From contig CAITUV010000008.1 in assembly GCA_903895725.1 (NCBI GenBank), forward strand, positions 67,502 to 131,501: a stretch of 64,000 nucleotides of DNA, given 5' to 3'. Under the pieces are notes generated by a model, which saw only the letters and a program-made list of their open reading frames with translations, ran no database searches and was not told where the DNA came from. This document shows positions 1-64,000 of this stretch, in pieces (within the stretch, counting starts at the first letter, position 1; each line of letters starts with the position of its first letter). Source of the DNA: an uncultured Myxococcales bacterium (GTDB lineage: Bacteria; Myxococcota_A; UBA9042; CAIXZC01). The position numbers and the translations under genes are program-made.

Positions 1-2
1 GG

Positions 3-1025
3 CGGGACATCTACTTGCTCGACGTGGCAAGCAAGGGAATGTCGCCGCTCGTGGTCGTCGAAGGGACGGGCGCTCACGCCGCCAACCTGTCCTGGTCTCC
101 TGACGGAAGTCGCCTGGCGTACATCGACCAGGGTCCGCTCGGGGGCAGCGGTCCAGACAACCCGCGGCTCATGATCCTGACCATCGGCGAAGGAGCGCCC
201 GTTGAGATCGTGTCGTACCTCGAAGCCGGGGTTGGAGAGAAGAGCGGTCTTGCATGCCCCATGTGGGCCCCGGACGGCCAGCACATCCACATGAAGATGT
301 GGACGTCAGAGCCCCCGACTTCCGACAAGCCGAAGGTGACACACGAGACCCACGTCGTTTCGGTGGACTTGGCGACCGGTGACGTGTTGGAGATTGCCCT
401 CCTGGCCACCAAGGACCCGCTGATGTCCATTGCGCTCAACCCGCAAACCGGCGCGTATGCTCTGGCCGGTGGGTACAGTGCCTGGGGCCAGTGCGTGGAC
501 GAGAATGGGGAGTGGCACCACGCTTCCGACGAAGAGGAAGGTGAGGTTCCCTGCCCCTTGAATCGGATCGACATCTCAACGGTTGCACCTCCGGGGGGGG
601 AGCTGGTTCCACTCCTGGAATCGTTTGACCCCGGGAGTTTCGGCACATGCGATGGTGATCGGTTCGCTCCGGTTTGGTCATGGGATGGCTCCGAACTCGC
701 CTTCCTGGTGGCGGATTGCTTCCTCAAGGTGGGAGAGCCGTTCGGAGAGAACAGTGTCAGCGGTCTGGCGATGCGGCACATCTTCGCCATGCATGCTGAT
801 GGGGTGTTCTCCAAGCTCACGCCCTGGAAACACGAGCACTCCGAGGGCAGCCCCACCTGGGGACCGTTAGGGTCCGGACTGATCGCATTCATCAAGGGCA
901 CTCCGGGAGAAACCTACGTACAAGTCAACCAACTCGCCGTCGCCAACCTGGATACCGGGGACATTGCGGACATCACGCCCGAAGGCTTCGACCACTTCTA
1001 CGAGATTGCCTGGCGCCCGGAGTAG
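3..1025 (+). CDS. TolB/PD40-like beta-propeller protein (5' truncated by window edge)
   Basis: Repeated WSPDG/WAPDG/WSWDG motifs (SWSPDGSRLAY, WAPDGQHI, WSWDGSELAF); frame is open back to the window start (RDIYLLD). Confidence 0.7.
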   Translation, partial: RDIYLLDVASKGMSPLVVVEGTGAHAANLSWSPDGSRLAYIDQGPLGGSGPDNPRLMILTIGEGAPVEIVSYLEAGVGEKSGLACPMWAPDGQHIHMKMWTSEPPTSDKPKVTHETHVVSVDLATGDVLEIALLATKDPLMSIALNPQTGAYALAGGYSAWGQCVDENGEWHHASDEEEGEVPCPLNRIDISTVAPPGGELVPLLESFDPGSFGTCDGDRFAPVWSWDGSELAFLVADCFLKVGEPFGENSVSGLAMRHIFAMHADGVFSKLTPWKHEHSEGSPTWGPLGSGLIAFIKGTPGETYVQVNQLAVANLDTGDIADITPEGFDHFYEIAWRPE

Positions 1026-1045
1026 CGGGCGAGGAGGAAGGTCGC

Positions 1046-2500
1046 ATGCGATCGGCGCTCGCTCCGTTGTTCTTCGTGTCAGTGGCCCTGGCGTTCTCCG
1101 GTTGCCCTTGGTCGGGCGGCGGTTCTGAGCAGGAGGCGACCGACTCGGCGGGTCTTGACGTCCCGGGTGGACCTCCAGACGTTGTAACGGATGACCTGCT
1201 CCCGGACGTGACTGGGCAGAACGACGTCATGCCGGCGACCGATGGGCTCAGCCCAGAGTTGGTGGGTGTCCCGTGCATCGCAGCGAGCCCCGGCGAGCTG
1301 GATTTCGGCGGCGTGCAGTGCCTGGGTGAGAAGACGCTCGAGCTTACCATCGAATCGTGCGGTGCGGTCCCCCTGGAGTTGTACGGCATAGCTCTGTCTC
1401 CTGGGTCCCAGCCTGCCTTCTCTCTGGATCTCTCCGGGCTTGCCCACGAACCCACGCCGGATGCACCGCTGACGATTCCGCCAGGGGCAGCCGTCTCCGT
1501 GCAGGTGGTGTTCACACCGAAGTCAGCAAGTCCCGCAGACGATGCCGGCCAACTGGTGCTGTTCGAGGCTACCGTCATGATCGGCAGCAACGCCGGCGAG
1601 TCTCCTGCGAGCGTCCCGGTACAAGGGGCGAGCGTGACCATCGAAGCGCCCGTCGCCCTGATCCAGTGCCAGGAGGGAAGTGAGGTCGTCCCGGGAACCG
1701 TGCTCCACCTCAGCGGCAACGAGAGCTACCAGGGATGCGAGACGGAAGGAGCCATCACGAAGTGGGAGTGGGATGTAGCTCGGCCTCAGGGCTCGTCCGC
1801 TCAGTTCGAACCGTCCGCCGGTGTCGCCGATCCGACGTTCATGGTGGACCTGGCGGGCATCTACACCTTCTCTCTCGTAGTCTACGACGAGAGCAACACG
1901 CCCAGCTGCTTCCCCACAGAATACCAGGTCTGGGTGGTTCCCCAGGCTGACATCCACATCGAGCTATTCTGGCACACCCCTTCGGACACCGATGACCCGA
2001 GCGTCGGGCCCGGAGCGGACGTGGACTTGCACCTCCAACACCCGTTCGGCCTCGGCTATGACCACGACGGCGACGGCCAGCCGGACTGCTGGATGGACGT
2101 GGATGCGAACTGCTTCTGGTTCAACCCCACGCCGGACTGGGGCGAACCCGGGCCCGGCGACGACCCCCTGATGCTCTTCAGTGACCAGGAGGGGACCGGG
2201 CCTGAAGTCATCTCCTTCGACAATCCGGAGGCTCTCGCCTACCTCGTCGGCGTGTACTACTACAGCGACCATGGAGCAGGTGACGCATGGGCGACGGTGA
2301 GACTGTTCCTATCGGGGCAGCTTGTCTTCGAGGTCAGCGACGTTCAGTTGGCTCCGTACGACATCTGGACCGTGTTTCGCATCGACTGGCCGACCGGTGA
2401 CGTAGCGCTCGTCAGCGGCGAGGACGGTGGCTACGACATCCAGCCGGACTTCAAGGAAGGCTACTTCGTTGGAGACCCGGAGACCTGCGGGCCGTTCTGA
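1046..2500 (+). CDS. Secreted lipoprotein with Ig-like and PKD-like domains
   Basis: Lipobox-like FSGC after a hydrophobic stretch; 'LDFGGV..LELTIESCG' Ig-like segment; PKD-like 'WEW...DLAGIYTFSLVV'; RBS GAGGAGG upstream. Confidence 0.6.
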   Translation: MRSALAPLFFVSVALAFSGCPWSGGGSEQEATDSAGLDVPGGPPDVVTDDLLPDVTGQNDVMPATDGLSPELVGVPCIAASPGELDFGGVQCLGEKTLELTIESCGAVPLELYGIALSPGSQPAFSLDLSGLAHEPTPDAPLTIPPGAAVSVQVVFTPKSASPADDAGQLVLFEATVMIGSNAGESPASVPVQGASVTIEAPVALIQCQEGSEVVPGTVLHLSGNESYQGCETEGAITKWEWDVARPQGSSAQFEPSAGVADPTFMVDLAGIYTFSLVVYDESNTPSCFPTEYQVWVVPQADIHIELFWHTPSDTDDPSVGPGADVDLHLQHPFGLGYDHDGDGQPDCWMDVDANCFWFNPTPDWGEPGPGDDPLMLFSDQEGTGPEVISFDNPEALAYLVGVYYYSDHGAGDAWATVRLFLSGQLVFEVSDVQLAPYDIWTVFRIDWPTGDVALVSGEDGGYDIQPDFKEGYFVGDPETCGPF

Positions 2501-2603
2501 ACCGCTGTTCTCGCCGCCATCCCGGAAGGCAACGACGGTGCTGAGCCCCACGCATTCGGGGGCCGCACAGTGCGAAGACCAAGAGTCCGATTCTCAGTCA
2601 ACA

Positions 2604-4775
2604 TCACTGCAGCAGGATCAGCCCGTCGTGAACGATCACGGTGGGGGATCCGGGCAGCACTCGCTTGGGGATCTGGCCCAGGGGGGCGCTCGCCTGCACC
2701 TGCAAGACGAACCCCCCGTCCTGATGAATCGGCGTAGCGACCAGCAGATCCCAGCGAGACGCAAAGCCCGGACCGTACGGAGAGCGACCCAGGAGGTGGA
2801 AGTCGCCGCCAGTTGCCGCAACCGGCACGAGCTCGGCGCAGCCGTCCACATGGTCCAAAAGTGACTCGCCGTCCGGCGGCAGCCAGCGGGGTACTCCGTC
2901 GCTGCCGCGCACCATCAGCCCTCCCGGCCCGCCGACGTGAGGGCCGTCCAGGCTGTCATCGGGCACGGCAACCGTGCGCAGTTCGTTGCCGGCAGAGTCC
3001 AGGACCCGAATGCCCGCCTCTGCATCCAGAACATAGAGCGTCTGACCGGTCGCAGCGATCCCGGTGGGAGCCGCACCGCCCGGCAGGGGCAGGTCCGAGC
3101 GCGATGGCATCGCCGCACCAAGGTCCACGCCCCAGAGCACTCGTTCTTCGATGGCTGGAGCTGGATCCCCGAACGCTCGCTCTGCGGGCTCGGAGAGCAC
3201 ATACAGATGCTGGCCGCCAGCAGCAAGGTCGAGGATGGTTCCCGGACTGTCCACCACGAGAGGCGGGGCGTCCAGGAGTTGCCTGTCATGTATCTCGATT
3301 CGCGAATCGCCGACGATGCCCCAGTCCCCACCGGGACCTCCCGTTGCCGTGGCGATGCGCTGTCCAATCCACGCTGCCGGGGGAAAAGACTCGCCACAGT
3401 ACCCCCAATGCAGGGCCGAGACCGCAGTCGTCGCGCCGTCGTCGAGGTTGACGAGCCAGTCACCGTCCTCCGCATGCACGAGCATCTCGTCTCCTCCCGG
3501 CGACAGGACTCCGTCAACGGAGCGTAGCGGTGACTGCTCCGCTGCTGCCGGGCACGCGTGAACCGGCGACTGCGCGGCCGGCCACCGCTTGTCGGGAGCG
3601 TACCAGGGTGACACCACCCACACGGTGCCTTCCTCCTCAGGCAAGAGCCGCTCCAGGCAGGGGGGCTCGTTCTCCTGTTGCACCGCGTAGACTGCGAGGT
3701 CCTCGCTCTCCAGGTCGAGGGCGCTGCAAAGGTCTGCCTCACATACCTTGGCAAACCCCCCGACCACCGGAGCATCGAAGGGCACATTCTTGGGCGTCGC
3801 CCGCGCCGCAACCATGGCCGGTCCACCCGGGTCGGCCAGTTCGTACAACTGCGCCTCGCCCTCCAATGCGAGGAGCAGCCGTCCCTTGTGTAGCGCCAGG
3901 AACCCCTCCGCCAGGCACGGAAGCTCGCCGACCACAGCAGTGGGGTCGGGGGCCAGCAAGTCGTGCACGCGGGCGACGGCCTGTTCGTCTCCATCGGTGA
4001 CCATCTGGACAACAAGCCACCTGCCGTCCGTCGCCACGTGAGGAGTCCAGGCAGGCTGTCCGTCGGCGTGAGGCACGCAGACGACCTCAAGAGGGACCCC
4101 GGGGTTGGAGAAGTCCAGCAGCGATACCCCGCGTTCCGTGGACAGAACGAGCCGGCCGTCGGAGGCACCGACCAGCCGCAAGCGCGGCTCAGGCCCCCCG
4201 ATACCAGAAGGGGGCGGAGTCAACGCTGCCGCCCACCACGCTACAGGCGTCGGATTCACTGGGTCAGCGATTTCGACGACGCTGATCCCGCCCAGCGCGG
4301 CGTCCTGCACGAAGGCGGTGGTCCCGACGACAACCACAGCATGCGCCCGTCCCACTGCCACCCTGCCCAGCTCTGAGAGGGTCTCCGGCTGGCGCACCAC
4401 CAGGTTCGGATTCTCGACGGTGACGAGACCGCCCTCGCCACGGGCCACCGCACGAGGGAGGTTCTCGGGCAGCGGCATAGCGACGCCGAAACCTGAGAGA
4501 ATCGGCGGGGCCTGCACCAGGACTCCGGTGCCGCAGACTTCAAAACAGAGTCCCGCCCGATCGTCGCACGAATCTCCCGTCTGCTCGCACAGCGGAGTCA
4601 CGTGGGGGCCTGCCTGTCGGTTTGCCTGGAGTCCGCCTTCATCCTTCCCGAAGGCATCACTCCCCCCATCCCCGGCTGCGCTGACTCGGTTTCCGCACGC
4701 GATCAGCAGGCCGAGCAGGACCACGAACACATATCCGGCGATTCGGGCAAGGCAACCTCCGTTTCTCCTCTCCAT
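2604..4775 (-). CDS. Lipoprotein, probable beta-propeller (LVIVD-like repeats)
   Basis: Lipobox LIAC; 'GISVVEIADPVNP' and 'GVSLLDFSNPGVP' resemble LVIVD repeats. Confidence 0.55.
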   Translation of the reverse strand: MERRNGGCLARIAGYVFVVLLGLLIACGNRVSAAGDGGSDAFGKDEGGLQANRQAGPHVTPLCEQTGDSCDDRAGLCFEVCGTGVLVQAPPILSGFGVAMPLPENLPRAVARGEGGLVTVENPNLVVRQPETLSELGRVAVGRAHAVVVVGTTAFVQDAALGGISVVEIADPVNPTPVAWWAAALTPPPSGIGGPEPRLRLVGASDGRLVLSTERGVSLLDFSNPGVPLEVVCVPHADGQPAWTPHVATDGRWLVVQMVTDGDEQAVARVHDLLAPDPTAVVGELPCLAEGFLALHKGRLLLALEGEAQLYELADPGGPAMVAARATPKNVPFDAPVVGGFAKVCEADLCSALDLESEDLAVYAVQQENEPPCLERLLPEEEGTVWVVSPWYAPDKRWPAAQSPVHACPAAAEQSPLRSVDGVLSPGGDEMLVHAEDGDWLVNLDDGATTAVSALHWGYCGESFPPAAWIGQRIATATGGPGGDWGIVGDSRIEIHDRQLLDAPPLVVDSPGTILDLAAGGQHLYVLSEPAERAFGDPAPAIEERVLWGVDLGAAMPSRSDLPLPGGAAPTGIAATGQTLYVLDAEAGIRVLDSAGNELRTVAVPDDSLDGPHVGGPGGLMVRGSDGVPRWLPPDGESLLDHVDGCAELVPVAATGGDFHLLGRSPYGPGFASRWDLLVATPIHQDGGFVLQVQASAPLGQIPKRVLPGSPTVIVHDGLILLQ

Positions 4776-4793
4776 GGGCTCCCCCTTGTCAAC

Positions 4794-5723
4794 TCAGAAC
4801 GGGAACTCCTCTTCCCCGGGCAGCATGTCGTCGTAGAAGACGCGGTAGAACTGGCCGCCCCGGCCTACGCAAGCGCTCGGGTAGTAGGTCTCGCCGCTAA
4901 GGTTCGCCCGGAGGAAGTCCCGTACCTTGCCGGCCTCTCCTCCCTCCAGCGCCATGCTCCAGAACCCGTAGTCCTCGTTTCCGGGGAAGGCCGCAGAGTC
5001 GTCGAAGGGCCAAGCCACTGCGTTCGTCCCGTCGCAGTTCTCCGGCAGGCCCGGGCCCGTCGCCAGGTAGCCGCCGAAGAGGATGCGGTCGGTCTCCAGG
5101 ATCTCCCCAGGCAGCTCTTTCAACTCCAAGAGCGCGGCATGAAGCGCCACCAACTCCTCTGGCGGTGGCTTCTCCCAGTCCTGGTCCCGGTCCTCGCAAT
5201 CGGGCCAGCCGGAGAATGACGAAAAGCAGGAAGCCGTAACGGTCACCCCTGGCACCGCCACGTAGAGGCTCTCGGTCGGACCGTCCAGGGCGGGACATCG
5301 CTGGTACTCCCCGGCGTCATCCGGGCCGACCTTCGCCGCGAGCGCCAGCAACTGTTCGAAGGTCTCCTCTGGCACCTTTGCCTGCCGCAGGACGCGGTAG
5401 CCCAGCTCCGGGATGGTTCCCTGGTCCAGCCGGACGACGCGCCGGTCGCCCAAGACGTAGAGCCTGAAGTCCCCGTAGTGCTCGACGAAGAAGATCTGCT
5501 CGGGCGACATCAGGAATCCGCCGCCTCTCCCGGCCGCGAACACCAGAGCGTCGGGCTCCAGGTCGGCCGGATCGATGGTTGCGGTGTCGGCCGCGACGGC
5601 ATCATTGGGTGAGCGCTCCTCCGCCGTGCCGATGTCGCCCTTCTCCCGCGACCCGCCGCAGCCTGCGGCCAGCAGCACCATCACCGCCACGAGCCCCATT
5701 GTGCTCAAGTTCGTTCTTCGCAT
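4794..5723 (-). CDS. Hypothetical lipoprotein
   Basis: Start moved to MRRTNLSTM (RBS GAGGAGGG); lipobox LAAGC. Confidence 0.6.
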   Translation of the reverse strand: MRRTNLSTMGLVAVMVLLAAGCGGSREKGDIGTAEERSPNDAVAADTATIDPADLEPDALVFAAGRGGGFLMSPEQIFFVEHYGDFRLYVLGDRRVVRLDQGTIPELGYRVLRQAKVPEETFEQLLALAAKVGPDDAGEYQRCPALDGPTESLYVAVPGVTVTASCFSSFSGWPDCEDRDQDWEKPPPEELVALHAALLELKELPGEILETDRILFGGYLATGPGLPENCDGTNAVAWPFDDSAAFPGNEDYGFWSMALEGGEAGKVRDFLRANLSGETYYPSACVGRGGQFYRVFYDDMLPGEEEFPF

Positions 5724-5742
5724 CGCTCCCTCCTCGACAGGC

Positions 5743-8364
5743 TCATGGTACGCCGCACCAGGTGCACTCGAACAGGGTCTCGGAGGTGTGCTCACCTCCC
5801 GGCACCGTTGAGTATGGCGGTGCCGTCGAGATGTCCGTGACCGAACGGACAATCCCCGACCCCCGGGCAAACCACACGAAGTCGACGTGAACCCAATCGT
5901 CGTGCACCTCAACGACGGGATCCACTGCAAGGGCGGCGATCGCTTCCTCGTCGAAGCCGTTGTCTTCGCCCGGGGCGAAGTGCTTCATCTGGCCCTCCAT
6001 CCAGGCGACGAGCCCCTCGTGCGAGGGCAGGATGATCATGCCGCTGCAGCCGTGCCAGTCGCAGTAGAACTCCTGCCCCATCAATCGCAGAACCTGGAGT
6101 TGGAACCAGCCCTCCCGACTCCCGTCCACGAGCACGTGCTTCAGGAAACTCTCCGTCACGCAGGGATGCTCCGGGTCAGACTGGCAGAGCGGCGAGTCGG
6201 TCTTGCGGGCCACGAGCGTCGTCTCGCCACCCATGTCCCAGGCATAGAGGTAAGTGAAGTCCAGCGTCCACCCCTCCTCCGTGTGGAGTCGGTCGAGGAC
6301 CGTAAAGAACTCGTTTGGGTCGAACTCTTCGCCCGTCTTGTGCGGTGGGGGCTTCTCCTGAGCGAGGTTGTCCGGCAACTCCAGGTTCTCGTACAGCGCC
6401 CGGAACGCGTCCACGATACCCTGGCAGTAGGCGGCGAATTCCGGGTCGCCGGCCACGGTCTCTGCCGCGGCAGCGTCCTCCGTCCCCGTTCCATCCACGC
6501 TGTCCGCGGTGGCAGCGTCCTCCGTCCCCGTTGCATCTGCGACGGCATCCGTCCCGCCCGTTCCGTCTGCGACGTCGTTGCCCGCGTCGCACGCGATCAG
6601 GCCAAGCGCCAGCAGCACTACTGCGACCAGGCGCCGCTGCCGCACCAATGCGAACGCGAGCGATAGAGCGGCCAGCAGCGCGAGCGGACCCGATGCAGGT
6701 CCGTGAGTCGTCGCCGAGCACCCCGAACCTCCCCCGCCGTTGCCGTCAGGGGTTGCGGGTGCCGCGACGTCCTGGTCGGCCGCCGCCGGGGCATCCTCCT
6801 GCGCCACGCAGTCGCTGTGCCAGCTGGACCCGTCGTCAAGCGTGATCTGGGCCTCTCCGCATAGCAGCACCGGCTCCGAACGCGTGCCGGCCAGGTTGAT
6901 CGCCTGGACCTCCCTGCAGGTCTCTGTGGAGCGCCGGCCACACTCGACCTCGAGCCAGGGGGCGAGCGTCATGCATTGGGCGCCGCAGTCCGGCGTGCTC
7001 AGATAGTCGTCGGAGACCTTGTCCGCCTTTGTCCCCAGCACCGCGTAGAGTGCCGTCCCGGGGTCCGCTGCCAGATCGAATCTTTCGCAGAGGGACTGCC
7101 CCTGGTCGAAGCAGTCCTGGCTGAGAATCTGGTACTTGCAAAGCTCGGCAGGCAGCTCTGGTTGCTCCTCGTTGCCTTCGGACGGAATCCCCGTGATCCC
7201 GAGCAGCGTGGGCACGGCCGGTGCCGGGGCGGTGCCTGTGCCGAAAGTGAACGAGTACGGTCCGTAGTCGGTGCAAGGCTCGGGAACCTCGTCGAAGCAG
7301 ATCCGCACGGTGAACTCGCATGCGGCTCCCGGGGCCGGATCCGGCGGCGGGAAGCTGTACCACGAGAGACTCTCGCGCTGCGCCTCGAGCGCCACACCGC
7401 CCACGGTCACCTCGACCTGCGAGCCTATCCCCGCATTGACCCAAATTCGCGCGTCCACCGGTACGTCGGTCGCACCGTCGGCCGGCAGCACGAAGAGGTG
7501 CTGCGGTGGCTCCCACAGGCAGCTAGCCCGCGCCGCCGGTGCCATGCAGAGCGCCGCACCGCCGATCAGCAGCCCCGCGCGCGCTGCCGCAGGGCGGCGT
7601 CTCACGGCCGGCAGGAGCGCGAGGAGCGCCAGCACGAACAGGCCCCAGGTTGTGCTCTCCGTTGCCGCTCCCACGCCACAGCCGCCACTGGATGAGCCAG
7701 GCGTTGTGGAGGTCGGATCAGCCTCGGCGAGACCCGACTCCGAGGTCACGTCGGCAGTGGCACCGCCCCCTCCGCCACTGCAGCCGGCGACGGGATGGCC
7801 CCAGCCCTTGGGGGCGCAGACTCTGTCGAGGCAGCAGCCGCTGTTTTCAGCCAGACCGTTCTCGGGATTGTCGCACGTACCCGGGCGCCACCACGAGTGG
7901 TCGATGCACTCCCAGCCCCAGTCGCAGTCTTGGGACGTGTCGCAGAAGACCAGAAGCCCGGTCACACGGCACTTCCCCTTGTCACAAACCAACCCAGGTT
8001 CAGTGCAATCGGAATCCAACTGGCACTCCACCTTGGGCCTGTAGCAGAGCCTGATTCCGGTCTCCACCGGCCCCGAGTTCGGGCCGTCGCACTTGTGGCA
8101 GTAGCAGGGCATCTCCTCCCATCCCGGGCCGTTGTCCCAGTCGGGGCAGTGGCAGTTGTCCGAGCCCCACTCATAGAGACTCGGCCCGCACTCCTCCACG
8201 TAGTCGCCGCACAGGTCGTACTGCGGGCAGTCTGCGTCGGTGGCACACTTCGCTCGCCCCAAGAAGGACGGGGCCTCGGCCAACGCCGCTCCGCAAAAGA
8301 ACGCGGGGCAGGCAGCCGCCAGTCCCATCAAGCAGCTCACGACCAGGCGGTTCAGTCCTCGCAT
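5743..8364 (-). CDS. Cys-rich exported multidomain protein with two internal MYXO-CTERM-like motifs (possible polyprotein)
   Basis: Start MRGLNRL with RBS GGAGGA; N-terminal signal peptide; internal GGC..(TM)..RRR and GSGC..(TM)..RQRR motifs, each followed by a new signal-peptide-like segment. Confidence 0.65.
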   Translation of the reverse strand: MRGLNRLVVSCLMGLAAACPAFFCGAALAEAPSFLGRAKCATDADCPQYDLCGDYVEECGPSLYEWGSDNCHCPDWDNGPGWEEMPCYCHKCDGPNSGPVETGIRLCYRPKVECQLDSDCTEPGLVCDKGKCRVTGLLVFCDTSQDCDWGWECIDHSWWRPGTCDNPENGLAENSGCCLDRVCAPKGWGHPVAGCSGGGGGATADVTSESGLAEADPTSTTPGSSSGGCGVGAATESTTWGLFVLALLALLPAVRRRPAAARAGLLIGGAALCMAPAARASCLWEPPQHLFVLPADGATDVPVDARIWVNAGIGSQVEVTVGGVALEAQRESLSWYSFPPPDPAPGAACEFTVRICFDEVPEPCTDYGPYSFTFGTGTAPAPAVPTLLGITGIPSEGNEEQPELPAELCKYQILSQDCFDQGQSLCERFDLAADPGTALYAVLGTKADKVSDDYLSTPDCGAQCMTLAPWLEVECGRRSTETCREVQAINLAGTRSEPVLLCGEAQITLDDGSSWHSDCVAQEDAPAAADQDVAAPATPDGNGGGGSGCSATTHGPASGPLALLAALSLAFALVRQRRLVAVVLLALGLIACDAGNDVADGTGGTDAVADATGTEDAATADSVDGTGTEDAAAAETVAGDPEFAAYCQGIVDAFRALYENLELPDNLAQEKPPPHKTGEEFDPNEFFTVLDRLHTEEGWTLDFTYLYAWDMGGETTLVARKTDSPLCQSDPEHPCVTESFLKHVLVDGSREGWFQLQVLRLMGQEFYCDWHGCSGMIILPSHEGLVAWMEGQMKHFAPGEDNGFDEEAIAALAVDPVVEVHDDWVHVDFVWFARGSGIVRSVTDISTAPPYSTVPGGEHTSETLFECTWCGVP
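6469..6540. repeat. Coding tandem repeat (about 42-bp unit, acidic linker TGTEDAA)
   Basis: GGCAGCGTCCTCCGTCCCCGTT at 6469 and 6511, with a degenerate third copy after. Confidence 0.7.
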
Positions 8365-8384
8365 CGCTTCTTCCTCCGCTGCTC

Positions 8385-9257
8385 TCATGGTTCGCCCAGG
8401 ACAAACTGGCACTGCCCCTCAATGCACTTCGCCTCGCCGGGCGGGCACCCGGGCGTGGCCATGCATGGGGGAACACCGGCTGCGCAGAACGTCTCTGCGA
8501 GCGAGACAATGCCCGCCTCGAATGCGTCTGAGGACTCCGCACTGACGGCCATCGGGCACTCGACCAGGTGCACGCCCACCTCAGGACACTCCAACTCGGG
8601 AGTCACCAGTATGCAGTCCCCGTCGCCGGTGCAGGCGGTGAGCACTTCGAGTTGTCCCGTGACGGCCAAAGCGAAGTCGGAGGCCGTCTCCTCACACCCC
8701 AGTTGTGCTTCCACGCCGTCACGGCAGATAGGCGCGGACCATTCGATCACTGGGCACATGGGATCGCCGGGGACGCTCAGTGGGGCCTGTGCGCACTCGG
8801 GCCCGTCGTCCTCGTTGTTGCGCTCCACGCCTTGCCCGCAGGGAACCTCGCTGCTCGAATCGGCCGAGAAATCGGCGCAGTACGAGCAGCTCACCCAGCC
8901 ACAAGGGATGCAGTTCCCACCGTACATGCAGCAGACCGACATGTCCGGGGCGCAGGCCTTGACGATAGCAGTGCTCTGTCCTTCGGCACAGTAGAACTCA
9001 GGCGGGTCCCAGCAAGTGTCCCCCGGCTGTCGCTCGTCACCGGGATAGTGGATGTTCTGGCATCCACCATTCCGACGCGCCCGCACTTCCTCCTGAACAT
9101 CACTGGCAGTGTCGTCGTCCGCGGCCCTCACTTCTTGGCCGTCACCAGGGCCTTTGTCCGACGACTTCTCGTCACACGCTCCCAGCGCACTAGGCAACGC
9201 CGCCAACAGGACGATTCCGAGAACGCGAACCGCCATTGCACAAAGGGCCTGTTTCAT
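8385..9257 (-). CDS. Cys-rich hypothetical lipoprotein
   Basis: Lipobox LGAC; many Cys; RBS GGAGG. Confidence 0.6.
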   Translation of the reverse strand: MKQALCAMAVRVLGIVLLAALPSALGACDEKSSDKGPGDGQEVRAADDDTASDVQEEVRARRNGGCQNIHYPGDERQPGDTCWDPPEFYCAEGQSTAIVKACAPDMSVCCMYGGNCIPCGWVSCSYCADFSADSSSEVPCGQGVERNNEDDGPECAQAPLSVPGDPMCPVIEWSAPICRDGVEAQLGCEETASDFALAVTGQLEVLTACTGDGDCILVTPELECPEVGVHLVECPMAVSAESSDAFEAGIVSLAETFCAAGVPPCMATPGCPPGEAKCIEGQCQFVLGEP

Positions 9258-9621
9258 CGAAGCCTCCTTCCGGCGCGCACCTTCCCCTTGTCTACTACAG
9301 CAAGAATCGGGCCAGGAGGAAAGCCAGACAACTCGAACCGTGACCGCAGCGGGTCGCGTCGACGGAGCACGAGGTCCTTTCGGCCTCTCCCGAGGTCATG
9401 TTGTCCTCCAACTTCTCTGTAGTGTCTACCTATGCCATGTAAATATCCTGCTCACCGGAGTGGGAGGTGTTGCCTTTCTCTCCGCGACGCGTCCTCTCCG
9501 CAACAGCCGTGGTCGGAATCCTCCGTGCCGACAAGCGGCCCTTGCCCGATACGGCCCGGAGCGGCCATTGACAACCCCGCACCATCATTGCAGAATCTGT
9601 GGGGGGAAAAGGGAGACGGCC

Positions 9622-11376
9622 ATGAAAACAGCGAAGAACGAGTTGCTCGTCGGGCTGGCCTTGCTGGCGCTGGCGGCCTGTGGTGAATCAGCGTCACGCC
9701 AAGCAGTCCAGGCCACCGTCGAGATGGGTGCGGAAGGGGGGAACGTTTCCCTCGGTGCGATCTCCGTCGAGGTGCCCACGGGCACCTTCGGGACAGAGAC
9801 GACCCTCACCATCCGGTTCGCCGCGGAGCATCCCGAGGGGAACATCGGGCCCGCTTACGAGGTCGATGCCGGCGGGGCCGACCTGCTCGTACCGGCGACC
9901 ATCTCCTACAAGGTGGCCTCCGCCGACCTGCCCGAAGGCACAGCCCTGGCCGACGTGCGTCTCGCATTCGTGGCGGACGGCGCCTGGCAGCCGTTGTCGG
10001 CCTGCGATGTCGATGCCGCAACAGGCGTGGTGCGTTGCGAGACCACCCATTTCAGCATCTGGGGTGCGGTGCCGCCGCTGCCGCCGATTCCATGCTCCAC
10101 CGCGGCTGACTGCCCCGAGATGGAGTGCATGGTAGCGAGTTGCGACGGCGGCGGCTGTGCGTATGCGGCGGCCCCGGCCTGTCCGTGCACTCCCGACTGT
10201 GCCGGCAAGGAATGCGGCGACGACGGCTGCGGGGGCTCCTGCGGCGAATGCGACGACGGCTGTGGTCAAGCTGTATGCGAACTCGGCGAATGCCTCAGTC
10301 TCTGCCTCTGCAACTGCGAAGACAAGGAATGCGGCGAGGACGGCTGCGGCGGGACATGCGGCGAGTGCGCCAAGGGGTACGACTGCAGTGACGGGGTATG
10401 CACCTGCACTCCCTCGTGTGGAGGCAAGGAGTGCGGCGACGACGGCTGCGGTGCTGTGTGCGGCGAGTGCGCCCAGTACTACGCCTGCCAGGCCGGGCTC
10501 TGCGAGCCGGAGCCGGGGGGGCCGTTCTGGCCATGCGAACAGAACTCCGATTGCAGCAGCGGTTGGTGCATCGAGACCGACGAAGGGAACATGTGCACCG
10601 TCCTGTGTATCGAGGAGTGCCCGAACGGGTGGACCTGTCAGGCCGTCTCGGGCGGGGGGCCGGACCTGGTCTACCTGTGCCTGCCGCCGTTCTGCGAGCC
10701 AACCTGTGCCGGGAAGCAGTGCGGCAGCGACGGCTGCGGTGGAAGCTGCGGCGAGTGCGCAGTGGGGCTCTCGTGCAACGCCGGGGTCTGCGTGGCCGGT
10801 CAGAGCTGCAACGTCTGGGACTACGTCACGCCGGAGGAACTGGATGCGGTCGGCCAGTGCAGCATGGCCCTGTGGGAGGGCATCTGGTCTGAGCCGGTCT
10901 TCCCGGCGCTGTTAGGAGAGGGGCACTTGTTCAAGGAGGATCTGGAGATCGACGGAGAGTTCTTCCTCGTGGAAACCACAGTGGACCAGACTGCGATCAC
11001 GCTCACAGTTCCATGCGTAGCGACCGGTCTCAAGATCGTGGTGTGGTCGGACGACGGACTCAGCAGCCTCGATGCCGGAGATCCTCATCCGTTGGCCGAC
11101 CCGGCGTGTCTGTCGAACGGGAGTTGCGACTGCGAGATCTGCGTATTCGCTCAGGCATCTCTTGAGGGAAAGCCCATGTTGAACGCGATTGCGGGCACCG
11201 TCATGCTGGGTTGCGGTCCCAAGAGCTGCGACTGCGGCATCATGTCATACAGCCTGCGCCTCGCCGACCTAACCTTCGCCGACATCGCGGGAGAGAAGCA
11301 GTTTGTCAATGTTCACTCGGACGGCCCGGACTGGCTGCCGAAGGACGAGTGGATCGAGGCCGTATCCTCGAAGTAG
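9622..11376 (+). CDS. Lipoprotein with ZU5-like domain and Cys-rich repeats
   Basis: Start MKTAKNE, lipobox LAAC; ZU5-like 'GAEGG..SVEVP.G...TTHFS'; four C..K(E/Q)CG.DGCG..CGEC repeats. Confidence 0.65.
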   Translation: MKTAKNELLVGLALLALAACGESASRQAVQATVEMGAEGGNVSLGAISVEVPTGTFGTETTLTIRFAAEHPEGNIGPAYEVDAGGADLLVPATISYKVASADLPEGTALADVRLAFVADGAWQPLSACDVDAATGVVRCETTHFSIWGAVPPLPPIPCSTAADCPEMECMVASCDGGGCAYAAAPACPCTPDCAGKECGDDGCGGSCGECDDGCGQAVCELGECLSLCLCNCEDKECGEDGCGGTCGECAKGYDCSDGVCTCTPSCGGKECGDDGCGAVCGECAQYYACQAGLCEPEPGGPFWPCEQNSDCSSGWCIETDEGNMCTVLCIEECPNGWTCQAVSGGGPDLVYLCLPPFCEPTCAGKQCGSDGCGGSCGECAVGLSCNAGVCVAGQSCNVWDYVTPEELDAVGQCSMALWEGIWSEPVFPALLGEGHLFKEDLEIDGEFFLVETTVDQTAITLTVPCVATGLKIVVWSDDGLSSLDAGDPHPLADPACLSNGSCDCEICVFAQASLEGKPMLNAIAGTVMLGCGPKSCDCGIMSYSLRLADLTFADIAGEKQFVNVHSDGPDWLPKDEWIEAVSSK

Positions 11377-11567
11377 TCGACGGGCCCATCGAGAATCACG
11401 CTGTCGAGCTGAGGAATCGAATCCAAGACGAGACGCAGTGGAGGCCGCCGACGCGGCACTGGCGCGTAATCCGACGGCGAGGCCAAGCAGTCGTAGCATG
11501 GCTCCAGGGGGGAAGGCTACGCCCCAGGGGCCGGCAGGCATCTGGTTGATGATCCGGCCGCCCCCCG

Positions 11568-12113
11568 TTGCGGCACGTCCTCTCCGCTCGTGCTCGACAA
11601 GGAAGTGCGGGAGGCCGGGACGCTGAGACACGGGCTGCCGCAATCGGACTGTCCGAGACGGATCACAGGGAGTTCGTCTGCAAGAAGTGCGGCAGCGCCG
11701 CGGCGATCTGCACCAAGTGCGACAACGGGCAGGTGTATTGCTCCGACGCATGCAGCGGAGCCGCTCGACGCGAATCCTTGCGTCGGGCGGGCAAGAAGTA
11801 CCAGAAGACCTACCGCGGGCGGATGAAACACGCCGCTCGGCAGGCGACGTACCGCCAGCGGCAACTTCAGAAAGTGACGCATCAGTCTTCCGAAGCGCCA
11901 AGCACCGATGGCACGATGGAGCGAACCGAGCGCCTGGACCGCGTGTGGCGGGCGCTGGAGGAGTTGAAGTATTGCTGTGTATGCGGCTGTCCACTCGAAG
12001 GACCGGGGCGGCGCCATTTCCGGCGCACACCCTGTCCCGGCCAGACCTCGGCTTGGCGGCCGGAGGGTCCGGGGCCGCCGCCGAAAGGAGGCGGTCGAGC
12101 GCAGGATTCCTGA
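11568..12113 (+). CDS. Small Cys-rich/Arg-rich zinc-finger protein (start uncertain)
   Basis: CxxC..CxxC..YCxxxC followed by a basic helix (RRESLRRAGKKYQ...HAARQ..KVTHQ). Resembles a family I recall next to mobile-element recombinases/transposases. Confidence 0.5.
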   Translation: MRHVLSARARQGSAGGRDAETRAAAIGLSETDHREFVCKKCGSAAAICTKCDNGQVYCSDACSGAARRESLRRAGKKYQKTYRGRMKHAARQATYRQRQLQKVTHQSSEAPSTDGTMERTERLDRVWRALEELKYCCVCGCPLEGPGRRHFRRTPCPGQTSAWRPEGPGPPPKGGGRAQDS

Positions 12114-12209
12114 CGCCGCGAGCCGGCTGCGAGGGGCCCCAGGAAGGTTCTTGCGAGGCCGGGCGAGGTGGACGTCGCGACAAGACATGGATGGAGGCAC
12201 CGAAAGGGC

Positions 12210-13787
12210 ATGGATAAGGACGGACGGAAGCAAGGGGACGGAGCGCACGGCTCGGGCAGTGACGGAGCGACTCCGGCGGCCATGTACGTACGCATGAGCA
12301 CGGAGCACCAGCAGTACTCGACGGAGAACCAGGCCGACGTTGTCCGCCAATACGCCCACCAGCGGGGGTTCGAGATCGTCGAGACGTTCGCGGACGAGGG
12401 GAAGAGCGGCCTCAACCTCGCAGGCCGGGAGTCGCTGCGACGGCTCATCTCGCTCGTGGATTCGAGGCAGGCGCACTTCCGGGCAATCCTGGTTTACGAC
12501 GTCTCCCGTTGGGGTCGATTCCAGGATGCGGACGAGAGTGCCTACTACGAGTACATCTGCAAGCGAGCGGGCATCGCCGTCCACTACTGTGCCGAGCAGT
12601 TCCAGAACGACGGCTCCACCGGATCCACCATCATCAAGACGGTCAAGCGCGCCATGGCCGGCGAGTATTCGCGGGAACTGTCCAACAAGGTGTTCATCGG
12701 CCAGTGCCGGTTGATCCAGTTGGGCTTCCGCCAGGGCGGGACCGCTGGCTATGGGCTTCGGCGCATGCTCCTGGACCAGCAGGGCAGCGAGAAGGGCCCG
12801 CTGAAGTTTGGCGAGCAGAAGTCGCTTCAGACGGACCGGGTCGTCCTCGCCCCCGGTCCCGTGGAGGAAGTCGAGACCGTCCGGCGCATGTACAGGGCGT
12901 TCGTACACGAGGGCAAGGCGGAGGCCGATATCGCGGCAACGCTCAATGCCGAGGGACTCCGCACCGACCTCGGTCGACCGTGGACGCAGGGCACCGTGCG
13001 CCAGGTTCTCTCCAACGAGAAGTACCTCGGCAACAACGTGTTCAACCGCTGTTCGTTCAAGCTCAAGCAGCGACGAGTCGAGAACCCTCGCGAAATGTGG
13101 ATCCGCAAGGATGGGGCGTTCCCCGGCCTCGTGGAGGCGGACCTGTTCTACAAGGCTCAGGGCATCATGCTGGAGCGCAGCCGCCGGTTCTCGGACGACG
13201 AGTTGCTGGACCGCCTGCGCACGCTGTACCAGAAGCATGGACGGGTCTCCGGGATCCTCATCGACGAGGAGGCGGGGATGCCGGGCGCGGGCGCTTACCA
13301 CGCACGGTTCGGCGGGCTCCTGCGAGCGTACCAGCTCATCGGGTACGACCCGGCGATTGACTACTCGTACATCGAGGTCAATCGGCGTCTGCGCGACCGC
13401 CATCCGCAACTGGTCGCCGAGGTCGTAGCTCAGCTCAGGGCCCAGGGCTCCACCGTGGAGCACGATGCGGACAGCGGCCTCTTGCTCGTCAACCAGGAGA
13501 TCCTGGTGTCGTTGGTCCTCTCCCGCTGCACGGAGACAAGCGGAGGCCGCCGCCGGTGGAAGATCCGCCTGGAACAGAGCCGCAACCCGGACATCACCAT
13601 CGCCGTGCGCATGGCCTCTGACAACGAGGCCATCCACGACTACTACCTGCTGCCCACCATGGATATGAACTTCGAGACCGTGCGGCTGGCGGATGACAAC
13701 GGGGTCTACCTCGACGTCTACCGCCAGCCTGACCTGTCCGTGTTCTACGAACTGGCCGAGAGGGTAACCCTTCGGATGGCCGCGTGA
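12210..13787 (+). CDS. Large serine recombinase (resolvase + recombinase domain)
   Basis: YVRMSTEHQ catalytic Ser motif; D.GKSG..R; DVSRWGR; GYG; LSNEKYLG. Confidence 0.92.
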   Translation: MDKDGRKQGDGAHGSGSDGATPAAMYVRMSTEHQQYSTENQADVVRQYAHQRGFEIVETFADEGKSGLNLAGRESLRRLISLVDSRQAHFRAILVYDVSRWGRFQDADESAYYEYICKRAGIAVHYCAEQFQNDGSTGSTIIKTVKRAMAGEYSRELSNKVFIGQCRLIQLGFRQGGTAGYGLRRMLLDQQGSEKGPLKFGEQKSLQTDRVVLAPGPVEEVETVRRMYRAFVHEGKAEADIAATLNAEGLRTDLGRPWTQGTVRQVLSNEKYLGNNVFNRCSFKLKQRRVENPREMWIRKDGAFPGLVEADLFYKAQGIMLERSRRFSDDELLDRLRTLYQKHGRVSGILIDEEAGMPGAGAYHARFGGLLRAYQLIGYDPAIDYSYIEVNRRLRDRHPQLVAEVVAQLRAQGSTVEHDADSGLLLVNQEILVSLVLSRCTETSGGRRRWKIRLEQSRNPDITIAVRMASDNEAIHDYYLLPTMDMNFETVRLADDNGVYLDVYRQPDLSVFYELAERVTLRMAA

Positions 13788-13800
13788 CGACGGAGACCGC

Positions 13801-14733
13801 ATGAGCGAACGCAAATCAGACCTCTGTGAGCAAGTGCAGATGATCCCCCTGGCGCAGATCCGGGTGCTCAACCCGCGTGCTCGGGAGCCCAAGCGGTTCA
13901 AGCAGATCATCGAGAACATCTCCCACGTCGGGTTGAAGAAGCCGATCACCGTGAGCACCCGCGCCGATTCCTTCATCGGCGGGGCCCCGGTCTATGACCT
14001 CGTCTGCGGCCAGGGCCGGCTCGAGGCGTACCATGCGCTGGGAGAGAAGGAGATCCCCGCCATCGTCGTCTCTGCGACCAAGGAGGAGCGGCTCGTCATG
14101 AGCCTGGTCGAGAACCTGGCCCGTCGCCAGCCCACCCGCTTCGAACACCTCGTCCAAATGGTACGCCTGCGAGACGAGGGCTACTCGGTGGCGGACATCG
14201 CCCGCAAGGTCGATCTGACTCCATCCTTCGTGGGCTCCATCCTGGGCCTGTGGGATCGGGGAGAGGAACGCCTTATCCGGGGCGTTGAGGAGGGACGGAT
14301 CCCGCTCAGCGTCGCCTGCGCCCTGGCCCAGTCCACGGACGCGGACGAGCAGCGCATCCTGACCGAGGCGTATGAGAGCGGGAAGTTGACCGGCAAGAAG
14401 CTCCTGGCAACCAAGCGGCTACTCGACCAACGGCGTTCCCACGGGAAGAAGTACTGCATCATCCAGAGCCGGCGCAAGACGGCCAGTTCTGCCGACGGGC
14501 TGGTGCGGACCTACCAGCAGGAGGCGCGGCGCAAGAGCCTCTTTGTGAAGAAGGCCCAGCTTTGCGAGCTGCGACTGGGTTTCGTCGTCTCCGCCATGAA
14601 GGCGCTGCTGGCCAACGAGGATTTCCTGAACCTGCTGCGGGCCGAGGGGCTGACAACCTTGCCCCGGTTCCTGGCCGAAGAAGCTGGAGTAGAAGCCACA
14701 CCGATGGAGAAGCCGACATGTCGAGCAAAGTGA
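13801..14733 (+). CDS. ParB/RepB-like partitioning-domain protein
   Basis: GLKKPITV...LVCGQGRLEA ParB/Srx N-domain; SLVENLARR; HTH. Confidence 0.85.
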   Translation: MSERKSDLCEQVQMIPLAQIRVLNPRAREPKRFKQIIENISHVGLKKPITVSTRADSFIGGAPVYDLVCGQGRLEAYHALGEKEIPAIVVSATKEERLVMSLVENLARRQPTRFEHLVQMVRLRDEGYSVADIARKVDLTPSFVGSILGLWDRGEERLIRGVEEGRIPLSVACALAQSTDADEQRILTEAYESGKLTGKKLLATKRLLDQRRSHGKKYCIIQSRRKTASSADGLVRTYQQEARRKSLFVKKAQLCELRLGFVVSAMKALLANEDFLNLLRAEGLTTLPRFLAEEAGVEATPMEKPTCRAK

Positions 14734-15608
14734 ACGTAGGCTTTGACCGGACGCCGGTCATGGTGCCGTTGGAGAAGCTGCTGAAAACTCGCAAGGTCCA
14801 TCCGAACGTGAAGACGACGGCGAAGTATCAGCGGATCCTGGCTTCCATTCGAGAGGTCGGGATCATCGAGCCGCTGATCGTCCACCCGCAGAAGGGCAGT
14901 GGTGCCAAGGGAGCCTACGTGCTGCTCGACGGTCACCTACGCGCCGAGGCACTGAAGGAACTGGGGGTCACCGAAGCCCGGTGCCTGGTTTCCACCGAAG
15001 ATGAGGGGTACACGTACAACCGCCACGTGAACCGCCTCTCTGCGCTCCAGGAGCATTTCATGCTCAGGAAGGCTCTGGACGAGGGAGTCCCCGAGGAACG
15101 TCTGGCCGGCGTGCTTCACGTGGATATCCAGAAGATCCGTGAGAAGCGAGATCTGCTGCGGGGCATCTGCTCCGAGGCGGTGGAGCTTCTGCGTCACCGA
15201 GACGTCGGCTCCCAGGCGCTGCGGTTCGTCCGCCTGGTCAAGCCGTTCCGCCAGATCGAGATGGCGGAGCTGATGGGCTCGGCCAACAACTTCACCAGCT
15301 CGTATGCCAAGGCCCTCTACCTGTCCACGCAGCAGGCCCAGCTTCTGGAGCCGGACAAGCCGAAGGAGGGCCAGGGCGTGGACCCGATCGAAATCGCTCG
15401 GATGGAGAAGGAAATGGAGTCCCTCGAACAGGATTTCCGCGTCGTCGAGGAGTCTTACAGCAAGAACATGCTCAACCTGGTGGTTGCCCGAGACTACCTC
15501 GTTCGTGTCCTGGACAACGCCCGCGTCGTCCGCTTCCTCTCCCAGCGTCACCCCGAGATCCTCTCGACGTTCCAGACTCTGGCTGAGGCCACATCCCTCG
15601 AGGCGTGA
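14718..15608 (+). CDS. Second ParB/RepB-like protein
   Basis: SIREVGIIEPLIV...LLDGHLR; start MSSKVNV overlaps the upstream gene. Confidence 0.85.
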   Translation: MSSKVNVGFDRTPVMVPLEKLLKTRKVHPNVKTTAKYQRILASIREVGIIEPLIVHPQKGSGAKGAYVLLDGHLRAEALKELGVTEARCLVSTEDEGYTYNRHVNRLSALQEHFMLRKALDEGVPEERLAGVLHVDIQKIREKRDLLRGICSEAVELLRHRDVGSQALRFVRLVKPFRQIEMAELMGSANNFTSSYAKALYLSTQQAQLLEPDKPKEGQGVDPIEIARMEKEMESLEQDFRVVEESYSKNMLNLVVARDYLVRVLDNARVVRFLSQRHPEILSTFQTLAEATSLEA

Positions 15609-17251
15609 CCCGCATGGTCCAGAACTCTCGGCGCCTGAACATCGAAGAGATGCGCAGCATCGCGGCGAACCGGGGCGGGCGCTGCCTGTCCCCGGAGTAC
15701 CTCGGCTCACTCACGCATCTGGAGTGGGAGTGTTCGGCGGGACACCGCTGGCGAGCCGTCCCGAACAACGTCAAGCGGGGAACCTGGTGCCCGGTCTGTG
15801 CCCGTGGCCGGCAGGGAGGGAACGCCTATTCCGTCACTATCGGTGGGCTGCGCGAGGTCGCACAGTCCCGGGGAGGGGAGTGTCTGTCCCGGAAGTATCT
15901 GGGCATGTTCGTGAAGCACCGGTGGCGGTGCAGCGAAGGGCACGAGTGGGAGGCCATTGCCGACGCAGTGCGCCGGGGCTCGTGGTGTCCGACCTGCAGC
16001 CAGCGCAGCCAGGCTCATTCCATCGAGTATGTCCGCGCGTTTGCCGCGGCCCAGGGGTGGAAATGCCTCTCTGACCGGTACGAGACGAATCAGACCAAGC
16101 TGGAATGGGAGTGCGCCAGGGGGCACCGATGGGAGGCCACCTTCAACTACGTCCAGTCGCACACCTACTGCCCCGAGTGCATGGAGCAAGACCATCGGGC
16201 GGCGGGGTTGGCCGAATGCCAGGCCGTTGCGGCCAGCCGCGGCGGCCGGTGCCTGTCCACGGAGTTCCGCGGAACGCGCTTCTTCCTCCAATGGGAGTGC
16301 AGTCGGGGGCACAGGTGGTCTGCCCGCGTCGCCCAGGTCAAGTCCGGCTCGTGGTGCCCGACCTGCAACAACGTGCGGCGCCGTTTGTCGCTCGACGAGA
16401 TGCGCGCCCGTGTCGTGGCCCGGGGCGGAGCCTGCCTGTCAAAGGAGTATGTCACCAACCACGTCAAGCTGCGCTGGCGTTGCCGTGCCGGCCACGAATG
16501 GGACGCGGCCCCTTCATCCATCAAGGCGGGCACCTGGTGTCCCAGGTGCGCCGTCAGGGAGAGGCGCACCTACACCATCGCGGACATGCAAAGGCTCGCA
16601 GCGAGCAAGGGGGGAGAGTGCCTGTCCGAGGCCTATGCCAGCAACCAGGCCCCCCTCGAATGGCGGTGCGGAGAAGGCCATCGCTGGACCGCATCCTTCC
16701 GCAACGTGAAACGGGGATTCTGGTGCCCGGAGTGCAACGCGTTGGGCAAGTCAGCGCTGCGGGAGTCGGACCCGCCGGCACCGCTGCCGCCGCGTACCTG
16801 CGTCCGTCGACGCTCGAAGGAGCAACTCGTGGCGGACGTGCATCGGATTGTGCAGGAGCGGGGAGGCGAGCTCCTGTCGTCCCAGGTCGCCAGTCGGGAC
16901 TCGGTGCTCCGTCTGCGGTGCTCCCTCGGGCACGTCTGGCAAGCCCGGGTTTCAAGCATCCTTTCCGGCCACTGGTGCCATGCCTGCGGCCGGCATTCCA
17001 TGGAAGCCGCTTTCCGCAGGCGGTTCGGCCTGGTGGAGCTGGACGACGCCGACGAGGTGGCACTGTGGGCCGACACCCAGGGGCTGGTCTTCGTCAGCGC
17101 GGGCAAGCCTTGCCTCGGGCGCACTGACTTCTTCCGCTGCCCGCAGGCGCACCTGTGGGAGGTTTCGCGGCCCTACTCACCTCTCGGATCCTGGTGCCCG
17201 GCCTGCGGTGCCCGAGGGGAAGCTCTGGGGTTGGGGAGGATCGTGCGGTAG
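15605..17251 (+). CDS. Zinc-ribbon repeat protein (8 repeats)
   Basis: Eight units of GGxCLSxxY...WxCxxGHxW...WCPxC; GTGA overlap with the upstream ParB gene. Confidence 0.8.
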   Translation: MTRMVQNSRRLNIEEMRSIAANRGGRCLSPEYLGSLTHLEWECSAGHRWRAVPNNVKRGTWCPVCARGRQGGNAYSVTIGGLREVAQSRGGECLSRKYLGMFVKHRWRCSEGHEWEAIADAVRRGSWCPTCSQRSQAHSIEYVRAFAAAQGWKCLSDRYETNQTKLEWECARGHRWEATFNYVQSHTYCPECMEQDHRAAGLAECQAVAASRGGRCLSTEFRGTRFFLQWECSRGHRWSARVAQVKSGSWCPTCNNVRRRLSLDEMRARVVARGGACLSKEYVTNHVKLRWRCRAGHEWDAAPSSIKAGTWCPRCAVRERRTYTIADMQRLAASKGGECLSEAYASNQAPLEWRCGEGHRWTASFRNVKRGFWCPECNALGKSALRESDPPAPLPPRTCVRRRSKEQLVADVHRIVQERGGELLSSQVASRDSVLRLRCSLGHVWQARVSSILSGHWCHACGRHSMEAAFRRRFGLVELDDADEVALWADTQGLVFVSAGKPCLGRTDFFRCPQAHLWEVSRPYSPLGSWCPACGARGEALGLGRIVR

Positions 17252-17409
17252 CCGCGCTTGCGAGTCGTAGCCTCCTGCCATTGCGGCTCGCCTCCCCTCT
17301 GTCCGGGCCCGAGAGGGACACAACCGACAAGGACAATGCAGGCTTCGGTTCTGAGGATTCCAAGCCCGATGTTCGCGTTGGCTACTGCTAGCGGCTTATC
17401 CGCCTGCGC

Positions 17410-20214
17410 TCAATCCCCAGCGCGACCCGTCGCAAAGGGCTCCGGAGAGAAGTCCGGAGCTGCACTCTGGAGCTTCTCCCTGCCTCCGTCGCAAATCAGG
17501 TCCGGCTTGACGCCGTCCAGCAAATGCCCGAAAAGGTGGGCCTTGAGGGTTTCCCGGCGATGCTTCGAGACACGGTACTGGAATTCGTCGTACGTGCCCT
17601 TGAATAGGACGGGCTTGACGTCGATGAACGGACCCGTGAACATCCTGGCGGCATCAACCAGAGGGCCAGACGCATTCCCGCGCTGCTCCTTGGCCTTGCG
17701 CTCCCAGTAGCTCTCGATCCGGTCGACGCGGCCAATCTGCTGTTCAACGACACCTGCATTCCATTCGGGATGGAACTGCAGCACAGTCCGGCAAGCCTTG
17801 TGAAGATTCAGGCCCTCTCGGCCCACCTGGCTCTGGGCCAGAAGCACTATGGGGAACGAGCACTCTTCGTTGAACTGTGCCTGCAAGACTCTCCTGGCTT
17901 CCATGCTCTGCCCGCCCGAGAGAAGCCGGCAGAACGGACTCGTCCGGCGGGACAATTCCTTCTCTTCCGTGTCGAGGAGTAGCTCGATGTCACGCGGGTC
18001 TATGTTGTCTGCAAACCGATCGATCCGCTCGAGGCGGTCTTGTCTCTCTTCCTCTTCCTTGCTCCCTGATTCCCGTTCCCACTCCGTGACGGCTCTTTGA
18101 TCGTGATCGACTGCTGTGCGTTCGGTGTCGGAAAGACTCATCAGGTACCCGCTCCAGAGATCCTGCGCCCTTCTTGCGAGGTCGCCGGAAGCGCGCCCCT
18201 GCAAATCGAGCGCACCGGACAAATGGTCGTTGATCATCCTTGTGCGCAGAAGGGATGCAACCTTCTTGGTCAATCCGCCGGAATCGATGGCGTGGTCTCC
18301 AGGAAGGCGGTCCACAAGGCGGTCACCGCTCAAGAATTCTTTCATTCTCTCAAAGGCCTTCTCCGCACGCGCGAGTGCCCTCCCAAGCTGCTCTTGCGAC
18401 TTGTAGCTGGGAAGGCCAGCCCACCGGCCCCGGATGCGCTCGTACTCTCGCCAGAGCTCACGGAGGTTCTCTTTCCTGCGGCAAGACCTGGCACCTGGAA
18501 GGGGGGGCACTCTTCTTCCGGATCTCCGCCCGAGTAGCCGCAGCACGGCTCTCCGGTTCAGCACGTCCCTGAGCGCGTTGAGCGGCTTCAGGAAGGTCCC
18601 GAATACCAGCACTTTCTCCTTGACTGAGCCGTCATCCGACCAGGCCGTTCTCTCAATCTCATCCGCAGCCTGCTGCACCCGTGGGTGGCTGGCCAAATCG
18701 ACCTCCGCACGGGCAACCTGGGACAGCCAGTAGCGGACGCGGAGCAGCTTCGCTTTCGAACGATCATCGCACGACTCCGCGGCCTTCGGCCCCGCGAGCG
18801 ACTCGTCGATCCCCTGTGCCAGCTCGTCGAGTTCGCCGAGATCGCCCAACTGACCCGCAGAGTAACGACTGTCCAGAAGCCTGACTCTCGCCAGCAGCCC
18901 AGCGAAGTCCGCACCCACATCTTCATCCACTTTGCAGCCCTTGGCAGCCTTGCCAAGGGCTTCCATGGAGAACACGGCATCGCGCCAGTTCGAGTTCAGC
19001 CGGCCCAGATCTATCGCCACTTCAGACCACTTCCTATGGGGATGAGCCTCGTTCGCACAAGCTTTATCGCCCACCAAATCCTTCATCGCGCGTTGCCTCA
19101 TCCGGCTGCGCCTCGTCACGTAAGGCTTGAGGGCGGCAGTGAACCGCTTGCTGGCGTCTGCCAACTGGTCGATCTTCGATCCGTTGTCCGGGTGTTTGGC
19201 TGCCTCCCTGAGCGCAGTTCCGAAAGCGTGAATGGCCTCTTGTGGGCACGTCTCTCCAATGCGGGCGAAGATGGTTGTCCACTGATCGGCAGCGAACTCG
19301 ATAGGTGTTGCCGTGAGAGCGACCCGCTTGGCATTCTCAGCCAGAAGAGTCTCCTCGATGAGCTTCTCCAGTCTCGAATTCTCGTCTCTCCCCTTGTGTG
19401 CCTCGTCTATCACGAGCAGGTCCACGTCGCCGAGCAGTGTGCCGATCATGTGTGGACCCTGTCGGTCGAAGAACTCCTTGGCGTCGTCCGGCTCCCGGAT
19501 GTCTTCTAGGTTTCGGCAGAGCCGCCACTCCTTGGCCGCAAGGTACTCTGCCGCCCTCTTCACGGGAAGTCGGCGGCAGCTCCCCTGACGCTTGCCGGGA
19601 CAACCATCGCAGGCCTCGTCAAGGCATTCGTGCCGCCACCCATGCTTCTTGAGGAATTGCCAGAACTTGTTCCCCTGATGTCTGCGGGCCCTCCGCAACC
19701 AGATGGCCTTCGCCAGAATCGGCAGCCAGTAGCGACGCTCGTCTGCATCGTTCCTCAGGATTGGCACCCCGAAGGCATGTGAAAGCAGAAGCCATCTTCC
19801 TTCGACTGATGCCAGGGGAAAGATCGCCTCGCCGTCCCCAACTGCATCGAAGAGGGAGAAGTACGAGCGAAGCATCCGCGGGGAGTACTTCTGCCCCTCT
19901 CCTTCGCCTGGTCGTACCTTGCGGAGGCTGACCATGAAGTCGTCCCACTCCTTCGTCCACTGGAAAATCAGCCCCGGTGGCACGACCACCGCGACCGCCC
20001 CCCCTTGCCTCAAGACAGACAACATCGCCGCCATGACGACACGCGTCTTGCCCATGCCCACTTCATCAGCCACAAGAAGCCCTTTCTGCTTATTGTTGCC
20101 GAGCCGGCTCGCGACCCAGCCAATGGAGTCTTCCTGGCCATGAACCCAAAGGCCCTGAGTTTCGGCCAAGCTCTCCATCTTCTTCCGCACCTGAACCCAG
20201 TCTGCCGGCGTCAC
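17410..20214 (-). CDS. SF2/SNF2-like helicase
   Basis: ADEVGMGKT (Walker A), IDEAH, LTATP, GREGLNLH, EQQIGRVDRI. Confidence 0.88.
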   Translation of the reverse strand: MTPADWVQVRKKMESLAETQGLWVHGQEDSIGWVASRLGNNKQKGLLVADEVGMGKTRVVMAAMLSVLRQGGAVAVVVPPGLIFQWTKEWDDFMVSLRKVRPGEGEGQKYSPRMLRSYFSLFDAVGDGEAIFPLASVEGRWLLLSHAFGVPILRNDADERRYWLPILAKAIWLRRARRHQGNKFWQFLKKHGWRHECLDEACDGCPGKRQGSCRRLPVKRAAEYLAAKEWRLCRNLEDIREPDDAKEFFDRQGPHMIGTLLGDVDLLVIDEAHKGRDENSRLEKLIEETLLAENAKRVALTATPIEFAADQWTTIFARIGETCPQEAIHAFGTALREAAKHPDNGSKIDQLADASKRFTAALKPYVTRRSRMRQRAMKDLVGDKACANEAHPHRKWSEVAIDLGRLNSNWRDAVFSMEALGKAAKGCKVDEDVGADFAGLLARVRLLDSRYSAGQLGDLGELDELAQGIDESLAGPKAAESCDDRSKAKLLRVRYWLSQVARAEVDLASHPRVQQAADEIERTAWSDDGSVKEKVLVFGTFLKPLNALRDVLNRRAVLRLLGRRSGRRVPPLPGARSCRRKENLRELWREYERIRGRWAGLPSYKSQEQLGRALARAEKAFERMKEFLSGDRLVDRLPGDHAIDSGGLTKKVASLLRTRMINDHLSGALDLQGRASGDLARRAQDLWSGYLMSLSDTERTAVDHDQRAVTEWERESGSKEEEERQDRLERIDRFADNIDPRDIELLLDTEEKELSRRTSPFCRLLSGGQSMEARRVLQAQFNEECSFPIVLLAQSQVGREGLNLHKACRTVLQFHPEWNAGVVEQQIGRVDRIESYWERKAKEQRGNASGPLVDAARMFTGPFIDVKPVLFKGTYDEFQYRVSKHRRETLKAHLFGHLLDGVKPDLICDGGREKLQSAAPDFSPEPFATGRAGD

Positions 20215-22253
20215 CGCTTGTCCTCCCTTTCGGTCGCATGGGACTCACCACCGCCCCGCCACCGAGACATCAACTTGTCGATCAAGTCCCGGTACTCCTC
20301 TGACGATTCCCGAGGAGCGAGCCCGGGTTTGCTCTTGAGATGTCTGAGGAAGTCCACGCCCACAGAATTCATCTTCCGCTGCAGTTCTTCCGGTGCCTCC
20401 AGGATGAGCGTGCGCTCCAGATGGGCCACCCAGTCGGGCACCTGGCCTCTCGAAACGGTCTGGTTCTTGTCGGCCATGCGCTCCACCAACGTCGCTGCCC
20501 AGTGGAGCGGGTATTCGGCCAGCTCCTCCCGTTCCTCGTTCAAGTCACTCGGCCCTCGGCCACTCCGCTTCTTCCGCTTCCTCCGCTCCGGCAGCTTCTC
20601 CGGCAGATTCTCCGGCGGCGCATCGGGAGGATCATCCGTGTCGTCGTCCTCCTCCGTCGAGACCACACCGAAACCGGCGATGGCGTCCAACACGCCTCCG
20701 AGCGATCTTGTTCTCGGTGGCGGGACGTACGGGCCGGCCCCGTCAGCCATGTACACGGGGATGTCCCACCGCACATTCCGGTCTCTGGAGGGAGAGCAGC
20801 GGTTTCTCTTGACCGCACTCAACTCAACAGCACCTCCGGGTTCCCCATCGTCAAGACTCAAGCTCATGGCATCCAACTTGATGCCGCGGCCGCAGAGGTG
20901 GACATCATCCCAGTTGCTTACGTTCTGGGGAGCATCCCACGTGAGCTTGCAGCAACCGCGGTCCCAACGGCAGAACGAGATTGGGGGAGGAGGCAACGGA
21001 GCCAAAGGGTCAATCTCGTCCGGCTCCGTCTCCGGCTTGATGTCGTCTCGACCGAGGGGCTCGGATGAGAAGCCCAGGCGCTGCCGGAGATCCTTCTCGC
21101 TCAATGCGACGGACACGTCCAGGAACACTCCGGCCTCCACATTCCCACCCGAGCCGGGCGCAAGCTCGAATCCTTGCTTGCTCAGGTTGGCCGACCCAAG
21201 ATAGAGCAGCCCGCTCACGAACCGTTCCGTCCGCGGTTCCCAGTTCGCGACAAAGACGTACTTGGCGTGGAACTCCGCCTCCTTCAACTCGGGATGGCCG
21301 GGGCCGAAGGTGGTCCAACGGATTCCCTTGTTGCCGCCGGATATGAGCCACTGCCCCGCCGCGCCGGCGGTTCGGGGATTCAGGACAAGATACATCTTGT
21401 CTGGCCCAATGCTCGCTGTGAGGCCTCTGCCTTTCGCGTTCGTCAGCATCCTGAGCATCGCAACCAGAACCCCGGGTTCTCCACCGTCCCCGTGCGACTC
21501 TTCGAAGAATCCCGACCCGCAGCAGATGAAGTTCCGCCTCTTCTTCGTGGCGAGAATTCGGGACACTACCTGGGCGCCGATGGACTGCGCCACAAAGGGA
21601 CCGTCGCAGCGATGCCGTCTGGACGATGCAGCGCCACCGCCAAGGGCGTTGGAGACGAACCTGGGTCTTGTACTGCCCGCCTTCTTGCGTGCCAGACCGT
21701 CGCATTGGCTGAGGAAGGACCCGATCCGGTCACGGAGGTGGGGGGCGAGGCAGTATGATCTCAGCAGTCTCCTCCAAAACGCCACCGCCCGCGTCACATC
21801 CGCTGCCGCCTTCTTGTCCCCTGAAGCCCGGCCGTTGAGGTCGCAGTGCCACACGAGGTTTACGCTTCGGTTGACCGCCTCCTTCGTCCAGTTTCCGGTG
21901 AAGACAATCAACCGGTAGCTGTCTGGCTCTCCCCGGGCGGACTCGCCGAATCCGAGGAGCGCGACCTTGGCATGCATCAGTTTGAACGGCGGGTTCTCCT
22001 TTGCATAGGCCCACCCAACGCCAGGCACCGTGGCTATCGGCTGATGTGCAGGATCCAGCAGGAGAGCCAGAGACCAGAGGCCGCTGTGAAGGCGTCCATT
22101 CCGGCCCAGACCGGTGAAGTTCGTCGCTGCGCTGTCAACGAAGGAATGCTCGGCGGAGAAGGCGCACATCAGCCCGAACACCCCTCTTTGTCCGTCTCTC
22201 GGGGGAAGGAAGAGGTCAAGTAGGGACGGACGCTCGCAAGGTTTTCGGCTCAT
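20211..22253 (-). CDS. Phospholipase D-like (HxK) nuclease-family protein
   Basis: Two half-sites MHAKV..TGNWT and FHAKY..GSANLS; 4-bp overlaps with both neighbours. Confidence 0.7.
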   Translation of the reverse strand: MSRKPCERPSLLDLFLPPRDGQRGVFGLMCAFSAEHSFVDSAATNFTGLGRNGRLHSGLWSLALLLDPAHQPIATVPGVGWAYAKENPPFKLMHAKVALLGFGESARGEPDSYRLIVFTGNWTKEAVNRSVNLVWHCDLNGRASGDKKAAADVTRAVAFWRRLLRSYCLAPHLRDRIGSFLSQCDGLARKKAGSTRPRFVSNALGGGAASSRRHRCDGPFVAQSIGAQVVSRILATKKRRNFICCGSGFFEESHGDGGEPGVLVAMLRMLTNAKGRGLTASIGPDKMYLVLNPRTAGAAGQWLISGGNKGIRWTTFGPGHPELKEAEFHAKYVFVANWEPRTERFVSGLLYLGSANLSKQGFELAPGSGGNVEAGVFLDVSVALSEKDLRQRLGFSSEPLGRDDIKPETEPDEIDPLAPLPPPPISFCRWDRGCCKLTWDAPQNVSNWDDVHLCGRGIKLDAMSLSLDDGEPGGAVELSAVKRNRCSPSRDRNVRWDIPVYMADGAGPYVPPPRTRSLGGVLDAIAGFGVVSTEEDDDTDDPPDAPPENLPEKLPERRKRKKRSGRGPSDLNEEREELAEYPLHWAATLVERMADKNQTVSRGQVPDWVAHLERTLILEAPEELQRKMNSVGVDFLRHLKSKPGLAPRESSEEYRDLIDKLMSRWRGGGESHATEREDKR

Positions 22254-23497
22254 TTGTAATCCTTCCCGATGCAGTCTTTCCACAACGCGAACAGTTGACG
22301 AATCTTGTTCTCTGTGGAGGACTCCTCGGTGCCGACATCGGCCGCCGTCCCCTCGTCCGCCGCGGCGTGGCGGTGAAAGAGTGGGCCACGGCTCACCCTG
22401 TTGCCGAATAGCACGAGAATGCTTCCGTCCCGGCGGATCAACTCCATGACCGCAGCCTCATTGCTGCTGGCCCGGCCCACTGCGTCTGCGTATTCAGTCG
22501 CGTCGCGGGGACGTTCGCCGGAGTCTCTTGTCGCATTGGCAAATTCCGATGCCAGCCGTCGTGCTGAGTCGATCGCTCCACTCACGCCCCAGGCGCTGGC
22601 CAGTTCTCTCACTTGAACCACGGTCTGCCCCGTCTTCTCCATGAAACCTGCACACTTCTTGAGGACGCTGCGGCCCGCAGCAACCATCTTGTCAAACGCC
22701 AGAGCGCTACGAACCTCGCACCGTTGGTCCGGTCCGAGCTTCTCCACGAGCGCATTGATGTCCGGGTACCCAGCAGATGGCGTCTTGCCAAGCGCCCGAA
22801 TGAGGGAGCTGCGACGGCCGTTCTTGGCGGCGCCCGCAGACTCTGCCTCTAGGCGCTCCAGGACGAGCTGCTTCTCGCCCATGCTTGGGCTCTTGCGGAC
22901 GAGCGCTCCCAGAGGCCCTGGCTTCTGCCCCTCCCCGCGGAGCCAACCCCGCAGGCTCGCACAGAACCGAGGGCGGTCCCCGCCGTTGGTAAGGAAACGC
23001 TCGGCCAGGTCTCTGCCCGCCTCGGTGAGCTCCATGGAATGGAACATCGTTCCTCCTTCGGCCAACCCGAGACCTACGAGTGCACGCACCGCAGACTGCC
23101 GAAACGTCACTCGCACATAGTACTTCGGCTGCGACAGTCTCTCGAACGACCACACGTCCTGGCTGGCAGGCCTGCCGAACGCCCTCTTCCCCCGAATGCC
23201 AGCAACATCCGGCTCCTCCTGCCAGGCCAGCTTGCATGCCAGCGCCTCGATGCCATTGGCTATTCTCGTCGGAGACTGCCGCCCATTCGTCTGTTCGGCC
23301 AGAACGAGTCCCGCTACGGCCCACGACAGCTGGCGCACAAACCAGGCACCACCTATCCCCGGTACAACCAGTTCTCTGTACCAGCGGGTCGCCCGGTTGA
23401 GGCGCAGGTGCAGCGCAACGCGCTCGGAATCGAATTCCTCACATGCCGGGATGAACCACTCTGATCTCTCTTCCCCGCCTCCTATCGAACGCTGCAT
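22250..23497 (-). CDS. Hypothetical protein, first gene of PLD-helicase operon
   Basis: 415-aa ORF translationally coupled (ATGA) to the PLD gene. Confidence 0.7.
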   Translation of the reverse strand: MQRSIGGGEERSEWFIPACEEFDSERVALHLRLNRATRWYRELVVPGIGGAWFVRQLSWAVAGLVLAEQTNGRQSPTRIANGIEALACKLAWQEEPDVAGIRGKRAFGRPASQDVWSFERLSQPKYYVRVTFRQSAVRALVGLGLAEGGTMFHSMELTEAGRDLAERFLTNGGDRPRFCASLRGWLRGEGQKPGPLGALVRKSPSMGEKQLVLERLEAESAGAAKNGRRSSLIRALGKTPSAGYPDINALVEKLGPDQRCEVRSALAFDKMVAAGRSVLKKCAGFMEKTGQTVVQVRELASAWGVSGAIDSARRLASEFANATRDSGERPRDATEYADAVGRASSNEAAVMELIRRDGSILVLFGNRVSRGPLFHRHAAADEGTAADVGTEESSTENKIRQLFALWKDCIGKDYK

Positions 23498-23923
23498 GCT
23501 GCCATGCCTCCTCTCCAGCGGTCGTTGTCGCCCCGCCCCTCCGACGTTCTATGACAGTTCGCCTTGGCAAGGCGAATGCCGCGGCAAGGAACCATGAACC
23601 GGCAGAATGTGTTGGTGGAAGGCGGGCTGACTGGGCGACACCAGCAGGAGAAGCCCCCGGTGCCGTGCCGTTCCGAGTCAGGCGTCCCCCACCTGCCAAG
23701 AGGAGGCTACCACGCAGCACCGGTGTACCGCCAGGGCTTTTTCTCCGAGGAAAGGGGGGCAGATGCAGAGCTGGCCGCGGCATCGGCTCGGAAGCATCAG
23801 GGCATCCCGGCAGAGGTTCTCACCGTCCAATCGTACTTCAGCCGGCGCGCTTGCGCCCTCGGCACTCGGTCCTGGAGCCACGCTCGTTGCCGTGATATGG
23901 TCGTGGCCAGCACGGAGGACGGT

Positions 23924-25147
23924 ATGAACCCCAAAGAACCGAACAACGACGACAAGGACCCCCTCGACGTTCTGGTCGCCGAGATCACGGGCTCGGCGCA
24001 AAGCGACGAGGAGCGGCTGAGAACGTTCCACGCCGCGTTCGAACGCACGGTGCGGCTACCTGCGGACGGGTACGTCATCGGGGAGCCCGTTTCCATCGTT
24101 GCCGTGTTCTTCGACGGCAACGTCCGCCGAGGTCTCACCGCCTTGTGCCGACGAGAGGATCGTTCCGAACACGTGGTGCCGGTGTCGCAAGTCACCTTTG
24201 CCGGGGGAACCCCAGGCGCCCGGCTGATTGCGGCATACCGACACTGGCTTGGCCTCGAGCCGGCCGACGCCGCCACTGCACCGGCCGCTGGCCGGACGAG
24301 GCGCCACAAGGCCCAGGCCGAGGACCTGGATTTGAGCCGCCCGGTGGAACTGGTGGTCCTGTCGTCCCGCGACCGGGCCGTACGTTGCAGGCTGTTGGGC
24401 ACGGACCGGGTCATCACGCTTCGCCCGCGTCGCGTCCACGAAGAGGTGCCCGGCGAGATCCTGACCGTCCAGCCACTGAAGCAGTGGGGCTACGCAAGGC
24501 ATCCGTATCTTTCCGGCGAGGTGGTCGGTCGCCGCCTCGACGTCGCCGCGCTGGGGCTGGTCCCCCTTGGGCTCGAAGACCTGGGTTTCTGGGACCCGGC
24601 CGAAGAGTATTGGGGGGAGGAAGGCGACCCCATCGAAGACTGTCTCAAGCCCATCATCGCTCGCGGCCGGCGACCCCTCTTCGAGATGGAGCAGATCCTT
24701 CCAGGGGAAGACCCGAAGGAGCCCTGGGAAGACCCGATTTCGCGGGCCAACGACCTCGTCGGGGCTGGTGACAGATCGAAGGCGCGCAGGCTGCTCATGG
24801 ACGCGTGCCAGGCGGACCTGCGCTGCCTCGATTCTCACGCCCATCTCGGCAACCTCGAGTTCGACTACTGCCCGCAGGATGCTGCCCGCCACTATGAGGT
24901 AGGTGTTCGGATCGGGGAGTTGTCCCTGGGCGACGGTTTCGACGGCGTGCTCCAGTGGGGATGGATCGACAATCGCCCCTTCCTTCGATGTATGCACGGA
25001 TACGCGCTCGCCCTCTGGCGTCTGAACCGGCATGCGGAAGCCGCGGCCATCCTGGGGCGCATCCTCTGGCTGAATCCAACAGACAATCAGGGGATCAGGT
25101 TCCTGATCGACGACGTCCGGGCTGGCAAGGCATGGACGCCGGACTGA
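23924..25147 (+). CDS. TPR-containing protein
   Basis: Start MNPKE with RBS GGAGG; C-terminal TPR-like helices (DSHAHLGN...LWLNPTDNQGIRFL). Confidence 0.65.
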   Translation: MNPKEPNNDDKDPLDVLVAEITGSAQSDEERLRTFHAAFERTVRLPADGYVIGEPVSIVAVFFDGNVRRGLTALCRREDRSEHVVPVSQVTFAGGTPGARLIAAYRHWLGLEPADAATAPAAGRTRRHKAQAEDLDLSRPVELVVLSSRDRAVRCRLLGTDRVITLRPRRVHEEVPGEILTVQPLKQWGYARHPYLSGEVVGRRLDVAALGLVPLGLEDLGFWDPAEEYWGEEGDPIEDCLKPIIARGRRPLFEMEQILPGEDPKEPWEDPISRANDLVGAGDRSKARRLLMDACQADLRCLDSHAHLGNLEFDYCPQDAARHYEVGVRIGELSLGDGFDGVLQWGWIDNRPFLRCMHGYALALWRLNRHAEAAAILGRILWLNPTDNQGIRFLIDDVRAGKAWTPD

Positions 25148-25197
25148 GCTTCTTGGGGGGGCCGGCTTCATGTCGCGTCGCCTGCTGCCCCTCCAAA

Positions 25198-27804
25198 CTA
25201 CAAGTCTCGCCGGATGACCACGAAGGGGCGACCGAGAGTCTCAAGGCTGCGACGCTTGTAGGTGATGATTCCCCCTTCGCCGCCCTTCTCCGGCGCACAC
25301 AGCACCAAATCGTCGGGGCGACCACGGGTAACTACCCTGACTCGCCGAACCGGGGCGGCGGGCTGAAACACGAGGTCTCCTGGAGCAGGGACGTCGGACT
25401 CGACAGGAACGCTCCCGGGAGACGTCTCGACCAGCTTCAACCTCCCTGCCCACCCCAGGTGGTCCGTCCATCTGGCAAGTGCCTGAGCAACGTCGCCGGC
25501 CGTGGCTGTAGAGCGAATGGCCTCTTCTGCGACCGCCGCCGCTTGCGGATCGGCCGCCAACAGCCCAAACAGAAGGACCAGCTCGGCGAGTTCCTGGCAG
25601 CTCCTGGCCACGGCCTCCCGGTTGGCATGGTCGACTGGAGTGTGCCGGTCCCGTCCAGAGGCCATCAACAACCAGCCTGTGAGCCCCAGGCAGGCGGTGA
25701 ACTCCTCACGTCCATCGCAGGCCCCCTGGGCGGCAGCCGATGCCAGTGGATCTGGGCCGTAGAAGAACCCTCTGAGGACCACATGCAGCAAGTCGCATTG
25801 CAGCGCCTCGCCGACGCAGACCTGGGATTCGCAGCCCGACGGTGGGCGCACTTCGAGAGCCTTGAGCCGGAGAGCCACCGCCAGGACCGCTGCGATTCGA
25901 GCGGCCGATCTTGCGGTAACAACCCTTCGCCGGGCGGAGTCTGTTTCCATTCGCGCTAGATCGAGTTGCTTCCTCAGACGTCGCCCCAGGGTCGCAAGCT
26001 TCCTCTGGCACAGAGCCCCAACCTCAATGGCGAGCGGTTGCGAAACCTGGGGCGTTACCAGTCGATCGTCGTCCTGTCCGATCAACTCCTCCTCGCTGAC
26101 GGCAGCTGCACCTTCGCCATCTTCCTCGTCGTCCTCGACGACAATGGGATGCTGGATGCCGTGCCCCAGACGAGCTATCAGCACGTCCAGGACGAGTGCG
26201 AGGTCGCCGCCTGCAAGAGAAGAAGACCCATCGGAGGCGGTTGAACCATCCCTCTCTGCCGGAGGCAACCCCGTATCTGTCGGAACGTTCTCCTTGTCTT
26301 TGTGCGTGCGCCCATCACGTCTGGAATGTGGGGGGGGCTGCCCCGGGGGAGGGTCCTCGTCAAAGACTACCTTCTCCACGATCCGAAGCAGACCGTCGAT
26401 ATCTGGGACGGCCGTGTCGAGCGAGCGCAGCGCTTCATGGAATGCCTGCTGAAGGCCGGTGCGACTGCGCGCAGCAAGTTCTCCAGGATGGTGCACAAGA
26501 ACTCGAATCATGCCGTCGCCGTTGGCAAGATACAGCTCGACGAGCGTGACATCATCCAGCGGTGACCTCACCACGCAGCGCTCGCCGTCCTGCAAGAGGT
26601 CGTAGGTTTGTCGTGGCCCGGTGTCCGCCTGGCCGAATACTCTGGCGACTGCCACCGCGGAAGTAGCCAAACGCGGATCCTGCACGACGATTCCGTGGGG
26701 CCCCACCACCGCCATGAGCAGGGGTACCATGCACGCACTCCCACCTGCCGACAGGGGCAGCACTCGGTTGCTCAATTCCGACCATTCGATGTCCGTGAGT
26801 TCCGGAGCCGCGTCGAGTTCTTTCAGTCCAAGTCCATCGTAGAAAGAAGTGCCGGAATCCGAGCGGCGCACGACGACTGCTTCCGCGTTGCGGGCGGTCT
26901 CGCCGGCCAGGAATGCTGCTGCCGTTGGGTTGGCGCTGCCGCTCACGAGCCACTCCGTCCCGTCTGCGTCCCGCATCCATACGAGCTTCGCGTGTACAGG
27001 CCCCTTGGCATCCAGGGTGAGCGAGCGAGCGTTCACGAAGCGCGTGTTGGGCAGTTCGCCTGTGGCCGCAGAGGGTGCTGACCCGATGACCGGGTCGACG
27101 GCAACCACTGTGCTGCGCGGGTGAAGCGCGGCTTGAAGCTTCCGTATCAGCGCAAGTTCGTTGTCGAGGTAGGGACCGAGCACGAGGAGCTGCTCCACCG
27201 ACGTCGGCAGGCGCGACCTAACCCAGGACCAAAGAGAAGGTCCTTCCGGGAAACTCCCGATGAATAGGGGCTCTGCTCCTGCAGACACGGCGGTTCGCAG
27301 CACGGGTGCAAGATTCTCTGCCTGCGCCAGGACGTTAGCCACCTCCTTCGGCGGCAGCGTCGACCTGGCTGCCCACGACCTGACGAATGCCCACGCCGCA
27401 AGAACGTCCGGGGCCCCGGCAAGCCGGTGCGTGATCTCCCTGTTGTAGACAAAGCCCGAGAACGTAAGATTGTGACTGCCTACCAGGACCTGCTGTCCCC
27501 GCTTGCCGGCCAGGAGCACAAGCTTCGGGTGGAATGAACGCGGTGCCCTTATGGGGAGAAGAGCATAGCGTCGCCCTGCCAGGCGAGGACGTGTCATCGC
27601 GTCGGAAGAGGCTTCAGCAACACGATCTGCGTCCGCCAGGACAACGATCAGCCTGACGCCTGCACCCCACAGATGCCGCAGGACAACGCCTTCCAGAAAC
27701 GGGAAGTGGACGTTGTATGTCGTGAGCACGGCGAGTTCATTGCCTGGCTGGCGAAGCGCAGCGGTCAGTGCTTCTGGAGCGAGGTCCAGCCATTCTCTAG
27801 CCAT
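25198..27804 (-). CDS. Phospholipase D-like (HxK) protein
   Basis: Start MAREWL; LTTY motif; FHPKL..GSHNLT and VHAKL..GSANPT half-sites. Confidence 0.72.
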   Translation of the reverse strand: MAREWLDLAPEALTAALRQPGNELAVLTTYNVHFPFLEGVVLRHLWGAGVRLIVVLADADRVAEASSDAMTRPRLAGRRYALLPIRAPRSFHPKLVLLAGKRGQQVLVGSHNLTFSGFVYNREITHRLAGAPDVLAAWAFVRSWAARSTLPPKEVANVLAQAENLAPVLRTAVSAGAEPLFIGSFPEGPSLWSWVRSRLPTSVEQLLVLGPYLDNELALIRKLQAALHPRSTVVAVDPVIGSAPSAATGELPNTRFVNARSLTLDAKGPVHAKLVWMRDADGTEWLVSGSANPTAAAFLAGETARNAEAVVVRRSDSGTSFYDGLGLKELDAAPELTDIEWSELSNRVLPLSAGGSACMVPLLMAVVGPHGIVVQDPRLATSAVAVARVFGQADTGPRQTYDLLQDGERCVVRSPLDDVTLVELYLANGDGMIRVLVHHPGELAARSRTGLQQAFHEALRSLDTAVPDIDGLLRIVEKVVFDEDPPPGQPPPHSRRDGRTHKDKENVPTDTGLPPAERDGSTASDGSSSLAGGDLALVLDVLIARLGHGIQHPIVVEDDEEDGEGAAAVSEEELIGQDDDRLVTPQVSQPLAIEVGALCQRKLATLGRRLRKQLDLARMETDSARRRVVTARSAARIAAVLAVALRLKALEVRPPSGCESQVCVGEALQCDLLHVVLRGFFYGPDPLASAAAQGACDGREEFTACLGLTGWLLMASGRDRHTPVDHANREAVARSCQELAELVLLFGLLAADPQAAAVAEEAIRSTATAGDVAQALARWTDHLGWAGRLKLVETSPGSVPVESDVPAPGDLVFQPAAPVRRVRVVTRGRPDDLVLCAPEKGGEGGIITYKRRSLETLGRPFVVIRRDL

Positions 27805-28557
27805 GGATGTTCCTCGCCAGATCGTCGCCGAAGGCCGTGCGGCTGAACCCTCTCCGGTCTGGGTGCCAGGCGAGCGCCCCGAGATCCCACAGAATCTGGG
27901 CCGCCTGCTGGAAGCGCGGCGACCCGTACGTCGGGACAACGGTAGCTGAAGACGGGGACACCACGAGCCCCTGCTCCGTGGGACGGACCCGGAAGGTGTC
28001 GTTCCCCTGTTGGCGAAGCTTTCGCAGCGCAACCCGGATGTGGGTTCCCACCCCCCAGTGCGTGCCAAGCCAGGCGAGCATCTCGCTCACCGACAAGTTG
28101 CTCCACTTCTCGGCTGCATGGTGACGCAAAGACTCCAGGTTGATGGGATACGGAGCCAGGTAGTTCTGTGGTAGCATGAAAGGCCGGTAGGCGGGCCGCT
28201 GGGCATCATCGCGAATGCACAGGACGATGAGGATTTGGAATGCGCAGCGTACAACATCCTCCCGCTCCTCGTCAGACGCACTTCGGTTGTTCGCCACCGA
28301 GCGGATCCGGTTGGCCAAGACGAGTTCGTGCCCCGGCGCTCCACAGGCGGAAAGCTCCGGCAGCCGGGAGCGAACGCCGCTGACGGCATCACTCCACGTG
28401 TCCCCGCCCGCTCCCAGTGTGGCAGCGAGTAGCGTCCCGTCAAATGGTGTTTTAGGGGTTCCGGTTCCTCGTCTTCTGTGCTCCCTCCTGTTGGTCAGCC
28501 GCAGCGGTGCCCCGGCAGTTAGTTCGGTCGGGCTTCGCCGAGGCGGCCGTTTCCTCA

Positions 28558-28581
28558 GCCCCAGGGGGGCCCCCCTGGGGC
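28558..28581. other. Perfect 24-bp palindrome inside the IS, downstream of the transposase (possible terminator hairpin)
   Basis: GCCCCAGGGGGGCCCCCCTGGGGC equals its own reverse complement. Confidence 0.6.
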
Positions 28582-28611
28582 GCGCCGCTCGTCCGTTTCC
28601 GTTGAGTCCCA

Positions 28612-29820
28612 TCATGCCGCGGCCTCCAGCATCACGTGGGAGCGCTGCGGCTTGAGCAGTTCCATGGACTCGAGACTGAAGTACCGACGGCCTACGGCCC
28701 ACTCATCGTTCTGCTCCGTCAGCACCATCCCGATGAGACGAAGAGCAGACGCTGGGGTCGGGAAGATGCCGACGACGTCGGTCCGTCGGCGAATCTCGCG
28801 ATTGAGCCGTTCCAAGGGGTTGGTCGACCGTATCTGCCGCCAATGGGCCGCCGGGAAGGCCAGGTGTGTCAGCACGTCGTCCTCTCCGTCCCGCACCACC
28901 TTGGCCGCTTCCGGGAACTGGGCGTCCAGCACCTTCAATGCCTTGTCCATGGCGGCCTTCGCCTCTTCCATGCTCGTCTGTGCGAACACCGTCCGGAGCA
29001 GCGCAGCCACCATCCCCTGCGCCTTGCGCGGAACACGTGTCAGCGTGTTCCGCAGGAAATGCACGCTGCAGCGCTGCCAACTCACCCCGTTGAGCACGCC
29101 TCGAATCGCACGCTTCAGACCCGCATGGTTGTCCGAGATCACCAGCAGGACTCCTTTCAGACCCCGGGATACAAGGCTGCTGAGAAACGACCGCCAGGCG
29201 TCTTCCATCTCCCCTGCTGCCACCTGGCAGCCAAGGACCTCCCTCTCCCCGGTCTCGCTCACCCCGTACGCAACCAGCACGGCCTTCGACACAACCCTGT
29301 CGCCCTCCCGCACCTTGATGTACAGGGCATCCAGGAACACGTACGTGTACGCCATCGTCAGTGGTCGGTTGCGGAACTCATCCACCTGCCGGTCCAGCAC
29401 GCGGGCCATCCGAGACACCTCGCTCTTCGAGATCCCCTGTGCCCCCAGCGCCTTGACCAGCTCGTCCACCTTGCGAGTCGACACCCCCAGCACGTACGAT
29501 TCCGCTACCACGCTCACGAACGCCTTCTCCCACCGCCGCCGCGGCTCGAGGAACGTCGGGAAGTAGGACCCCTGCCGGAGTTTCGGAATGGCCAAGTCCA
29601 CTGTCCCCATCCGGGTCTCCATCGGCCTCTCCCGGTAGCCGTTTCTCCGGTTCACGCGCTCTCCGGTCCGCTCCCGGAGCCCAGCTCCGCAACGCCCCTC
29701 GACCTCCGCATCCATTACCCTCGTCAACGCATCCTTGAGCACCTGGCGCAGGAAGTCACCATGCTTCTCAACAAGCAACTTGCCGACCACGTTCGTCTCG
29801 TCTACCCTCTTCTTCGTCAT
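28612..29820 (-). CDS. IS256 (Mutator) family transposase
   Basis: RNGYRER, IPKLRQGSYFP, GVSTRKV, FLDA, ISD.H.GL, WQRC.VH, STNPLERLNREIRRRT. Confidence 0.96.
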   Translation of the reverse strand: MTKKRVDETNVVGKLLVEKHGDFLRQVLKDALTRVMDAEVEGRCGAGLRERTGERVNRRNGYRERPMETRMGTVDLAIPKLRQGSYFPTFLEPRRRWEKAFVSVVAESYVLGVSTRKVDELVKALGAQGISKSEVSRMARVLDRQVDEFRNRPLTMAYTYVFLDALYIKVREGDRVVSKAVLVAYGVSETGEREVLGCQVAAGEMEDAWRSFLSSLVSRGLKGVLLVISDNHAGLKRAIRGVLNGVSWQRCSVHFLRNTLTRVPRKAQGMVAALLRTVFAQTSMEEAKAAMDKALKVLDAQFPEAAKVVRDGEDDVLTHLAFPAAHWRQIRSTNPLERLNREIRRRTDVVGIFPTPASALRLIGMVLTEQNDEWAVGRRYFSLESMELLKPQRSHVMLEAAA

Positions 29821-31183
29821 CGTGTCCCCCTTTCAAAGGCTAGCTCTTACAACTGCCTTCTAAAGGAGGAACCGGTGACCCTTCAACTACGAACGCTCAA
29901 ACGCTCGTACACCACTTCCCGGGATTCTATCGTGGCAGCGTAGCGGCTCGACATCCAATCGCCCCAGGCGGACGCCCCGACGAGAGGATCCTGCCGCCGG
30001 GAATCCGTGAGAGCGGCCCAGAATAGCCCTTGGGCGGCAAGCGAGAGCAACTCGTTTCGCTGATACTGGGCCCAGTGCAAACGCATGGCTTCGAGGGCCG
30101 GAGGGAGTGACCATGTGCTGCCGTCAGGCAAGGCTCCAGAGTAGACCCCGGACCGGAAGCGCTCCACGTCGAGCACTCGTGCTGCGCTGGGTTCCCCGGA
30201 ATCCGGGCGGCCCGCAAGATCCAGGATCAACCCCAAAGAGAGGCGGCGCTCCTCGTGCCCTCGAGAGTCTGGAGCGAACACCGTTCCCGGGCGCTGAGTG
30301 AACAGGTCCACCAGGGTGCCGTGCTCGCGCGACCCTGGAGAGAGATGGCAAGGGCAGAACTCCGCGAGTGCATCGAGAGCAGCCCAGTCGACGCGGTCGC
30401 GACGGAGTATGTCGAAGAACGCCGAGCGGTCTACGCCGACATCCATCGCCTCCGCAAGATAGCTGCCTCGTTCCGCCGTGTATCCGACCTTCACTCCCTT
30501 CGCTACGTCCCGGCTCAGTACACCGAGAAGTTCCAAGGAGCCACGGTAGTACTGGCCGAGCCCCCCCAATGGGTTCAGGAAGTAGCGAGTGTTGGCTCGG
30601 TTCTCATCTTGGTGGGCATAGTCCGAAAGGCGGACTTCGCCGCCAGCACTGCGCAAGTGCTCGACAACGGGGCCGAGGGTGACACTGCCGACCAACCGAT
30701 CTCCGTGCATTCTCCCGTCAGCCCCTGCCGCGTGACCGTGTGCGATCCCAACGAGTGCGAACAGGCACTCGGCACGCCGAACGTAGTCCACGACAACGTC
30801 GCTCGCCAGCGACACGCCCGATGTCTCCAGGGACCACAGCAGCCATGGGTAGAAGCTGTAGTAACGAGCGCGGTCCGTGACGTTCGTGATGCCGGGCAGC
30901 AGCAACCCATAAAGGTGCTCGCAGACGGCGCGGGTTGCCAGGTGGTCTTGACCCGTCGCCTGGTTCGGTGGCTTGACCCAGTGGGTCGTAATCATGCACG
31001 GCTCCCCTGGTCCTGGCAGTGCCCCATTGCGGGTTCAATCCGGCTCGACCGTCATCGATTCATACACCGAACGGAGATTGCGATCCAGGACAGCGCTCGC
31101 ACAACCAGTGCCTCGTCCTCGCGTGCCCCGGCGTCCAACCGTTCGCGGGGCTCGACATCCGGTGTCCTGCCATCCTCGCTCGT

Positions 31184-31495
31184 CTATCGCCCGTGCGCAT
31201 CCCGTCGACGCTGGACATCGTCGATGTCCTTCTTGGTCGTCCTGATGACACGATAGGGACCGTCGCACACGACATGGCCCTCGGGCACCGCGAGCCCGTC
31301 CTCATGCGGCACCGGCAGGTCGTGCTCCACCGCCCAACCACGCGCCGAAGCCATCTGCTCGAGGTGGGCCATCCAGTGCCAAGCATTGCGCGTGTTGAAC
31401 CCGTCGAACGAACCAACGACAATCGAGTATGCCCCTGGCGATTCTGCCATGTGCGCGTCGTACTCCTGCCGAAACGAGGCCGGCTTGAACTGCAC
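31184..31495 (-). CDS. Small hypothetical protein
   Basis: Co-oriented with its neighbours; no motif recognised. Confidence 0.35.
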   Translation of the reverse strand: MQFKPASFRQEYDAHMAESPGAYSIVVGSFDGFNTRNAWHWMAHLEQMASARGWAVEHDLPVPHEDGLAVPEGHVVCDGPYRVIRTTKKDIDDVQRRRDAHGR

Positions 31496-31626
31496 CCCGG
31501 TCAGCGGGCGGTCGGGGCTCGTCCCGGTGAAGATTACCGTGGTCCTACGCGTTGCAAGGCGGGGTCGGCTGAACGGTTACATAGCTCCGACACTTGGCGA
31601 GAAGACGTAAGTGCCAGCGGACACTC

Positions 31627-33624
31627 TCATGCTGGGGATCTCTTGCCTTGAGCCTTGCGCCGGCCTCCACCTGTCGCCCGTCTTGGCCTTGTCTTGCGGC
31701 TCCGGTGCTCGGAGCTGGGCGGGGTCACTCCCGTGTCTACGGACAGAGACCCCACCAGGTGCCGCAACGGAACAGGGGTCCGGAAGACCTTGCACGCCAT
31801 GCGGTCGATGCAGGAATACCCCCATTCCTCAGCCGTCGTTTTCGAGCTGCTTCCAAGATGAAAGGCTTCGAAGTCCTTCTGAAACCCATTCAAGCCAGCA
31901 ACAAGGTCATGGACCCTTGTCATTCCCCCAAACTTGATCTCCCGAACGTACAGCTCCGTCGCGTAGCTCTCCTGGGGGCGCCAAGATTGGCAGCATATTT
32001 CCTTCGAGCCACCGGACTGGCCGCCCGCCTCTGCCGGACGCCCTTGAACAAGCGCCTGCACGATGGACGGGTCGGGGACTTGTCCGGCCGAAGAGGCGGC
32101 GTAGACGGCCAGCGGAACTATGGTTGAGGCCGAGTCACTGTACCATGCAGGAAGCCGGCTCCGGGTGGAGTGGGCCTCGACCAGAACCCGGAGGTCGCTC
32201 GTTCGATATGGCAGACACGCCTTTTGCCCGGCGGCAGGCATGGGGAAGCCTCCGATGCGGCGAATCAACATCCTCTGCAGAAGCTTCGAGGCCGACATGC
32301 CCACAATCTCACGATGTCCGAGCCGGCCCCAGAGTTCCCATACCATGGCAATCTCGATCTCCTGGTCGTTCGTCACCGGCTGGAGGACCCCGCCCTCATT
32401 GCTGTCCCACAACCGCTCCAAGATGAGCCCCAGTTCCTCCGCCTCCTCCACCCTTCCTAGTTCCAGCAAGGCTAACCCTGCCGTCGCGAGGTACCCTGAG
32501 AGCCGCAGTGCTCTGAGTGGGTAGTCGACTACATCTCCAGGGGAACCCAGCGCGAGTCCATACGGAATGTCAGCGATCGTGGAGAGCTTCCCAGCCAACG
32601 CGGACGCTTGCAGAATGTACTGTTCGACAAGCTTCTCCAAGCATTGCCGAATGGACCGTCTAACTGAGGCATGGCTGCGGGAAGTCGGAAGCCTGCGGAC
32701 ATGCTCCATGGCCCTGCACAGGACGCGTTCGATCCCATCAAGAACGGGCAACGTCGTTTCGTGGGCAGAGAACTTCGCCTCAGCGGCCAACATCGAGCAG
32801 AACAGAGCCAACTCGCTGAGAGCCCTGTTCACTCGAAGGGGCTCGGTGGCAGGCCCCTCCGGCAATCCCTCAGAGTCCAACTCGACCGTGGGCTCTCCCC
32901 CCCTCTGCAGCGGAAGGGCTTGGTCCAGCAGTTGGTCGACGGCCGTCAAGTCAAACGCCCGCCCCAAGTCGTCCCGAGCGAGCGAATCCAGAGCCAGCCT
33001 AGCGAACGGGCGAACTGACGGCGGAAAGAGATCAGAATCACCTCTATCTGCAAACGGGCATCCCTGGTCGGTCTTGATGCTCATGGACAACTCCACGAGC
33101 GCATCCGCATCCCACCAGGCGGTCTTCACGCCGTAATTCCTCTCCATGGAGTCACGAGTCGTCTTCACTTGGGAACCAAGTGCCTCCGAATCGAGATCGC
33201 CGTTGTGGACCGCCACAACCACGATGTCCCCCAACCTATTATTTGACAAGACGTGGCGGTCAATGTCCGACTTCAGTAACCCAGCGGCGAGCATCAGATC
33301 ATGGGGCAAACTTCCAGGTGTCTGCGGACTCCACTGCTGCCGTCCCACGTCTCCGTGCTTCAGTACGAAAAGGTAAGCATCGTTCACTTTGGCCGACACT
33401 GGCTTCGAAGCAATTATGTCCACTCCCCATTGCGGCCGCCCAGCGCTTTTCCGGAGAAAGCGACCAAAGTGCTTGTACGAATGTAAATGCACCCGGTATC
33501 CGAGCTTCGGCAAGAGCCAGTCCATGAACGTGCCGATATCCTGAAGGTGCTGAGGGGCGTCCCCCGCCAGCTCCCTTTCTGCAAGAGACCTCACATACTG
33601 GTCAAGGAAGCTTCGCATCTGCAC
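31627..33624 (-). CDS. Hypothetical protein with N-terminal restriction-endonuclease-like (PD-(D/E)XK/Mrr-like) region
   Basis: 'LLPKLGY...QWGVDIIA...YLFVLKHGD' resembles an Mrr-like core; helical C-terminus. Confidence 0.55.
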   Translation of the reverse strand: MQMRSFLDQYVRSLAERELAGDAPQHLQDIGTFMDWLLPKLGYRVHLHSYKHFGRFLRKSAGRPQWGVDIIASKPVSAKVNDAYLFVLKHGDVGRQQWSPQTPGSLPHDLMLAAGLLKSDIDRHVLSNNRLGDIVVVAVHNGDLDSEALGSQVKTTRDSMERNYGVKTAWWDADALVELSMSIKTDQGCPFADRGDSDLFPPSVRPFARLALDSLARDDLGRAFDLTAVDQLLDQALPLQRGGEPTVELDSEGLPEGPATEPLRVNRALSELALFCSMLAAEAKFSAHETTLPVLDGIERVLCRAMEHVRRLPTSRSHASVRRSIRQCLEKLVEQYILQASALAGKLSTIADIPYGLALGSPGDVVDYPLRALRLSGYLATAGLALLELGRVEEAEELGLILERLWDSNEGGVLQPVTNDQEIEIAMVWELWGRLGHREIVGMSASKLLQRMLIRRIGGFPMPAAGQKACLPYRTSDLRVLVEAHSTRSRLPAWYSDSASTIVPLAVYAASSAGQVPDPSIVQALVQGRPAEAGGQSGGSKEICCQSWRPQESYATELYVREIKFGGMTRVHDLVAGLNGFQKDFEAFHLGSSSKTTAEEWGYSCIDRMACKVFRTPVPLRHLVGSLSVDTGVTPPSSEHRSRKTRPRRATGGGRRKAQGKRSPA

Positions 33625-35734
33625 CCCCTGGAGACCGCGATGAATTCAGAAGCAAGTCGGCCTGCTTCAAATGCCACACCCGGCTCAACCTGTGAGAGAT
33701 GGGGTCAAGCGATGCCCTCCCTGGCCACTCCAACACATGGCCAACAGACTTGAGGTCTATGCGGGTGTTTGTCCCAGAGAGCTCCGCCGACAACCCTCGG
33801 ATGATGGGCACCTTCCTTGCAAGCGTAGAGAAGATATGCCGGCCGGACTGCTCTTCTCTCTCACATGCCTCTTGAAGAGACCTCTTCCACATTTCTTCCC
33901 AAATCGCGCTCGAAGGGGTGGTGCCCACCAACTCTGGAATCTCCCGCTTGCGCCTATGGCCTTCTTTCCTCGAAGCGAGCAGAGCCAATATGGCCGCCTT
34001 TGCATCGGCCAGGGCATGTTCGGGCGAACCGACGGGGATCGATTCAGAGGCATCCGGCCACCGCCCCATGTGCCTTTCAAGCAGCCCTGGGTAGTCTTCT
34101 GCAGCATCTTCGGCCAGCACCTCGTAGACAACCCCGAGTGCCTCAGGCCTATCCATGCCAAGCTGGACGGCCAGAGGGATCCATGTCTCGCCTGGCAGTC
34201 CACTGCCAGCTAACTGATGTGCAATCGCTCCTCCCTGCTGGGCAGTTACACTGCGGAATGCGCCTTCGGGCACCCACCCGCTCCGAGCCCTTTTCGCCAG
34301 AAACGGCAGCGCTGCCTTACGAAGGTTGGCATTCCCCGACGTAAGGAAGGCCACCAGCCACTCGGCCTCGCCCTCTTCGCCGAGGGTGTGGGTCAGACAG
34401 GGAAACAGATCTTCAAGATACTGCAGACGGCTGCTCAGGCTTGCCTCGTTCGCTGCCAACCAGTTCCCCATGAACTCCCGAGCAGGCTCCTTCCATGAGC
34501 CTCCATCTTTCACCAGTTCATTGAGGAACCAGTCCAGCTTGCCCATCTCATCCGGCGTGATGAGACCGGCCCATTCGAGAATGTCCGAGACCTGCGGAAT
34601 CTGCCCCAGGGCGCTCCCCCCCGAGTTTGTGAGAGCCTTCCCGCTTCCACGGATCCGTCTGACCGCCTGCCAGGCGATCGCTGTAAGATACAAACTCCAC
34701 TTCTTCCGATTCTCGGCTGAATCGTGCATCCTTCTTGGTGCAGTACGAACAACCTCAAGTGCCGTGTCCAGGGACTCGACCGGCCATGAGCGAGCGTCCC
34801 TGAACATGGCAGCAAGGGCCACAAGCACCAGGCGCTCGGGGCAGCGCTCAACATGGCCTCGGAGACGCTCATGGCGCACGCCCGCTGGCGGCACAGGATG
34901 TGGCCAGGCGAAGCACGAGAGCTTGGCCGCGAGCTCCCACTGCTCTCCGTCGTTGCTCGACGAAAGTCTTTCTACAACGGCGTCTCGCCACGGCAGAAGG
35001 TCCGGCGAGTTGCGCAGTGCCGCTTCCACGAGAAGCTGCACACCCGAGCAGGAAAGAGCCGAAGCTGTCGGGTCCGCTCCCGCGAGCCACGAGGCCACCG
35101 CGGCCTTCGCAACGTCTGGGTGCAGAGCAGCCCAATCGGATATCGGCTCGATGATGTCCGGACCAGCCATGTCCCCGCCAGCGAAAGTGAGGGCTCGTGC
35201 GACGAGCACAGCCAGTTCATCCTGCGTCAATTCGAGGGACGACAGCACAGACGGTCCTCCATGCACCAAGGCGCCAAAGCCCGACCAGTCATCAATGGTG
35301 CCAAACAGCCTGAGGCGATGCTCTTTGTCTCCACCCTGCAGCAACCCGCGGAGGATGGCGACTGGCAACTCTATGTCGAAGGGGTATTTGTAGACAGACT
35401 CGCCAGCGGGCTTGACGCGACTCGTTGATGTCGAGAGCGGATGTTTGACTTCCGTCAGTGTGTGCCCCAGGTATGCCGTGGCTGCCTTGAGCATGCCGAG
35501 CCACTGGTCGCCATGGGAGAGGAAATGCTGAACGGATGGAGCAGCAACGGCAGCCAGGGTTGCGAGATACTGGTCACGCTCCGTCGGGAGAGCCGACACG
35601 AGTCCATCCAGGATGTGCTGCGACGAGTCCAGGTCCCGCTCGCACGATGGCGGCTCCGCCACGGACGTCACGAGGAACGAGAGGACTTCTTGGCCGAGCT
35701 CTGTAAGCAACTCGGAATTGACGTGGACGCTCAT
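33602..35734 (-). CDS. Large alpha-helical hypothetical protein
   Basis: About 710 aa; overlaps the downstream gene; start MSVHV with RBS GAAGGA. Confidence 0.7.
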   Translation of the reverse strand: MSVHVNSELLTELGQEVLSFLVTSVAEPPSCERDLDSSQHILDGLVSALPTERDQYLATLAAVAAPSVQHFLSHGDQWLGMLKAATAYLGHTLTEVKHPLSTSTSRVKPAGESVYKYPFDIELPVAILRGLLQGGDKEHRLRLFGTIDDWSGFGALVHGGPSVLSSLELTQDELAVLVARALTFAGGDMAGPDIIEPISDWAALHPDVAKAAVASWLAGADPTASALSCSGVQLLVEAALRNSPDLLPWRDAVVERLSSSNDGEQWELAAKLSCFAWPHPVPPAGVRHERLRGHVERCPERLVLVALAAMFRDARSWPVESLDTALEVVRTAPRRMHDSAENRKKWSLYLTAIAWQAVRRIRGSGKALTNSGGSALGQIPQVSDILEWAGLITPDEMGKLDWFLNELVKDGGSWKEPAREFMGNWLAANEASLSSRLQYLEDLFPCLTHTLGEEGEAEWLVAFLTSGNANLRKAALPFLAKRARSGWVPEGAFRSVTAQQGGAIAHQLAGSGLPGETWIPLAVQLGMDRPEALGVVYEVLAEDAAEDYPGLLERHMGRWPDASESIPVGSPEHALADAKAAILALLASRKEGHRRKREIPELVGTTPSSAIWEEMWKRSLQEACEREEQSGRHIFSTLARKVPIIRGLSAELSGTNTRIDLKSVGHVLEWPGRASLDPISHRLSRVWHLKQADLLLNSSRSPGGADAKLP

Positions 35735-35867
35735 TGTTCTGTCCTTCTCTCCGAAATGCACTTGTCAAACCCCAACTCAGGTAGCGCTCCCTTGGTATCC
35801 TCCCGCGTCTGCCCCATCACAGCGTCTGGGGTTGCTTCCTCCATCGTGACCCTCGACTTTCCCCCGC

Positions 35868-37367
35868 TCACCGGCGACTCCGCGACGGCGCTGGCCCGGT
35901 ATAGCCGATCGCCCTCTTGAACTCGGCCACGTGCTCGTGGCTGTGCGGGATCGTGTCGAATCCGGAGAATGCGTCGACCAGAGCCAGCCTGGTAACTTCT
36001 ATCCCGTCGTCACGGGATAACAAGCCGCCCTGCAGAAGCGACAGCACAAGAACACGAGCGTATGGCACCGTCTCGGGGCGCGCCCGCAGGTCGAAGAACG
36101 TGCTGATCGCCCGCCTCAGAAAGTACGCCTTCGTCCTGGGAGCCATTCTTGCGGCTCTCGCAACGTGATGGACGCATTGACCTAGTGCAAGAATAGCGCT
36201 CTTGGGAATGTTCCCGTTCTCGTGGTCGAGCGTCTCTCTCTGGAGTTTGACGTTGGCCTGCCCGGCGGGTACCTCCGTCGTCTCCTTGATCCAACCGCGC
36301 AGAACCGAGAAGACCTCGCTGGTGATGTAGTCGTAGCGAAGAGGCCACTCGGTGTCGGGGGAATACTCCCTATCAGCCTCGGGGTAGTAGTTATTGCAAA
36401 TGCGCTCCACGATGTCCTGTAGGTAGAACAAGAACATGTGCCACTCGTGGCCCTGGTACAACGCCTCCATTACCATAATGTCAAATATGCGGACTGTCGC
36501 GAACAGAGGCGACGACCATCTTCCGTCCTCATGGAAGTCGCCCAGAACCCGGTTGTATGGGTCCTGTGCGGGCGTGAGCCGAAAGCGGTCCAGATCCTCA
36601 AGTGCCGCCAAGGCAAGGGGATTCCAAACATGGTGCTGATACGCGATCTTCACGTCGTGGAACAGGTAGTGCAGGATGCGATTGCGGCTCGGCACTTCGT
36701 ATCGGTCGCCCTGAGCCAGATTCTCGTTGTCCCGGAGCTCCGCGTAAAGAACGCTCCCCGGGTTCGAGACGAGCCACCGCATCCAGTTCTCGAAGAACGG
36801 CTCCTGCATCGTGGTGTCATGTCCGGCCAGCTTCAGCCCGAAGTAGGGTCGCCGTCTGGCCGTTTCGTTGGCGAACAGAGGGTCTCCGAGCAGGCGGTTG
36901 AGCGATTGGACAACGGTCAGCGTGCCCTCGTCCATCTTTGGCTTCCCACGGCGGTCGCACAATGGCATGAGCCGGTCCAGATTCTCCTCGAGCAGGGAAT
37001 GAAGGTCAGAGTAGTTGCCCGATTGAGCGAGATCCTCCACCAGGTCTCGGAAGCGGGGGCCGTTCTTCCCGGAGAGACCGGGGCCCGCCAACTTCCACCA
37101 GAGGATTCCGAGTGTCGCTATGCACGTTAGAAACGCAGCGACGGATGGGGACAGGCCCAAGCGGCCGAGCTCCAAACCTGGAATGATGCAGCCAGCCGGC
37201 AGGTCTTCAAACAACACGAAGTAGCTGGCCAGCACGAATCCACACCCCGCGACGAGGATGTCAGACCACTGCACTCGCATCCTCAGCTCGAGTCGGCGGT
37301 GACGGGGAAGGACGGCGTACACAGCAAAGACGAGCCCGACGAGGGTGAGAAGGCTATCGACGCTCAT
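35868..37367 (-). CDS. Hypothetical membrane protein (N-terminal TM helices)
   Basis: Three hydrophobic segments in the first ~90 aa, then a soluble helical domain. Confidence 0.7.
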   Translation of the reverse strand: MSVDSLLTLVGLVFAVYAVLPRHRRLELRMRVQWSDILVAGCGFVLASYFVLFEDLPAGCIIPGLELGRLGLSPSVAAFLTCIATLGILWWKLAGPGLSGKNGPRFRDLVEDLAQSGNYSDLHSLLEENLDRLMPLCDRRGKPKMDEGTLTVVQSLNRLLGDPLFANETARRRPYFGLKLAGHDTTMQEPFFENWMRWLVSNPGSVLYAELRDNENLAQGDRYEVPSRNRILHYLFHDVKIAYQHHVWNPLALAALEDLDRFRLTPAQDPYNRVLGDFHEDGRWSSPLFATVRIFDIMVMEALYQGHEWHMFLFYLQDIVERICNNYYPEADREYSPDTEWPLRYDYITSEVFSVLRGWIKETTEVPAGQANVKLQRETLDHENGNIPKSAILALGQCVHHVARAARMAPRTKAYFLRRAISTFFDLRARPETVPYARVLVLSLLQGGLLSRDDGIEVTRLALVDAFSGFDTIPHSHEHVAEFKRAIGYTGPAPSRSRR

Positions 37368-37466
37368 GGAAGCACCACGACGATCAGCACCCTGGCGGGC
37401 CGGAACGAGAACCCTGTCGGAAGTGAGAAAACGCTCAACTGCTGTTGCCAGCCGTTCGCTGCCATC

Positions 37467-39022
37467 TTACTCCTCAATCAGTCCCAACTCCCTCAGCGGC
37501 TCAAGTACCCCGTTCTCCAGCTTGCCCTTGTCCATGGGCTTCGGCGCGTTGACCTTCACAGTGACGTGCACGTGGCCGGCAAGGTCGGCCAGGTTCGCGA
37601 TAGCGTTCCAGGCCGAGTAGAGAGCGTTCCGGTCTGCAACGAACTCGATGTCCAGATCTTTGACCCCAGTGGTGGCGCCTCCGCCTCCCGTCGGTCCTCC
37701 GCCCGTGCCGGTACCGGTCGTCACCCCGGGCTGTGGTGGGGTCCCACCGCCAGACCCGGTTCCTGTCACCGGAGGTTGTGGCGCTGTCCCATCTGTCGTT
37801 GGTGGTGGGGTGGTGCCACCAATATGCACCTCGGGTTTCTGGGGGAAGGCGGACGGCGCGATGAGGAAGCCCGAGTCGAGGTCGATTTCGTCCAGGAGGA
37901 CCGTTCGGCCGACGGTCACGCGAGCGTGGTCAGCCAGGTATCGGCCGTCCGGGCCGAGCTGAGGGGACCCCATGATGTATCCGAAGTGCCCGTCAGCGAT
38001 GCCCTTCTGGATGGCGCCACGAACCACCCCTTCGTTGGCCAGTCGCGGGAATCCCAGGAAGGAGAAGAAGCCACTGACCACGTCTGCGGTGCGGATGCCT
38101 GGCTTGGGCGCGTCGCCGGAGCCCAGGTTGAAGAGTGTGGCCAGCTTCCCAGGAGCTACCCGGTCGAAGACCTTCTTCTGTACCACGGTCACGAGCTCCA
38201 TTACCCGTTCGTGGATCATAGCCTTCTTCTTCTCGCTCAGCGTGACCTGCAGGGGCCTCCCGCCCACCGCTACCTTCTCGATGCCGACCGTGCCGCCGTC
38301 GGCGTGCGGGAACCACACCTCGGCATACAACCGGAGCAACGCGGACTCCGCCGCGGCCTTCTCGGTAGAATCGCGCTCCTTGAGCTGCTCCTTCTGCGCA
38401 TCGGTGAGGTTGATCTGCTTCGCTTTGCCCCGGACCTGCTCGATGGCCAGCAAGTACCGCACGGCGCGTCGCAGTCCTTCGATCTGATCCTCTGCGGGCA
38501 CGGCGAGTCCCAACCCGTTCCTGAATTCCCGCTGCTTGCTTCCCGCCCGTTCGAAGTACTCTGCCGCCTCTACCTGCCTCGACGATTTCTCCCCGAAGTC
38601 GAACGGGAGATAGGCAACGAGGAACGATGTGTCTCGGTCCGGGATATCAGCGGGCTTCGTAGGCCAAACGATGGCGTTGCGATGACCCGCCAGCCGGTCC
38701 TCGAGGATCTCCTTGATCTTCTTGTCGACCTTGTCCGCGTCCCGGGCGACCAAGTCGGCCTCCTGCTCCACGAGCAGGGTGACGTTGGGGTCCTTCTTGA
38801 AGCAGTACCGGGCCCCGTCGAAGTGGAGGTACAGGCACTGTTCCTTCAGCTCCTTGAGGCAAGCCTGCGCCGTCGTGCTATCCAGGTCCGGACCAACGCA
38901 CGCGATCATCAGCTCCGCCTCGGTAATACCTGGAGGCAGCAGGTCGCCTTCTCCTCCTCCGTCCCTCTTGAGACCGCCGAAGGAGTACATCAGGATCGCT
39001 GTGGCCAGACGCGTTGCGGGCC
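37467..39022 (-). pseudogene. 3' half of a DUF499-family ATPase gene
   Basis: 'LATAILMYSFGG..CLYLHFDGARYCF...PN' and terminal 'LENGVLEPLRELG'; the N-terminal Walker region is absent. Confidence 0.7.
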
Positions 39023-39200
39023 GGCCCGCAAAGAGATTGCGCCACGAGCCGGAGCTGCTCCAAGTTGACCTCGGACTTCCTGATGAACTCCGGAAGCTCA
39101 GCCGGTGCGTTGTCCACCAGCCACAAGAGCCTGTGAAGGACATCAATGAGCGGGGCAGGGACCCCGTCGGATGCATGACCGAGGCCTTCCCTGATCTCCG
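39022..39200 (-). pseudogene. Short C-terminal fragment of a DUF1156-type methylase
   Basis: 'PAPLIDVLHRLLWL...EQLRLVAQSLCGP', fused out of frame to the DUF499 fragment. Confidence 0.5.
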
Positions 39201-39431
39201 AGGCGGCCAGCAGAGGGTGCTGTGGGGGAACCATCGCGGCGGCCGCCATGACCCCCACCAGTCTTCCGACATCTGAATGCTCTCGTCGTCCGGGCATGAC
39301 CCACCTCCTGACGAACTCAGGATAGTGAACCTAACCCGATTTGTCAAGACACGGCAGACAGTGAACGATATTGGAACGGCCCGGCTGCGGTGCCGACCAG
39401 AGCGTCTCTCGGGGAATGTCGTGCTGTTGGC

Positions 39432-40325
39432 CTACCCCCTTCCTCCGCAACATCTGCCTACCGGAGATTGAGAAGGCACGAGAACCTGGCCACACCCCTC
39501 GCAGGCGCAGAAGACGGGGGCAGCAGGCCTGTTCTCGCCAAGCCGCCGTTTGATGCCAGATACGACACGAGCACGGTTCTCACGGGTATCGGGGCTATCG
39601 CGGAGCGGCAGCAGGGGCGGGACACGATGGCCGACATGGATCAACGCCCCCGTCATCGTGGGATCGACCGACGATGCATGGCCCCATCCGAGCAGGCCGT
39701 ATCCGAATGGCGCCGACTCGAGGTCAAGGTACTTCTCAACTTGGCCAATGGTGCGGCTGACGGTCTCATGGAAGTGGGCTCTACCAGCCGTTCCCCGCCA
39801 CCAGTCAGCTCCTTCGAGATCGCCGGTGCCGTCCTGCAACAGAACGTGAAGCAGCAGGGTTCGGTCGAACCCAAGCTCCGCAGCCCCACGCGCCTGGCCC
39901 GTTCCCATGCCCGAAGCGAAGGACCTGGGTCTTCCGTCGGAGTCGACCTTCCGGATCTTGACCTCCGCCTCGGCCAGGTAGTCGAAGTGCACCAAGCCGT
40001 CCCTGACCGGGCCAGCGATAATATCGAAGTCGCCAGGCTTGCCTTCGGGACCGTTGGGCAACAGAGCGGGCCGCTTCTCGTTGATGAAGCACCACGACGA
40101 GGCTGGAGAGAGCCCGAGCGACTCCAGAATCGGAGAGCGGACCATTTCGAAGAACACGGCACGCTCAACGATCTCGTGTTCGCCCAGATCAACGAGATCA
40201 GACTCGGCGGTGCCTGGCTGCCCCTTGAACGAGAAGCGAAGGGCACTGATCCCAGGAGTCAGAATGGCGGTATCCCACACCAGCGCTGGAAGACCCGGCT
40301 TTCCGTCGCACTCGTTGACAACCAT
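39432..40325 (-). CDS. Hypothetical protein, possible PD-(D/E)XK nuclease with C-terminal Cys cluster
   Basis: GDFDII....EAEVK and FCACEGCG; RBS GGAGG. Confidence 0.5.
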   Translation of the reverse strand: MVVNECDGKPGLPALVWDTAILTPGISALRFSFKGQPGTAESDLVDLGEHEIVERAVFFEMVRSPILESLGLSPASSWCFINEKRPALLPNGPEGKPGDFDIIAGPVRDGLVHFDYLAEAEVKIRKVDSDGRPRSFASGMGTGQARGAAELGFDRTLLLHVLLQDGTGDLEGADWWRGTAGRAHFHETVSRTIGQVEKYLDLESAPFGYGLLGWGHASSVDPTMTGALIHVGHRVPPLLPLRDSPDTRENRARVVSGIKRRLGENRPAAPVFCACEGCGQVLVPSQSPVGRCCGGRG

Positions 40326-40499
40326 GTCCGCCTCCAGCGAATCGCCCCCGATTTGTCGTCCGGCCCAGCATCGAGCCCCAGGCTCCGTCTTCCTCAGATG
40401 GCGCCGGCAGGAGATGCCTCGGGACTTGAGCGCAGAAACGCCTGTTGGATTCTATCACAGGTCAAGGGCGCCCAACCATTGCAGATTCTGCAACAGTTC

Positions 40500-41744
40500 C
40501 TACACCGCCACCCGCTTTCTGCGGTAGTTCAGCCGGGCCCCGGTGAAGAGGATGTTGGCGCCGCCGGTCTTCACCCGGAGCCAGAGGGGGCGGGACAGAT
40601 CGAAGGAGAACGGCACGGGGTCGTGGGGCGGTGTCGGGTCGACGAGGACGAGGTTCCTGACCACGCTCTCGCTGCCGTTGACGCCGATCGTGACCTCGCC
40701 GAAATCGATGGAGCCGCCGATGTAGTTGGCCAGGTCGGAGGTCGAGAAGCCGAGGATGACGTTGGTGCTGACGGCCCCGACGTTGTGGAGGCCGACGTCG
40801 ACGCTGATGAGCTCGGCACCGACGATGCCCCGGATGGGGACGTAGAGGGTGGTGCCCATGGCGTCGGCGACGGACTTCCAGGCGAACCCGAGGTTGGTCC
40901 AGTCCTGGGAGTTGCCCTCACAACCTTGCACCCAGTGAACGAAGCTCACCCAATCGTCGAAGCAGACGTCGGCCACGTCGTCCGCGTCCAGGGTCAGCTT
41001 GCCCTGGACCTCGAGGTCGCCGGTGATCGTGCCGCCGGCCTTGTCGAGCTTGGCGCTGTTCAGGGCGCTGTCGCCAGCCTGGCGGTCGGAGATCTCCTGG
41101 TTCAGCTTTGCTTTCACGTCCTCGACCTGCTGGATGCCGTCGGCACCGTAGAGGAGGACCGGGGAGCCCCAGTCAATGGTCTCGCCGTCGGCGTGGGTGC
41201 CCGGGGCCACGACGAAGATTATCACGTACCCGAGGTTCACGTCGAACTGCTCCAGCAGGGCCCCGCGCTCCCCGTGGACGATCTTCCAGGACCGGTCGAG
41301 CTGCTGGACAGCATTGTAGACCCGGACGGGCGGGCCGGACTGCTGGATGTCGGTCCACTCAGCGGCCCCGGCGTCCATGCGGCAGGTCGCCAGGAGGACG
41401 GCGTGCTCGGGCAGGTCCGGAGGTTGGGGATCCTCGCCGGGAGTCCCGGGGACCGTGGTGAAGACCGCGGGCGGGGCCGGCACGGTCTTCTCGTACTCGT
41501 GCTGGCAGACGACCAGATCGATGCGCGGGTGGTCCGGGTCGGCCAGAGGCTGGGGGACCGAGACGTCTTCGGTCTCCTCGATGCGGATCCCCTCCGCGGT
41601 GACCAGGACCCCGGGCGAGACGCTGCCGTCGGAGCGGACGTGAAAGCCCTGGCAGACCCCGGGCGGCATGACACCAACCAGGTGGCCGTTCAAGTTCTCC
41701 GAGGACCGGGGCCCTCGGTAGTCGTGGATGCGTTTCTGTACCAT
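40500..41744 (-). CDS. Phage tail-fibre-like structural protein
   Basis: Follows tail protein I; 'PRIDLVV..H' N-domain and 'KLDKAGGTITGDL' fibre-type motif. Confidence 0.6.
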   Translation of the reverse strand: MVQKRIHDYRGPRSSENLNGHLVGVMPPGVCQGFHVRSDGSVSPGVLVTAEGIRIEETEDVSVPQPLADPDHPRIDLVVCQHEYEKTVPAPPAVFTTVPGTPGEDPQPPDLPEHAVLLATCRMDAGAAEWTDIQQSGPPVRVYNAVQQLDRSWKIVHGERGALLEQFDVNLGYVIIFVVAPGTHADGETIDWGSPVLLYGADGIQQVEDVKAKLNQEISDRQAGDSALNSAKLDKAGGTITGDLEVQGKLTLDADDVADVCFDDWVSFVHWVQGCEGNSQDWTNLGFAWKSVADAMGTTLYVPIRGIVGAELISVDVGLHNVGAVSTNVILGFSTSDLANYIGGSIDFGEVTIGVNGSESVVRNLVLVDPTPPHDPVPFSFDLSRPLWLRVKTGGANILFTGARLNYRRKRVAV

Positions 41745-41760
41745 GGGGGGAATTCTCCTT

Positions 41761-42225
41761 CTATGCTGTGGGGAGCCACGAGTCGAGGTCCCCGTCGTCG
41801 AGGCACCTCTCGGGCTCGTCCAAGTTCCAATCGTCCCAGGTAGCCGGCATCAGGTAGGATTCGATCAACGCGCGCGTGTGCGCCGGCTTGAGGATTCGCA
41901 CGACGGAGTAGAAGACTCCCTGGTTCTCCACCAGCCCGTTCCACGTGAACACCTTGACCACGAAGTGCGACCACTTCGGCGTACCCTTGAAGGCTTCGTC
42001 CACCTGGACGCCGTACCCGATGGCGGCGAGGCCGTTCACCATGCCCGGGATGGTCCCGCCTTTCCTCTTGATCTCGTGCGCAGCGAGCACGCGCGTGCGA
42101 AGAGACTCGTCGGACTCCCCTTCCCCGCGGAAGATCTGCCGGGCCCGGGCGAGCTGGTCGAGCCAGGCCCCCGATGCGGTCTCCACCAGGAGCAGCGGGA
42201 TGATCTCGACGAGCGTGGCGCGGCC
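41761..42225 (-). pseudogene. Phage tail protein I-like (baseplate wedge) gene, 5' end lost
   Basis: 'TASGAWLDQLAR..ESDESLRTR...KGGT..G...KPAHT'; N-terminus replaced at ~42225. Confidence 0.75.
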
Positions 42226-42310
42226 CTGCCCGATGTCCGCGTCCGGCGGCTCGAGGTCGCCCACGGGATCCCCCTCAAGCTGCACATCGACATCACGGGA
42301 GGAGACCTCC

Positions 42311-43351
42311 ATGGGTAAGCGTATCCTCACGGCCAGTTCCATCCGGGCGCTGCGCAACTGCAGGAAGTCGTACTTCTGGCGGTACGTGGAGGAGCTGTCG
42401 CCCGTCCGCACCGACGCCGCGCTGCGCATCGGCAGCGTGTTCCACGAGTGCCTCGAGCGGTGGTTCCGGCTGGACCTCGAAGGGAAGCCCAAGGACGAGA
42501 CCGCAGTCGCCGCGATCCTCGCCCACATTGACGAGAGCTTCCCGAACCGCGCCGGGGACCCGGAGCAGAACCGCCTGTGGCACCAGACCCGGGGAATGGT
42601 CGTCGGGTACGTGGCCAGGTATCCAGCGGAGTCCTTCCGCGTGGTCGCGGTCGAGCAGACCTTCGAGTGCCCCATTATCCATCCCGCCACGGGCCGGGCC
42701 TCTCGCACCTTCCGGCTCGCGGGCAAGGTGGACGCCCTGGTCCAGGATCCCGACTCGGGCGAGTACTACATCATGGAGCACAAGAGCACCTCGCAGATCG
42801 GTGGCTCAGCCATCGAGAAGCTGCCCCTCGATTTCCAGGTGCACGCTTATGTGCTCGGACTGTCCCGATCCCTCGGGATCCCCATCGCCGGCGTCATCTA
42901 TGACGTGACGGCCAAGGTGGCTCTCAAGCAGCGGGTCGCGGAGACCACTGCGGATTTCGAGGCGCGTCGGTCGGAGTTGCTTCTGAAGTCGCGCTCCGGC
43001 AAGACTTCCGCGGTCCAGCGGCAGGCCGAAGCAGATTCGGAATTCCAGGCCAGAGTGGCAGAGCGATACCGGGATCCAGAGATGTTCCTGCGCGAGACCC
43101 TCTATGTCTCCCAGGCCGACGTCGACGAGGTGGAGGCGGAGATCTGGGAGCTCACGCAGCAACTCCTGACCGCGCACAGAACGGGCGTCTTCTATCGCAA
43201 CGACGCTCTTTGCTTCCAGTTCAACCGGCCCTGCGCCTACTTCCCGCTGTGTCGGGCCGGCGGCAACCCGAACTTCGTCGAGAACCTGTACGAGAAGCGC
43301 CCTGCGCACAGCGAGCTCGCAACCAACGGCGACGAGTCGCCGGCTTTCTAA
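42311..43351 (+). CDS. PD-(D/E)XK (RecB-like) phage exonuclease
   Basis: C.RK, GSVFHE, VEQ.F, GKVD, EHKS, Q...Y, C-terminal Cys cluster; RBS GGAGGAG. Confidence 0.85.
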   Translation: MGKRILTASSIRALRNCRKSYFWRYVEELSPVRTDAALRIGSVFHECLERWFRLDLEGKPKDETAVAAILAHIDESFPNRAGDPEQNRLWHQTRGMVVGYVARYPAESFRVVAVEQTFECPIIHPATGRASRTFRLAGKVDALVQDPDSGEYYIMEHKSTSQIGGSAIEKLPLDFQVHAYVLGLSRSLGIPIAGVIYDVTAKVALKQRVAETTADFEARRSELLLKSRSGKTSAVQRQAEADSEFQARVAERYRDPEMFLRETLYVSQADVDEVEAEIWELTQQLLTAHRTGVFYRNDALCFQFNRPCAYFPLCRAGGNPNFVENLYEKRPAHSELATNGDESPAF

Positions 43352-43365
43352 GAAGGAGGAGAACC

Positions 43366-43783
43366 ATGGGACTGCTGCCTGCCGAGAAGACGCCGAAGAA
43401 GACCTCCATGAGCGACCTGACGACGCTCCTGTACGGAGTCCAGAAGGCCGGGAAGAGCTCCACCTGCGCACAAGCAGAAGGGGCACTTTTCCTTGCGACG
43501 GAGCCCGGACTCAACCACCTCGAGGTCTTCCAGATCCCCATCGCGAGCTGGGATGACCTGCTTGCAGCGCTCGCCGAGGTGGCCAAGGGCGGGCACTCGT
43601 TCAAGACCATCGTCATCGACACGGCCGACAACGCGTACCGCTTCTGCGTCGACTACATCTGTGCGAAGAATGGCGTCAAGCATCCCAGTGATCTCGCGTA
43701 TGGCAAGGGCCACGCCCTGGTCAATGGGGAGTTCCTGCGGGTCCTAACCAAGCTGGCCCAGCTCCCGTATGGACTTGTCCTCA
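43366..43783 (+). pseudogene. Phage AAA/Sak4-like ATP-binding protein, 3' truncated
   Basis: LLYG..KAGKS Walker A, TIVIDT Walker B; breaks after LPYGLVL. Confidence 0.8.
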
Positions 43784-43928
43784 CGAGCGCTCCTACGTCG
43801 GCAAATTGCTCAACCTGACCCTCCTGTCCCCGGAGATCGTCGAGGCCCTCGTCGCCGGCGACGAGCCGGACGGGCTGGCGGTGATGCGGCTCAGGCAGGG
43901 GGTGCCGGTGCCGTGGGAGGAGCAGTAG
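43784..43928 (+). pseudogene. Integrase 3'-end fragment (copy 1)
   Basis: Encodes ERSYVGKLLNLTLLSPEIVEALVAGDEPDGL..LRQGVPVPWEEQ, nearly identical to the end of 60395..61834. Confidence 0.9.
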
Positions 43929-45726
43929 GACGAGGCATCTCGAATCCCCCAACAGGGCCGTGCAGGATGGACATGCGCTGCTTCAGATGTGCGATCTCCG
44001 TCTTCAGCCTCTCGTTCTCCCGGCGCAAAGCGTCTGGGCCATTGGGGTCCAGCTCGCGGGGGCACCACTTCCCGCTGTCCAGGTCGAACCACTGCGGTTC
44101 GTTGGAGGGAAGATCGATGCCGACCGCAATGCCATGTGCGGCCTTCCACGCCTCTGCCCGGTTGGCCAGCGCACGTTGCAGGTCACGTCTCTGGTCCGCA
44201 TTCCCATGTGTCAGGAAGATCGTTCGCCCTACCTGAGAAGGCTTGCCGTCGTATGACCTGAAGACCCAGTCAACCAGTCCATCCTGGTCCAAGTGCCCCG
44301 AATAGCCACGGCTGCAAGCAATCTCGGCCTTCACATCTGCCAGCCTCACCGAGTCTGCGTCTTCGAACTCGATTCTGTCGGTCAGCTTGGCCCTCTCCTC
44401 CAAGGGCAAGTCCTTGATGGCCAGGAGCTTGGCACCGATAGTCCCAGCGGACTGGAATCCGGTGAGCAGGATCGTGGTCGACTGAAGTGGCAGGAGAGCC
44501 GGAAGGTAGCCCAGTACCGGCCCGCCGTCGCACATGCCTCCGCCGGTGATCAGTATGGCTCCACGCCCGTCGCCAGAAGGGAAGTCGACGCGCTCCCTGA
44601 CGACCTCGTGGATTCGACGCCAGGAACGTACCGTGGGGGAGAGACTGCGGACACCCTCTGGGTCGAGCCGCATCCCGATGCTTGCGTTCGGCCCCGTCGC
44701 TGGTCCCTCGTCGCGGTACAGGACATCATCGAGAATGGCTGCCGCCACATCCTGGTCATTCTCCGGGCTGAGCCCCAGGGATCGGAAGACACCCTTCGAC
44801 AGGTTGAGCAGCTTCACCCCGCGCCTCGTCTGGCCGGTGCGCAGGATCTCCTTCCGATAGACGTCGCTCACTTTCATGGCCATCGGGGCATGCACCATGA
44901 CGGGAATCTGACCGTACTTGTCGGGCGCTGAGGCGAAGAGCATGTGCAGGTCGAAGAGGATGTCTTGGACTCTCCCGAGGGCAAATGCCGGAACCACAAG
45001 GACTCCCCTGCGCTCCAACACGCACCGATCCACTGCCCCGGCCAGGGTGTCAAGCCTTGCCCCGGGACTCCGGCACTCCTCTGGGTGGCGCCGGCCGCCG
45101 TATGTCGACTCCAGCACCAGGTAGTCAGACGGGTAGGGAGACATGGCGTGGCGGAGAAGGGGGAGTGTCTCATGACCCTCGGTGTTCACACCAAGGTCGC
45201 CCGAGAAGACGATGCTCTGCTGGGTATTAGGCTCTCCGGGCGATGGCTTGGGGCCCCAGACCACAGAGATTGACACTGCTCCGAGGACATGGGGGGTCCT
45301 GAAGAAGGCAACAAACACATCGGTGTCGATCGGGCGGAGGATGCCGAAGAGCGAAGTGAATTCTGGTTCCCGGAAGTTGATCCTCTTCACATCGCGAGTC
45401 GTGTACATCTTCGTGAGCCTGGCCGCATCTGCCAGGACGATGCGGGCCAGATTGGCGGTCTCCCTTGTGCACCAAACCGGTCCACGGAAACCTTCCCTGA
45501 CCAGTCGGGGCAGCAGCCCGCAGTGGTCCAGGTGCGCGTGTGTCAGCAGCACACAAGAGATCTTTTTCGGGTCGAACGGAAGCGGAGCGCTGTTCCAGAG
45601 ATCCGCCCCGGCCTCTCCCTGTCGCATTCCACAGTCCACGAGAAACTGGGAACCGGTCTTCTCGTTCACGAGCCAGTAGCAGGATCCAGTCACGCGGTCG
45701 ATGGGGCCAAGGAATCTGATCTTCAT
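43891..45726 (-). CDS. MBL-fold beta-CASP nuclease (CPSF73/YSH1-like)
   Basis: VDCG, THAHLDH, H.LG, FSGDLG, ESTYG, PAFALGR, GMCDGG, YSGH, THG; start MKIRFLG with RBS GAGGAGG. Confidence 0.9.
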   Translation of the reverse strand: MKIRFLGPIDRVTGSCYWLVNEKTGSQFLVDCGMRQGEAGADLWNSAPLPFDPKKISCVLLTHAHLDHCGLLPRLVREGFRGPVWCTRETANLARIVLADAARLTKMYTTRDVKRINFREPEFTSLFGILRPIDTDVFVAFFRTPHVLGAVSISVVWGPKPSPGEPNTQQSIVFSGDLGVNTEGHETLPLLRHAMSPYPSDYLVLESTYGGRRHPEECRSPGARLDTLAGAVDRCVLERRGVLVVPAFALGRVQDILFDLHMLFASAPDKYGQIPVMVHAPMAMKVSDVYRKEILRTGQTRRGVKLLNLSKGVFRSLGLSPENDQDVAAAILDDVLYRDEGPATGPNASIGMRLDPEGVRSLSPTVRSWRRIHEVVRERVDFPSGDGRGAILITGGGMCDGGPVLGYLPALLPLQSTTILLTGFQSAGTIGAKLLAIKDLPLEERAKLTDRIEFEDADSVRLADVKAEIACSRGYSGHLDQDGLVDWVFRSYDGKPSQVGRTIFLTHGNADQRRDLQRALANRAEAWKAAHGIAVGIDLPSNEPQWFDLDSGKWCPRELDPNGPDALRRENERLKTEIAHLKQRMSILHGPVGGFEMPRPTAPPTAPAPPA

Positions 45727-45844
45727 GTCCTTCCTCCTCAAAGGTGCCGGCACTTTGTGCCGACGTAGAGAGTCGTTTGACCGGCGGGCCACCTGACCGA
45801 GGGGACGCTCACGTTCCCAACACCGGTGGAATCAAGCACTCGAA

Positions 45845-47629
45845 CTACTGCATCTCCGTCCTTGTCACCTCCTTCGCACGGGTGCGCTGGGCCCCCTGCG
45901 TGTCTGGCTCCACCCCAAGGTGGAAAAGGTGTGCCTGTCTGAGCCACCAGAACGCTGCAAGCAGCGGTCGACGTGGAGACAGACCCTCACCAAGTCCTTG
46001 CTCGTGGCGGAGGTCGTTGTATGCCTTTGCCGCTGCATCACGCACGTCCTTGTCGGGGTCGTTCTTCGATACCCAGTGGAGTACGTGATGGGCGCGGCCT
46101 CTCGGGTTGACCTTGAGTTCCTGCAGAGCCCGGATGTAGAAGTACCGCCAGATAGGCCGGTCCTCGACGAAGTCTTCGTTGCGTGGGGTAGTCGCCGTTT
46201 CCGGGCCATCGGGCTGCCGCTTCGTCCGCAGTCTCTCAAGGCAGAAAGCTGCCATGTCGGAGCGCAATTCCATGAGGCCCGGATCCTTGGTCTCCTCGTC
46301 GCGGAGAGAGTGGACCAGCATGGCAATCTTGTTCGGGATCATGCACCACGGATACGGCGGACGTTCCCTGTCCCCGTCGACCCAGTAGCGGAGATCCTTT
46401 GCCACCGAAGGCACGCTGAGCCCTGACAGCGCAAGGAACAGTGGCTTCAGAGCCTTCCAAGGAGACTCGACCCAGAAGAGGAACTCCGCCGCGGCACTAC
46501 GCACGGGCCAGTCCAATCTAGAGTCGGCACCCGCAGCGCCGGCATCCCTGGCCAGGGACCGCAGCGTGCCCAAGTCTCGTTGCGCTTGATTCGTGAGCGC
46601 CAAGCCCATCTCCGCCGGAATGGTCTGGCCGCACTTGTGCGTCCTGACTCCGTAGCGATACCACGCTGTGCGCAGCGTTGGTCTCTCGCCCATCTGATCG
46701 CGTCGGCGGTCAAGCAACTGAAGTCCGTCCCACCAGAAGGGTTTCAAGCTCGAGATAACAGCCTCAGCCTCCTTGGGATCCCTCGGCTTGGTGAGTTCAA
46801 TGAGCTCCGCCAGGTTCATCGCCAAATGCCCTGCGGTCTCGTCCGGTTCGTCGACCAGCGCCGGGAGAAGGCCACGGAACACAAGATGGTTGGCAGGATC
46901 GAACTTCCGAGTCACCGACAGCCAGAAGACCACAGATGCCCGATCGTCGGGGCTCGCGAGAAGCGCCGACATGTTGCAGTCCGGCCGCCGTAGAGCGGTG
47001 AGGTTGATGGCCTTCGACAAGAATCGGCTGTCCGCGCGTTGAACATTCGCCAGGAGGAAGAACAGAAAGTCCCTGTCCAGATGCTCGCCCTCCTCTTGAG
47101 CGATGCGCCTGATCCCGCAGCCCCAGTCGACACCCCTTGCGTTGAGGTAGTCTCGAAGCCAGGGAGCCAGTCCCGGTGTAGACGCTGACTCTACTTGCTG
47201 CCCCCCCAGGCGTTGAAGCACCCCCAAGAATAGGTCCAGCCCCAACTGCTGGCCCCACTGCTCCAATGTTCCTCCTGGCTCGTCAAGGACTCGGGCCGCC
47301 GGAAGGTCCACTGGCCCCCCCACGCGATGACTCGGCACTAAGAATGCTTGGAGAGTTGCCGCCAGACCTGCGTCTCGATCCCCGCCGTTCACGCTGAACA
47401 GCTTGCAGACATGCACTGCCATAGCGATTACTATGTCGTGGAAGTCCCGAACTCCAGTGAAGGCCTCGTCCGTGCCCCCGGAAGCCTCCAGTGCGAAGAC
47501 ATCCCGGGAGCAGAGCAGCCCAGCCAACCACTGGGCATCCTCCACGGGCACTTGGCCTGCCACCAGGACACTGTAGACCTCGTCCTTCGAATCCAGTTCC
47601 TGCCACTCTATCGGCTTGAAACCCACCAT
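45845..47629 (-). CDS. Helical hypothetical protein upstream of the beta-CASP gene
   Basis: 594 aa, RBS GGAGGTG; HEAT-like 'NDPDKDVRDAAAKA' near the C-terminus. Confidence 0.75.
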   Translation of the reverse strand: MVGFKPIEWQELDSKDEVYSVLVAGQVPVEDAQWLAGLLCSRDVFALEASGGTDEAFTGVRDFHDIVIAMAVHVCKLFSVNGGDRDAGLAATLQAFLVPSHRVGGPVDLPAARVLDEPGGTLEQWGQQLGLDLFLGVLQRLGGQQVESASTPGLAPWLRDYLNARGVDWGCGIRRIAQEEGEHLDRDFLFFLLANVQRADSRFLSKAINLTALRRPDCNMSALLASPDDRASVVFWLSVTRKFDPANHLVFRGLLPALVDEPDETAGHLAMNLAELIELTKPRDPKEAEAVISSLKPFWWDGLQLLDRRRDQMGERPTLRTAWYRYGVRTHKCGQTIPAEMGLALTNQAQRDLGTLRSLARDAGAAGADSRLDWPVRSAAAEFLFWVESPWKALKPLFLALSGLSVPSVAKDLRYWVDGDRERPPYPWCMIPNKIAMLVHSLRDEETKDPGLMELRSDMAAFCLERLRTKRQPDGPETATTPRNEDFVEDRPIWRYFYIRALQELKVNPRGRAHHVLHWVSKNDPDKDVRDAAAKAYNDLRHEQGLGEGLSPRRPLLAAFWWLRQAHLFHLGVEPDTQGAQRTRAKEVTRTEMQ

Positions 47630-48535
47630 GTCATCACCTCCAGGGCGACGTGCCTCAAATTCGAAACCATCGGCGCTTTGAGGCCTCGGCTTGGGGGCCG
47701 AGACGGAGGGCCAGCGTTATGCCAGCATGCACGGCGCCTATCTGTCAACGCCTCCACGGTACGCAAGCGGAATCGCGCTGTCAAGTCTCGATTGCCGAAA
47801 TCTCTCTGGGCCGCTCCAGAGGCGGACCTGCTGTGCTTGACCCGGGACTCGGTGCCAAGTAGCCCACGGTTCCCCAGCGACGCGACCATACCTCGCGTGA
47901 CTAGAACTCGGACCCAAGTCCAGAAACGCCCTGACGCCCCTCTCGTCAGCCTCCCATGCGGGTCTGCGGGGCCTGCGGGAAAGAAGGGGCCTTCCGCTTA
48001 AGGCCCGGGCTTCTCAGAGACAGAGAGCGAGAACGGGGCCGGGAAGGGGGAAAATGGGGTCCGGGCGGCGAGGGCGAGGCCCCTTGTTGGCAGACGGGTC
48101 AGGAAGGACGAGAAGCGGATCACGGCCTGGGGACTGGCGGAGAACGGCGTCGTGGACGCAGAGGGGCGCGGACGGTCAAGGACCGTCGAGAGACGGGTTC
48201 GTGAAATCGGGTGGTGGAGGGCGCGTCGCTCGGCAGCGAACCTCTCCATGGGGAGAGCAATAAGGCCCCTGGCGACTCGTATGTGCCCGTGGAGATTGGA
48301 GAATTCTACGGACCTGACCGCAGAGACGAGTTCGTCGCCGAGCACGGGGAGGAGGGAGGGCGTGGAGCCGACGACGAACGGCACGCTGCAAGGCCAGCCG
48401 TTTACAGGCCGGACTCACGAAGTAGGAGCCATCGATGTGCATCGACAGACCGAGCCCACTCGGCCACTTCTGCCTGGACAATCTGACCGAAGGAAGGCAT
48501 TGTAGATCCGCGGGTTTGGAGGTCCCGGCGAGAGC

Positions 48536-50098
48536 ATGAGCGTCAACATCCGAGTCAACAGCGCAGCAGATGAGGCGGACCGCCGGAGGGTGGCGGTCAG
48601 CCGCCAGTTGGATTGGGAACGGCGGGCTGACTTGGGGCAGTATCTCACTCCGGTGGGCGTCGCCCGGTTCATGGCCGGGATGTTCGATGAGCTCCCGACA
48701 CGCGTGGCCCTCCTGGATGCCGGGGCCGGAACCGGCACGCTCACCGCTGCGTTCGTGGAGCAAGCTTGCCGCAGCGTAACTTGCCCCGCAGAGATCTGTG
48801 CTACAACCTATGAGGTCGACGCTCCCATGCTCGAGCACCTGGAGGAAACCCTGAAGGACTGCGCAGCGATCTGCGAGGAAGCCGGAGTTGCTTTCCAGGG
48901 AGACATCCGGACGGCCGACTTCATCGAGGCCGCCACGGCCAGTCTCGGCGGGGGCCTGTTCCGGGACAAGTCGTTGTCCTTTGATGCGGCCATCCTGAAT
49001 CCGCCCTATCGGAAAATAGCCACGTTCTCCATGGAGCGATGCCTCCTCCAGACGGTTGGCCTGGATGCCACCAACATGTATGCCGCCTTCGTGGCGCTGG
49101 CAATAAGGCTTCTCAGACCCAACGGACAGATGGCAGTCATCATGCCACGCAGCTTCTGCAACGGCCCATACTTCAGACCTTTCCGGGAACTGCTTTTGTC
49201 TGAGATGACGATCCGGCGGGTGCATGTGTTTGAGTCCAGGAAGAAGGCGTTTCGGGATGATGCCGTCCTCCAGGAGAACATCATCCTCCACGCAGTCAAG
49301 GCCAAGCCTGCGGGTGGAGTGATTCGCCTCTCGACAGGTGACAGCGACGCCGAGCCTAAACTCAGAGACGTGGACTACTCCGAGGTCGTCCGGGAGGCCA
49401 ACGGAGACCGCTTCATCCACCTGCCGACCGACCAGAGTGACTCCGATACTGCCGGGTGGATGGCGGCGTTGCCCATGACGCTCCCCTCGCTGGGCATTGA
49501 AGTGTCCACTGGCCGGGTGGTCGATTTCCGGGCCCGGGAGTTCTTGCGAGTGGACCCGGGTCCCGACACAGTACCGCTCATCTACCCGTGCCACTTCTCG
49601 TCCGGAGTCGTCGAGTGGCCTCTGTCCCCGTGCAGGAAGCCCAACGCCATTTCGGATGTCCCCGAGTCGTTGTCGCTCATGGTGCCGAGCGGATACTACG
49701 TGCTGACCAAGCGCTTCTCATCGAAAGAGGAAAGGCGTCGAGTTGTCGCTGCCGTCTATGATCCCAGCGTCTTCCCCTTCCACCGGGTGGGATTCGAGAA
49801 CCATGTCAACTACTTCCATGCTCGGGGTGCCGGTCTTGACCGCGACACAGCGTTCGGGCTGATGGTTTTCCTAAATAGCACTCCGGTCGACCGATACTTC
49901 CGGCAGTTCAACGGCCATACCCAGGTCAACGCTACGGACTTGCGTACCCTGCGATACCCTGACCTGGAGTCGCTTGCTGCGCTGGGGCGCGCCGCTGTAG
50001 AAGGGCGGACGGACTGTCAAGAGAAGCTTGACGAGGTTGTCGTTGCAACCTGTCAGGCCACGACCAAGAACGGAGACCCTACCGCTTCTGCGGGATGA
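48536..50098 (+). CDS. Type II N6-adenine DNA methyltransferase (BsuBI/PstI-like)
   Basis: GQYLTP, LLDAGAGTG, NPPY, PRSFCNG, GRVVDFR, FNGHTQVNATDL. Confidence 0.9.
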   Translation: MSVNIRVNSAADEADRRRVAVSRQLDWERRADLGQYLTPVGVARFMAGMFDELPTRVALLDAGAGTGTLTAAFVEQACRSVTCPAEICATTYEVDAPMLEHLEETLKDCAAICEEAGVAFQGDIRTADFIEAATASLGGGLFRDKSLSFDAAILNPPYRKIATFSMERCLLQTVGLDATNMYAAFVALAIRLLRPNGQMAVIMPRSFCNGPYFRPFRELLLSEMTIRRVHVFESRKKAFRDDAVLQENIILHAVKAKPAGGVIRLSTGDSDAEPKLRDVDYSEVVREANGDRFIHLPTDQSDSDTAGWMAALPMTLPSLGIEVSTGRVVDFRAREFLRVDPGPDTVPLIYPCHFSSGVVEWPLSPCRKPNAISDVPESLSLMVPSGYYVLTKRFSSKEERRRVVAAVYDPSVFPFHRVGFENHVNYFHARGAGLDRDTAFGLMVFLNSTPVDRYFRQFNGHTQVNATDLRTLRYPDLESLAALGRAAVEGRTDCQEKLDEVVVATCQATTKNGDPTASAG

Positions 50099-51131
50099 GT
50101 GTCATGTGGACATGGCCGGGGGTCACGGCCATGGCTCTCACGATGAACTCCTTTGACGGATCCTCCAGGATCCACAGGTGCGTGTCTGGAGCGAGGTTCT
50201 TGTACTTGCTCTGCCGGACTGCGGCTTCACGCCACGATCTGTAGACCGTGGTGAATCCGATCCTTGCGTTCCCACGAGTGCGCCCCACGAGTGCTCCGAC
50301 CTGAACCACCTTATGAAAGTCAACCTCGCCGTCGCTGGTGACGGCCTCAATTACCCAGAAGGACCCCTCTGCCGGGCTCCAGAGAAGGATATCGGGCATG
50401 GCATCACCGAGGCCAATCTCAATGCCCGCTTTCAGGAGACGTTCGCGCGCCTCTTGCGGGACTCGCTCGCCGTCCGCATCGTCGATGTACAACACTTCGT
50501 ACCCCGGCAGAAAGCTCGGGACATAGGTTGTCACGGCCGCTCGAATCAGGTCAGCGTGCTTTGTGTCCACGGCCGCCCGAGCTTGCTCGGCCGCCCGCGC
50601 TTGGAGTTCCAGCCGCAGCCTGACAGCGTCCGCCGAGATCCAGGAGCTTACCTGGGAGGCGAGGGTCTCCTCAGTGGCCTTCAGCACGGCCACGAAGTCG
50701 GCAGCCAGTCGGTAGGCAGAATTGGACGACTTGGCAATCGGGTGGCCAGCGACAAACCGCCCGGTCTCCTTCATCAGCGTGACCGGTTCGATTGCCCCAA
50801 CTTCTCGGAGGGGCTTGATCCAGTAATCCCTGCCCTCCCGGTCGAGCTTCCGCTCGTTGCGTTGAAGGATGCCCACATGGCAGGCAATGTGCGCGGTGGA
50901 GGCCCCGTCGCAGAAGCGCAACCCAGCGGCGCCCCCCGGAAACCAACTTGCCGTCCTGTCATCGAGCAGAGCAAACAGGGCATCCACGATGTCGGGCGAC
51001 GATCTGTCGATCATGCTCAGCACCCGCCGGACTCGGTCCTTGGAGACACACTGAAACTCAGGAGGCACAGGCTCTCCACCGTAGCGTACCGCCTCATCCC
51101 GGATCGCCTTGACCTTCTCTTCCAGAGCCAT
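50079..51131 (-). CDS. BsuBI/PstI-family type II restriction endonuclease
   Basis: F.PG..VLYIDD, MPDI, IEAVTSDG, T.Y, LA.DT..W; convergent with the methylase. Confidence 0.8.
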   Translation of the reverse strand: MALEEKVKAIRDEAVRYGGEPVPPEFQCVSKDRVRRVLSMIDRSSPDIVDALFALLDDRTASWFPGGAAGLRFCDGASTAHIACHVGILQRNERKLDREGRDYWIKPLREVGAIEPVTLMKETGRFVAGHPIAKSSNSAYRLAADFVAVLKATEETLASQVSSWISADAVRLRLELQARAAEQARAAVDTKHADLIRAAVTTYVPSFLPGYEVLYIDDADGERVPQEARERLLKAGIEIGLGDAMPDILLWSPAEGSFWVIEAVTSDGEVDFHKVVQVGALVGRTRGNARIGFTTVYRSWREAAVRQSKYKNLAPDTHLWILEDPSKEFIVRAMAVTPGHVHMTLIPQKR

Positions 51132-51437
51132 GCGTCCACCTCCATGTCGGCGGATCTACTACATCATCGTCAGAATGTACATCGAGAACGAAAAGGCTGT
51201 CTCCAGTTGCCCCGGCCGCTGCTGTGCGAAACCGGGGCTCCTCTTGACCTGCAAGGGCTTGACATACGGGTCGGCAGAACCGGGCGCGTTCCAATGGCAG
51301 CTCGCCCGAGATGCTCGGGGTGAGGTGCCGGATAACCTTGACGTTGTCGGGGACCCTGGTCATACTCCCGGATAGACGGCGTAGGGTCCTTTCGGGGGGG
51401 TCTGACATGGCTCACGTCGGCATGTAGGAGAGCAGTC

Positions 51438-51713
51438 GTGGTGCACAGAGTTCCGATTAGCCGCTTCCCGCAGGAGGTCGTGGTCCTCTCGGTCCAGCCG
51501 TTCCTTGCCCGGTTCTGGGTGAGCGTCAGCGAGGACGGAGATGACTTCGTTGTGGCATTCGAACCCAAGCAGCCCGGTTGCGCGTCGCCGTCAGCGGATG
51601 AGTATAGTAATGCCGTCCTGGAGGCCGCCTTCGTCTATCAACGTGCGGTCGACACGGCTGCCCTTCGCCACGCCCTCCTGGCGGAGGCTCTCTCCACCGT
51701 AGGAGACAAGTAG
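51438..51713 (+). CDS. HxsD-like small protein
   Basis: 91 aa; 'YSNAVLE......DTAALRHALLAEAL' pattern directly before an HxsB-like radical SAM; RBS AGGAG. Confidence 0.55.
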   Translation: MVHRVPISRFPQEVVVLSVQPFLARFWVSVSEDGDDFVVAFEPKQPGCASPSADEYSNAVLEAAFVYQRAVDTAALRHALLAEALSTVGDK

Positions 51714-51715
51714 CG

Positions 51716-52779
51716 GTGCGGTTGTCGCGCAGAATCTACCCCGGCAGCATCGTCGATGGAACGGGAGAGCCGGACGGGCCGAACTGGCTGGTGGCGGAAG
51801 ATGATGGGACTGGCACGCATCGCCCACGATTGAATGACTGGCTGTCGCACGCAGCGGAGGGGATTCTCACCGACTCATCATGCGACTTGCGGCCCCGAGG
51901 AGTCCCGACTCTACCCGCCCTAAACTTCTATCGTGCGGTCGAGTTGGCCAACGGGTTCCATTTTGTCTCTGTCGAGTCCGGAGACTGGGCATTCCTGGAT
52001 CGTGGGGAGTTCGACTCGCTGCGAGCGGGGACCATGGACTGCCAACTGCGACGTAGGCTCGAAAACGCTCATGTGTTGCTGACGAGCGAGAACATCCGAG
52101 AATACATCAACCGACTTCGGCACCGATACAGATTCCTGAGCGAGGGACCGACCCTGCACATCCTCGTCGTCACTCCTCGGTGCAACTTGACCTGCGTATA
52201 CTGCCAGGCATCCAGCGCTCCATCTCGGCATGGCGCAATGTCCGAGGACCTGGCACGCAAGGCCGTGGAGCGGGCCTTTGAGACATCAGCGAGTTCGCTG
52301 GTGATTGAGTTCCAGGGGGGCGAGCCCCTTCTCAATTTCCCTGCGGTCCGGGCGGCAATTGAACATGCCAAGCTGCTGGAGCGCGAGACTGGCAAAAGAG
52401 TCCAGTTCAGCTTGGTTTCGAACTTCACCGAGCCGGCTACTGAGGACAAGTTAGGGTATCTCATTGATGCCAATGTGAGCGTTTGCTTCTCCCTGGACGG
52501 GCCGGAAGATGTCCACGACGCAAATCGGGGGCAGGGCCATGCCGCCTGTCATCAGGCGGTCCTGCGCACCATCGGAATGTTCAGACGAATCTGGGCATCT
52601 CGAAGCCAGGCGCCTGTCGAGCTCCGCGCCATGATGACGACCACGCGGGCATCCTTGGAGAGCGCTGACCGAATGGTGCAGGCATACTTGGCTCAGGGCA
52701 TTGACCGCATCGCTATCCGGCCGGTTACTCGCCTGGGACGAGGTCGAAAGGCGGCTGCGGTCTCGTATTCTGCTGCCGA
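51716..52779 (+). pseudogene. HxsB-like radical SAM maturase, 3' truncated
   Basis: GPTLHILVVTPRCNLTCVYCQAS (CxxxCxxC), IEFQGGEPLLNF, SLDGP..HD.NR; no SPASM domain in frame. Confidence 0.75.
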
Positions 52780-53487
52780 GTCCTCGATGCGTTGGCTGCG
52801 ACCGTGCGTACCCTGAAGATCAGCATCCCCGTTGCCGATTCCGCGCGACTGGATGCTCTCACCGGTGTCTCAGATGCCCTTGCCACCAAGATCCGCACGG
52901 CGCTACTAGCTACCGAGCTAGGATTCGAAATCGAGATCCTCACGGCGCTGGTACCCGAGAACATCGGCCACCTCTCGCGTTTCGTGGACATCATCGAGCG
53001 CCTGCCCGGAGCGCGATGGGTACCCCTCCGTCTAGAGTCTTCTCCCACTTCCCTTCGCCCCGTGACACGCCACGACATCCAGAACCTCGCGGAGGAAGTT
53101 GACCGATTGATGCGGTGTTTCCCCGGCAAGGTCCCCGGCATCAGGTTGGCGACGCCATTCTGTGCTGTGGACCCGATTGAGTTGGGTGCGCGGGTCCTTC
53201 ATGGGAGAGCTGACGACTGTGGTCCATTCCGCAGCCTCACGGTGGATTCGAGTGGCCGCCTCGTGAGCTGCTATTCCTGCCGAGTGCCCATTCGGCGCAC
53301 CGAGAACTTGGAGAGCGCGCAGAACGATCCCGAGGTGCTCCGTTTGCGTTCCGCTGCGGGACTCCCCTCCGCTTGTCGAGCCTGCCATTATGTGGAGCGT
53401 TGTATGGGAGGGTGCGCGAGCGAACACGCAAGACACGCAACGGGGGACGGGGCCGTTGACTATCTGGCGGTCTGTCATGACGCATGA
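52776..53487 (+). pseudogene. C-terminal part of a second radical SAM/SPASM protein
   Basis: Barrel remnant 'LKISIP' and SPASM 'CRACHYVERCMGGC'; lacks CxxxCxxC. Confidence 0.7.
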
Positions 53488-53850
53488 CTTCTGGAGTACA
53501 CTGTGCATCCCCGGCGGCTGCCCCGCGCTCTTCGTTCCGCAATGGAGTGAAGTCGAGCAACCTGGATTCCTCCTGCGCTGGCACTGGCTGAGCGGTGGCG
53601 GCTACGATTCAGCTCTTGACCAATTGACCTGGGGCACCGAAATTGTAGAAGCATATTACGACACCATCGACATCATTTCGGATTCGGGCTTGGCACCTCC
53701 GAGAGGCCTCCGTCTGTTTCCCGCGGATCGGGACGGCGTCGAACGCAGACACATACGAATTGGTGGAGGCTCCCTCGGGCTACCATTCCTGCTTGGAGCG
53801 CTGTGCTTCTCGAAGCAAGTCCTGTGGCCGTCCCTTACGCTGGCGTGGGG
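53477..53850 (+). pseudogene. Truncated hypothetical protein with Lon-protease-like motif
   Basis: 'IGGGSLGLPFLLGAL' resembles the S16 dGxSxG motif; fused in frame to an integrase tail. Confidence 0.4.
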
Positions 53851-54004
53851 TGTCGGCCTCGAGCGCTCATATGTCGCGAAGCTTCTCAATCTCACGCTGC
53901 TGGCCCCCCGGATCGTCGAAGCCGCGGTCCGCGGCCAGGAACCGGACGGGCTCTCTGCCCACCGGCTGCGGGAGGGCGTGGAGGCGAAGTGGGACGCCCA
54001 GTAG
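53851..54004 (+). pseudogene. Integrase 3'-end fragment (copy 2, more diverged)
   Basis: VGLERSYVAKLLNLTLLAPRIVEAAVRGQEPDGL...WDAQ. Confidence 0.85.
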
Positions 54005-54025
54005 TAGAGGAGTGCTGGAAGCCCG

Positions 54026-54899
54026 CTACGGGGTCATGCAGGTAGCGCCACTGCGCATTTGCCGCCGCAGTCGCTCGATCTCTGCCTTCAGCATGTCGTT
54101 CTCCCGGCGCAGCGCGTCCGGGTCCTCGGGTTTCACATCGGGAAGGCACCACTCCCCGGTATCCAAGTCGAACCAGGAGGGCTCGTCAGACGGAAGGCAA
54201 ATGCCGACTTCGATGCCGTACTTGTCCTTCCACTGCTTCGCCCTCGCGGCGAGGGTGCGTTCCAGGCCACGTCTCTGGTCTGCGTTCCCGTGGGTCAGGA
54301 AGATTGTACGCCCGACCTGAGAGGGCTCGTCCCTGTAGCCCCTGAAGGCCCAGTCAGCCAGCCCTTCCTGGTCCAAGTGTCCCGAGTAGCCACGGATGCA
54401 GGCGATCTCGGCCTTGACGTCTGCCAGATTCAGCGAGCCACCATCTTCGAACTCGATCTTGTCGGTCAGCTTGGCCCTCTCCTCCTCAGGAAGCGCCTTG
54501 ATGGCCTGGAGTCGGGCCCCAATAGTCCCAGGGGACTGGAATCCGGTGAGCAGCACCGTGGTCGACTGAAGTGGGAGTAGCGCGCTCAGGTAGCCCAGCA
54601 CCGGTCCTCCGTCGCACATGCCCCCGCTGGTGACCAGGATGGCTCCGCTCCCATCGCCGGAGGTGAAGTCGACATGCTTCCTGACCACCTGGTGGATTCG
54701 ACGCCATGAACGCACAGTCGCGGGGAGACCGCGGCTATCCTCGGGGTCGAGCCGCATCCCGATGCTCGCCTCCGGCCCCGGGAGAGGACCTTCGCCGTAG
54801 TGCAGGACATCATCGAGAATGGCTGCGACCACGCCCTGGTCGGTCTCCGCGTTGAGGCCAAGGAGTTGAAAGAGACCCTTCGAAAGGTTGAGCAGCTTC
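54026..54899 (-). pseudogene. 3' half of a second beta-CASP nuclease copy
   Basis: Collinear with and highly similar to 43891..44816 (GGMCDGGPVLGYL, YSGHLDQ, FLTHGNADQRR). Confidence 0.92.
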
Positions 54900-55145
54900 G
54901 CCTCGAAAGATCTGTCGGGCCCGGGCGAGCTGGTCGAGCCAGGCCCCCGTGGCGGTCTCCACCAGGAGCAGCGGGATGATCTCGACGAGGGTGGTGCGGC
55001 CTTCGCCCAGCTCCTCGCCCCAGACGTCGCACAGGCGGGCGACGAGGGACTGCGCCCGCTCCTTGCGCTTGAGGAAGTTGGGGAGGAGCCACCAGAGGTA
55101 GTCCGCCAGCTTGGCCACGGTGTCGGCGGGACGTCGGCTACTCAT
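54896..55145 (-). pseudogene. 5' part of a second tail protein I-like gene
   Basis: Shares ~105 bp with 42121-42225, with about 8 differences counted by eye. Confidence 0.8.
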
Positions 55146-55943
55146 AGCTGGGCGCCTCCATGATGAGGGTGATGGCCCCGAGATCGGGTACCTGGTTGGG
55201 CGCGATGATGACGTTGCCAGTTGGGGAGGACCCCTCGACGGAGTAGACCCCCGGCACGCCCATGACCACGGCGAGGAGCTGGGAGATCATCACGTCCTTG
55301 CCCACGCCCAGCGGGATGAAGGGCAGCGTCGGGTCGTCGATGTCGCCGAAGAACACCGCCAGCCGCCGGCGGATCTCCGTGTCCATGGCGACCGGGTCGT
55401 AGCCGGCCCGCGGGGTGACGCTCGCGGCCAGGTCGATCACCACGGGCTCGGGAGCAAGCACCAGGGCATCGGCCGTGATGGGCCGGTTCTGGTCTACGAC
55501 TTCCTGGACGGCCTGCACGAGCGCGGGGTCCGGGAGCCCGGCTTCCCCCATGATGTAGACGTCGACCGTTCCCTCACCTCGAGGCAGGGAGTCGTCCACG
55601 AACGCGCTCTTCACGCCGGGCACCGAGAGGGCCCACGAGACGTAGGCCGCGGCCGTGCCGCCCTGCGAGAGCTCCTCCCAGGCCAGGAAGCAACGCTGGC
55701 GGAGCGCGGCGTCGGTCTCCTCGTCCACGCCGACGGTGGTGAGCCAGTCGGTGGGGTTCGTGACCGCGTCAATCCCGTTGATGAACGTCTTCATCTTCGT
55801 GATGGAGCCCGGGCCGACGTTGTAGGCGGAGCCAGCTGCTTCGGCGATGACCGGGACTTCGACGGAGGTCTGGCCGGCCTGGAGCACGGCCGCCTGGGTC
55901 GTGAAGTAGCGGTACTCCCGGCCCGCCTGATCCTTCGGGGTCC
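55138..55943 (-). pseudogene. Baseplate J-like gene, 5' end lost
   Basis: G.DEETDAALRQR, GGT..AY..WA.SVPGV, GEGTVDVYI. Confidence 0.85.
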
Positions 55944-56587
55944 GCTACCACGTGGAGCCCATCCTGCTCGACCTCGCCCGCAGTCTTCCCCTCGGCCGGC
56001 GAGCACACGAACAGGTGTTCCTTCGCCACCGAGTTTTCGCCGTGCTTGGCCGAGATGCTGTACTTGTGCTCCTTGCTCTGCATGCGGCTGGACTTGCCGG
56101 CCGCGGCGATGATCTTCTTGATCTCCGGCTCGGTCGGGAACGCGTGGTCCCGGTACGAGATGATCCAGTGCGGAATGTGCTTGGCCGCGCCCAGGAACTC
56201 GGTGAAGAACTGGCCGGCGTTGGCCCGGGTGACCTCGGTGGGGATCTCGTACTGCCGGGTCTTGGAGCCCGCCTGGATCTCCTTGCCCTCCCACCAGGTC
56301 ATCAGCCCCTCGATGAAGTGGTAGGCCCGCTCGTAGTTGGTCTGAGAGAACTCGGTCGCGTAGGGCGGGTCGAAGTAGGCCACATCCGCCTTGATGCCCG
56401 CCAGGATCTTCCGGGTGTCCGCGTGGTAGGCCTTGCAGGGCTTCTCGCCCTTGAATACCAGGGCGTTGACGCGCCGGCAGTTCTCCGCGAACCGCTCCTT
56501 GAACTCGCTCGGGCTGTCAGCCCGCCCCTCCTGCTGCTTGGTGGTCCCGAAGTGCCCGAACCCGCCCTTGCCCGTGATGCAGGCCTT
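55940..56587 (-). pseudogene. Distal part of a phage DNA adenine methylase
   Basis: YFDPPY motif; frame open back to K-ACITGKGGFGHF at 56587. Confidence 0.85.
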
Positions 56588-56727
56588 CCAAGCCGCCCCG
56601 CTCGCATGTAACCTGCCATTTACACAATACTTTTGTCATAGTCATCGAGTGGACAGGGATCTTGGGCCAGCGCATGTTGAGGTCGTGAGCGGGCGACAGT
56701 GCCCGCCGCGGACCTTGAGGCGCTGGG

Positions 56728-57247
56728 ATGTTTCGGACGGATGCAGAGCGGTTCCTGTTCCTGCTGGAGAGCGAGGCGGAGCTCGCCGAGTTCTTCGAGC
56801 ACGAGGGGCTGTCCGCGGAGGCCCGGGACGCCGAGCGGCCGAAGTACATCACCAACTACATCGGCTCGAAGCAGAAGCTGACCGACTGGATCTGGAAGGC
56901 GACTCCGGAGGATGCGGCGAGCGCCGCGGATGCGTTCTCGGGCTCCTCGGTCGTGGGGTACATGTACAAGACCCACGGCCTTGCGGTGTACCCCTGCGAC
57001 CGGCTGGCCTACTGCCACGCCATCGCCCGGGCCATCGTCGAGAACGACGGTCAGACCCTCTCCGACGAGGAGATCGAGGGCCTGCTCGCGGCCAACCCCA
57101 AGGCCCGGGACTTCGTGCGCAAGCACTTCGGCGGGGTGTACTTCGAGCCGGGTGTGCACGGGGTCATCGACACGATCCGCTCCAACATCGACGACCTGGG
57201 ACTGACCGGCCACAAGAAGGACATCGCCCTGTTCGCACTGGGCAAGG
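56728..57247 (+). pseudogene. 5' part of the same DNA adenine methylase, inverted
   Basis: NYIGSKQKL and DAFSGS motifs; ends ALFALGK at the AAGG breakpoint. Confidence 0.85.
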
Positions 57248-57341
57248 GCGACCAGCAGGACCGAAGAGGGGGATTGTCGATGCGGCCGGACAGGAGTATC
57301 GTCGTGCAACGAGGCCAGATCGAAGAAGTCGAGGAGGGGCC

Positions 57342-58850
57342 ATGCGTTTGTGTCCGTGCAGGGTGGTCGGGGCGACCCTCGTATTGGCCATGGTCGCGTG
57401 TTCGAGCCTGGAGACGCGGCCAACTACTGAACGTACCGTGCCCGAGAATGTGCCTCTCACTGCTGAACGTTCGGATCAGTCTGCAGTACCAGAGGCAGCC
57501 CGGATAGAGTGGCTGGACAGCCAGGCGGCCGGAGTCGCTTTCTCGAAGACGGAGACCACCGTCGCTCAGTTCGAGGCCTGCGTGACTGCGGGAGCGTGTC
57601 GCGCAGGGACTGTGGGGACAAGCGCGAAGCTCGACCTGTGCAACTGGGGAGCCCCACAGCGGGCCTCGCATCCGATGAATTGCATTGCCTGGGAGGATGC
57701 ACAGGAGTTCTGCCGTTGGGCTGGCGGCCGGCTGCCGACCGACCATGAGTGGATGGCCGAAGCCACAGGGGCGTTCTCCAGAGCGTTCCCATGGGGGAAC
57801 GAGGACCCGACCTGCGAGCTGGCCGTGATGGGAACACTGCAGGAATCAGGGTGCGGGACTGGCCACACGTGGCCTGTCTGCTCCAAGCCGAGGGGGAATA
57901 GCGTCAGTGGCCTCTGCGACATGAGCGGAAACGTTTGGGAGTGGACGATGGGTGGTACCGACAATGACCCTCAGCGTGCCATCAGAGGTGGCTCCTGGGG
58001 GATTGGCCCGGAGGATCTTCAGACCCCGGGCAAGGGCGGGGTCGTCTCGCCCGAAGCCGACTTCGGCTATCAAGTGGTAGGGTTCCGTTGCGTTCGACTC
58101 GGCTCGTCGGAGGCCGGAGACAAGATGGCCGAGGAGATGCTCGCCAGTGAGCCGATCGAAAGGCCGGCCGCGGCCGCACCCGTGCCGGGCAATGGTGGTG
58201 TCTCCTGGATGCAGAGTCAGGTGGCGGTGCTTGACGGACTGATGTTCGCACGAACCGAGACAACTCTTGCCCAGTACAGGGCGTGCGTCGAAGGAGGAGC
58301 CTGCCAGAGCGGACCCTTGGAGGCGAGTTCGATCATGTTCGACGAGGCCGAAGGCGAAGCCTGCAACGGGCGATTCAAGGACAGAGAGGACCACCCCGTG
58401 AACTGCGTAACGCTGGGCGAGGCTGAGGCCTTCTGCGCCTGGGTCGGCGGAAGACTGCCGACGGCCTCTGAATGGTACGGTGAGGCCGCCGTGAAGGAGG
58501 TGCGGAGCTACCCATGGGGGAATCAGCCGGTCACTTGCCACGAGGCCGTTTGGGGAGACTGGAATCGGCCCGGCTGTGGCAGGGGCAGTACTTGGCCGGT
58601 CTGTTCGCTGCCGGATGGCGACAGCTTCAGCGGCCTGTGCGACATGGGCGGAAATGTGTCGGAGATGGTCAAGGGCCTCTTTGGCGCAGAGGACGGGGCA
58701 ACCTACGTAATGGGGGGGGATTGGCGTCGAGAAATGCCGGAGTTCCTTCGGACTGACAAGCATTGGGTGCTCCCTTCGGACACCCGATCGGACAGTTGGG
58801 GGTTCAGGTGTGTCCACGAGGCCGCTGGCGCAGATGCGCCGAAGGAGTAG
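57342..58850 (+). CDS. Lipoprotein with two FGE-sulfatase (SUMF1/C-lectin fold) domains
   Basis: Lipobox MVAC; two sets of TETT..Q, HP.NC, GGRLPT..EW, GLCDM.GNV.E, GFRCV; RBS GAGGAGG. Confidence 0.88.
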   Translation: MRLCPCRVVGATLVLAMVACSSLETRPTTERTVPENVPLTAERSDQSAVPEAARIEWLDSQAAGVAFSKTETTVAQFEACVTAGACRAGTVGTSAKLDLCNWGAPQRASHPMNCIAWEDAQEFCRWAGGRLPTDHEWMAEATGAFSRAFPWGNEDPTCELAVMGTLQESGCGTGHTWPVCSKPRGNSVSGLCDMSGNVWEWTMGGTDNDPQRAIRGGSWGIGPEDLQTPGKGGVVSPEADFGYQVVGFRCVRLGSSEAGDKMAEEMLASEPIERPAAAAPVPGNGGVSWMQSQVAVLDGLMFARTETTLAQYRACVEGGACQSGPLEASSIMFDEAEGEACNGRFKDREDHPVNCVTLGEAEAFCAWVGGRLPTASEWYGEAAVKEVRSYPWGNQPVTCHEAVWGDWNRPGCGRGSTWPVCSLPDGDSFSGLCDMGGNVSEMVKGLFGAEDGATYVMGGDWRREMPEFLRTDKHWVLPSDTRSDSWGFRCVHEAAGADAPKE

Positions 58851-58972
58851 TGCGACGCACAGCCTCTCCCAGAGCATGCCGACCTACTGCATGAACCAGA
58901 CACTCAGCGGTTGAGGAGGAAGCGTCCATTTCTGCAAGCACCGACCGACGATGGCCCGCCTACCATGAGGGA

Positions 58973-59308
58973 GTGCTGGTGGTCTGCTTCCACGCTCGTT
59001 GGTCTCAGACATGCCAGGACCTCTCGGTCGTGGTTCGGGAACTGGAGGGATCTGTCGACTTCTCGGTGACGTGGAACATGGTGGACGTCGACTCGGATCC
59101 GGCCGCAGCCAGAGAGTGGGATGTCACGGCCGTGCCCGACTTCCTCTTCTTCCGAGGCGGCCAGCTCATTGATCGCTTCCTCGGAGTCCCCGTGGGGCCA
59201 GCAAGGAACGCCTTCCTCGACCGACTGCGGACGGCCCATTTCTCCGGCTCGAACGTCCTGGTTCTTCGACTCGACCGAAGGGAGAACAAAGGGAGCGAGA
59301 GCCCCTGA
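58973..59308 (+). pseudogene. Degenerate thioredoxin-like ORF
   Basis: 'VVCFHARWSQTC' (SxxC) and 'VTAVP.FLFFRGG...DRF.G'; no clear start or RBS. Confidence 0.45.
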
Positions 59309-59324
59309 CAGGGAACTGCTGGAC

Positions 59325-60185
59325 TCAGGCGGTTGCCAGTTCCCTGGCGATTGCACGGACTGCACATCTGCACGAGGCGTGCCTTGGGGGTCCGTCCACC
59401 TCGTCAATCCCGAACACCTTCCCGTCCAGCGGCCTGCAGACCGGGCAGATCCGCTCATCGTGAGCCGTGAGCCACTGGACCTTCGTGACGCCGACCTGGC
59501 GGTAGAACACCTTCCTCCCCTCGTTGTGGCCCCGGAGGGTCTCAGTCCTGGCGATGAGGGTGGCGCGCTGCTGGGCGGTCTTGAAGACGGTCTTGCCGGC
59601 CTTGCGGAACGCTTCCCCGTCCTCGACGACCCGGCCGATCTCGCGGGCGACCTCGGGGATGGACTTGCCGGAAAGGACGCCGGCCGTGATGGTCCGCTGG
59701 ATCCCGGAGGCCAGCTCCGTGGTCACGTCCCCGAGGAGTTGGACCTGGTAGTTGGCCAGGAAGTCCACCGCGGCCCGGTCGATGGTGGCGAAGGTGCGCT
59801 TGACCAGGGCGTTGCGGGAGACGTCGGTCAGGTCCTTGAAGGCCGGGGCCTGCATCGCCACGAGCTGCCCGATGCCGTCCTCGATGCCGAGCCGCAGGGA
59901 GACGGCCACGTTGTCGCGGATGCCCACCCGCCATGAGTCGCGCAGTTCAGCGGCGACGCCGTCGATCTCTGCCTGTAGGTCCTTGAGGACGGCCAAGCGC
60001 ATCTGCTGCCAGGGCTTCAGTGTGAGCCGGTCCTCGAAGCGCCGGACCTGAGCCGCGACGTCTTCAGCCGCCTTCGAGAGCGCGGCGTTCAGCTCCTTGA
60101 CGCGGTCCTCCGCGTACCGGTCCCGCCGCTTGACCGCCTCCTCGACGGCCTCCCGGATCCGCTTCGCCTGGGGCGTGTCGGCCAT
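59325..60185 (-). CDS. Phage minor head (SPP1 gp7/Mu gpF-like) protein
   Basis: RATLIARTE, W.TAHDER.CPVC..LDG, PP.H..CRC; start MADTPQ with RBS GGAGGG. Confidence 0.88.
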   Translation of the reverse strand: MADTPQAKRIREAVEEAVKRRDRYAEDRVKELNAALSKAAEDVAAQVRRFEDRLTLKPWQQMRLAVLKDLQAEIDGVAAELRDSWRVGIRDNVAVSLRLGIEDGIGQLVAMQAPAFKDLTDVSRNALVKRTFATIDRAAVDFLANYQVQLLGDVTTELASGIQRTITAGVLSGKSIPEVAREIGRVVEDGEAFRKAGKTVFKTAQQRATLIARTETLRGHNEGRKVFYRQVGVTKVQWLTAHDERICPVCRPLDGKVFGIDEVDGPPRHASCRCAVRAIARELATA

Positions 60186-60190
60186 GGCGA

Positions 60191-60394
60191 TCACCCCTCC
60201 AGCACGAGGGGCAGGTCCGGTGCGCCGGCCAGGGGGCCGGTCTCGATCTCGCCGGACGCGGGGACGCCGGCCATACCGTAGCAGGTCCAGGGGCCCGTCT
60301 CGCCAGGGCGCACCCGACGCCAGGTCCATGGTTGCCCGGTGGTCGCCTTGCTCCCGTCTGCAGCCAGTCGGTACAGCCCGGGGACCGCGGGGAT
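60191..60394 (-). pseudogene. 3' fragment of the phage gene upstream of the minor head gene
   Basis: Frame ends just before the minor-head RBS; cut at ~60394 by the integrase fragment. Confidence 0.4.
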
Positions 60395-61834
60395 CCGCCC
60401 CTCGGATTCGATGTGGATCGAGTCCGCAAGCGCCTGGTCGTGAACCCACAAGAGGCGCTCCTGGTGCGGCATGTCTTCCGGCGATACCTGGAGCTGGGCT
60501 GTGCTGTTAAGCTCATCCGGGAGTTGAACGAAGCAGGGCATCGCACCAAGGAGTGGACAACGAAGAAGGGTAGGGTCCAACCCGGCAAGCCATGGCACAA
60601 GAACTACGTGTACCGGCTGCTGCGCAACCCGGTCTACATCGGGCAGGTCGAGTACAAGGGGGAGACGTACGAGGGCGAGCATGACCCCATCGTTGAGAAG
60701 TCCCTCTGGGACCAGGTACAGAAGGCCATCGCAGTGCCTAGCAGAATTCGCAGTAACATGAACCGGGCTACAACGCCAGGGCTGCTCAAGGGGATTCTCC
60801 GTTGCGGCCACTGCGGAACAGCGATGGCGGTGACGTTCACCCGGCGCCACGGGAGGCAGTACCGGTACTACGTCTGCCACCGGGCTTCGAGCACCTCGTA
60901 CGAGAATTGCACCGTCCGTAGCGTCTCGGCGGGCATCGTCGAGGATCTCGTCAAGAACCGGCTGCGTGCTTTGTTCCGCTCGCCGGAGGTCGTGAAACAG
61001 ACCATCGAGTCGATCCGCCGGATGCAGGCCGAGGAACGCCACCAGGTCGAGGTCGAACGCCTCAAGGTCGTTGAGGAACTCAAAGGAGTGAGGTCGCTCG
61101 GGCTGCAGTTGTTGCAATCCTTCCAGGGGGCTGACACCACGTTCGTGCGGAGTGAGCTCGAGCGTCTTGACCGCAATCGGGCAGACCTGGAGGCCAGGCT
61201 GTGTGAACTCGATTTGCAGCTCTCCTCACTCTCGGAGCAAGAGGCAGCGCCGGAGAGCGTCGACAAAGAACTGACCGTCCTGGACAACATCTGGGCGAAT
61301 CTCTTCCCGGGCGAGCAGCAGCGTCTGGTCCGCCTGGTCATCGACCGGGCTACGATCTTCACCGATCGCCTCGACCTGACCCTGAGCGGCGAAGGCGTGC
61401 AGGCCGTCGTCGATCTGCTGGTCGCGGAGCACAGCGGGTGCGACGCCGCCCCCGCCCCCGGGGCCGCGGGCCAGATCCACACGATCTCGCTCCCGATCCA
61501 GTTCAAGCGCCGGGCGGGCCGTCGCGAGATCATCCTACCCGCAGAAGGCAAGACCGCCGCATCGGCGGTGCCGAACCATGTCTTCCTCCTGACCCTGGCC
61601 CGGGCCTTCCGCTGGAAGGACCTCCTCGAGACCGGCAAGTTCCCCTCCGTGAAAGCCCTGGCCGCGGCCGTGGGCCTCGAGCGCTCCTACGTCGGCAAGC
61701 TCCTGAACCTGACGTTGCTGTCCCCCAAGATCGTCGAGGCCCTTGTCGCCGGCGACGAGCCCGATGGCCTGGCAGTCGGGAGCCTGCGGCAGGGCGTGCC
61801 GGTGCGGTGGGAGGAGCAGGCTGTGGCCCCCTGA
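60395..61834 (+). pseudogene. Large serine integrase lacking its N-terminal catalytic domain
   Basis: Begins at PPLGFDV; LLRNPVYIG, GEHDPIV, zinc ribbon CGHCG..YYVC, coiled coil, fused LARAFRW..LLNLTLLSP tail; no Y.R.S domain. Confidence 0.85.
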
Positions 61835-62037
61835 GCCTATCGAATCGGTCCTTGACCGCCGCCGGAGCGCTCCTCTTGTCATAGCAGGAAACCTCTTCCA
61901 CCCGGCGGCTCATCGCAGTATTATGAACCCGCAGCAAGCCAGCAGGGTCGACTGGGGAGCCGAGCACCGCGGGCTTGAGCGAGCGCCCGCGACGAAGGCG
62001 CCAATTGAAGCGAGTGTCGGGGGAGGTGCGCGTGAGC

Positions 62038-64000
62038 ATGGCATTCGAAGACGTCGCGACCAAGATGTCGGAAGACTACAGCAGTTTCTTCTCTCTTCTC
62101 TTCCGAACGCCGAAGGATGCCGAGGCCTTCATGGAGCGATTGTCATTGCCGTTGCAGCCGCCGTCCGAGGCAAGACCCCGGATCGCGTGCGTGGGATGTC
62201 CAAGCATGCGTAAGGACGCGGGCACCGTTGCCGTCGTGGCTATTGCGGGCGAGATGACGTCCGACGAAGCGGCTGGGGTTGTCCGTCTATACCAAGAGTT
62301 CGGACCCATGACCGGTTCCATTATGATATCTCCGTCGTTGGGGGCCTTGGCTAACCGGTCGGGGAATCTGACGGAAACAAGGCCAGAGCCAGGAAAGGGG
62401 GAGAGGCACAAGGCCGAAGGGGACCTGATCTCGGGAGATGGGTGTTCTGAGATAATTGCTAAGGGCGAGGTGTGGCGTCTGGTTGACGAGACAGATGCCC
62501 CTGGACAGGTCCGGGCTGTCTGGGATTTGATTCCCAGATTGGGCGGGGGCGGGGACAAGCCGTTGCTGGACAGGGTTGCGAAGTGGCACTCTGCGATGAT
62601 GTACTCAGCGTACACTTTGCAGCCTACTGAAGCCCACACCTGTCTGGACTTCTGGGAGAGGATGGGAGATATCGCTCTGCGCTTGGTTCCTTCCGGGGCT
62701 TCTCCTGATTTAAGAACGAGGCAATCTGCCGCGTTCTGTTTCCTCTGTGGTCTGCGCGGTTCCGACAAGCTTTCGAAACCTGCCGGTACCGGTACCGTGC
62801 AACCAATGCTCCGCGTGAGCAGGAAATTCCAGTCGTGCATTTCTCCAGAGGTCGACGCTGCATGGAGGGCCCAACGCTCGCAACTTACGTACTGGGAACG
62901 AATTATCGACAACGTCTCGAGGTCAAGGGTCAGCGGGCCACTGGGATGTTTTGGCATCTTATCAGCATTCTCCATGTTCCTACTCGCGATTTTTATGGGT
63001 GGTTTGGATGCAACTGGCCTCTTTTTCGGCTTCGGTGCGTGCGGTGTGGCTCTCTCCTGGATTCTATGGCGGTGGATGAATGTCAGTTCCAGGGTGACCG
63101 ACAGGCGAGATGCTATCCACAACAAGATGGCAAGCAGTATTCGAAGCCAAGTCGACGAATGGGAGGCTGGCTCAGCGGCAAGGGCCTTGGAGACAGAAAG
63201 GCTCCGGGCGGGTCACGCAGGACGCAAAGCAGTCGACCAAGGGGTCCACGTTGCTGCCTCGATTGAAAGCAGTGGTGAAGAGTTCGAAGGGTTGACCGCA
63301 CCGCCGCTCGGCCGCAAAGCTTGTCGGAGGTGTGGAGAGGTCTCCTTCGACCAAGTACACCGCTGCCCCAATTGCGGACTTCAGAACTGGTGGGAGGAAG
63401 CGGCAGCTTCGCCCGTTGGAGTGCGTCCGTCCGATGCTCAGGTACCAGCCATGACGGCGGAAACCAGCGGCGACCGGGCAACATGCGAGTCGGAAGGCGG
63501 GGGAACACGAGCAGCCGAGGCGGAGGCCAAGCGCAAGGCGCTGGAAGAGGCTGAGCGAAAGGCGGCAGAGGAGAAGAATCGCAGGGCCGCGGAGGAGGCC
63601 AAGCAAAAGGCGGCAGAGGAGAAGAATCGCACGGCCCAGGTGGAGGACTTCGATTCCGAAGCCGCGGAGAGGGCCATCGAGGCATTTTTCGCGCCGGGCG
63701 GTGGCATGGAGAAAGTGAGAAAACAGTTCTCGGGCCAAGGAGGACGATTGGCGGGATCAGAGACCGCTCCATCGAGAACGCCCGACTTGCTGCGTGCCAT
63801 CAAGGAGAACGACAGTGCTGCTGTAACGGCGCTTATCGGCTCTGGCCTGAAGCCAACTGCGGGTGACGACAATGGGCTCATGGCTCTCCACTGGGCCAAG
63901 TCGCGCGAGATGGTTGCGGTCCTTGTCAATGCTGGTGCGGACATCGAGGCCCGGACGCACCGTGGAAATACACCACTATATGTGGCGGTTGAGTCGGGGA
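62038..64000 (+). CDS. Membrane protein with zinc ribbon, charged linker and C-terminal ankyrin repeats (runs off the window; absent from ORF track)
   Basis: Manual translation from ATG 62038 (RBS GGAGGT) found no stop; two TM segments, CRRC..CPNC, KAAEEKNR repeats, 'ALHWA..LVNAGADIEARTHRGNTPLYVAV'. Confidence 0.8.
   Translation, partial: MAFEDVATKMSEDYSSFFSLLFRTPKDAEAFMERLSLPLQPPSEARPRIACVGCPSMRKDAGTVAVVAIAGEMTSDEAAGVVRLYQEFGPMTGSIMISPSLGALANRSGNLTETRPEPGKGERHKAEGDLISGDGCSEIIAKGEVWRLVDETDAPGQVRAVWDLIPRLGGGGDKPLLDRVAKWHSAMMYSAYTLQPTEAHTCLDFWERMGDIALRLVPSGASPDLRTRQSAAFCFLCGLRGSDKLSKPAGTGTVQPMLRVSRKFQSCISPEVDAAWRAQRSQLTYWERIIDNVSRSRVSGPLGCFGILSAFSMFLLAIFMGGLDATGLFFGFGACGVALSWILWRWMNVSSRVTDRRDAIHNKMASSIRSQVDEWEAGSAARALETERLRAGHAGRKAVDQGVHVAASIESSGEEFEGLTAPPLGRKACRRCGEVSFDQVHRCPNCGLQNWWEEAAASPVGVRPSDAQVPAMTAETSGDRATCESEGGGTRAAEAEAKRKALEEAERKAAEEKNRRAAEEAKQKAAEEKNRTAQVEDFDSEAAERAIEAFFAPGGGMEKVRKQFSGQGGRLAGSETAPSRTPDLLRAIKENDSAAVTALIGSGLKPTAGDDNGLMALHWAKSREMVAVLVNAGADIEARTHRGNTPLYVAVESG

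Follow-up and report, generated by a model that had tools for sequence, protein, structure and literature searches.

A single open reading frame of 873 codons in the window (the whole 64,000-nucleotide stretch of Myxococcales DNA that was analysed) encodes three exported units in a row. Their order is signal peptide, Cys-rich domain D1, MYXO-CTERM tag, signal peptide, domain D2, MYXO-CTERM tag, lipoprotein signal and domain D3. This three-unit layout, with two internal tag-plus-signal joints in one ORF, was confirmed. The ORF is a genuine in-frame fusion of three neighbouring exported-protein genes, and its product is probably one 873-aa precursor that would be cut into three lipid-anchored envelope proteins; the topology of the chain and every one of its cleavages are what we infer.

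Architecture of the reading frame and its two joints

Both the ORF listing and the sequence contain a single stop-free frame on the minus strand at 5743..8412. Translation likely begins at the ATG at 8364, which has a Shine-Dalgarno motif, GGAGG, 8 nt 5' of it (8373..8377, minus strand) and gives a protein of 873 aa from an ORF at 5743-8364 (-). The sequence-only reading had placed the ORF at the same positions, and all the motifs that it quoted were found there in the order it gave. The following features are all on the minus strand. Residues 1-29 of 873 form a predicted N-terminal Sec signal peptide (8278..8364) ending in A-L-A before E, as read from the sequence and from an orthologue of the same layout in genome G004. 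The Cys-rich D1, of about 200 aa (7678..8277), extends to the tag cysteine, Cys229 of 873, and is followed by internal MYXO-CTERM tag 1 (7594..7689), which consists of a G-C motif, a hydrophobic helix and RRR. Internal signal peptide 1 (7525..7593) is predicted to run from the loop that follows RRR through a hydrophobic region to A-R-A, ahead of S-C. D2, of about 270 aa, extends from S-C-L-W to the tag cysteine Cys549 of 873 (6718..7524); internal MYXO-CTERM tag 2 (6631..6735) again has a G-C motif and a helix, and ends in RQRR. A predicted internal lipoprotein signal (6589..6630) then supplies 13 hydrophobic residues and the lipobox L-I-A-C. In D3, counted with the stop codon (5743..6591), the lipobox Cys is followed by an acidic linker of low complexity (about 45 aa) and then by a globular domain of about 235 aa.

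The adjoining gene, D4 (4794..5723, minus strand), encodes a 309-aa lipoprotein with its own GAGGAGGGAG motif, and its ATG lies 19 nt past the stop codon of the polyprotein. Downstream on the same strand is the gene of a 723-aa lipoprotein (2604..4775), in a gene order that is kept in G004; upstream, in the same operon, the ORF listing has the gene of a 290-aa Cys-rich lipoprotein (8385..9257, minus strand). The Pfam gathering score was reached neither by the whole ORF, nor by any single module, nor by three neighbouring genes.

The tags were examined with the NCBIfam MYXO-CTERM model TIGR03901, whose curated cut-off is 20 bits, in a six-frame search of the genome. It can be seen that both internal tags pass the cut-off, at 23.2 and 22.9 bits respectively, in agreement with the earlier assignment; the whole 873-aa protein scored 21.1 bits over two stretches, and the same six-frame search gave matches above the cut-off in none of 14 control genomes. 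Both tags have the tripartite MYXO-CTERM build of Cys signature, hydrophobic helix and short Arg cluster, at a position that is not C-terminal, since 616 and 295 codons separate tags 1 and 2 from the stop. In an alignment of ten sequences (A1, in 889-aa numbering) G564 is invariant and C565 is present in at least 90%. A hidden end of D1 at joint 1, by way of a TGA in the +1 frame, was considered and rejected, because the tag including RRR is read in frame 0 and there fits the TIGR03901 model through position 32 of 34.

Internal signal 1 has the pattern of a signal peptidase I substrate, with a basic region, a hydrophobic region and small residues at −3 and −1 (A-R-A before S). At joint 2, the succession of RQRR, 13 hydrophobic residues and L-I-A-C agrees with the lipobox [LVI][ASTVI][GAS]C of lipoprotein precursors, in a signal that is not N-terminal, the lipobox Cys being residue 592 of 873. 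The two hydrophobic arms of joint 2 are separated by four residues only; RQRR alone stands between them, as expected from the proposal that one basic cluster serves both as the end of an anchor and as the beginning of the next signal. As read from the sequence, the second arms have the length of signal peptides (13 residues at joint 2 and about 16 at joint 1) and are short for stable spans.

Stand-alone and fused relatives

Stand-alone homologues were found for D1, D2 and D3. All four D1 homologues that were fetched have their own signal and a tag-like C-terminus. Residue by residue, internal signal 1 aligns with the signal peptides at the N-termini of all seven other D2 homologues in the alignment, every one of which ends in [A/T]-x-A; five of the eight D2 homologues end 32-47 residues past the G-C motif, and the stand-alone ones fetched from the database (6/6) likewise end in a tag. 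A conserved S-C follows the A-x-A site; in two of the eight homologues it is lipobox-like (L-A-S-C and I-A-V-C), and because these can be read as lipoboxes the type of N-terminal processing of D2 is uncertain. The internal lipoprotein signal, in turn, was aligned with the N-terminal lipoprotein signals of all seven database D3 homologues, and with that of a stand-alone D3 copy in genome G007 too.

Fused relatives were found in several combinations. The same genome has a paralogue (C46), 73% identical over residues 269-889, in which a D2-tag-lipobox-D3 joint stays in frame and its loop differs by a two-codon indel. G004 encodes D1-tag-lipobox-D3 in 564 aa, and the genes that follow it are the same ones. 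The metagenome protein P0009 reads D2-tag-lipobox-D4, where D4 is the homologue of the next gene (4794..5723), and in P0012 another D2-like module is linked to D3 via tag and lipobox; four related loci were found with a D3 alignment (A2). The in-frame fused combinations are D1-D2-D3, D2-D3, D1-D3 and D2-D4. All seven fused joints of the family that were read retain the G-C motif, along with the Cys or A-x-A of the cleavage site. Against the paralogue, dN/dS was 0.37 for the D2-D3 hairpin, 0.31 for D2 and 0.26 for D3 (dS about 0.5-0.9), and the hairpin is under purifying selection. Taken together, the alignment of internal signals and tags with the terminal ones of stand-alone homologues, and the in-frame fused relatives, support the earlier description, in which hairpins of tag plus signal link three exported units.

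P0001, on the other hand, is a stand-alone D3 with 81% identity, and P0002 is a variant without D2; the fused state is therefore labile and not needed for function. This bears on the argument of the sequence-only reading that a design occurring twice is no accident. The fusion is real, but the notion of a deliberate design is weakened by the stand-alone D3, since its existence at this identity indicates that fusions of this kind are labile and perhaps no more than tolerated.

D3 belongs to a large unnamed family; 539 representatives match the whole ORF at E<=0.001, most of the top 150 on D3. The AlphaFold model of D3 is an alpha/beta domain, with a pLDDT of 92.5 from a 102-sequence alignment and 57.1 from an 11-sequence alignment. 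No solved fold matched it (Foldseek E>=0.03; VIA-align wide Z<=4.3), and VIA-align gave weak NTF2/cystatin-like rows over the C-terminal half of the domain. In the protein atlas D3 falls in unnamed clusters only, and D2 resembles the Ig-like Big_5 with a score of 0.86, which is below the trust level and is a lead only.

Translation, proposed processing and alternative explanations

Export and processing of a single chain may proceed as follows. D1 would be sent through Sec by the N-terminal signal, the first MYXO-CTERM helix would act as a stop-transfer segment with its Arg cluster remaining cytoplasmic, and the next hydrophobic segment would go back into the translocon as a signal peptide for the export of D2; joint 2 would repeat stop-transfer and re-entry for the export of D3. 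Signal peptidase I would cut after A-R-A, Lgt and LspA would lipidate and cut at the L-I-A-C lipobox, and by the myxosortase pathway each tag Cys would be lipidated and the chain cut behind it. The expected products are D1 and D2 with a C-terminal lipid anchor, bound for the cell surface, and D3 as an ordinary N-terminally acylated lipoprotein; the two hairpins, peptides of about 51 and 42 aa, would be left over as waste. The genome encodes a myxosortase of the MrtP type (ORF L061:214-1830, G000 contig C86), with 287.7 bits against NF040674 (cut-off 250) and 134.6 bits against Mrt_core (cut-off 100), together with LspA (84.2 bits, cut-off 73.95), Lgt (154.5 bits, cut-off 118.9) and signal peptidase I (123.8 bits, cut-off 47).

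One alternative is that the units are chiefly made separately, by internal initiation at the GTGs before the basic clusters, and that the read-through chain is a minor by-product. A GTG lies directly before RRR at joint 1 and a TTG-GTG before RQRR at joint 2; starts at these sites would each yield a textbook signal-peptide N-terminus, and with a GTG before the basic cluster at both joints some internal initiation may occur. However, a GGAGG-type motif was present at all four genuine gene starts checked (in the operon and the paralogue), whereas no Shine-Dalgarno-like motif was found within 40 nt upstream of either joint GTG. The joints of the C46 paralogue and of G004 contain no ATG, GTG or TTG at all between helix and lipobox, and among the 18 joints in the genome a motif-preceded start lies within the loop at only two. 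Because the internal joints are without ribosome-binding sites and two related joints are without a start codon, read-through into the downstream modules is required; and because there is no stop codon, every ribosome on D1 continues into D2. Separate synthesis thus seems improbable, and we infer one translation product, as had been supposed from the sequence. It is also conceivable that the chain is fused and translated while its tags and signals are fossils, so that the product spans the inner membrane four times, with three domains in the periplasm, or is cut only in part. Internal tags fall outside the tested substrate range of myxosortase, and a course of out-in-out twice, with the Arg loops inside, reads from the sequence as a valid polytopic topology. 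Fossil signals are difficult to reconcile, however, with the G-C motifs, lipobox Cys and A-x-A kept in 7/7 fused joints, with the dN/dS of the hairpin, with second arms that are rather short for stable spans, and with stand-alone homologues that use the same segments as terminal signals. We therefore regard this explanation as unlikely.

Artefact or decay was considered as well, whether as an error of assembly or binning or as a non-functional pseudogene left by a recent stop loss. The genome is metagenome-assembled, in 88 contigs. Logan contigs of runs X1 and X2 cover 5700-8480 with no differences and no gaps, and neither joint has a stop or a frameshift in them, the defect by which the sequence-only reading could have been overturned; both runs may be source samples of the genome itself, and so the match is not independent support. 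Run X3, whose matches are confined to the ORF ends and a portion of D3 and show many differences, is therefore a relative; X7 gave short stray matches only. What argues against artefact or decay is that the same joints recur in metagenome proteins and other assemblies as well as in the paralogue, that third-position GC is 0.80-0.86 on either side of both joints, and that purifying selection is seen throughout with no frameshifts. This explanation is largely refuted and retains only a very slight probability. The three-gene fusion, the reading that we prefer, likely arose by stop loss or by a small deletion between tightly packed genes; it may be advantageous, by 1:1:1 co-delivery, or merely tolerated.

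Internal tags in the lineage and in known systems

The tag-plus-signal joint recurs many times in the genome. The sequence-only reading had pointed to a scan for further internal hairpins, and in five related genomes 16 of the 120 listed tags, about one in eight, are internal and have a signal-like segment after them. Ambiguous internal tags were left out of the joint count, namely C43:45544 (followed by an R-I-G repeat), C21, C51 and C63:35772 (64-codon tail only). In two further fused ORFs the collinearity between genera runs through the joint, with identities of 52% and 40%. A tentative extension is that tag and next signal form a general heritable joint, with which the lineage would build secreted polyproteins of two or three lipid-anchored envelope proteins, shuffle them by recombination at the hairpins and cut them by three membrane proteases at a fixed 1:1(:1) ratio; we consider this possible, short of probable.

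In Bradyrhizobium FbcH, the cytochrome b/c1 precursor, and in viral glycoprotein polyproteins, one product is split by signal peptidase at an internal signal. To our knowledge, neither pairs a C-terminal lipid-anchor tag with the next signal or uses three different processing enzymes. A Tat substrate of Haloferax volcanii, studied by Abdul Halim et al. in 2017, reportedly has a tripartite ArtA signal that works at a non-C-terminal position; enzyme family and domain of life are different there, and the likeness to the ORF described here is the internal sortase-type tripartite signal. A literature search for bacterial polyproteins with an internal signal peptide or lipobox found no relevant paper, and a text search of the Haft preprint (10.1101/2023.06.07.544157) found no mention of internal tags, fusions or polyproteins.

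MXAN_5598 of Myxococcus xanthus has an internal MYXO-CTERM tag (Guo, Haft & Wall, mBio 2025, PMC11980579). The authors of that paper term internal tags rare and propose that this one is processed, and MrtX processing persists in TraA with a C-terminal FLAG behind the tag. MXAN_5598 and the 873-aa ORF both carry a tag mid-ORF. MXAN_5598 has one joint, between a large adhesin and a beta-barrel/OmpA part of the outer membrane, whereas the ORF here has two, what follows its tags is another tagged protein and then a lipoprotein whose lipobox is explicit, and its modules recur in other combinations. Pfam assigned none of the modules to an OmpA or beta-barrel family, and the D3 model is alpha/beta, so that a domain of the MXAN_5598 type does not follow the tags. 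The frequency of about one in eight listed tags in this lineage likewise contrasts with the "rare" of PMC11980579. Canonical TraA-type proteins, which are MrtX-processed, share the G-C signature, helix and Arg cluster with the tags here, where the myxosortase is of the MrtP type; unlike theirs, the present tags are non-terminal by the 616 and 295 codons given above. An internal tag is already known in print from one case; the two joints, the lipoprotein unit and the recurrence of the modules in other combinations set the present ORF apart from it.

Sorting tags are defined as terminal and signal peptides as N-terminal; here both stand mid-chain, back to back and twice, either working or kept by selection. 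If the chain is cut as predicted, bacteria make secreted polyproteins with housekeeping envelope enzymes only, and such ORFs would be natural substrates for testing two points: the dependence of myxosortase and of the enzyme that lipidates the Cys on a free C-terminus, and the tolerance of Lgt/LspA for an internal lipobox. If tag and signal do form a general joint, the lineage would have a bacterial equivalent of the envelope polyproteins of viruses, and myxosortase a natural panel of substrates. Annotation treats each of these ORFs as a single "hypothetical protein" that has one signal peptide, and so gets the mature products and their locations wrong; since 16 of the 120 tags listed for the five genomes are of the joint kind, predicted surface proteomes are affected to an extent that is not small.

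Layout of the reading frame

Sequence reading and the ORF listing place a stop-free frame at window positions 5743..8412 on the minus strand. Within this frame, GGAGG at 8373-8377 stands ahead of the ATG at 8364, which the database gene call P0008 (873 aa) takes as its start; the coordinates 5743-8364 proposed by the sequence-only reading agree with this. It can be seen from the sequence that the chain, read on the minus strand, opens with an N-terminal signal peptide (residues 1-29 of 873), followed by the Cys-rich module D1, which extends to a first tag, whose G-C motif (with Cys229) leads into a hydrophobic helix followed by RRR. The next hydrophobic stretch, the first internal signal, ends in A-R-A before S-C, and from this site module D2 runs to a second tag (G-C motif with Cys549, helix and RQRR). 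Behind it stands an internal lipoprotein signal, a run of 13 hydrophobic residues closed by the lipobox L-I-A-C (Cys592); module D3 follows after an acidic linker. When the genome was searched in six frames with TIGR03901, the curated MYXO-CTERM model (cut-off 20 bits), the first tag gave 23.2 bits and the second 22.9 as separate matches, so that both internal tags proposed earlier were recovered over the cut-off. The same search gave no match over the cut-off in 14 control genomes.

Logan contigs, an independent assembly of two sequencing runs, covered 5700-8480 with 0 differences and 0 gaps. Both runs may be source samples of the window's genome, so the match is not independent biology; it does rule out a slip in the window's assembly.

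None of D1, D2, D3 or the neighbour genes matched Pfam. For D2 there was a weak Big_5 Ig-like lead (0.86). D3 is a member of a large unnamed family that is spread beyond Myxococcota; its predicted structure has a pLDDT of 92.5, and fold searches with this model found no solved structural relative. A marine-metagenome contig (run X3) aligned with the 3' part of D3 (window 5709-6252) across about 540 bases, among which there are 39 differences and 2 gaps, indicating that close D3 relatives exist outside the lake samples. Divergently from the cluster, a plus-strand ORF at 9109-11376 encodes an apparent lipoprotein with several copies of a Cys-rich motif, C-G-x-D-G-C-G-G-x-C-G-E-C. Past the lipoprotein cluster, from about 12000 to 62000, the gene content appears to change to ORFs without export signals, with more variable composition.

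Free and fused relatives of the modules

The search for stand-alone homologues that the sequence-only reading had called for found them for D1, D2 and D3. Five of eight D2-type frames stop 32-47 residues past the G-C motif, and all fetched database proteins (6 D2-type and 4 D1-type) carry a signal at the N-terminus and a tag at the other end. The D3 homologues of the first database search carry their own lipoprotein signal at the start in 7/7 cases; one of these is 81% identical to the window's D3, which shows that the fused state is labile; the fusion may have been selected for co-delivery or may simply be tolerated. At E<=0.001 the ORF matched 539 representatives, the top 150 of which are mostly stand-alone D3-type proteins of 230-330 aa, with tag-joined fusions in 3 of these 150. 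In the alignment, every column of the segment after RRR has its counterpart in the signal peptides that open the 7 other D2 homologues, each of which ends [A/T]-x-A before [S/W/V]-C. Taken together, the alignments and the stand-alone relatives indicate that each joint pairs a true C-terminal tag with a true N-terminal signal.

Fused forms were also recovered. Of the 41 genomes searched (40 relatives and that of the window itself), 12 gave matches. In the window's genome, a paralogue on contig C46, 73% identical over residues 269-889 (889-aa numbering), has its own ATG and signal peptide, then D2, tag, lipobox and D3 in a single frame. G004, a genome of another genus, has a 564-aa ORF of D1, tag, lipobox and D3 without D2; behind it come homologues of the two lipoprotein genes that lie downstream of the window ORF. 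In G001, of the same genus, D2, tag and lipobox are followed by 45 more residues. The metagenome protein P0009 (649 aa) carries D2, tag and lipobox, then, where D3 would be, a homologue of D4, the module of the window's next gene (4794-5723); the module behind the joint is thus interchangeable. In P0012 (651 aa), a D2-like module of another type is joined to D3 via tag and lipobox. All 7 fused joints read from this family have kept both the G-C motif and the residues at the cleavage site, which argues that the signals are still in use and are not fossils. Each of D1, D2 and D3 therefore occurs both free and fused, and this pattern of relatives is decisive: the three-unit fusion is real.

At C238:865-963 (locus L027) in G004, the ORF just upstream of the D1-D3 fusion also has an internal tag, then a lipobox and 358 further codons, so that two polyprotein genes lie side by side.

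Translation, origin and frequency of the fusions

A GTG stands just before the basic cluster at both window joints, and internal initiation therefore had to be considered. Genuine starts have a GGAGG-type motif 5-8 nt upstream in 4/4 cases checked (the window ORF, the preceding gene, the following gene and the paralogue), and no such motif was found in at least 40 nt preceding each window joint. Since there is no stop codon in frame, ribosomes on D1 must run on through D2 and D3. At the joints of the C46 paralogue and of G004 there is no ATG, GTG or TTG between tag helix and lipobox, so D3 there can be obtained only by read-through. Over 47 codons, the hairpin (tag helix plus next signal) and that of the paralogue have 21 identical codons, 12 with only synonymous changes and 14 with amino-acid changes, with an additional 2-codon indel in frame. 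The dN/dS value against the paralogue is 0.37 for the hairpin, near those of D2 (0.31) and D3 (0.26), at dS of 0.5-0.9, indicating that the joint has stayed open and under constraint ever since the duplication. Translation as a single precursor is well supported.

The ORF stop and the next ATG are 19 nt apart, and the genes of the cluster are tightly packed. The joint loop in G001 is the in-frame reading of an apparent former ribosome-binding region (GGGAGGAGG...GGGAGGAA), behind which a CTG stands at the expected start-codon position; at a joint on contig C7, the AGG/AGA/GAG codons that specify Arg-Arg-Arg-Glu-Glu ahead of an ATG form a Shine-Dalgarno-like run. These features point to a likely origin of the fusion by loss of a stop codon or by a small deletion between neighbours in the same orientation. 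A purine-rich ribosome-binding sequence read in frame would give Arg/Gly-rich loops, suited to the cytoplasmic side. In P0002 (374 aa), a D3 homologue, a D2-type signal segment runs directly into the D3 lipobox segment and D2 is absent; this looks like the reverse event, deletion of D2 by recombination between the two hydrophobic segments.

The window's genome, G000, was surveyed with a tag profile built from 32 terminal tags, a loose pattern search and TIGR03901. The curated model gave 27 tags at 20 bits or more, and for six of these the next stop lies more than 60 codons on; a signal-like segment lies behind five of the six (two in the window ORF, one in the paralogue, one on C48 and one on C58). 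The sixth (C43:45544-45648, 21.1 bits, over the cut-off) continues in frame into an R-I-G tripeptide repeat of about 230 codons. At a looser threshold the model gave one further lipobox joint, on C67. The union of pattern search and profile comprises 18 candidate joints in 16 frames, an approximate count because those on C21 and C51 are ambiguous. Third-position GC ranges over 0.71-0.87 upstream of these joints and over 0.76-0.90 downstream of them, so the two flanks code in one and the same frame. In only 2/18 does the loop contain a start codon with a ribosome-binding motif ahead of it. One of the 16 frames, of 2112 codons on the minus strand of C58, is a second three-unit chain, with a signal-peptidase-I-type signal behind each of its two internal tags, one scoring 23.6 bits with TIGR03901.

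The curated-model test was extended to four other genomes, using their tags as listed at E<=0.01. Internal tags with a signal behind them made up 3/21 in G001, 4 of 30 examined (34 listed) in G004, of the same family, and 3/30 and 1/12 in G018 and G022, each of another family. With 5/27 in G000, the total is 16/120, about one tag in eight. When G000 was compared with G004, two more of the fused ORFs aligned collinearly through their joints, one at 52% identity (644 columns) and one at 40% (608 columns), indicating that such fusions can be old and stably inherited.

Predicted processing and comparison with known systems

By established topology rules, D1 would be exported via Sec, and the tag helix would act as a stop-transfer segment that leaves the Arg cluster on the cytoplasmic side. 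The following hydrophobic segment would restart export at joint 1, and the same events would recur at joint 2. There, RQRR alone separates the two hydrophobic arms, so the basic cluster serves both, as the sequence-only reading had supposed. The second arms, of 13 and about 16 residues, have the length of signal peptides and are short for a stable span.

Profile searches found all the enzymes needed in the window's genome: a myxosortase of the MrtP type (287.7 bits, cut-off 250), LspA (84.2, cut-off 73.95), Lgt (154.5, cut-off 118.9) with four weaker paralogues, five Lgt-like matches in all, and signal peptidase I (123.8, cut-off 47). On contig C36 (43698-45880, outside the window), two Lgt-like frames of 107.5 and 54 bits come directly behind the sole lspA match and share its strand. 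An Lgt-like transferase has been proposed to lipidate the MYXO-CTERM cysteine, which makes the Lgt-like paralogues candidates. The predicted products are D1 and D2, C-terminally lipidated, D3, N-terminally acylated, and two leftover hairpin peptides. Of the earlier three-protein proposal, the fusion is borne out by the relatives and the single precursor is well supported by the analysis of starts and stops; we infer the cleavages. The most likely mechanism is a predicted processing that would release two proteins anchored by their tags together with one lipoprotein.

No relevant paper came up when the literature was searched for bacterial polyproteins that carry internal signal peptides or lipoboxes. 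The Bradyrhizobium cytochrome b/c1 precursor offers a system for comparison. As far as the consulted sections of Guo, Haft & Wall (mBio 2025; PMC11980579) go, the MYXO-CTERM model comprises Sec export, anchoring by the tag helix and then myxosortase cleavage behind the tag cysteine. TraA still underwent processing when a FLAG epitope had been added after its tag, which shows that the native C-terminus need not be free. The same sections call MXAN_5598 a probable two-gene fusion, propose that its N-terminal part is processed, and cite LPXTG work and an archaeosortase-substrate study on internal tags. MXAN_5598 has a single joint, and such cases are there called rare, whereas the window ORF has two joints and three units. 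No other printed mention of an internal MYXO-CTERM tag was found in the literature searched, part of it in excerpt, and the Haft preprint on myxosortases (10.1101/2023.06.07.544157) mentions neither internal tags nor fusions.

What is new, then, is a lineage in which about one tag in eight is internal, where print, in the sections consulted, notes only one single-joint case; a two-joint, three-unit chain that would draw on three different processing routes; and modules that re-assort among relatives.
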